Notes under the pieces: generated by a model
Told to the model about the DNA's origin: nothing
Databases searched by the model: none
The model's input: the letters and a program-made list of their open reading frames with translations, nothing else
Part shown: piece by piece, positions 1 to 32,000 of the stretch
Position numbering within the stretch: position 1 is the stretch's first letter
Layout of the letters: every line of letters starts with the position of its first letter
Position numbers and translations under genes: made by a program
NCBI RefSeq assembly: GCF_007748075.1
Contig: NZ_CP036280.1
Coordinates: forward strand, 2,850,001-2,882,000
Direction: 5' to 3'
Origin: Mucisphaera calidilacus
GTDB lineage: Bacteria > Planctomycetota > Phycisphaerae > Phycisphaerales > Phycisphaeraceae
Length of the DNA: 32,000 bases

Positions 1-399
1 GCCCTCGGTCTCTGCGAGCGACGCGAGGGTTTCCGCCGCCGGCGCGACACGCAAGTCGATGCGGCCCGCCAAGCCAGCCTTCTCCCAGTAGGGCCTGCCG
101 ATCGCCGGAAACTCCTCGCTGACGTCACAGGCAACGACCTTGCCATCAGGCCCGACCGCGTCGGCCATCCAGCAGGTGCCGACACCCGTGAAGACACCAA
201 CTTCCAGAACGCGCTTCGCCGCGATCGAGCGGATCAGAAACGCGAGGAACTGGCACTGCGTCGGATCGGTCGCCATCTCCGCGTGTTCGTGCTCGCCGGT
301 CCGCTCCATGAGCTCACGGATCGCCGGCGCGACACGCAGCGACGTCGCCACCACGTAGTCATACAACGCGCCAATATTCTCGATCGTCTTGTTCTTCAT
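1..399 (-). CDS. Class I SAM-dependent O-methyltransferase (caffeoyl-CoA OMT-like family), first 133 codons; the 3' end lies beyond the window start
   Basis: Absent from the ORF track because it runs off the edge. My reverse-complement translation from the ATG at 399-397 reads MKNKTIENIGALYDYVVATSLRVAPAIRELMERTGEHEHAEMATDPTQCQFLAFLIRSIAAKRVLEVGVFTGVGTCWMADAVGPDGKVVACDVSEEFPAIGRPYWEKAGLAGRIDLRVAPAAETL... It has the SAM-binding VLEVGVFTG motif and a typical OMT layout. GGAG lies about 7 nt upstream of the ATG. Confidence 0.8.
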   Translation of the reverse strand, partial: MKNKTIENIGALYDYVVATSLRVAPAIRELMERTGEHEHAEMATDPTQCQFLAFLIRSIAAKRVLEVGVFTGVGTCWMADAVGPDGKVVACDVSEEFPAIGRPYWEKAGLAGRIDLRVAPAAETLASLAETEG

Positions 400-476
400 C
401 TCGGTACTCCACAGGTATGTCGTTCATGCCGCCCTCATGGTTGATGATCCCGGACAGGCTGTCCAATCCGGCTGGC

Positions 477-2465
477 TCAGGAACCGGACGAGCGTGCAAC
501 ACGTGCCTTGTCGGCAAGCCGACGATGCTCGTTGGCTCGATCCGTGTCGCCGAGAGTTTCATAAACCGCAACCGCGTGCTCGTGGGCCTCGACGAAGCCG
601 TGCGACCTGATGAGACACGCCTCGACCGCCTCGGCAGCACGCTCGGTATCGCCCACCGCGAGCAAAGCCTTGCTCAGACGCAGGTGGGCACGTGCCAGCC
701 CGAAGGCCAGGCCGACGGCTTCCAGCGCCGCATCAAGAGCCTGCTTGTTCTCGCCCAGCCGCAGGTGGGCCTCGGCCAGGCCGTCCCACGAAGTGGCGTC
801 CTCGGGGGCTCGCTCGATCGCCTGTCTGTACAACGCCGCCGCCTTCTCGGGCCGTCCCAACCGGAGCTGAAGACCGGCCAACCGGGAGAGCAGTGCCGGG
901 TTGTCGGGCGCGTGCGTACGCGCCGTCTCGTAGTGCTCCAGCGCCCGCCTGTCCTCGCCTTGACGCAACGACATCGCGCCCAGCAGCAGGTAACGCTGCC
1001 CCTGGCTGTTGGGCTCGTCAGCGAGCGCATCGAGTTCGGCCTTGCACCCTTCGAGATCACCACACAGCAACCGCGCCTGCGCGATCGCCGCCCGGATCCC
1101 TGCGTCGTTGCGGAACCCCGTCGGCAGAGACTCCAGCACCTCGAGAGCTTCGGCGGTGTCGCCCATGCTGAGCATCGAACGGGCCAGTGTCAGATCGTTG
1201 TGCGCACGCGTGTCGGCAACAGTCTGCGCCACGTCCTCGCCCGGCGGATCGACGTAGCCCAGATCGATCAATTGCTGCAGCGCGGCCCGTGCCGACTCCG
1301 GGTCCTCCTGCACGTCAGCGGGGTGCCGACCGTCATCCTCCGAAGGACTCTCCCAGCTCAGGATCCGCCCCGGCTCGGTCGGATCCTCCATCGCCTCCAC
1401 CCACGCCCGCCCGGGCATGTCCGCACCCACGGGCAGATCGAACAGACGCAGGATCGTTGGCGTCACGTCCAGCAGCGTCGGCCCGAACAGCCGCGTGCCC
1501 CGCTTGATCGACGGACCCGCTACACAAACCATCCCGAGCGGCCGGTGCCAGTCAACAGGCCCGGCATGGTCAGGGTTGGGCCGTGATGCATCGTCCAGAT
1601 AGCCATGGTCCGACATCAGAATGACCGTGGTGCCCTCGCCCGCGAGCTTGAGCAGCGTCTCAAGCATCATGTCGTGGAAGCGATAGACACCCGTCATGAC
1701 GTGCTGGTAGTTCTCGAAATCCTCGTCCGAAACATGATCCATCCGTGGCGGATGAAACTCCATGAACTCGTGGGCGAACCGGTCGATGCCCTCGTAATAG
1801 ACGGCCATGAAGTCCCAGTCGTCCTGCATCATGAGGTGGGTCGCGACCGTGTGGATCGAAACCGTCTGCGCCAGCAGCGACTGCGCCTTGCCCAGCCGGT
1901 GCCCCTCGCGTTGCTGGTCCCGTGCCGCGTTCGGGATCAACGGCAGGACCGCGTTGGCGTCCATCTCGCCGGGGTGCACACGGAGCGGGGCCAACACGTC
2001 ACTCAGGTCGGCGGGGTGCACGGCACCGGGCGGAACGGGCCAGGGCTGCTCGGCGGGCCCCACGGGCAGCTCGAACTGGTTGGAGACCATCGTGCCGTTG
2101 ATCGGCTCGGCAGGATGGGATGCGTACCAGCCGACGACGTGAGATCGCAGTTGCTTCTGCGTCAGGATGTTCCAGACGGCCTGACACCTCCGGCTGACAC
2201 TCGAGACCGGGCGGATCCCCGACCCGTCCGGGAGCGGCTCCGTGAACCCGCAGATGCCGTGATGACGAGCCGCCTTGCCCGTCGCGATGGACGTCCAGAG
2301 CATCGGCGAGAGCATCGGCTGGAGGGTCGCGATCTTCCCCCACGCCCCACGCTCGCGCAGCGAGGCCAGCGTGGGCATCAGTCCCCGATCGATCAGCGGG
2401 TCGACAAAACGCCAGTCGGCTGCGTCCCAGCCGATCAGGAGCACACGGGGCTTGGATTCGGTCAT
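477..2465 (-). CDS. Alkaline-phosphatase-superfamily enzyme (type I phosphodiesterase/nucleotide pyrophosphatase-like) fused to a C-terminal TPR region
   Basis: 662-aa ORF. The N-terminal ~400 aa carry RVLLIGWDAADW, MLSPMLWTSIATG and TTVILMSDHGY (AP-superfamily-type motifs). The C-terminal ~250 aa are tandem TPR-like helices (ALEHYETARTHAPDNPALLSRLAGLQLRLGRPEKAAALYRQAIERAPED...). No signal peptide. Confidence 0.8.
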   Translation of the reverse strand: MTESKPRVLLIGWDAADWRFVDPLIDRGLMPTLASLRERGAWGKIATLQPMLSPMLWTSIATGKAARHHGICGFTEPLPDGSGIRPVSSVSRRCQAVWNILTQKQLRSHVVGWYASHPAEPINGTMVSNQFELPVGPAEQPWPVPPGAVHPADLSDVLAPLRVHPGEMDANAVLPLIPNAARDQQREGHRLGKAQSLLAQTVSIHTVATHLMMQDDWDFMAVYYEGIDRFAHEFMEFHPPRMDHVSDEDFENYQHVMTGVYRFHDMMLETLLKLAGEGTTVILMSDHGYLDDASRPNPDHAGPVDWHRPLGMVCVAGPSIKRGTRLFGPTLLDVTPTILRLFDLPVGADMPGRAWVEAMEDPTEPGRILSWESPSEDDGRHPADVQEDPESARAALQQLIDLGYVDPPGEDVAQTVADTRAHNDLTLARSMLSMGDTAEALEVLESLPTGFRNDAGIRAAIAQARLLCGDLEGCKAELDALADEPNSQGQRYLLLGAMSLRQGEDRRALEHYETARTHAPDNPALLSRLAGLQLRLGRPEKAAALYRQAIERAPEDATSWDGLAEAHLRLGENKQALDAALEAVGLAFGLARAHLRLSKALLAVGDTERAAEAVEACLIRSHGFVEAHEHAVAVYETLGDTDRANEHRRLADKARVARSSGS

Positions 2466-2501
2466 GCCTGAATCATCGGCAGGGTGCTTGGCTCAACGAC
2501 A

Positions 2502-2529
2502 GCGACCCCGATCCTGAGACCGGGGTCGC
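2502..2529 (-). terminator. GC-rich hairpin downstream of the PEP-CTERM gene (candidate intrinsic terminator)
   Basis: GCGACCCCG (2502-2510) and CGGGGTCGC (2521-2529) form a perfect 9-bp stem with a 10-nt loop. It sits 32 nt after the minus-strand stop at 2561. On the minus strand it is followed only by a weak T-containing tail (TGTCGTT). Confidence 0.35.
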
Positions 2530-2560
2530 GGTGCTGATCGACCTTGTGTGTTCAGCGGAC

Positions 2561-3178
2561 TCAGGCGCGACGGCCGCGGTAGCCGGCCAGACCCAGAGCA
2601 CCGGCAGCCAGCAGGCCCAGCGCCGAAGGCTCGGGGATGCCCGCACCGGCGGCGATGCCGACGCCGGGCTGATCCTCATAGGCCCAGTCGTTGATGATGA
2701 AGCGGCCCGCCGCATTATCGATCGTCACGCGAATCCAGCCAAAGTGGTTGACGCCTGCGATCGGGAAGCCGATGCCGATAAAGGCACCGTCGGCGTTGTT
2801 GAACTCGGCATTCGGGTTGTTCGTGCCATAAGCCATCGAGGCCTGGAAGACACTCACGGTCCCGGCGTTGATCGGGTCGCCCGCCGACAACGCGCTGGCG
2901 TAGGCAAAGCCGCTGATGAAGCCGTTGACCTTGCCCGGGTAGAAGTTCACGTAGAGACCCTGATAGTTGCCGCCGCCGAACACGTAGTTCTTCAGCAGAA
3001 TGTCGTCGTAAGCATCACCATCAAGATTCAGCTGCTGACCCCCAAACTGGAAGACCTCAATGTCCTGTGGGCCCGAGTAAACAATGCCAGCGCTCGCGTC
3101 GGAGACGCCGAGGGCTGCGGCACCGGCGGCCAGCGAGTAAGCAAGCAGACGGTGATCGGTCGATTCATGGCGAGTCAT
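2561..3178 (-). CDS. Secreted PEP-CTERM sorting-domain protein (protein A, 205 aa)
   Basis: I chose the internal ATG at 3178 (MTRHESTDHRLLAYSLAAGAAALGVSDASA, a signal peptide), which is preceded by GAGGAGAA. The C-terminus IPEPSALGLLAAGALGLAGYRGRRA has the PEP motif, a hydrophobic helix and an Arg cluster. The longer track ORF (to 3322) adds an Arg/Pro-rich extension with no support. Confidence 0.8.
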   Translation of the reverse strand: MTRHESTDHRLLAYSLAAGAAALGVSDASAGIVYSGPQDIEVFQFGGQQLNLDGDAYDDILLKNYVFGGGNYQGLYVNFYPGKVNGFISGFAYASALSAGDPINAGTVSVFQASMAYGTNNPNAEFNNADGAFIGIGFPIAGVNHFGWIRVTIDNAAGRFIINDWAYEDQPGVGIAAGAGIPEPSALGLLAAGALGLAGYRGRRA

Positions 3179-3484
3179 AGACTTCTCCTCTCGGTCGGTT
3201 GCGGGTGGTCGTGCCGCTAAGGGCACGGGATGCCTGAGGCATGTCGCGCAGGCAAATCGAGGCCACGGCACAGGCCCGCCTCGATAGTGTCTCCACAATC
3301 TTGCACGTTCGTGCATCCCCACGCAACCCGTTTAACAAATTAAACTGCGGGTTTTTCATCTTTTTTGGGCCAACTCAAGAGACTGATTGTTCTGGTGTAC
3401 CCACCTCTAATCGCCCATCTTGGGGATCTTGCCGTGATTGACAGAAAATGGACAGCCGCCGGCCAGATTCCGACCCGCGACCGA

Positions 3485-3512
3485 TAGACCGCGGAGCACC
3501 CGGGGTTATACT
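3485..3512 (+). promoter_or_regulatory. Candidate sigma70-like promoter for the protein B operon
   Basis: TAGACC (3485-3490), a 16-nt spacer, then TATACT (3507-3512), about 80 nt upstream of the ATG at 3592. This is a motif match only, and promoter consensus in this lineage is poorly known. Confidence 0.2.
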
Positions 3513-3591
3513 TTGGCGTCAGGAAAGACAGCGGGGCCTGCGGATGCCCGTCCGCACCGACCTAACCAGACGATCTACGGAGAGTGATGCC

Positions 3592-4686
3592 ATGCAGTAT
3601 TCGGGGCTTTTTGCCTGCACGACGTTAACCGCTTTGACAATCACAGCCGGCACGGCATCCGCCGAGATCGACCACGTGGTACTCGACACCCCCATCGTGG
3701 TTCAGCCCGGTTTCACCCAGCAGCTCGAACTCGACGGTCTGCCGATCTTCGATCCCGAAGACCCCGCCAACGAAGGCGTCGCACCACCTTTCGATATCTT
3801 CGTCAACCACTGGTTCGCACCGGACTTCACGACCTACTACGAGGTCAACATCCGCGCCTTCCCAGGTACGGTCCTGGTCAATGGTCAGTCCGAGACCGTG
3901 ACCTACTTCCCGGGCACCGGGAGCGAGCAGACCCAGACCTACAACCTTCTCGACAAACTCGATATCGGTCAGGCGATCGGCCCCCAGACCGTCGGCCAGA
4001 TCGGCAGTGAGTTCCGTGGCGTGCTCGCGCTCAACGGCGCCGGAGCCGGCGAGTTCTATGTCCCCAATGGGCAGTCGGTCACCGGCATGGTCGGTCTGTC
4101 GTTTGTTGGCATCGATTCACCCCCCGACGAGCGTGAGAACCGACGCGTGAACTACGCCTGGGTCGAGTTCACCATCAACGCGGCCCCCGCAGGGACAGGG
4201 CTCGGCGAGCTGGTCATCAACCAATGGGCCTACGAAACCGAGTACGGCCGACCGATCCTCGCCGGCGAGACCTCCATCTCGCTGCAGAAGGGCGACTTCG
4301 ACGCCAGCGGCGACCTCGGGCAGGGCGACCTCGACTACATGCTCTCGATCCTAGGCAACAACCCGCTCGGCGAAGACGACTTCAACGACGACGGCGCCAT
4401 CACCATGGACGACGTCGACCTCTGGATCGTCGAAGCCCTCGGCAGCACGGCAGGCGACGCCAACTTCGACGGCAGCGTCGACCTCCTCGACCTCTCCCTG
4501 CTCGCCTCCAACTTCGACACCCCCTCCGGCGCGAGCTGGGGCGACGGTGACTTCAACTTCGACGGCGCGGTCAACCTCCTCGACCTCTCGGCACTCGCGT
4601 CGAATTTCGAGACCTCCCCCGCGCCCGAACCGACAACCGCCCTGCTCAGCCTCCTCGGTCTCGCTGCCATCGCACGCCGCCGATAA
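3592..4686 (+). CDS. Secreted beta-rich protein with four dockerin/EF-hand-like repeats and a PEP-CTERM anchor (protein B, 364 aa)
   Basis: Start at ATG 3592 (MQYSGLFACTTLTALTITAGTASA, a signal peptide), preceded by GGAGAG. Repeats: GDFDASGDLGQGDLDYML, DFNDDGAITMDDVDLWIV, GDANFDGSVDLLDLSLLASNF, GDFNFDGAVNLLDLSALASNF. The protein ends APEPTTALLSLLGLAAIARRR. Confidence 0.8.
   Translation: MQYSGLFACTTLTALTITAGTASAEIDHVVLDTPIVVQPGFTQQLELDGLPIFDPEDPANEGVAPPFDIFVNHWFAPDFTTYYEVNIRAFPGTVLVNGQSETVTYFPGTGSEQTQTYNLLDKLDIGQAIGPQTVGQIGSEFRGVLALNGAGAGEFYVPNGQSVTGMVGLSFVGIDSPPDERENRRVNYAWVEFTINAAPAGTGLGELVINQWAYETEYGRPILAGETSISLQKGDFDASGDLGQGDLDYMLSILGNNPLGEDDFNDDGAITMDDVDLWIVEALGSTAGDANFDGSVDLLDLSLLASNFDTPSGASWGDGDFNFDGAVNLLDLSALASNFETSPAPEPTTALLSLLGLAAIARRR
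4291..4683 (+). repeat. Copy 1 of a conserved C-terminal cassette (4 dockerin-like Ca-binding repeats + PEP-CTERM), a protein-level repeat
   Basis: Collinear by eye with the C-termini encoded at 6531..6914 (+) and 25312..25716 (-). Shared core: GDANLDxAVDLLDLSxLAxNFD...W.DGDFNGDxxVDLLDLSxLASNF...PEP-hydrophobic-RR. Confidence 0.6.
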
Positions 4687-4725
4687 GTCACGCACCACAC
4701 GCACACAGCGCAACAGGAAACCAGC

Positions 4726-5634
4726 ATGCTCCCAACCGATCGTCGCAAAGCCGGCTTTACGCTGATCGAGCTTCTCGTCGTGATCTCGATCATCGCGCTG
4801 CTCATCGGCATCCTCCTCCCGGCACTCGGCGCGGCACGCAACACCGCACGCCAGGTGCAGTGCCTGTCCAATCAGCGCCAGGTCGCGGTCGCCTACAACC
4901 TCTACGCGATGGACTACCGCGACTCGATGATCATGCCCACCAGCCCCTTCACGAACGGTCCCTTCGTGTCTCCCAACTACGCCTACGGCTCAGCACAGGT
5001 CGACATCTATTCGTCGGACCGAGGCAATTTCAACACGGGAACCCCGGGCGGAACGTACATCTGGAACCTCGGCGGCGCATCGGGCAACGGCATGCTCTAC
5101 GAACTGAACTACATCACCGACCTCGAGTTCTTCTTCTGCCCCGACCCGCCGGTCACGGACCTGACCAACACATTCTTCGCCCCCGTGTCGGACAATACGC
5201 CCCGCCAGGTGGATTCCGTCGATGAAGACTTCGGCACGCAGAACTGGGGCAGCCTCGGCTTCGGCTCGGCGCGGGTGGGTGTCGGAACTTTCGGCAACCG
5301 CTCCGAGATGATCACCAACGACGATCGATCCCGAGCCGCGTCCGCCAATAACATCAGCGAACGCCAGGTCTACTTCGGGTCGCTGCGGTTCAGCGACAAC
5401 GCCAATCTCGCCGTCTCCTATTGCCCGATCCAGATCAGCGAGAACGAGTCGCTGCCGGGAGCTCACAACGACCGAGGCATGAACGCAACCTATGGCGACG
5501 GCAGCGGGACCTTCCTCGCCTTCGCCGACCCCTACACACGCGAAGACATCATCGACCTGGAAAAGTTCTACAGCTGGCTCGACTCACGCGGGGCCACGCT
5601 CAACAACTACTTCCCGAGCCTTGAGAACGACTGA
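4726..5634 (+). CDS. Prepilin-type N-terminal cleavage/methylation domain protein, DUF1559-like (planctomycete pseudopilin-like family)
   Basis: The N-terminus [45 protein letters not shown] has the G|FTLIE leader and a hydrophobic helix. The C-terminal [16 protein letters not shown] resembles the H-X9-DG motif but has a 10-residue spacer. The gene starts 39 nt after protein B. Confidence 0.85.
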
Positions 5635-5657
5635 TCGCGATCGCCAGAGGTGCAACG

Positions 5658-6917
5658 ATGTTCCGACACGCTGGCATGGGTATCACCGCCTGCCTCCTGA
5701 TCACCACCGCGTCCGACGGGGTCACCTTCCGCCATGACCGCAGCGTCCCCGACGCGGCGGGGCTCGCCGCCAGCCCGGCCTATGAGTCCGCCGGCGAGAT
5801 CATCATCAACTACTTCTTCGGGATCCCCGGCCAGGCCTCGGGCGTCCTCATCCACCCCGAGTGGCTGCTGACCGCGGCGCACCCCCTGACCGCCGTCTCC
5901 ATCCAGTCCATCGACCTCACCTTCACCGATCAGGACACCGGGCAGACCGTCACCGCCCAGGCCGAGGAGTGGATCCCCTACCCGCAGTTCAATCCGCTCG
6001 CGTCGATCTTCAATCTCGACATCGGCCTCGTGAAACTCACCGAACCGCTCGACAACATCACCCCCTCGCCGATCTACCGTGACGACGGCGGCGAACGCGA
6101 CCAGACCATCACCATCGTCGGCTACGGCAATCTGGGCAACGGGACCAGCGGCGGCGTCCTCGCGGCCGGCGGCACCGCCCACGCCGTCACCAACACGGTC
6201 GACGCCTTCGGCGGGGAACCCGCCGGGCTGTACAACCTCAACGCCTACGAGCCGAGCGTCATGTTCATGGACTTCGACCCGGCCCCGGGTGTCAGCGAAC
6301 TCAACCACACCGGCTCGGCGACGCCTCTCGATATGGAAGGCCTCAGCGCCTCGGGCGACTCAGGCGGCCCCGGCTTTATCGACGTCGACGGCGTGCCCCA
6401 CGTGGCAGGTGTCGTCTCCGTCGGTCTCTCCCGAGACAGCAGGTTCAGCGCCTACGGCGACCTCAGCGGATTGACGCGTGTCTCGGCCTTCACCGACTGG
6501 ATCGATGCCCACGTCCCACTCGGCCTGCCGGGTGACGTCGATGGCGACGGCGCACTGACCGCCGCGGACATCGACCTCATCACAGCGGGCTTTGGCAGCT
6601 CCGACCCCATCCTCGACCTGGATCAGAACGGCAGCGTCGGTGCCAGCGACATCGATGCCTGGCTGGCACTCGCAGGCAGCAAGCGTGGTGACGCCAACCT
6701 CGACACCGCCGTCGACCTACTCGACCTCTCGATCCTCGCGGCCCATTTCGACAGCACCGGCACGTGGGCCGATGGCGATTTCAACGGGGACACCAGCATC
6801 GATCTGCTCGATCTCTCATCCATGGCCAGCAACTTCAACACACCCGCCACCATCCCCGAGCCAGCCGCCGGACTGCTGCTTCTTGGCTCAATCGCGGTAA
6901 CGCCCCGTCGATCTTGA
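5658..6917 (+). CDS. Trypsin-like (S1) serine protease with four dockerin-like repeats and a PEP-CTERM anchor
   Basis: Catalytic triad contexts are WLLTAAHPL (His), DIGLVKL (Asp) and GDSGGPGF (Ser). Repeats: GDVDGDGALTAADIDLI, DLDQNGSVGASDIDAWL, GDANLDTAVDLLDLSILAAHF, GDFNGDTSIDLLDLSSMASNF. The protein ends IPEPAAGLLLLGSIAVTPRRS. AGAGG lies upstream of the ATG, 23 nt after the preceding gene. Confidence 0.85.
   Translation: MFRHAGMGITACLLITTASDGVTFRHDRSVPDAAGLAASPAYESAGEIIINYFFGIPGQASGVLIHPEWLLTAAHPLTAVSIQSIDLTFTDQDTGQTVTAQAEEWIPYPQFNPLASIFNLDIGLVKLTEPLDNITPSPIYRDDGGERDQTITIVGYGNLGNGTSGGVLAAGGTAHAVTNTVDAFGGEPAGLYNLNAYEPSVMFMDFDPAPGVSELNHTGSATPLDMEGLSASGDSGGPGFIDVDGVPHVAGVVSVGLSRDSRFSAYGDLSGLTRVSAFTDWIDAHVPLGLPGDVDGDGALTAADIDLITAGFGSSDPILDLDQNGSVGASDIDAWLALAGSKRGDANLDTAVDLLDLSILAAHFDSTGTWADGDFNGDTSIDLLDLSSMASNFNTPATIPEPAAGLLLLGSIAVTPRRS
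6531..6914 (+). repeat. Copy 2 of the dockerin-like + PEP-CTERM cassette
   Basis: See 4291..4683. Same order of four Asp-rich loops followed by PEP-CTERM. Confidence 0.6.
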
Positions 6918-6997
6918 AACACGCTGCCAGCGCACACTGACGTCCCCGCAGACGCTTCTCCATCGCCGACGAGGTCGTCAGACCCTCCACCCCCATG

Positions 6998-7020
6998 AAA
7001 AAGCCGGAGCAGGCTCCGGC
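6998..7020 (-). terminator. Orphan hairpin with a T5 tract (reads as an intrinsic terminator on the minus strand)
   Basis: GCCGGAG (7003-7009) and CTCCGGC (7014-7020) form a 7-bp stem with a 4-nt loop. AAAAA precedes it on the plus strand (6998-7002), which becomes TTTTT after the stem on the minus strand. I could not recognise any minus-strand gene upstream of it. Confidence 0.3.
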
Positions 7021-7177
7021 CATTGTGACTCGGGCGACCCTCCTCCGGTGCCGCCCAAGCTTTCCCTTCAACTCCGAAAAGACTACGCGCACCGTGTTAG
7101 CGTTCAGTGTGTTCCGGGTGTGATCGGTGTGAAACCCTGCTCCGGGTACCCGCCGGCGGGCCGAAAGCCGCCGCCCG

Positions 7178-8212
7178 ATGCGGTATGCTCCGATCATGAT
7201 TGAGCGCATCAACGAGTTGGAGCAGCGAGCCACCTTGGACCTCGAAGCGGTCAGCGACGCGGAGTCCCTGGAACAATTCCGCATCCAGTACCTTGGTGCC
7301 AAGGGCGAACTCAAGGCCCTCATGGGACTTATGAAAGAAGTCCCAGGCGATCAGAAACGGGCCTTCGGTCAGGGTGCCAACGCCCTCAAGCAGAAAGTCC
7401 AGCAGGCCTACGACGAACGCAAGGCCAGCCTCGGCAGCAACGCCAAACCCAGCGGGCCCATCATCGACATCACCGAACCGCCCGCTCCCCCGCAACGAGG
7501 ACGCCAGCACGTCATCACCCAGACCGTCTCGGAGCTGACTTCCATCTTCGGCCGAATGGGCTTCGACGTCGCGACCGGACCCGAGGTCGAGGACGACTAC
7601 CACAACTTCGTCGCGCTCAACATCCCCGACGAACACCCGGCCCGTGACCCCGCCGACAACTTCTATCTCGACGTCCCTGGCGGCCACAAGGGTCAGCCCG
7701 GCGGCCCCGCCCTGCTCCGCTCGCAGACCTCGACCGTGCAGATCCGCGTCATGGAGAAGGCCCAGCCGCCGCTGCGCATCATCTCCCCGGGCCGCGTCTA
7801 CCGCCCCGACGAGCACGACGCCACCCACTACTCCATGTTTCACCAGATCGAGGGCCTCTATGTTGACAAAGGCGTCACGATGGTCGACCTCAAGACCACG
7901 CTGGTCCAGTTCGCTCAGGCCTTCTGGGGACCCGACGCCGACATCAAGCTCGTCCCCTCCTACTTCCCCTTCACCGAGCCCTCCGCCGAGTTGTACGTCA
8001 AGATCGACCTCGGCAAGGGCGTCGAATGGATGGAGGTCGGCGGCTGCGGCATGGTCGATCCCGCCGTCTTCGAGCACGTCGGCTACGACCCCGAGCAGTG
8101 GACCGGCTTCGCCTTCGGCCTGGGCATCGAACGCCTGGCCATGCGCAAGCACCAGATCCCCGACATCCGCCTGCTCTTCGAGAACGACGTGCGCTTCCTC
8201 AGGCAGTTCTGA
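7178..8212 (+). CDS. pheS: Phenylalanine--tRNA ligase alpha subunit
   Basis: 344 aa. Motifs: HPARD, FPFTEPSAE, GCGMVDPAVF, GFAFGLGIERLAM (class II aaRS PheS). An alternative start at ATG 7196 (MIERINELE) is possible. Confidence 0.9.
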   Translation: MRYAPIMIERINELEQRATLDLEAVSDAESLEQFRIQYLGAKGELKALMGLMKEVPGDQKRAFGQGANALKQKVQQAYDERKASLGSNAKPSGPIIDITEPPAPPQRGRQHVITQTVSELTSIFGRMGFDVATGPEVEDDYHNFVALNIPDEHPARDPADNFYLDVPGGHKGQPGGPALLRSQTSTVQIRVMEKAQPPLRIISPGRVYRPDEHDATHYSMFHQIEGLYVDKGVTMVDLKTTLVQFAQAFWGPDADIKLVPSYFPFTEPSAELYVKIDLGKGVEWMEVGGCGMVDPAVFEHVGYDPEQWTGFAFGLGIERLAMRKHQIPDIRLLFENDVRFLRQF

Positions 8213-8250
8213 GGCTCCGATCCAACCGTGATACCCGAAAGGCCCGCGTG

Positions 8251-9555
8251 ATGATGCCGTGCTCAACCAGCGTTCTTCGATCCCTGGCTGTTCTGCTGCT
8301 CACAGGTGTCGCCGGCTGCCACGCCGCCGCGCCCGCTGACCAACAGCCCGTCACCAAGCCCGAACCCGTTGCCACCCGAGCCACGGCAGCCGAGCCGGTG
8401 ATACTCGGCATCGACACGCTCGAAGCCGACAACTTCGCCCTGCTCCGCGGCAAACGCGTCGGCATCGTCGCCAACCCCGCCTCGGTCAACCGCGAGCTGC
8501 GCAGCACCGTCGACGTCCTGCACCAGAATCAGGACAAGGGCGGCTACCAGCTCGTCGCGCTCTACGGGCCCGAGCACGGCGTCTGGGGCGACGTCTACGC
8601 CGGCGACAAGATCGAGAACCAGGACGACCCCCGCACCGGACTCCCGGTCTTTTCCCTCTACGGCAAGACACGCAAGCCCACGCCCGAGATGCTCGAATCC
8701 ATCGACATCCTCCTCTTCGACCTGCAGGACATCGGCTCACGCTCCTACACCTACATCTCGACCATGAGCGTCTGCCTCGAAGCCTGCGCCGAGAACGGCA
8801 AGCAGTTCGCGGTCCTCGACCGACCCAACCCCCTCGGCGGAGAACGCATCGAGGGCACCATGGTCGAAGAAGGCTTCTACTCCTTCATCAGCCACCTCGA
8901 CGTCCCGTACCTCCATGGCATGACCATGGGCGAACTGGCCCAACTCGAACGCGACAAGCTGGCTCCCGACTACGAGGGACTCACCGTCGTGCCGATGTCC
9001 GGCTGGAAACGCTCGATGGTCTGGGAGGACACAGGCCTCAAGTGGGTCCCCACCTCGCCGCACGTACCCTTCGCCAGCAGCACCTACGCCTACGCCGCCA
9101 CGGGCGTCATCGGCGAACTCATGGTGCTCTCCAACGGCGTCGGCTACACCCTGCCCTTCGAAGTCGTGGGCGACACCGGCGTCGACGCCGACCAACTCGC
9201 CGACCACATGCGGGCCACGCCCCTGGCCATCGAGGGCGTTACCTACCGCCCCGCACGCTTCCGCCCCTTCTACGCCACCCACAAGGGCGAGGTCCTGGGC
9301 GGCGTGCAGGTCTATCTCGACCCCCGAGCCGACTCGCTCTACGAGGTCAACTTCCTGCTCCTCGACGCGCTCGACGCCAAAACCCAGCTCTCCGAAGGCA
9401 GCAAGCGGCACGGCATGTTCGACAAAGCCAACGGCACCGACGACGTCCGCCTCTGGATCGAGCAAGGCAAACCCCTCGCCGAACTCTTTGCCCAGTGGCG
9501 TGAGACGAGCGAGCGGTTCAGAGAAACGCGCAAACCCTTCCTGCTCTACGATTGA
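8251..9555 (+). CDS. DUF1343 family protein (exo-beta-N-acetylmuramidase NamZ-like), predicted lipoprotein
   Basis: I chose ATG 8251: MMPCSTSVLRSLAVLLLTGVAGC has a signal peptide and a lipobox (VAGC). The body has GIVANPASVN, ALYGPEHGVWGD and DILLFDLQDIGSRSYTYISTM, typical of DUF1343. The track ORF starting at 8026 overlaps the end of pheS and adds an Arg-rich extension. Confidence 0.8.
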   Translation: MMPCSTSVLRSLAVLLLTGVAGCHAAAPADQQPVTKPEPVATRATAAEPVILGIDTLEADNFALLRGKRVGIVANPASVNRELRSTVDVLHQNQDKGGYQLVALYGPEHGVWGDVYAGDKIENQDDPRTGLPVFSLYGKTRKPTPEMLESIDILLFDLQDIGSRSYTYISTMSVCLEACAENGKQFAVLDRPNPLGGERIEGTMVEEGFYSFISHLDVPYLHGMTMGELAQLERDKLAPDYEGLTVVPMSGWKRSMVWEDTGLKWVPTSPHVPFASSTYAYAATGVIGELMVLSNGVGYTLPFEVVGDTGVDADQLADHMRATPLAIEGVTYRPARFRPFYATHKGEVLGGVQVYLDPRADSLYEVNFLLLDALDAKTQLSEGSKRHGMFDKANGTDDVRLWIEQGKPLAELFAQWRETSERFRETRKPFLLYD

Positions 9556-9627
9556 TCCCCAACAGGTCGATTAGGATGGTCACCTCGAAGGGATCTCAGC
9601 GGGCAACGGCCCGTCTGTGAGGCTGCC

Positions 9628-10728
9628 ATGAGACACAATCGCTGGATACCGAGCGCCCTGATCCTCAGCCTGGCCACCGGCCTGCTGCTCGGATCGTGGT
9701 GGAGTTCTCTCGCCGGCCCCGCCATCGCTCAGGAGAACGCCACGCCCGATCAGGGATACCTCACCAGCGACGAGCAGCGGACCATCGAGGTCTTCGAACG
9801 CTCCCGTGAGGCCGTGGTCTTCATCAACACGCTCGGCCGACGCAGGGACATCTTCAGCCGACGCGTCTTCGAGGTCCGCGAAGGCTCCGGCTCCGGCTTC
9901 TTCTGGGACAACCAGGGACACATCGTCACCAACTACCACGTCCTGCACAACGCCACCGGCGCCGAGATCATTCTCGACGACCAGACCCGCGTACGCGCTC
10001 AACTCGTTGGCGTCTCACGCAGCCACGATCTGGCCGTTCTCAAGATCGACGATCCCGACATCAACCGCGAAGCGCTGCCTCACGGCGACTCGGCCCGGAT
10101 CCGCGTCGGACAGACCGTGCTGGCGATCGGCAACCCCTTCGGCCTCGACCACACGCTCACGCGTGGCGTCGTCTCTGCCCTCAACCGCGAGATCAAGGCC
10201 CTCAACGGCCGCACCATCGGAGGCGTCATCCAGACCGACGCGGCGGTCAACCCGGGCAGCTCAGGCGGCCCGCTCCTCGATTCCTCCGGACGCGTCATCG
10301 GCGTCAACACCGCTATCCTCTCCCCGGCCGGCACCTCGGCGGGCATCGCCTTCGCCGTGCCCATGGCCACGGTCCAACGGGTCGTCCCCCAACTCATCGA
10401 GAGCGGCAACTACACCCCGCCACGCATGGGCGTCCGCTTCCACGACCCGACCAGCCAGGCCACCCTCAGCCGACTCGGCCTCCAGGGCGCCCTCATCATC
10501 GAGGTCGAACCCGGATCCCCCGCCGAGAAGGCCGGGCTCCGAGGCACGACACGTAAATTCCTCGGGGGGATCAACCTCGGCGACGTGATCCTCGCCGTCG
10601 ACGGCCAGTCTGTCCGCGACAGCAACGACCTGCTCCAGATCCTCGAAACCAAAGCCCCGGGCGACACGATTCACCTCACCATCTGGCGCAACGAAACACG
10701 CATCGCCGTCGAGGTCACGCTCAAGTAA
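9628..10728 (+). CDS. HtrA/DegP-type periplasmic serine protease with one PDZ domain
   Basis: Signal peptide MRHNRWIPSALILSLATGLLLG. Triad contexts: TNYHVL, HDLAVLKI, NPGSSGGPLLD. Also GNPFGLDHTLTRGVVSAL. The C-terminal PDZ-like region contains GALIIEVEPGSPAEKAGLR...GDVILAVDG. Confidence 0.9.
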   Translation: MRHNRWIPSALILSLATGLLLGSWWSSLAGPAIAQENATPDQGYLTSDEQRTIEVFERSREAVVFINTLGRRRDIFSRRVFEVREGSGSGFFWDNQGHIVTNYHVLHNATGAEIILDDQTRVRAQLVGVSRSHDLAVLKIDDPDINREALPHGDSARIRVGQTVLAIGNPFGLDHTLTRGVVSALNREIKALNGRTIGGVIQTDAAVNPGSSGGPLLDSSGRVIGVNTAILSPAGTSAGIAFAVPMATVQRVVPQLIESGNYTPPRMGVRFHDPTSQATLSRLGLQGALIIEVEPGSPAEKAGLRGTTRKFLGGINLGDVILAVDGQSVRDSNDLLQILETKAPGDTIHLTIWRNETRIAVEVTLK

Positions 10729-11463
10729 TCAGGCCTTGTGCCAACTCACGCGGCTCGCGACGTCCGACCAGTTCACCACCTGCCACCAGTTCTTGATGTA
10801 TTCCTTCCTGCGATTCTGATACCGCAGGTAGTAGGCGTGCTCCCAGACGTCCAGCACCAGCACCGGCGTGATCCCCCACGTCGTCAGCTTCTGCTGATTC
10901 TCACCCTGCACCACAATCAGCTTCCCGGAGGTCGCGTCGTGACCGAGGATGCCCCAGCCCGATCCCTCGACCGCACCCGCCGCCGCGGAAAAATGCTCCT
11001 TGAACTTCGTGACCGAACCAAAATCAGTCTCGATCTTGTCGCGTAACGCGCCCTCCGGCTCGCCGCCGCCGCCCTGGCTTGGCGGCGCCATGTTGGACCA
11101 GAAGATCGTGTGCAGCGTATGCCCGCCGCCATTAAACGAAACCTTGCGCGACCAGTGCTGCACCATCGCGTAGTCGCCCGACTCGCGCGCTTCGGCAAGC
11201 TTCGCGAGCGCTCCATTTAGACCTCGCACGTAGCCGGCGTGATGAAGATCGTGGTGCAGCCGCATCGTCTGCTCGTCAATCGCTGCGTCCAGAGCGTTGT
11301 AGGCGTAAGGCAGGGGCGGCAGCACATACTGCCCCGAGCGGCTGTCGTAGCCGGGCATCTCCGCGGCTTGCTCATGGTGCGCGGCTCGGGCTACGCCCGC
11401 CGCCGAAGCCATCGCCGTTCCCGCCACCGCTGCCATCGTCCCGATCATCGCGCGTCGATCCAT
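10729..11463 (-). CDS. Fe/Mn-family superoxide dismutase with an N-terminal twin-arginine (Tat)-like signal
   Basis: SOD motifs: LPPLPYAYNALDAAIDEQTMRLHHDLHHAGYV and DVWEHAYYLRYQNRRKEYI. The N-terminus MDRRAMIGTMAAVAGTAMASAAGVARA has an RR motif, a hydrophobic core and an AxA site. AGGAG lies upstream of the ATG. Confidence 0.9.
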   Translation of the reverse strand: MDRRAMIGTMAAVAGTAMASAAGVARAAHHEQAAEMPGYDSRSGQYVLPPLPYAYNALDAAIDEQTMRLHHDLHHAGYVRGLNGALAKLAEARESGDYAMVQHWSRKVSFNGGGHTLHTIFWSNMAPPSQGGGGEPEGALRDKIETDFGSVTKFKEHFSAAAGAVEGSGWGILGHDATSGKLIVVQGENQQKLTTWGITPVLVLDVWEHAYYLRYQNRRKEYIKNWWQVVNWSDVASRVSWHKA

Positions 11464-11549
11464 GGTCGTCTCCTAGATATCCAATTCCACATATTCAACA
11501 GTCCCAGAAACAGTCTATGCGCGCACGATCGACCACGCGTTAAAAAACT

Positions 11550-12452
11550 TCATACCGAGATCGCGTTGAGCGGCATGATCTGCTGCTCGTACAAATCCAC
11601 ATCGGCTGGCTCAGCGAGATCAATCGGCAGACACACACCATGCGCATGATCCGAGGCCAGCACCAGAATCCGCCGACCCTCGCGGTACCAGCCCATCTCC
11701 GCCTTCTGATGACCCAGCAGGAACACCCGCGCGTCCCAGCAGGCCGCCAACCGGTCGGCCAACGCATCATCGTGTCGACGCCCCCACACCAGCAGGTGCG
11801 CCGAACCACCCGACGACAGATCATCCTCGCTGGGCACACGCTTGATCACATCCGGATCAAACGTGTCCAGCCGCCTCGGCCAGGGCAGACTGTGCGCTGC
11901 GAATAACCCGTTCGGTGCCTTGACCGCCAACAGCAGGCTCCGCAGATAACTCCGGGCCGCCTCGAGCACCTCGCCAGCCTGCCCGCCGTAGATCATCTCT
12001 GCCCCCAGTTCGAACGCCTCGGTGAGATCCGTCCCCGACTTGCTCACCGAATCCCCCAGCAACTGAGCCAGCTCGTGGTTCGACTGCAACACGTGCACCC
12101 GCCCGGGATAACGCGTCACCAAACGAGCGACACGGGCCAGCATCCGGATCGACAGATCACGACCGTTGACCAGGTTCGGGCCGTGTATCACCTCATGAAG
12201 GATCAAATGCGTATCGCTTTGCCGGTCAAGAGCCGAATATTTGATGATTCGCGCAAAATTCAGCGCATTGTCGTGCAGATCGCCCGTCATGATCAGCCGC
12301 CCGTGGTCGGGCAGGTGCACGGTTGCCCCGTAACGCGTCGGATTCTCGTTCAGCACCCCCGCCGCGTCCTCGAACACCTCGGCACAAGCGCCCGGGTCGC
12401 GGTCATCGAAATCTCCCAGGTGCTGCTGAATGGGGTCGGCGGTGTCGGGCAT
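11550..12452 (-). CDS. Divergent metallophosphoesterase (PPP/calcineurin-like fold)
   Basis: 300 aa. IMTGDLHDN matches the GDxH motif and LQSNHE matches the GNHE-like motif. The second motif (GDxxDR) is replaced by LILHEVIHGP, so the family assignment is tentative. Confidence 0.55.
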   Translation of the reverse strand: MPDTADPIQQHLGDFDDRDPGACAEVFEDAAGVLNENPTRYGATVHLPDHGRLIMTGDLHDNALNFARIIKYSALDRQSDTHLILHEVIHGPNLVNGRDLSIRMLARVARLVTRYPGRVHVLQSNHELAQLLGDSVSKSGTDLTEAFELGAEMIYGGQAGEVLEAARSYLRSLLLAVKAPNGLFAAHSLPWPRRLDTFDPDVIKRVPSEDDLSSGGSAHLLVWGRRHDDALADRLAACWDARVFLLGHQKAEMGWYREGRRILVLASDHAHGVCLPIDLAEPADVDLYEQQIMPLNAISV

Positions 12453-12483
12453 CCCGATAAGATGGGGGCTGCCGCCGGGTAAG

Positions 12484-12509
12484 GCAAACCAGCAAGTCGT
12501 TGCACCGTC
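12484..12509 (+). promoter_or_regulatory. Candidate ECF-type (autoregulated) promoter
   Basis: GCAAAC (12484-12489), a 16-nt spacer, then CGTC (12506-12509), 46 nt upstream of the sigma-factor ATG. This fits the generic ECF pattern AAC-N16/17-CGT. Confidence 0.3.
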
Positions 12510-12554
12510 TGCAATAACCCGGCAGCACCGACGTTCTACCGGCAGGCCCGACGC

Positions 12555-13169
12555 ATGAGACCCACACCCGACGCCCAGCCTGTCGATGATTGCCTGCGAC
12601 GCGCGTCGGCGGGTGACGACGGTGCGTGGCGTCAGATCGTCGAGACCTACAGCAGGCGAGTCTACGGGCTGCTCTACAAGCAGTGCCGCGACCGCGAACT
12701 CGCCGAGGAACTCACACAGGAGACGTTTGTCAAGATGGTGCGGGCCGTGACGAAATCAGATGGCTACCAGGAACGCGGACGCTTCGAGTCCTGGCTCTTC
12801 CGCATCGCCATGAACGGCCTGCGTGACGAGATGCGCCGCCGACAGCGACAAGCCGTTGGCCGAGGCAACAACCCGGCCGATGAAGCCGGCCCGGATCCGA
12901 TCGTCGCGCTCGCCGACACCAGCACCCCCGATCCGCTCGACAACATGACCCATCAGGAACAACTCGCGAGCCTCAGAGACTGCATGCAACGCCTCAACGA
13001 CGCGGACCGCGAGGTCCTGCACCTCCGGCACACGGCCGGCCTGAGCTTTCAGCAGATCGCCGAGGCACTCGAAAAACCGCTCGGCACCGTCCTGGCGCGA
13101 GCACACCGCGCCACGGGCAAACTACGCAAGATGATGACCGAAGGCCTCAACGAGGTAGATGCGGCATGA
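12555..13169 (+). CDS. ECF-family RNA polymerase sigma-70 factor
   Basis: Region 2: YSRRVYGLLYKQCRDRELAEELTQETFVKM and ESWLFRIAMNGLRDEMRRRQR. Region 4 helix-turn-helix: LHLRHTAGLSFQQIAEALEKPLGTVLARAHRATGKLRKMM. Confidence 0.9.
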   Translation: MRPTPDAQPVDDCLRRASAGDDGAWRQIVETYSRRVYGLLYKQCRDRELAEELTQETFVKMVRAVTKSDGYQERGRFESWLFRIAMNGLRDEMRRRQRQAVGRGNNPADEAGPDPIVALADTSTPDPLDNMTHQEQLASLRDCMQRLNDADREVLHLRHTAGLSFQQIAEALEKPLGTVLARAHRATGKLRKMMTEGLNEVDAA

Positions 13170-13675
13170 CACACCAGCACCCCCCCAACGATCCGAAACT
13201 CGAAGCCCTCCTCGACGAAGCCTTGCACGCCGACGAGACCCCCGCGGACCTCACCGACCGCATTATGCAGGCGTCCACGCCCGTCCTTGATCAGCGCCGC
13301 AGCACACCCGTCGTCGCAGGACGCATCCGGCCCGCCGCGTGGGGCTGGCACCTGGCCCGCGCCGCCGCGGCCCTCGCCCTCGTCGCCTTCGTCGGCTGGG
13401 CCTTGATCACCACCGAGACCACGACCGAAACACCCATCGCCGCCACCACCACCGCCGAGGAGATCGACGCGATCTTCGCCCAACTCGCGACCAGCGACAC
13501 GTTCACCCGCACCAGCTTCAGCGAGCAACTCGACGACCGGATCGATACGCTCAAGGCCGAGATCGCCCTGGCCGAAACCCAGCAGGTCGACATCATCCTG
13601 GGCGAGAACGCCGAGAGCGCCCTGATGCAGATCGAGTGGCAGGGCTTCGTAGAAGACACCCGCAACCTCTTCTGA
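13166..13675 (+). CDS. Putative anti-sigma factor (single-pass membrane protein)
   Basis: Its ATG overlaps the sigma-factor stop (ATGA at 13166-13169). It has a short cytoplasmic N-terminus (DLTDRIMQAS), one TM helix (AAAALALVAFVGWALI) and an acidic extracytoplasmic tail. No zf-HC2 Cys/His motif, so the call rests on position and topology only. Confidence 0.55.
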   Translation: MTHQHPPNDPKLEALLDEALHADETPADLTDRIMQASTPVLDQRRSTPVVAGRIRPAAWGWHLARAAAALALVAFVGWALITTETTTETPIAATTTAEEIDAIFAQLATSDTFTRTSFSEQLDDRIDTLKAEIALAETQQVDIILGENAESALMQIEWQGFVEDTRNLF

Positions 13676-13682
13676 GTAATCC

Positions 13683-14420
13683 ATGATGACCACGACAACC
13701 CCAGCACGATTCCACCTCGTCGGCCCGCTCATCGCCCTGCTTGTGATCGCCACCACCGCCCCGCTGCTCGCACAGCCCGACGAAGGGCCCCAGCGACGCG
13801 ACGACCGCCCCATGCACAACCAGCGTGAGGGCCGAGGCGAAGGCCGGGGCATGCCCCGCTTCCTCGCGCCCCCGCCACGCGACGACCGCGGCGGGCCCTG
13901 GGAACGCATGTCCGCCGAGGAAGCCCGCGAGTTCATCGACGCCGCCATGGAGATCGTGGGCGAACTCGACCCCGATGCGGTTCAACGGATGCGCTACATG
14001 GCCGAGCGGAACCCGCACATGCTGCTGGAGATCATGCGCCGCCGTTTCCCCCGTCTCGAAGCCCTCATGGAACTGCGTGAGACCAACCCCGAACTCTTCC
14101 AACTCCGAATCCAGGACTTCAAGCTCAACGCACGCACCATGATGCAGGCCAAACGCATCCGCGAACTCGAAGAAAACCTCGCCGACCCCGCCGAGATCGA
14201 ACGACAGGAAACCGACCTTCGTGAAGCGATCGCCGAGCACTTCGAGGTAAGGCAGAAAATCCGTGAGATCGAGCTGAAAGACCTCGAGACCGAGATCGAA
14301 CGGCTCACCCGGCAAGTCACCAGGCTGCGCGAAGAGATCGATAGCCGCACCACCGACCCCGAGGGCATCATCGATGGCAGGCTCAACGACCTGCTCGACC
14401 GCGACCAGACCAACTTCTGA
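13683..14420 (+). CDS. Secreted, highly charged coiled-coil protein of unknown function (third gene of the ECF unit)
   Basis: Starts 7 nt after the anti-sigma stop. Signal peptide FHLVGPLIALLVIATTAPLLAQP. The rest is Arg/Glu-rich helical sequence (ELFQLRIQDFKLNARTMMQAKRIRELEENL..., IELKDLETEIERLTRQVTRLREEI). Confidence 0.6.
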   Translation: MMTTTTPARFHLVGPLIALLVIATTAPLLAQPDEGPQRRDDRPMHNQREGRGEGRGMPRFLAPPPRDDRGGPWERMSAEEAREFIDAAMEIVGELDPDAVQRMRYMAERNPHMLLEIMRRRFPRLEALMELRETNPELFQLRIQDFKLNARTMMQAKRIRELEENLADPAEIERQETDLREAIAEHFEVRQKIREIELKDLETEIERLTRQVTRLREEIDSRTTDPEGIIDGRLNDLLDRDQTNF

Positions 14421-14431
14421 ATCAGATCAAG

Positions 14432-15082
14432 TCAGACAGCCAGCACCGCATCGGCCGCCAGCAGCGGGTCGCGCAGCCCCGCGGCCTCGAACGACGCCTT
14501 GCGTCGTGCACAACCCTGACACGCACCGCAGGGCACACGCCCTTTCCGCAGGCACGACCACGCGTGCGTCCAGTCCACGCCCAGCTGCTCGCCGAGCCGC
14601 ACCACCTGCTCCGGCTTCAGATCGCTCAGAGGCGTCTCGATCGCCGGCGGTGACTTCGTATAGCTCCGTGCCAGACCGTCGATCATCAGAACCGTGTTGG
14701 TGACCGCGATCGACGCCTCCGCGTCCCCTCGGCCCGAGACCGGCCAGATCACGCGATCGGCTCCGTAGCTCAACGCGTGACTCATCGCGGCGATCAGCAG
14801 CTGCGGGGCCAGCAACGACTCGGGCGGCACCCGGTTCGGGTCCAAAGCCGCCGACCGCTCCAGCAGATGACGCATCTCAATCCGATGCACCCGCGCCGAC
14901 GCCAGGTCCTGAGCCTGCACCTTGGCGTGACGCGCCCGCAGGCCGACGTTCTCACGGCCGTCATCGGCGTGCAGCAGCGTCATCCGCAGCGTCGCCGTCT
15001 GAGCGTCGTTCTGGGCCAGCGTCGCAGCAACCAGCGAAGCAACCCCCCCGCCACAGAGAACAATCGTGTGCGCACGCTCCAT
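14432..15082 (-). CDS. QueC-like (7-cyano-7-deazaguanine synthase family) protein with a degenerate PP-loop
   Basis: Collinear with QueC. It keeps ETPL and the C-terminal Zn site WSCLRKGRVPCGACQGCARRK (C-x8-C-x2-C-x2-C). The N-terminal SGGxDS is CGGGVAS (IVLCGGGVASLVAATL). I chose the start at ATG 15082 (MERAHTIVL); a GTG at 15148 is the longest alternative. Confidence 0.65.
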   Translation of the reverse strand: MERAHTIVLCGGGVASLVAATLAQNDAQTATLRMTLLHADDGRENVGLRARHAKVQAQDLASARVHRIEMRHLLERSAALDPNRVPPESLLAPQLLIAAMSHALSYGADRVIWPVSGRGDAEASIAVTNTVLMIDGLARSYTKSPPAIETPLSDLKPEQVVRLGEQLGVDWTHAWSCLRKGRVPCGACQGCARRKASFEAAGLRDPLLAADAVLAV

Positions 15083-15175
15083 GCACCGATCATCGGCCAA
15101 CCGGGCTATCGGACCCGAAAACCAGCCCGCCTCCCTGCTAGGATGCACCGCACTTCAGACAGGAGACCCAAGCTG

Positions 15176-15907
15176 ATGGCCATCGTTGTGACCGAACACC
15201 ACCCGCTCGAGACCGCGGCACGCCTGGGAGAAATCCTCCGCGACCACGGCCACCGACTGCGGGTCGTGAAGCTCCACGCAGGAGATTCTCTCCCCGAAGA
15301 CCTCGACAACATCGATGGCCTCGTCTCGATGGGCGGACCCATGGGCGTCGCCGAGACCGACCAGCACGACTGGATCGAACCGGAGATGGCCTTCATCAAA
15401 CAGGCCCACGACGCCGGCCTGCCCGTCACCGGCATCTGCCTCGGCGCACAACTGATCGCCAAGGCCCTAGGCGGCGAGGTCGCCACCATGGATCAACCCG
15501 AGATCGGCTGGGGCGAGGTCGAGACCTCCTTCTTCGGCACCGTCGATCCCATCCTCTTCGGCGTGCCCTGGAAAACGCCGCAGTTTCACGCCCATGGCGA
15601 CGAGGTCACAAAATGCCCGCCCGGCGGCACGCCGATCCCCCTCATGTCCACCAAAGCCTGCAAGGCACAAGCCTTCAGAGTTGGCATGACGACCTACGGC
15701 TTCCAGTTCCACTTCGAGTGGAACCGTGAGCTGATCGGCACCTTCCTCGAAACCTTCAAAGACTGGGTGACACGCAGCGGGTTCGACGCCGACCGCGTCC
15801 GATCCGAGTGCGACAGCCGCTACGACCTCTACCGGCACATCGGGGACAGGCTCTGCGAGAACCTCTCCACGCTGGTGTATCCGCTCGACAAGCGTCGATC
15901 TGCTTAA
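15176..15907 (+). CDS. Class I glutamine amidotransferase (stand-alone GuaA-like GATase1 domain)
   Basis: ATG 15176 is preceded by AGGAGA. Nucleophile elbow is GICLGAQLIA, and the His/Glu dyad is in YGFQFHFE. 243 aa. The track ORF starting at 14777 is an unsupported 5' extension antisense to the QueC-like gene. Confidence 0.85.
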   Translation: MAIVVTEHHPLETAARLGEILRDHGHRLRVVKLHAGDSLPEDLDNIDGLVSMGGPMGVAETDQHDWIEPEMAFIKQAHDAGLPVTGICLGAQLIAKALGGEVATMDQPEIGWGEVETSFFGTVDPILFGVPWKTPQFHAHGDEVTKCPPGGTPIPLMSTKACKAQAFRVGMTTYGFQFHFEWNRELIGTFLETFKDWVTRSGFDADRVRSECDSRYDLYRHIGDRLCENLSTLVYPLDKRRSA

Positions 15908-15963
15908 TATCGCAAGGCTTAGATCAGCGGGCCATGAACCGCCCGCCCAAGACGGGGTAATCT

Positions 15964-17214
15964 GTGGTGATGCGGGTGTATCGGAGTCGACATCGACAGC
16001 AGCATGATTCAGCGGCCCACGAGGCCGACCATCAGCCTGCTCCCATCCTTGAGAACGATCTGGTTCCCCAGGGCGAACCGGAGATGGTCGCCACGCAGGA
16101 CCAGCTCCGCGACCTCATTGACCATCTCGCGACCACCTCCTGCTTCGGCTACGACACCGAGTTCATCGGCGAGACCACCTTCTACCCCCGTATCTGCCTG
16201 ATCCAGATCGCGACGCAGGACAAGCTCTACCTGATCGACAGCCTCGCCGACATCGACCTCCTGCCATTCTGGAACCTGCTCGCCACACCCGGACCGGTGA
16301 AACTCGTTCATGCCGGCCGCCAGGACCTCGAGCCCGTCCCCCGCCTCACCGGCAAGCCGCCACGAACCCTCTACGACGTCCAGATCGCCGCCGGCTTCTG
16401 CGGGCTCGGCTACCCGCTCTCGCTCGGAAAACTCATCGAGGCCGTCACCGGCGCCGACCTCGGCCACAGCGTCAAGTTCAGCCAGTGGGATCGCCGACCC
16501 CTGACCGACAAACAAAAGCACTACGCCGCCAACGACGTCCGCTACCTGCCACTGGCCTACCTCGGGCTCAAAAAACGCATTGATCAACTCGGCCACACCG
16601 ACAAGGTCGCCGAGGACATGCTCGCCCTCGAAGAGGCGGATCGCTATCTCTTCGACCCCTTGAGCGGGCGCCTGCGCGGCGCCGGTGCCGGGCGTCTCAA
16701 CCGCCGTGGCCGCGCTCTCCTCGAACGGCTGCTCATCAAACGCTTCGAGATCGCCCGCGCCGTCAACCTGCCTCCACGCAGCCTCATGGGGGACGACGTC
16801 CTCGTCCGCCTCGCCGACCATCCACCCGCCGACACCGAAGCCCTCGCACGCATCAAGGGCATGCCCCGACCCCTGGCACGCGACAACGGCCACGAACTGA
16901 TCGCGGCCATCGAAGACGGCAAACGGGCACCCCTGCCCCCCGCACCCAGGCGGCCGGGCATCGACCCCGACGAGCACAAGGCGCGCATCGAAACCACCTG
17001 GTCCCGACTCCAGAAACACTGCGACGAGCGCTCCATCGACCCGGGCCTGCTCATCAGCAAACGCGACCTCTCGACGCTCCTGCTGCCCGAGTCCGACCGC
17101 CAGAGCCGCGACTACACCATCCCCACGGGCTGGAGACGCGACATACTCAACGAGTGCTGGCCCGACGACCACCCCGACATCACCCTCCCCGACCCGCCCG
17201 GAGCCGATCCGTGA
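15964..17214 (+). CDS. rnd: Ribonuclease D (DEDDy 3'-5' exonuclease + HRDC)
   Basis: Motifs: FGYDTEFIGETTFYPRICLIQIAT (exo I), VHAGRQDLE, HYAANDVRYL (exo III, DEDDy). An HRDC-like region follows. The start is uncertain: GTG 15964, ATG 15970, or ATG 16084 (MVATQDQL). Confidence 0.85.
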   Translation: MVMRVYRSRHRQQHDSAAHEADHQPAPILENDLVPQGEPEMVATQDQLRDLIDHLATTSCFGYDTEFIGETTFYPRICLIQIATQDKLYLIDSLADIDLLPFWNLLATPGPVKLVHAGRQDLEPVPRLTGKPPRTLYDVQIAAGFCGLGYPLSLGKLIEAVTGADLGHSVKFSQWDRRPLTDKQKHYAANDVRYLPLAYLGLKKRIDQLGHTDKVAEDMLALEEADRYLFDPLSGRLRGAGAGRLNRRGRALLERLLIKRFEIARAVNLPPRSLMGDDVLVRLADHPPADTEALARIKGMPRPLARDNGHELIAAIEDGKRAPLPPAPRRPGIDPDEHKARIETTWSRLQKHCDERSIDPGLLISKRDLSTLLLPESDRQSRDYTIPTGWRRDILNECWPDDHPDITLPDPPGADP

Positions 17215-18782
17215 TCCAAGCCGTCTACCAACTGAGCGGCTCCCGTACCGAGGCCGCTTCCCTCGCCGACAAGGTGGCTCTCGAACAGTCGCTTGAAGTC
17301 CCGCGCAGCGTCGCGGAAGCGGCGGGACTACCCGCGGGCACCATCGGCGAGGTCGTCTCCCTCGAACCGGCCCCCGACAGCGCCTGGCTCGCCACCGTCC
17401 ACTACGCCACCTGGCTCGCCAGCCGACGCCCCTCCCAACTGCTCAATCTCCTTGGCGGCAACTGCTCCATGCTCCCAGGCGTCCGGCTCGTCGACGTCAC
17501 GCTGCCCGATGAGCTCACACAGCACTTCGCCGGCCCACGCTACGGCATCCCCGGGCTGCGCGGCACGCTCGGCATCGCCAAGAGACCCCTGCTCTGCTCA
17601 GCCATCAAGCCCCGAGGCGTCTCCAACGAACGACTCGCCGAGGTCGCCGGCGCGATGGCACTCGGCGGATGCGACCTGATCAAGGACGACCACAACCTCG
17701 TCGACGAAGACGCCCAAGCCTTTGCCACACGCATCAGCACCATCCAGCGTGCGGTCCGCGACGCTCAGCAGCAGACCGGCCGCCCCTGCCTCTACCTGCC
17801 CAACCTCGCTGCCGGACCCACCGACTGGGCCGACTACCTCAAGGCACTGGAGAATGCGGGCATCCAGGGCGTGCTGCTCGCGCCGATGCTCATGGGTTTT
17901 GACGCCGTGGCCCACCTGCGCACGAGCACCGACCTGCTGCTCATGGCCCACCCCACCCTCGCCGGCGGGCCGCTGCTCGGCACCGACCACGGCATCGCCC
18001 CCGCCGTCCTGCTCGGAACACTCATGCGCCTGGTGGGCATCGACGCCTCGGTCTTTCCCAACGCCGGCGGACGCTTCGCCTTCACCCAGAAGACCTGCAT
18101 GGACCTCGCCCACGCCCTGCGTCGCGACGACGGCCCCGGCCCCGGCGCCTGGCCGACACCCGCTGGCGGGATGTCGGTCGACCGCATCGACGAGCAGGCC
18201 GAGATCTACGGCCCCGAGACCTGCTGGCTCGTCGGCGGCGCGATGCTCCAGCACCCCGATGGCATCGAGCGCGGTGCCGCCGAGCTGCACGAAGCACTCG
18301 TCGCTCGCTTCGGCGACGAACGCACCGACATCTCCACCTCACAGCACGTTTCTGCTTGTGAAGTCCCCATGCCCGACGGCATCAGCACCGCCGTGCACAC
18401 CGTCCTACGACGACTCGAATCCGGATGGGAAGACCGCCACGCCGTGGACTACAAGGCCGACGACGCCCTGCCCTTCCAAGGCGTCAAACGCTACGAGCTC
18501 ATGGGCAAGGCCGATGAGCCAATGCACTTTGACGTGCGCTACTTCGAACTCGAACCGGGTGGCCACACCAGCCGCGAGAAGCACCGCCACGTCCACGCCA
18601 TCATCGCCGCCGAGGGCCGTGGCGAAGTCGAGATCGACGGCCAGACCAGCCCGCTCGATGCGCACGACCTCGCCTACATCCCGCCGCTCGCCGTCCACCA
18701 GATCCGCAACCGGGACGACAACACCCCCTTCGGCTTCTACTGCATCGTTGACCGCGACCGCGACAGGCCCCAGGCACCCTGA
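17211..18782 (+). CDS. RuBisCO-like protein (form IV RLP) fused in frame to a C-terminal cupin domain
   Basis: I chose GTG 17211 (VIQAVYQL...), which overlaps the rnd stop (GTGA) and is preceded by GGAG. RLP motifs: PLLCSAIKPRGVS and GGCDLIKDDHNL. Cupin motifs: GGHTSREKHRHVHAIIAAEGRGEV and YIPPLAVHQIRN. There is no stop codon between the two parts. Confidence 0.8.
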   Translation: MIQAVYQLSGSRTEAASLADKVALEQSLEVPRSVAEAAGLPAGTIGEVVSLEPAPDSAWLATVHYATWLASRRPSQLLNLLGGNCSMLPGVRLVDVTLPDELTQHFAGPRYGIPGLRGTLGIAKRPLLCSAIKPRGVSNERLAEVAGAMALGGCDLIKDDHNLVDEDAQAFATRISTIQRAVRDAQQQTGRPCLYLPNLAAGPTDWADYLKALENAGIQGVLLAPMLMGFDAVAHLRTSTDLLLMAHPTLAGGPLLGTDHGIAPAVLLGTLMRLVGIDASVFPNAGGRFAFTQKTCMDLAHALRRDDGPGPGAWPTPAGGMSVDRIDEQAEIYGPETCWLVGGAMLQHPDGIERGAAELHEALVARFGDERTDISTSQHVSACEVPMPDGISTAVHTVLRRLESGWEDRHAVDYKADDALPFQGVKRYELMGKADEPMHFDVRYFELEPGGHTSREKHRHVHAIIAAEGRGEVEIDGQTSPLDAHDLAYIPPLAVHQIRNRDDNTPFGFYCIVDRDRDRPQAP

Positions 18783-18790
18783 TCAACCGG

Positions 18791-21514
18791 TCACCGAATC
18801 GGCTCCACCACCGTGTAAAGAACGTCGGGCGAAAGCGTCACCACCCCGTCTCGGCTGCTGCGCTCGCGGACGACCCGCCCGTTCGGGTCAAGATCGGTCA
18901 GCCGCAAACGGTTCGTCCCCAGCCGAAGCGTCACACGCCCGCGGATCTCGCGGAACTGCACGGGCATCGTCCCCACCGACTCGATCCGTAACCCGCCGTC
19001 CTCGTCGCGCTCGGTTTTCCAGTTGTAGTTGGTCTCCTCGCTGATCGCCTGAATCAGGATGCGCTCGCTCTCGACCAGCGGCCGACCGTCCAGCGGCACG
19101 ACAAGACACGACCCGTACGCGTTGTCGATATCGAACACCGCCAACGGCGTCCGGATCAGCCCCGCACCCATCAACGTCCCGCAGACGCCCTGAGCCCTCG
19201 GCGTATCGATCACAGCGACACGTTCACGCGGGCTGACAAGCAACTCGCCATTGATCGACGTGATCCAGCCGTCACGCGGGCGTTGACGCCTGAACTCATC
19301 GGCCAGCACCAGACGTGACGCCTCGGCACCCGGCACAATCCGCGCACGCCCGAGCAGCACCGCCATCTCCATCAGAGACGATGGGTCCATCGGGTCGTTC
19401 GCTCGCGGCCCCACCGCACGCAGCGCATCGAGGTCTGCCGGCCGCGCGAGTCGCGAGCCCCGAAAAGCGAGCAGGTCTTCACGACTCAGGTACTCGGTCA
19501 CCACCAGCGGCGCCTCACGCACCAACCCCTGGCGGAAGATCAGCGACGCCGCCGGGAACTGACCCACCACCGCGGGCGAGAACGCGGAGAACTTGTCCAG
19601 CTGCCGCTCCCAGTCAAGCGTGCCGATCGAGAAAAAGACCACCGCATCCAACCCCGACGCCCTGCCGTAGCCCGCAGCAAGAAAGACCGATTCAGCCCGT
19701 GCGCGATTCGGGAACGGGTAGCCATACTCCGAGATCATGTGCGGTGCGTCGCCGTACTCCGGACGGGCAACCGCCGGTATCGACTCGCCGATGATCGATC
19801 GATCCTCGTAGACATGCCCGGTCCGCACCGAATAACTCGATCCCTCGCCCTCGTGACGACCGCTGAAATAGGCGTGGCGGTCCATCGTTCCGGTTACGGC
19901 ATTGCTCAGCTTCTCCACCGGCATCAGCACCGCGTTGTCCGCCGTCGTCCAGTTCGACGCGATCACACTGCAACGAACGCCCAGGTCCTCCCGCAGGTAA
20001 CGCGCCGTCTCGCGGTAGAACGCCGACTGCAGATCGAGAAAAAACGCGAGCTGATCCGACGCCCGCTGCGGATGACGCGACTGACGCGCCCACTCCTGGT
20101 CCGTCAGAAAACCCGCCGCGTACAGGCCCACCCGGGCGCGGGACAGGTCGTCGCCACGCACGTCGCCCGGCTGAATCCCCCATGCATCGAATGCTCCGCG
20201 TATCGAGCCGTAACGACGCACCAGCCACCGGCCGAACGCCTCCTCGTACTTGTGCGTCGTCGACGCCGGAACGTTGTCGTACGGGCTGAACGTCCAGAAC
20301 AGCAGGCTGTCCTCGTTCTGGATCTCCACCGCAGCTACCGCCGGATTCTGCGCCAGCGTCCGACCCGTGCGCGGGCTGGGCGTCGTCAGCAGCGCACGCA
20401 TCCAGGCACGATGCTCCCGCTGGAGCGTGCGGTCGACGAACAGCAACGCAAAAGGCGGCTTCTCCGCGTCGTACCCCTCGAACCGATCGTCCTCGTGCAG
20501 CCGCAACCACAGCGGGAAGTAGAACGACAGCACGCTGTAGATGCCCTCATCGGCCAGCGACTCCACCCCGAGGATCGTCCGCTCCAGCCGCTCCTCGTCG
20601 ATGTCCGACGGGTGCTCCCGCCAGATCGGCTTGTGAAACCGCGCGAGGTTGACGCCCAGCTTCGCCAGACGCCGCGACAGATAAGCACGGCTCGTGTCGT
20701 CGGGCGGCTCGATCCCGAGATTCACACCCCAGAAACGTGCCTCCTCGCCCGTCTGGTCGTAAACAAAACCCGACCCCTGCGGGATCACAAAACCCTGATC
20801 ACCCGCGCGATCGTGATTGATGCGACGAAGATCGAGGTCCGTCGGTGCGAAGTCATCCGCTCCCACCTCGAACGGGACGTATCCCGGGTTCGACCGCCCC
20901 GTCACCTGGCCCGGACGCAGTTTGCCGTTGGGGACGAAAGGCGAACGCGTCAGCAGCCAGCAGTCGAACGCCGCCGGCCCCGCGTCCGGCAGCATCTCGA
21001 CCCAGAGCACAGCATCCCCCGCCGGCAAATCAACCTCGCCGAGATACACCCAGTTCGCCACAACGTGCGTCCGCAGCGTCACCGAATCGGCCAGCGTGAT
21101 CTCCCGGCCGCACGTCCGCCACGCGTCACGCCCAAAACGCCAGCGAAACGGCCCGTGCTTCCAGAACTTGCGCACCCACAGCTGATGCACGCCCGGCGTC
21201 GTCACGCGAACCCGGTACGACACCCGCGCCCCCGCCGCCCGATCGGTCTGCAGCCAGTCTCCGCCCGAGAGCACGTCACGCTCCGCACTGTCTTCCGGCT
21301 CAAAAGCCGAACTCGCCGGGAACGTGTGACGCGTCGGATGCTCGCCCTCCCACCACACGTAATCGCGTGACTGAGCCGACGCCGTCGACGACATCAGCAG
21401 TACGATCAGAGCAACCACCCACGCCCGCCTAGGCCCGCTGCATCTCGTCCCACGAGACAAGGTGGTCGCGATAAAGCTGAGCGTAGTGCCCGTTCTGTCC
21501 GAGAAGCTCTTCAT
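18791..21514 (-). CDS. Secreted clan GH-A-like glycoside hydrolase (TIM barrel) with an unassigned N-terminal beta-rich domain
   Basis: Up to 907 aa. Signal peptide RRAWVVALIVLLMSSTASA. FWGVNLG and LARFHK lead into a candidate acid/base AVEIQNEDSLLFW and a candidate nucleophile HMISEYGYP. The start is ambiguous. ATG 21514 has a GGAGAG SD-like motif but overlaps the upstream ABC gene by 86 nt. Alternatives are TTG 21460 and GTG 21418. Confidence 0.6.
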   Translation of the reverse strand: MKSFSDRTGTTLSFIATTLSRGTRCSGPRRAWVVALIVLLMSSTASAQSRDYVWWEGEHPTRHTFPASSAFEPEDSAERDVLSGGDWLQTDRAAGARVSYRVRVTTPGVHQLWVRKFWKHGPFRWRFGRDAWRTCGREITLADSVTLRTHVVANWVYLGEVDLPAGDAVLWVEMLPDAGPAAFDCWLLTRSPFVPNGKLRPGQVTGRSNPGYVPFEVGADDFAPTDLDLRRINHDRAGDQGFVIPQGSGFVYDQTGEEARFWGVNLGIEPPDDTSRAYLSRRLAKLGVNLARFHKPIWREHPSDIDEERLERTILGVESLADEGIYSVLSFYFPLWLRLHEDDRFEGYDAEKPPFALLFVDRTLQREHRAWMRALLTTPSPRTGRTLAQNPAVAAVEIQNEDSLLFWTFSPYDNVPASTTHKYEEAFGRWLVRRYGSIRGAFDAWGIQPGDVRGDDLSRARVGLYAAGFLTDQEWARQSRHPQRASDQLAFFLDLQSAFYRETARYLREDLGVRCSVIASNWTTADNAVLMPVEKLSNAVTGTMDRHAYFSGRHEGEGSSYSVRTGHVYEDRSIIGESIPAVARPEYGDAPHMISEYGYPFPNRARAESVFLAAGYGRASGLDAVVFFSIGTLDWERQLDKFSAFSPAVVGQFPAASLIFRQGLVREAPLVVTEYLSREDLLAFRGSRLARPADLDALRAVGPRANDPMDPSSLMEMAVLLGRARIVPGAEASRLVLADEFRRQRPRDGWITSINGELLVSPRERVAVIDTPRAQGVCGTLMGAGLIRTPLAVFDIDNAYGSCLVVPLDGRPLVESERILIQAISEETNYNWKTERDEDGGLRIESVGTMPVQFREIRGRVTLRLGTNRLRLTDLDPNGRVVRERSSRDGVVTLSPDVLYTVVEPIR

Positions 21515-23264
21515 GCCTGCCGCTCTCCGTCATGCGTCCGTTCTGAATCACCAGAATCCTATCCGCCGAACGGATCGTCGATAACCGGTGTGCGATCACA
21601 AACGCAATCCGCTTCTCCAGAACCCGCTCGATCGCGTCCTGGATCAGACGCTCGGTCTCGGTATCCACCGATGACGTCGCCTCGTCCATCACGAAGATCT
21701 CAGGGTCGGCAATCACCGCACGCGCCAAGGCGATCAACTGCTTCTGCCCCGTTGAGAGCAGCACGCCACCCGAACCGACCTGCGTCTGATACCCATCCTT
21801 GAGCCGGTCAATAAACGCGTCCGCACGCACCAGCGCAGCCGCCTCCGCCACCGCGTCGTCGCTGGCGTCCAGCCGGCCATAACGGATGTTCTCCGCCACC
21901 GTCCCGGTAAACAGATGCGGCTGCTGCAGCACGATCCCCAGACGGCTCTGGTACCACGACAGCGAGCGATCCTGCACGTCGTGCTCGTCAATCAGGATCC
22001 GCCCGTGGGTCGGCTCGTAAAAACGACAGAGCAGCGAGACGATCGTCGACTTGCCCCCTCCCGTCGGGCCGACCAGCGCAATCGTCTGTCCCGGCTCAAC
22101 AGCCAGCGAGAAATCGTGCAGCACCGGACGGTCCGGCTTGTAGCCAAACGTTACCCCCTCAAACCGAACGCGACGGATGTGGTTGGGCAGCCCGTCGCAC
22201 GCCAGCCCGGGCTCGTCGCCCCCGTACGCCGCGATGCGCTCAAGCACCGCCTCGCTGTCACGGATCTTCGGCTCGGTCTCCAGCAGGTCGGTGATCCGCT
22301 CCGCCGACGCCTGAGCGCTCTGGATCATCGTCAGCTGACGCGCCATCTCCTTCACCGGCTCCTGCAGGAACGTCGCGAAGTGCATGAACATCGACAGGAT
22401 CCCGATCGTGATCACGCCCGCGATCACATGGTCGCCGCCGAACCACAACGCCCCCGCCACGCCCAGCGAGCAGATCACGCCGATCGTCGGCATAAAAGCC
22501 GCCCCGTACAGCGCGTGCGCCATCGACTCGTTCATCATGCGCGCCGAGACGGCCTCGAAGTCGCGCGCGTTGTTGTCCTCCTGCACCAGGGTCTTGGTCG
22601 TGCGCACGCCGAGGATCGACTCGTTGTACGTCGCCGTCACCCGCGAGTTGGTCTTGCGCACCAGACGTGCCGTCTCCAGCAGCCGGACCTGAAACCACCG
22701 CCCCGCAACCGCCAGCAGCGGCACCGTGCCCATCACGATCGAAGCCAGCACGAAGTCATTGAGAAACAGCACGACCGCCACGACCAGGATCGTCGCCGAA
22801 CCCCACGCAAGGTCGAGTGTCGCCCAGCCCATGATCCGCGCGATCTTGTTGCAGTCGCTCGTCAGACGTGACATCAGCCAGCCCGTCGGCCGGACGTCGA
22901 AGTACCCGAACTCCAGGTCCTGCAGCCGGTCAAAGCTGTCCCGCCGGATGTCGTGCGCCACCCGCGCCGACACGCCGCCCACCAGGTTGATGAACGCCAT
23001 GATCGCCGCCACCAGCACCGCCACCAGAAACGCGTAGATCGGCATCATCAGCCACGCGCGCTCGGCATCGCCCGTGTCCGCCGCGTCAATCACCTGCGCG
23101 AAGACCAGCGGCAGGCCGATCTCGAAACCCGCCACCACCAGCGCGATCACGATCACCAGCACAAAGACGCCCAGGTAAGGACGCCCGAACGCCAGCACAC
23201 GCCGGAAACTCGACAACCGAAAGCCCTGCAGCGGCGCCTCGTCCTCGTAATAACCATCAGCCAT
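21429..23264 (-). CDS. ABC exporter half-transporter (TMD-NBD), canonical catalytic Glu, non-canonical signature motif
   Basis: I chose ATG 23264 (MADGYYEDEAPLQGF), preceded by GAGGAGGA and overlapping the upstream stop by 8 nt. It has six TM helices. Walker A GPTGGGKST, signature LSTGQKQL, Walker B IFVMDEATSSVD, H-loop IAHRLST. Confidence 0.9.
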   Translation of the reverse strand: MADGYYEDEAPLQGFRLSSFRRVLAFGRPYLGVFVLVIVIALVVAGFEIGLPLVFAQVIDAADTGDAERAWLMMPIYAFLVAVLVAAIMAFINLVGGVSARVAHDIRRDSFDRLQDLEFGYFDVRPTGWLMSRLTSDCNKIARIMGWATLDLAWGSATILVVAVVLFLNDFVLASIVMGTVPLLAVAGRWFQVRLLETARLVRKTNSRVTATYNESILGVRTTKTLVQEDNNARDFEAVSARMMNESMAHALYGAAFMPTIGVICSLGVAGALWFGGDHVIAGVITIGILSMFMHFATFLQEPVKEMARQLTMIQSAQASAERITDLLETEPKIRDSEAVLERIAAYGGDEPGLACDGLPNHIRRVRFEGVTFGYKPDRPVLHDFSLAVEPGQTIALVGPTGGGKSTIVSLLCRFYEPTHGRILIDEHDVQDRSLSWYQSRLGIVLQQPHLFTGTVAENIRYGRLDASDDAVAEAAALVRADAFIDRLKDGYQTQVGSGGVLLSTGQKQLIALARAVIADPEIFVMDEATSSVDTETERLIQDAIERVLEKRIAFVIAHRLSTIRSADRILVIQNGRMTESGRHEELLGQNGHYAQLYRDHLVSWDEMQRA

Positions 23265-25128
23265 GATGATCCTCCTCGCCATCGGCACCCGACTGGATCG
23301 CCCACAGACGCTGATAAGGCCCCGGCTGCGCCACCAGCTCCGCGTGCGTGCCACGCTGACGGATACCGCCCGACTCCAGCACGAGGATCTGGTCGGCCTG
23401 CATCACCGTCGTCAAGCGGTGCGCCACCAGCAGCGTGATCTGATCGCGGTGACGCCGGCGCAGCCCCTCGAGAATCCGACGCTCAGTCCGCGTGTCGACC
23501 GCCGACAGCGCATCGTCCAGCAGCAGGATCGGCGCGTCACGCAGCAGCGCCCGCGCGATCGCCAGACGCTGACGCTGACCGCCCGAGAGCGTGATCCCGC
23601 GCTCGCCCACGAGCGTGTCGTACCCCTTCTCGAAATCGAGCACCGAGCTGTGGATCGCCGCCGTCTCCATCGCGTGCGCCATCTGCTCCTCGCCCGCACT
23701 CCGCTCGGCCAGCAGCAGGTTCTCACGCACCGACCGCGAGTAGAGAAATGGCTCCTGCAGAACCGACGAGATGTGACTCCGCACAAAACCGCGCGGCAGC
23801 GTCGCGATGTCGTGACCGCCAAACAGGATCCGCCCCTCCGACGGCTCGACAAACCGAAGCAGCAGGCTCATCAGCGTGCTCTTGCCCGAACCCGACGGCC
23901 CGAGCAACGCGACCGTCTGACCCCGCCGCGCCGTGAAGCTGATGTCACGCAGCACCGGCTCCGCGTCGTCGTACGCCACCGACACGCCCTCAAACACCAG
24001 GTCGCCGTCGAGCCGCTCGGGCACGCCCGCGGGCATCGCCGCCGGGTTCGACTCCATCGACTCCGACAGCACCTCGTTGATCCGCTTCGACGCCACCGTC
24101 GCCTTGCCGAACTCGCCGAGGATCCGGCCCAGCTGACGCATCGGCCACGCCACCATCCCGATGTACAGCCAATACTGCCACAACTGCCCCACCGAGATCC
24201 CGCCCTGATCAGGCCCGAGCATCGCCAGCCGCGCCCCGTAGAAGAGCGCCACACCAAGCTGCGTGAAGATCAACAGGTCCGTCAGCGACCAGAAACGCGC
24301 AAAGAGCACAAACAGCCGACGCTCGCCCTCACGGAACGCCGCGTTACGCTCGGCCAGCTTCGCTCGCTCGTGGTCCTGCCGCGCAAAAGCGCGCACCACG
24401 CGGATCCCCGTGATGTTCTCCTGGATCGTCGCCGTCAACGCCCCCTCCGCCTCGTCCATCACCTTGAAGCTCTGGCGGATCGAGTAGAAGAAATACAGGC
24501 TCACGCCCGCGAGCACGGGCAGCAGCGCCGTCGACGCGATCCCCATCCGCCAGTCCATCCAGAACAGCAGCGGCACCACGATCGACGAGTACAACGCGAT
24601 CCGCACCAGCTCCACGATCTGACCGCCCACGAACAGACGCACCGTGTCGATGTCCGACGTGCACCGCTGAACGAGATCACCCGTCTCCGCCCTGGCGAAA
24701 TAGCCCACCGGCAGACGCTGAAGATGATCATAAAGACGATCACGCAACCGCTGCGCACTCAGCTCCGACGCGAACGCCGTGCAGCGACCCGCGAGGTAGT
24801 CCAGCACGCCCCGCGCCAGACTCACCGCCAGAATCAGCGCCGCCGCCAGCCCGAGAATGACCGAGGGCGCGTAGCTTTCGGCCAAGCGACGCCACCACGT
24901 CACGAACCACGCCGGCCCAACCGGCGCCGCATCACCCAGCACGTGATCGATCATGTACCGGACGATCACAGGCGTGCCAACAATGTCCAGCACCGACGCC
25001 ACCACCATCGTCAGCAACGCCAACAGATACTGATACCGCTGACGGTAGATCAGGCTCAAAAGTGAATCGGTGGTATCAGCGGATCGCACAATCAAACCCC
25101 GTAGCAGGGATGTGGCAAAAGCACGCAA
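23257..25128 (-). CDS. ABC exporter half-transporter (TMD-NBD), Walker B followed by Asp instead of the catalytic Glu
   Basis: Walker A GPSGSGKST, signature LSGGQRQR, Walker B ILLLDDALSAVD, H-loop VAHRLTT. The start is a TTG at 25128 (longest ORF); a GTG at 25089 is an alternative. Confidence 0.9.
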   Translation of the reverse strand: MRAFATSLLRGLIVRSADTTDSLLSLIYRQRYQYLLALLTMVVASVLDIVGTPVIVRYMIDHVLGDAAPVGPAWFVTWWRRLAESYAPSVILGLAAALILAVSLARGVLDYLAGRCTAFASELSAQRLRDRLYDHLQRLPVGYFARAETGDLVQRCTSDIDTVRLFVGGQIVELVRIALYSSIVVPLLFWMDWRMGIASTALLPVLAGVSLYFFYSIRQSFKVMDEAEGALTATIQENITGIRVVRAFARQDHERAKLAERNAAFREGERRLFVLFARFWSLTDLLIFTQLGVALFYGARLAMLGPDQGGISVGQLWQYWLYIGMVAWPMRQLGRILGEFGKATVASKRINEVLSESMESNPAAMPAGVPERLDGDLVFEGVSVAYDDAEPVLRDISFTARRGQTVALLGPSGSGKSTLMSLLLRFVEPSEGRILFGGHDIATLPRGFVRSHISSVLQEPFLYSRSVRENLLLAERSAGEEQMAHAMETAAIHSSVLDFEKGYDTLVGERGITLSGGQRQRLAIARALLRDAPILLLDDALSAVDTRTERRILEGLRRRHRDQITLLVAHRLTTVMQADQILVLESGGIRQRGTHAELVAQPGPYQRLWAIQSGADGEEDHHG

Positions 25129-25308
25129 CGGCGCGCGACAGGGAGACAGCTTGTGAAGGATGGGCGTTGACGAGCCGGAAGGCTCAGGTCAGCGGCAAGA
25201 GATAGGGAGGATAATCATCGGTGCCTCCTGTCCATGGCGAGGAATCGGCCACCATACTCAAGCCCGGAGATCAATGCCAGAGCGAATCACGAAAGAAACC
25301 AGAAAATC

Positions 25309-27066
25309 TCACCGACGACGCAGCAGAGCTGGCACCAGCAGCAACAGACCCGCGGCCGGTTCGGGAGCCGGCGCCGGAACGTCCGCCCCATACCCGAAGC
25401 CCGACGCGAGCAGGCTCAAATCCAGCAGGTCAACCGCGCCGTCGCCATTGAAATCGCCATCCGACCACGTCGCCCCCTCGGCCAGATCGAAGTTTGAAGC
25501 CAGCACGCTCAGATCAAGCAGGTCCACCGCGAAATCGAGATTCGCATCACCCAGCTCCGAGCCATAGAGGTCACGCACCCAGAACGAGATGTCGTCCGCG
25601 TCGGCGTCCAGATCCCCATCGAGGTCGTAGGCCGGGTCGCCAAGGTTCAACCCCAGCAGATCCAGATCTCGCGCGTCCACCAACGCGTTCAGATCGAAGT
25701 CACCCGCCACGTCACCCAACGCGACGTCGGTGATCGTCAGCGTCGCCAGCGGATCCCCCAGCACCATGTTCTGCCACGAGAGATAAGGTATCCCCGCCCA
25801 CGCCGCCTCGACCCATGTATAGGCGTTGTCCGGGTTCAGCGTGCCCGAGATCGCCATCCGCAGGAACAGGTAGTAGTTCTCGGCGATACCGAACGTGAAC
25901 GGCTCGTAGACCGTGCCCGTGCCGAACGTCCCGCCCGCAGCGATCCAGTCCGCCAGCTGCCCCTGGTCGTTGTACCCGTTGGTGATCCCGTTGAAATTGC
26001 GGGCGCTGTAGCTCTCCAGCCCGTTGTAGATCGCCCCGTCGACCAACTGACCCGACCACGTCTCGATAAAACCCCTGTTGTCCGACGACCCGCCGTTGTG
26101 GTTGCCGCCGTAGGTAAAGAGTGCCGCGACCGGCCCCTCCACCACACGCGTGCCAACCGTCCCCTCAAACGCATCCGTCTCCTCGCCGATCAGGAAGTCC
26201 GGGCCGTTGTCATCGAACTCGATCGCGGGATAGAAGAACGGGAAAGGCGCTGCACCGACTCGGTCGTAGTCGCCCGGGCCCGCACCCTCATCATCGAGCG
26301 TGCCCGCCGCGTTCTCGTCCAGCACCACCGTGTAATGCTCCGAGTTGAAGACCGGGTTCTGCGCCCGGTCGATCATCCCCTTGACGTCATCCACCGTGTA
26401 CCCGTCCAGCCGCGCCGTCAGCAGGATGTCCCCGCCGTCCGCCCGCTGAGTCGTGTCCGCGTCAAACATGGTGTGGAACGACCCACCCCACGTGAAATCC
26501 TTCGCGTCCGTCACGCCCGTGCGGTCAAACTCCATCAGACGCGAGGACGACCCGGTCCCGAAGTAAGGATTGATCACCGCGTTGTCGGCGTACGTCCTGC
26601 CGCCTTCCTGAACCGTGCCCGTGTCCTGCCAGAGCAGCGTCAACTCCGAGTCAACCGATGCGTAAGTCGCTTCGCCATTGTCAAACAGCGTCGCGGCCGT
26701 CGGAGGCAAGCCGCCCGCACCCGGGCTGTTCATGTCATCGATGCGATGCGGGACACCCTTGGTCAGCGTGATGACCGAAACCTGCTCCTCCAGCCCCTGC
26801 ATCGTCAGGTAGTCGCGGATCGGGTCACGCAGCTTGTCGGTGTAATCCGTGTAGCTCAGCGTGCTCCCGGTCACCGTCGGATTGTTGATATCAAAACCCA
26901 GCACACCCGGACGCGACGCGAGGTAGTAATCGTAAACCGCCTGGCTGTCGGCATCCGTGGAGTTGTAGACCACCAGCACGTTCTCGGCCTCAAGACCCCA
27001 CGCGGACGAACCCCAGCCCAATGACACCGCCGCGAGTGAACAGGCCCAGAGTTTCGTTCGACGCAT
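25309..27066 (-). CDS. Large secreted protein of unknown function with dockerin-like repeats and a PEP-CTERM anchor (protein E, 585 aa)
   Basis: I chose ATG 27066 (MRRTKLWACSLAAVSLGWGSSAWG, a signal peptide). The ~440-aa N-terminal domain (NVLVVYNSTDADSQAVYDYY..., ASVDSELTLLW..., MVLGDPLA) reminds me of the TIGR03790-type uncharacterised family; my recollection of that family is weak. The C-terminus has GDANLDFAVDLLDLSVLASNF, GDFNGDGAVDLLDLSLLASGF, then APEPAAGLLLLVPALLRRR. Confidence 0.8.
   Translation of the reverse strand: MRRTKLWACSLAAVSLGWGSSAWGLEAENVLVVYNSTDADSQAVYDYYLASRPGVLGFDINNPTVTGSTLSYTDYTDKLRDPIRDYLTMQGLEEQVSVITLTKGVPHRIDDMNSPGAGGLPPTAATLFDNGEATYASVDSELTLLWQDTGTVQEGGRTYADNAVINPYFGTGSSSRLMEFDRTGVTDAKDFTWGGSFHTMFDADTTQRADGGDILLTARLDGYTVDDVKGMIDRAQNPVFNSEHYTVVLDENAAGTLDDEGAGPGDYDRVGAAPFPFFYPAIEFDDNGPDFLIGEETDAFEGTVGTRVVEGPVAALFTYGGNHNGGSSDNRGFIETWSGQLVDGAIYNGLESYSARNFNGITNGYNDQGQLADWIAAGGTFGTGTVYEPFTFGIAENYYLFLRMAISGTLNPDNAYTWVEAAWAGIPYLSWQNMVLGDPLATLTITDVALGDVAGDFDLNALVDARDLDLLGLNLGDPAYDLDGDLDADADDISFWVRDLYGSELGDANLDFAVDLLDLSVLASNFDLAEGATWSDGDFNGDGAVDLLDLSLLASGFGYGADVPAPAPEPAAGLLLLVPALLRRR
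25312..25716 (-). repeat. Copy 3 of the dockerin-like + PEP-CTERM cassette
   Basis: See 4291..4683. It encodes GDVAGDFDLNALVDARDLDLL, DLDGDLDADADDISFWV, GDANLDFAVDLLDLSVLASNF, GDFNGDGAVDLLDLSLLASGF and the PEP-CTERM. Confidence 0.6.
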
Positions 27067-27252
27067 CAGTGGCTCTCGTGGTGTGGCACGGACTTCCGGC
27101 TCCAGCGGGGAACGCTCCCTGAGAGAGAACGCACCCCACACACGAATTATGCACGATAGATCGCCCCACAGCCCCAGATTGATCGAAAACTCAAGGACCG
27201 GGGTCGGATTAACGGGTTCATACCGAAGGGTCCGACGACGCCAGACGGCACA

Positions 27253-28587
27253 TCATGCCTCAACGACGCAGGCTACCGAGTTTGCCTGTCTTCTCATCAC
27301 GCCCCGGGTGTCGATGATCAGCCGCGCAACACGCCCGAGCCACGCCCAGTCGTACCAGTCATGGTGGCACGCGATCAGCACCGCGTCCGCATCCGCCACC
27401 ACCTGCTCCGACCAGGCCACCGAACGCATTGACTCGGCCAGCCCGTTGACCCGAGGCGCCTCCGCCAGATAGGGGTCGTGGTACGACACCTCAGCGCCCA
27501 GCGAACGCAGCCTCTGAATCAACTCGTAACTCGGGCTCTCACGCACGTCATCCACGTTGGGCTTGTACGCCAACCCGAGCACAAGAATCTTCGCCCCACG
27601 CACCGCCAGGCCCGAACGGTTCAACGCCAGCAGCACACGCTCGACGACATACCTTGGCATCGCGCGGTTGATCTCGCCCGCCAACTCAATAAAACGCGTC
27701 GGCTGACCAGCCTCCTTCGCACGCCACGCCATGTAGAACGGGTCGACCGGGATGCAGTGACCGCCCAGCCCCGGCCCCGGGTAGAACGGCTGAAAACCAA
27801 ACGGCTTGGTCGCCGCCGCCTCGACCACCTCCCAGACATCGACGCCGATCTCCTCCAGCACCACCTTCATCTCATTCACGAGCGCGATGTTCACCGCGCG
27901 ATAGATGTTCTCCAGCAGCTTCGCCGACTCCGCCACCTCCGCCGATGAAACCGGGATCACGTTCTCGAACGCCCTGCCGTACAACCCCGCCGCCGCTGAC
28001 GTTGCCGCGTCGGTCGTCCCCCCCACCAGCTTCGGCACGCCCCGGAGTGTGTGATCCGTCCGGCCCGGGTCCTCACGCTCGGGCGAGTATGCCAGCAGGC
28101 AGTCTCGCTCCGGGTCACGCCCCTGCTCCTTGAGAATCCCCCCGATCAGATCACGCGTCGTTCCCGGGTACGTCGTCGACTCCAACACGAGCAGACCGCC
28201 CTGTTTCAGACGCTTCGCCGCCGCCGCCGCCGCCTCACGCACGTGACTCAGGTCCGGCTCGCGATGCGCACCCAGAGGCGTCGGCACGCAGATCAGGATC
28301 GCATCGGCACCCTCAAGATCAGACGCCTCCCCCGTCGCTCTGAACCGCCCCGTCGCCACCGCCGCACGCACACGCTCCGCATCGATGTGCCGCAACGGGC
28401 TCCCCCCGCCACGCATAACCTCGATCTTCTCCGGGTCCGGGTCGTAACCCGTTACCCGCAAGCCCGCCTCACAGAGCGTCAAAGCCAGCGGGAGCCCCAC
28501 GTAGCCCAGCGCCATCACACCCACCACGGGGTCGCCGTGGGTCCACAACGCATCAGGCTTCGGTAGATCTTGATCAGACAGAGACAT
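27253..28587 (-). CDS. Nucleotide-sugar dehydrogenase (UDP-glucose/GDP-mannose dehydrogenase family; UDP-GlcNAc/UDP-ManNAc 6-dehydrogenase-like)
   Basis: 444 aa. N-terminal Rossmann VGVMALGYVGLPLALTL, catalytic-Cys motif GLGGHCIPVDPFY, and a C-terminal UDP-binding domain (ILVLGLAYKPNVDDVRESP). Confidence 0.9.
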   Translation of the reverse strand: MSLSDQDLPKPDALWTHGDPVVGVMALGYVGLPLALTLCEAGLRVTGYDPDPEKIEVMRGGGSPLRHIDAERVRAAVATGRFRATGEASDLEGADAILICVPTPLGAHREPDLSHVREAAAAAAKRLKQGGLLVLESTTYPGTTRDLIGGILKEQGRDPERDCLLAYSPEREDPGRTDHTLRGVPKLVGGTTDAATSAAAGLYGRAFENVIPVSSAEVAESAKLLENIYRAVNIALVNEMKVVLEEIGVDVWEVVEAAATKPFGFQPFYPGPGLGGHCIPVDPFYMAWRAKEAGQPTRFIELAGEINRAMPRYVVERVLLALNRSGLAVRGAKILVLGLAYKPNVDDVRESPSYELIQRLRSLGAEVSYHDPYLAEAPRVNGLAESMRSVAWSEQVVADADAVLIACHHDWYDWAWLGRVARLIIDTRGVMRRQANSVACVVEA

Positions 28588-28603
28588 AGAGCAGGATCAT
28601 AAG

Positions 28604-28631
28604 TTGAAAGCCCCAATCAGGGGAATACAGT
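28604..28631 (+). promoter_or_regulatory. Candidate sigma70-like promoter for trxA
   Basis: TTGAAA (28604-28609), a 16-nt spacer, then TACAGT (28626-28631), about 130 nt upstream of the trxA ATG. Motif match only. Confidence 0.25.
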
Positions 28632-28760
28632 GACATCAACCGGTGTTAGCCCTGTACGCCGTGTATGATCAGGCAACAGCTTCCAAACACGTGGCCATCC
28701 GACGGCCCCAGCAGACAGAACCTCCCCAACGACACGGGGGAAACATGAAGGAACCCAATC

Positions 28761-29093
28761 ATGGCAAGTGAAGCCGTTCTCGAACTCACCGACGCGAACT
28801 TCGACACCGAAGTCGTCAACAGCGATCAGCCCGTCCTCGTCGACTTCTGGGCGGAGTGGTGCCAGCCCTGCCGCATGCTCGGCCCGACCATCGACGAGCT
28901 CGCCACCGAATACCAGGGCAAGGTCAAGGTCGGCAAAGTCGACACCGACAACAACCGCGATACCGCTGTCAAGTATGGCATCCAGTCCATCCCGACGGTC
29001 ATGCTCTTCCAGAACGGCGAGGTCGTGAAGAAATTCGTCGGCCTCCAGCCCAAGCCGGTCTTCAGCGAGGAACTCGACAAGGTCTCCGGCTGA
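28761..29093 (+). CDS. trxA: Thioredoxin (active site WCQPC)
   Basis: 110 aa. PVLVDFWAEWCQPCRMLGP, SIPTVMLFQNGE (cis-Pro loop); AAGGAA lies 7 nt upstream of the ATG. Confidence 0.9.
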   Translation: MASEAVLELTDANFDTEVVNSDQPVLVDFWAEWCQPCRMLGPTIDELATEYQGKVKVGKVDTDNNRDTAVKYGIQSIPTVMLFQNGEVVKKFVGLQPKPVFSEELDKVSG

Positions 29094-29117
29094 TCCCAAA
29101 CCCCCGACCCTTCTCAG

Positions 29118-29162
29118 GCCCGCGGACGCTCCCACCAACGGTAGCGATCGCGGGCTTTTTTT
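29118..29162 (+). terminator. Rho-independent terminator after trxA
   Basis: GCCCGCG (29118-29124) pairs with CGCGGGC (29149-29155). An inner CGCT/AGCG pairing extends the stem. Seven Ts follow immediately (29156-29162). Confidence 0.6.
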
Positions 29163-29210
29163 CATGACCTCCCATGCCGGGTAAGCTCATGGACTTCCCC
29201 GGAGACCACG

Positions 29211-30452
29211 ATGAGCACACGCTTCGAACAGACCCGCCTCGACAACGGCCTCCAGGTCGTCACCGAATCCTGGGACGCCGCCTACACCTCCGCCATCGGG
29301 TTCTTCGTCCGCGCCGGCGCACGCGATGAGACCCCCGAGCAGATGGGCGTCTCCCACTTCCTCGAGCACATGATGTTCAAGGGCACCGACAAGCGATCCG
29401 CCGACGACGTCAACCGCGCCTTCGACGAGGCCGGGGCCAACTACAACGCCTACACCTCCCACGAACAGACCGTCTACTACGCCCACGTCCTGCCCGAACG
29501 CCTCGACGAGGTCACCGAGCTGTTCGCCGACATGCTCCGACCCTCGCTCCGCAACGAGGACTTCGACGTCGAGAAAAACGTCATCCTTGAAGAGATCGGC
29601 ATGTACGACGACCGCCCCGACTGGCGACTCCACCACGAGCTGCTCGAGATCTACTACAGCGGCCACCCGCTCGGCTTCCGCGTCCTGGGCACCGCCCAGA
29701 CCGTCAGCGACCTCACCGCCGACCAGATGCGCGACTACTTCAACCAGCGCTACGCCAGCGACCAGATCGTCGTCGCCGCCGCCGGCAGGATCGACCACCA
29801 CCGACTCAGCCAGAACATCCAGCAACTCACCGAACACTGGACGCCCGGCCACGCCAACGGACGCCAACCCGCCTCGCCGGCATGCCCCGGCAGCACACCA
29901 CGAACCCTCACCGACGACCAGACCACCAAGCACTACTCCGCCTTCGTCTGCCCCGCGCCGGGCCTCGAAGACGAGCGACGCTACACCGCCAAGATCCTCG
30001 CCGACATCCTCGGCGACACCGAGGGATCGCGGCTCTTCTGGTCGCTGGTCGATCCCGGACTCGCCGACGAAGCCGACTTCTCCTATGACCCCAACACCGA
30101 CGGCGGGGTCTACTCCGCCTTCATCGGCTGTTCCGTCGACGACGCCGAACGCGTCGAATCCGTCCTCCTCGAGACCATCCGATCCGCCGCAGAACAACTC
30201 GACGACGACGAACTCACCCGCGCCAAGAACAAGCTCGCCACCCAGGCCACCCTCCAGGCCGAACGACCCAGCGGACGCATGCACGCCATCGGCTCACGCT
30301 GGCTCACCCTCGCTTCCTACTCCACCGCCCGCGACGAACTCGACCGGCTCATGGCCGTCACACGCCGGGACGTCCTCGACCTGATCGACGCCTTCCCCCT
30401 CGAACCCGCCGCATGGGTCCGCATGACACCCGCAGCACAACGGAGCCGGTGA
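29211..30452 (+). CDS. M16-family (pitrilysin/insulinase-like) zinc peptidase
   Basis: 413 aa. Inverted zinc motif GVSHFLEHMMFKGT (HxxEH). The downstream Glu is in NVILEEIGMYDDRPD. GGAGA lies upstream of the ATG. Confidence 0.85.
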   Translation: MSTRFEQTRLDNGLQVVTESWDAAYTSAIGFFVRAGARDETPEQMGVSHFLEHMMFKGTDKRSADDVNRAFDEAGANYNAYTSHEQTVYYAHVLPERLDEVTELFADMLRPSLRNEDFDVEKNVILEEIGMYDDRPDWRLHHELLEIYYSGHPLGFRVLGTAQTVSDLTADQMRDYFNQRYASDQIVVAAAGRIDHHRLSQNIQQLTEHWTPGHANGRQPASPACPGSTPRTLTDDQTTKHYSAFVCPAPGLEDERRYTAKILADILGDTEGSRLFWSLVDPGLADEADFSYDPNTDGGVYSAFIGCSVDDAERVESVLLETIRSAAEQLDDDELTRAKNKLATQATLQAERPSGRMHAIGSRWLTLASYSTARDELDRLMAVTRRDVLDLIDAFPLEPAAWVRMTPAAQRSR

Positions 30453-31633
30453 TGGACCCCATCAGCGACATCCTCGAAGCACTCCGCAACGGCGAGATGA
30501 TCGTCCTCGCCGACGACGAGTCCCGCGAGAACGAAGGCGACCTCGTCGTCGCCGCCCAGTTCCTCACGCCCGAGATCGTCAGCTTCATGCTCCGACGCGC
30601 CGCCGGCATGATGTGCGTCGCCCTCAGCCCCGCCATCTGCCAGCGACTCCACCTCGACCCCCAGACCACTGTCAACACCTCGTCACGCAGCACCGCCTAC
30701 ACCGTCTCCGTCGACGCCCACGAACGCTTTGGCGTCACCACAGGCGTCAGCGCACAGGACCGCGTCACCACGATCCGACTCCTCGCCGACCCCAACACAC
30801 AGCCCGGCGACCTCGTCCGCCCCGGACACATCCACCCCCTCCGCGCGCGCGAGGGCGGAACCCTCGTCCGCGCCGGACAAACCGAAGGATCCGTCGACCT
30901 CTGCCGGCTCGCCGGTCTCGAACAGGCCGCCGTCATCATCGAGGTTATGAAGGACGACGGCACCATGGCACGCCGGCCCGACCTCGAACGACTCTGCGCC
31001 GAAGAAAACCTCAGGATGTGCACCGTCGCCGACGTCATCGAGCACCGCCTCACCCGCGAGGTGCTCGTCGAACGCGTGGACGAAGCCCCCATCGAAACAC
31101 CCGCCGGCCCCTTCCGGCTGATCGCCTACGAATCAAAAGTCGATCCCATGCCCCACGTCGCGCTCGTCAAAGGCGACGTCGGACAACGCGACGCCAACGG
31201 CATCACCATGGACATCGACCACCCCGTCCTCGTCCGTATGCACAGCCAGAACCTCCTCGGCGACGTCTTCGGCGATATCACCAAGCCCTCGGGCAAGGCA
31301 CTCGAAACCGCCATGCACCAGATCCAGACCGAGGGCTGCGGGGCTATCGTCTACCTCAGGCACGAGGGCATGGGATCCGGGCTGCTCAAACGTCTCCAGA
31401 GCCTCCGCGAAACCTCATCCGACGGCGAAGCACGGCCCCTGCCCGTCACCTCACAAAACGAACCCGGACTCCGACCCCCGACACGCAAGCAGGACTACGG
31501 CATCGGCTCCCAGATCCTCCGCGACCTCGGCATCCGCCGCATGCGCCTTCTCACAGACCACCCCTTCACACCCACCGCCCTCAGCGGATTCGGACTCGCC
31601 ATCGAGGGCTTCGTCCCCCTGCTCAAGCCGTGA
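30452..31633 (+). CDS. ribBA: RibBA-like protein: 3,4-dihydroxy-2-butanone-4-phosphate synthase domain + degenerate GTP cyclohydrolase II-like domain
   Basis: I chose ATG 30452, which overlaps the M16 stop (TGATG). RibB motifs: DDESRENEGDLV, TAYTVSVDA, GVSAQDRVTT, PGHIHPLRA, and RAGQTEGSVDL (Gln where RibB normally has GHTE). In the C-terminal RibA-like domain, VRMHSQNLLGDVFGDITKPSGKAL stands where RVHSECLTGD...LRCDCG is expected. Confidence 0.8.
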   Translation: MDPISDILEALRNGEMIVLADDESRENEGDLVVAAQFLTPEIVSFMLRRAAGMMCVALSPAICQRLHLDPQTTVNTSSRSTAYTVSVDAHERFGVTTGVSAQDRVTTIRLLADPNTQPGDLVRPGHIHPLRAREGGTLVRAGQTEGSVDLCRLAGLEQAAVIIEVMKDDGTMARRPDLERLCAEENLRMCTVADVIEHRLTREVLVERVDEAPIETPAGPFRLIAYESKVDPMPHVALVKGDVGQRDANGITMDIDHPVLVRMHSQNLLGDVFGDITKPSGKALETAMHQIQTEGCGAIVYLRHEGMGSGLLKRLQSLRETSSDGEARPLPVTSQNEPGLRPPTRKQDYGIGSQILRDLGIRRMRLLTDHPFTPTALSGFGLAIEGFVPLLKP

Positions 31634-31651
31634 CCACCACCGGCATAGCCC

Positions 31652-32000
31652 TCACAAGGCGAGTGCCAGCAGAACCACCGCTGCGACACACAGCAACGTC
31701 CGGACGTGATTCCATCGCGTCCAGTCGCGGCGGTAACGCGCCCAGAGCTCACGACCCTCATCAGAATCAAGCGACGCCTGATCGAGTTGATGATTGAGCG
31801 GAACATTGAAAAAAACAGTGATGCCGAAACCACCCACGACATAGAGACCCGCACCCGCGACCGCGTAGACAAAACCCGCCGCCCCTTCGAGCACGGCCCA
31901 GACAATGATGCCTAGGCAGACCAGCGTGGTCCCCATGAAAATCGACAGGAACAGCGGGTTCTGGATCCTCCGGTTGATGATCTGCATCGCCCGCATGCCC
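31652..32000 (-). CDS. DUF1772-like (anthrone oxygenase family) integral membrane protein, C-terminal part; the 5' end probably lies beyond the window end
   Basis: AMQIINRRIQNPLFLSIFMGT followed by further TM helices and WNHVRTLLCVAAVVLLALAL. The reading frame is still open at position 32000, and the family is normally about 150 aa. Confidence 0.5.
   Translation of the reverse strand, partial: GMRAMQIINRRIQNPLFLSIFMGTTLVCLGIIVWAVLEGAAGFVYAVAGAGLYVVGGFGITVFFNVPLNHQLDQASLDSDEGRELWARYRRDWTRWNHVRTLLCVAAVVLLALAL

Follow-up and report, generated by a model that had tools for sequence, protein, structure and literature searches.

Within the window, the 32-kb stretch of Mucisphaera calidilacus DNA analysed here, we found a complete gene at 17211..18782 on the forward strand that joins a RuBisCO-like protein (RLP) to a cupin. 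The single uninterrupted frame described in the first-pass annotation is indeed open for 523 codons plus a stop, and the product is 100% identical to P0001, the deposited protein of this species, whose annotation is generic. [quoted passage not shown] Homologues beginning MIEAVYQL agree with the GTG start, which overlaps the stop (GTGA) of an upstream RNase D gene (rnd; DNA_pol_A_exo1 and HRDC domains) at 15964..17214 (+). The two genes are probably co-transcribed, and an RNase D gene also neighbors the fusion gene in Mucisphaera sp. (locus L016); rnd is context only and has no functional link to the fusion gene. Pfam calls both expected domains where they had been predicted, RuBisCO_large (PF00016) at aa 113–367 (6e-19) and Cupin_2 (PF07883) at aa 444–512 (1.8e-11). 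Third-position GC is 0.85 across the gene, dips solely in the linker between the domains (0.70–0.76), and, followed along the gene, gives no sign of a frame change at 18300–18420.

The RLP domain (aa 1 to about 370; 17211..18320 (+); pLDDT >90) is best read, from its residues and its predicted structure, as a putative 5-methylthioribulose-1-phosphate (MTRu-1-P) 1,3-isomerase of the DeepYkr (RLP1) type, which consists of short proteins of about 365–380 aa. Its best sequence match in the PDB is 3qfw, the RLP P0160 of R. palustris BisB18 (3.7e-65 over aa 4–357), ahead of MtnW (2.6e-41), and phmmer bit scores descend from 224 for 3qfw through 145 (MtnW), 110 (form III), 97 (Photo) and 77 (NonPhoto) to at most 72 (form I). 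Foldseek with the AF2 model ranks the clades in the same order, 3qfw being again the best match (TM 0.92, rmsd 2.1 Å) and the others lying at about 0.8 and 3.5 Å. By scores the domain is thus nearer to RLP1 than to MtnW, Photo, NonPhoto or forms I–III, a placement that with respect to the Photo, NonPhoto and form III clades is a ranking rather than a full superfamily tree; the neighbor-joining (NJ) tree covered the RLP family with MtnW as outgroup.

The active site fits this placement. In IKPRG (aa 132–136; 17604..17618 (+)) K133, which we take to be the counterpart of RuBisCO K175 by numbering from the known TIKPK motif, is retained and R135 replaces K177; in KDDHN (aa 158–162; 17682..17696 (+)) K158 and D160 correspond to the carbamylated Lys201 and to Asp203, and H161 replaces Glu204. 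These are the retentions and substitutions that had been noted from the letters alone, together with the suggestion that IKDDH is the pattern of R. rubrum-type RLPs, and 3qfw (LKPQG and KDDHG) does share DLIKDDH with the window protein. KDDH occurs in 190 of 248 RLP-only relatives, one of which bears the JGI name 'S-methyl-5-thioribulose 1-phosphate isomerase', and position 161 is His or Gln throughout the fusion family. We rejected a true carboxylase of forms I–III, against which the first-pass annotation had argued, since Arg stands in place of K177, His in place of E204 and Pro (AHP) at the R295 position; the form III model gives 130 bits against a cut-off of 497. An MtnW enolase identity was likewise rejected, again in keeping with the earlier view, on NCBIfam scores (177.6 bits against a cut-off of 409, and 132.1 against 513.6) and on KDDH in place of KDDE; the RLP1-type P0160 also falls below the MtnW cut-offs. 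MtnW/YkrW, which in Bacillus and Geobacillus acts as a 2,3-diketo-5-methylthiopentyl-1-phosphate enolase, comes second among the PDB and NCBIfam matches of the window protein, shares with it the RLP fold and the KDD Mg site, and serves in the salvage of MTA-derived sulfur, but it carries KDDE where the fusions carry KDDH or KDDQ, runs about 40 aa longer and is not paired with a cupin.

The cupin domain (about aa 401–523; 18411..18779 (+); pLDDT about 90–98) is of the Rru_A2000 type and is a predicted 1-methylthioxylulose-5-phosphate (MTXu-5-P) methylsulfurylase. It aligns end to end with Rru_A2000 (35% identity, 5e-24), and its PDB matches, all aligned to the last residue, are 3ibm (9e-30), 3kgz (3e-20) and 3jzv, which is Rru_A2000 itself (2.5e-19), so the proposed alignment to the R. 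rubrum methylsulfurylase extends over the whole length. The nearest cupin outside the Rru_A2000 group is TM1459 (9e-7), and more than 12 orders of magnitude separate this full-length homology to Rru_A2000/RPA2170 from other Cupin_2 proteins. The presumed metal-binding signature E456-K-H458-R-H460-V-H462 (E-x-H-x-H-x-H, all four residues invariant; 18576..18596 (+)) has the counterpart ERHQHAH in Rru_A2000; VHQIR (aa 495–499; 18693..18707 (+)), with an invariant H496, forms part of cupin motif 2; and the C-terminal signature GFYC...RDRDRP (18732..18770 (+)), in which C511, R517, D518 and P520 are invariant, corresponds to GFLC...ERDKP. The window cupin and Rru_A2000 thus have ExHxHxH, HQxR, GFxC and RDxP in common, residues that are presumed to be catalytic. 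The E-x-H-x-H-x-H signature was found in 140 of 141 fusions and in all 36 of 36 standalone cupins, close examples of which JGI names 'S-methyl-1-thioxylulose 5-phosphate methylthiotransferase'. Among the motifs first proposed for this half, HRHVH (within EKHRHVH, aa 456–462) and motif 2 (VHQIR) hold, but the glutamate assigned to motif 1 does not: at least 90% of family members have Arg at the E468 position, and the signature instead runs E456/H458/H460/H462...H496.

Between the two domains lies a linker (about aa 371–400; 18321..18410 (+)) that is predicted to be flexible (pLDDT 49–66) and contains a SACE motif with Cys382 (18351..18362 (+)). A linker cysteine is present in 116 of 141 fusions, among which linker length ranges from 17 to 223 aa (median 29), and some standalone cupins have Cys-containing tails (ASACEW or GAC(F/H)ICE) C-terminal to the cupin domain.

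Both halves have characterized counterparts in separate genes. In R. rubrum, the RLP Rru_A1998 and the cupin Rru_A2000 are experimentally an MTRu-1-P 1,3-isomerase and an MTXu-5-P methylsulfurylase, the latter with glutathione as thiol co-substrate, and in R. palustris RPA2169/RPA2170 were shown genetically to be the isomerase and the methylsulfurylase. The arrangement of P0160 and its cupin in R. palustris BisB18 (locus L015) is that of RPA2169/RPA2170, with the RLP gene (5001–6107) followed by the Cupin_2 gene (6094–6594) in the order of the fusion and with a 14-nt overlap. Adjacency of RLP and cupin genes was confirmed solely in R. palustris; the nearest standalone RLPs and cupins were not adjacent pairs in the six contexts sampled. 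The window protein resembles the purple bacterial pair in its protein types, in the order RLP then cupin, in KDDH and the four cupin signatures, in its best PDB matches (3qfw and 3jzv/3kgz), and in having mtnP and mtnA encoded elsewhere. It differs in being a single protein whose halves are joined by a flexible linker, about 30 aa long and usually with a conserved Cys (SACE), where the purple bacteria have two genes, in being only 35–37% identical, and in its hosts, which are Planctomycetota and many other phyla rather than purple Alphaproteobacteria.

We therefore consider it likely, judging from sequence, that the fusion is a bifunctional enzyme of the MTA-isoprenoid shunt, which would make methanethiol and an isoprenoid precursor from a by-product of polyamine formation. 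The reading draws on the architecture, the homology of each half to the characterized enzyme type, the conservation of both active sites, the repeated occurrence of the fusion and its link to polyamine genes in a few lineages, all of which were observed; what the enzyme acts on and makes, which thiol it uses and whether channelling occurs are inferred. The RLP half, with an Mg2+ site made of a carbamylatable K158, D160 and H161, would convert 5-methylthio-D-ribulose 1-phosphate to 1-methylthio-D-xylulose 5-phosphate by 1,3-proton transfer; isomerases of the RLP1 type also yield MTRu-5-P. The cupin half, with its metal site (E456/H458/H460/H462/H496) and the invariant Cys511, would then remove the methylthio group in a thiol-dependent step to form DXP.

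Alternatively, one could envision the same architecture and chemistry acting on another physiological substrate, such as a different 5-substituted ribulose-1-phosphate or a related ketose phosphate, with the cupin removing or transforming another substituent, so that the product would be something other than DXP, or the pathway something other than MTA salvage. The RLP shares only 37% and the cupin only 35% identity with the characterized enzymes, distances at which RLPs are known to differ in function, and this counts against the shunt assignment; the KDDH and KDDQ subgroups may also differ functionally. Relatives with other partners were found as well: P0116 is an IMPase-RLP fusion, P0400 joins an RLP to Transketolase_N, and at locus L009 a standalone RLP gene overlaps an IMPase gene, and the family may therefore serve more than one pathway. 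Against this, the residues common to Rru_A2000 and the fused cupins are all invariant, including the Cys, and a thiol-dependent cupin step would, we infer, be sensible solely with a thioether substrate. In the NJ tree of RLPs, moreover, the fusions and the characterized R. palustris RLP1 clade fall in one family, with an unsupported backbone, in which proteins with and without the cupin are intermixed, sister pairs being supported at 96% and 89%. This intermixing lends no support to a single origin of the fusion, and the backbone bootstraps are too low for counting events; gain or loss of the fusion appears to have been recurrent.

The genomic neighborhoods bear on the same alternative. No mtnP, mtnA or mtnK lies within the 32-kb window, as had been noted at first, and most fusion loci lack MTA-pathway neighbors and have uninformative surroundings. 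We found no conserved operon with mtnA or mtnP in the window, in four distant fusion loci, or in 81 loci compared by all-against-all clustering of flanking ORFs, and PF01008 and PF01048 were absent among 149 immediate neighbors in 80 loci searched in bulk with Pfam. By locus tags, R. rubrum and R. palustris likewise encode mtnA and mtnP elsewhere than next door, so that absence of these genes is the rule there too. Spermidine synthase yields MTA. In two KSB1 genomes the order speD-speE-fusion-DinB/MST thiol transferase occurs on a single strand, an arrangement that suggests a link between the fusion gene and this MTA-making reaction; in a Phycisphaeraceae MAG speE is 1.6 kb from the fusion, and in Sumerlaeota a spermine-synthase-like gene is close to it. 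Over the 81 loci the speD/speE link thus shows in 3 lineages, where roughly 0.3 would be expected by chance, and it is absent in the window. The linkage in KSB1 and Phycisphaeraceae speaks tentatively against a different substrate, which we regard as unlikely.

It could also be supposed that one half only is catalytic and that the cupin (or the RLP) is a ligand-sensing or oligomerization module, given that Cupin_2 domains are often sensors, that weak AraC_binding matches occur, and that both activities are predictions. However, among the 113 fusions in the conservation alignment, which are about 40% identical overall, the catalytic-looking residues of both halves are invariant: K133, K158, D159, D160 and H247 in the RLP, along with N162 of the KDDHN motif, and E456, H458, H460, H462, H496 and C511 in the cupin. 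The latter domain belongs specifically to the Rru_A2000 enzyme type, with the wide score gap to other cupins given above, and Pfam calls no DNA-binding domain in the fusion protein, so we consider a one-sided function very improbable.

That the fusion is an artefact, two adjacent genes having been joined through a frameshift in sequencing, a missing stop or an assembly error, is effectively refuted: the 14-nt overlap of the R. palustris pair means that one indel could fuse such genes, but the identical protein is annotated on a 3.49-Mb contig, codon bias is unbroken through the junction, relatives from independently assembled genomes (75%, 67% and 66% identical) keep the continuous frame and the linker motif, and the architecture recurs in at least 141 independent fused proteins from many phyla, among them complete genomes and strains in culture (ZRK32, Planctopirus hydrillae). 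Nor is the fusion unique to this assembly, which the first-pass annotation had named as a refutation: more than 110 clusters at 90% identity share the RLP-cupin architecture. The best 80 genome matches, drawn from about a dozen phyla, all have the fusion at full length, and 28 of the 150 nearest representatives at 50% identity are fused.

Extending the bifunctional shunt assignment, one could speculate that the fusion is more than a tether and that the linker Cys is a swinging thiol carried by the protein itself, accepting the methylthio group at the cupin site; the protein-S-S-CH3 so formed would then be reduced by a thioredoxin or a DinB-type thiol transferase. The methylsulfurylase would on this account be glutathione-independent in phyla without glutathione and, with the speD-speE link, would form a self-contained MTA-to-DXP module, widely used, including by anammox bacteria and KSB1, and possibly a significant source of DXP or methanethiol. 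We offer this as a conjecture that is improbable in its entirety.

To our knowledge, the MTA-isoprenoid shunt has been demonstrated in two purple Alphaproteobacteria only. What is new here is the single-polypeptide form of a known two-enzyme system; we found no description of an RLP-cupin fusion in the literature searched, and journals beyond that search might hold one. Its recurrence supplies independent evidence from genomes for joint action of the two activities, and the fusion could serve as a single-gene marker that widens the range in which the pathway is predicted to Planctomycetota (including anammox bacteria), KSB1, Lysobacterales, Desulfuromonadales, Nitrospiraceae, Sumerlaeota and others. 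All of them would be possible unrecognized sources of methanethiol and of Dxs-independent DXP, and the gene would be a compact part for engineering an MTA-to-DXP route as well as a natural system for testing substrate channelling and the role of the linker cysteine.

Comparable fusions are known from other pathways. In CPR bacteria, a form III-c RuBisCO is fused to ribose-1,5-bisphosphate isomerase, and the fusion served to argue for membership in the pathway (Jaffe et al., bioRxiv 10.1101/386292); there too a RuBisCO-superfamily protein is joined to the enzyme of an adjacent step, but it is a true carboxylase with another partner, which acts upstream, and the pathway is AMP salvage. The MtnBD fusion of Tetrahymena joins consecutive enzymes of methionine salvage (PMC3698126) and resembles the present one as a consecutive-step fusion that includes a cupin-fold domain (MtnD), whereas its folds and reactions (dehydratase/dioxygenase) are unrelated, its pathway is the canonical oxygen-dependent one and its host is a eukaryote.

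The RuBisCO-like protein (RLP) and cupin halves are encoded, as the first-pass annotation had described, in one uninterrupted frame of 523 codons plus stop (window 17211–18782, + strand), and we consider that this frame probably specifies a bifunctional enzyme of the MTA-isoprenoid shunt. The gene follows GATase and RNase D genes; its start agrees with homologue N-termini (MIEAVYQL...) and is a GTG whose last bases overlap the TGA stop of the RNase D gene (GTGA). GC3 is 0.85 gene-wide, with codon bias typical for a 65% GC genome and unbroken across the supposed junction, a drop to 0.70–0.76 being confined to the linker. Pfam recovers both of the domains that had been read from the sequence, RuBisCO_large at aa 113–367 (6e-19) and Cupin_2 at aa 444–512 (1.8e-11), and the motifs quoted in the first-pass annotation all lie where it placed them. 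Its reading of cupin motif 1 stands for HRHVH but not for the Glu at E468, where ≥90% of the family has Arg; the acidic position that is conserved is E456. A sequence 100% identical to this protein is already public as P0001 (Mucisphaera calidilacus; Planctomycetota, Phycisphaerae), labeled at NCBI [quoted passage not shown]

The RLP half appears to be of the R. rubrum type, as had been proposed from its motifs, rather than an MtnW, the RLP enolase of methionine salvage. Its best PDB sequence match is 3qfw (3.7e-65, aa 4–357; 37% identity over 350 aa by BLASTP), with MtnW enolases (2.6e-41), form III RuBisCO (1.5e-30), Photo-clade RLPs (7e-27), and form I all ranking far behind, and 3qfw, "Rubisco-like protein from Rhodopseudomonas palustris," is also the best Foldseek match (TM 0.92, rmsd 2.1 Å, vs. 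TM ∼0.8 and 3.5 Å for MtnW structures) of a confident AlphaFold2 model built on a 113-sequence alignment (mean pLDDT 93.2). The two proteins share the diagnostic motifs DLIKDDH and (I/L)KP(R/Q)G, having KDDH where MtnW has KDDE; in RuBisCO numbering, K175, K201, and D203 are retained, K177 is lost, and E204 is replaced by His. The fusion protein and P0160, the R. palustris BisB18 protein identical in sequence to 3qfw, match the MtnW NCBIfam model at 177.6 and 164.6 bits, well short of its cut-off of 409, and NCBIfam has no model for their RLP1-type clade, which accounts for the generic public annotation. In BisB18 a Cupin_2 gene begins 14 nt before the RLP gene ends. The two form the rlp1/cupin pair, known in strain CGA009 as RPA2169/RPA2170 and shown by genetics and metabolite analysis to act as 5-methylthioribulose-1-phosphate (MTRu-1-P) 1,3-isomerase (DeepYkr clade) and 1-methylthioxylulose-5-phosphate (MTXu-5-P) methylsulfurylase (Miller et al., PMC5893883). 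Three cupins of known structure, 3ibm (9e-30), 3kgz (3e-20), and 3jzv (2.5e-19), align with the cupin half (residues ∼400–523) through to its final residue, the next PDB cupin being at 9e-7; the signatures shared are S-x-E-x-H-x-H-x-H, H-Q-x-R, G-F-x-C, and R-D-x-P. The proposed kinship with the R. rubrum methylsulfurylase is thereby borne out: 3jzv (35% identity) is Rru_A2000, the MTXu-5-P methylsulfurylase, for which glutathione is the in vivo thiol (PMC4334135). KEGG-based JGI annotation gives several of the nearest standalone cupins the name "S-methyl-1-thioxylulose 5-phosphate methylthiotransferase."

Going by homology, the RLP domain, which presumably dimerizes and has Mg2+ held by carbamylated K158, D160, and H161, would isomerize MTRu-1-P to MTXu-5-P, and the cupin domain, with a metal held by its E/H cluster and an invariant C511, would pass the methylthio group to a thiol, releasing DXP. 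From established knowledge of the pathway (PMC5893883, PMC4334135), DXP would then enter the MEP pathway and the methylthio adduct would yield methanethiol, open to reassimilation into methionine. Channeling between the domains is possible, and the predicted disorder of the ∼30-residue linker (pLDDT 49–66) suggests that it may tether the domains rather than form a fixed tunnel. In most fusions the linker contains a conserved S-A-C-E-(L/M)-P motif (Cys382 in the window protein), with a Cys in 116/141 fusions, and 11/36 standalone cupins have a Cys in the C-terminal tail, in motifs such as ...RDRPQVVGGxASACEWPGP and GACFICE; the tail motifs ASACEW... and GAC(F/H)ICE of P0154–P0158, P0126–P0131, P0141, and P0151 resemble the SACE motif of the fusion linker, and the R. 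palustris cupin has no such tail Cys. A mobile cysteine thus flanks the cupin barrel on one side or the other, and one could speculate that it serves as an intramolecular thiol acceptor in place of glutathione. A thioredoxin, the kind of reductant that such a mechanism would need, is encoded ∼10 kb downstream of the fusion (28749–29093, +), probably by coincidence.

The main alternative, that the chemistry is as described but acts on another substrate, we regard as rather unlikely. The 32-kb window has no methionine-salvage genes, in agreement with the first-pass remark that no mtnP, mtnA, or mtnK lies nearby; the neighborhoods of four distant fusion loci are unrelated to one another, all-against-all clustering of flanking ORFs found no partner in more than 9 of 81 loci, and neither PF01008 (MtnA) nor PF01048 (MtnP) is among the 25 most frequent Pfam families of 149 immediate neighbors, so neither recurs beside fusions. 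This does not count against the shunt assignment, because locus tags place mtnP and mtnA far from the rlp/cupin pair in R. rubrum and R. palustris as well (PMC5893883, PMC4334135). In two KSB1 genomes, genes for S-adenosylmethionine decarboxylase, spermidine synthase, the fusion, and a DinB_2/mycothiol-S-transferase-like protein follow one another on one strand (L018 8407–12127), the last directly downstream of the fusion (L018 11570–12127; L019 3800–4339); where glutathione is lacking, this protein is a candidate for dealing with the methylthio-thiol adduct. Spermidine synthase, whose reaction generates MTA, is also encoded 1.6 kb downstream of the fusion in a Phycisphaeraceae MAG (L037), and a spermine-synthase-like gene lies near it in a Sumerlaeota MAG (L052). 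With one speE per 4-Mb genome and 1.22 Mb examined, a rough estimate gives ∼0.3 co-occurrences by chance vs. three independent lineages observed, a suggestive but not conclusive link of the fusion to polyamine genes and MTA production. Within the window, a 907-aa ORF (18791–21514, −) with a hydrophobic N-terminal segment and strong codon bias (GC3 0.81) converges on the fusion with 8 nt between stops and has no Pfam match at E ≤ 1e-3; ORFs of 647, 401, and 246 codons (25309–27252, −; 11550–12755, −; 13680–14420, +) have coding-type codon bias and no Pfam match. The QueC-like ORF at 14432–15148 (−) matches PF06508 at 2e-13 (50.7 bits), weak for a full-length match, and may be a divergent QueC paralogue rather than a canonical 7-cyano-7-deazaguanine synthase.

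The first homologue search gave 113 clusters at 90% identity (510–630 aa), all but one with both Pfam domains recorded. Across these 113 fusions, only ∼40–45% identical to the window protein, invariant residues occur in both the RLP (K133, P134, G136, K158, D159, D160, N162, H247, P248, G287, R288, F289, P317, G319, G320) and the cupin (W406, Y414, R443, Y444, F445, S454, E456, H458, H460, H462, H496, G508, F509, C511, R517, D518, P520); both halves are therefore under catalytic-type constraint, which argues against decay, or a purely regulatory role, of either. Among 425 collected proteins, 141 contain both halves by HMMs built from the first-search homologues. An exhaustive search of the RLP half alone against 1.84 billion cluster representatives gave 244 at E ≤ 1e-30, the best 150 comprising 28 fused and 122 RLP-only proteins, and when one genome was scanned for each GTDB species, 497 matched stretches were confirmed to encode a relative. 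The best 80 of the 497 each cover essentially the whole fusion protein and include Planctomycetota (Mucisphaera, Phycisphaeraceae, Planctopirus hydrillae JC280, Schlesneria, strain ZRK32 with a complete genome, and the anammox groups Scalindua and Brocadiaceae), KSB1, Lysobacterales and Rhodanobacteraceae, Desulfuromonadales and Geothermobacter, Nitrospiraceae, Sumerlaeota, Hydrogenedentota, Chloroflexota, Firestonebacteria, Chitinispirillaceae, and one Bacteroidota MAG. Full-length recurrence across so many lineages excludes a frameshift or assembly artifact. Both activities and their pairing were already known (Erb et al. 2012; Warlick et al. 2012; both through citation in later papers), and the fusion overturns nothing; it is, as anticipated, solid Rosetta-stone confirmation of RLP/cupin coupling, a good enzymology target, and a useful single-gene marker by which the predicted range of the shunt becomes much wider. 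A full-text literature search, with key subscription papers outside its reach, found no description of an RLP–cupin fusion. Among Dxs-lacking genomes, a published survey lists Dialister, Veillonella, and Rhodothermus marinus with both shunt enzymes, and Chloracidobacterium and Thermodesulfovibrio with the cupin alone (PMC10663253, Supplementary Table S2).

In a neighbor-joining tree built from the RLP barrel of 153 sequences (288 columns, 100 bootstraps, rooted with an MtnW outgroup), whose backbone is unsupported, fused and unfused proteins interleave throughout one KDD[H/Q] family, to which the RLP1 clade of R. palustris, Rhodomicrobium, and Magnetospirillum belongs. Mixed fused/unfused sister groups are supported (P0342/P0367, 96%; P0282 with P0114 and P0115, 89%), and P0114 is verifiably standalone, a convergent beta-lactamase gene coming next after its own; fusion or fission has therefore occurred more than once within one family. 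The R. palustris arrangement, with the same gene order and its short overlap, shows how easily fused and separate forms interconvert. A subclade with 91% bootstrap has enlarged architectures: P0412 (781 aa) is an RLP with two tandem cupin domains, and P0372 (773 aa), P0377 (785 aa), and P0390 (705 aa) have 100–220-aa inserts between RLP and cupin and C-terminal extensions without a Pfam match. Elsewhere, P0116 (726 aa) fuses an inositol-monophosphatase-family domain (PF00459) to an RLP, and in L009 (5223–7182) a standalone RLP gene (P0119) shares 17 nt with the PF00459 gene upstream of it, suggesting that RLPs of this family are coupled to a sugar-phosphate phosphatase in some lineages and to a cupin in others. 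In P0400 (730 aa), a lone representative that may be a fragment, an RLP of this family is followed by a Transketolase_N/DXP_synthase_N-like thiamine-diphosphate domain (1.1e-19/7e-7), an intriguing architecture given that the RLP is predicted to make a xylulose-5-phosphate derivative and that the pathway ends at DXP.
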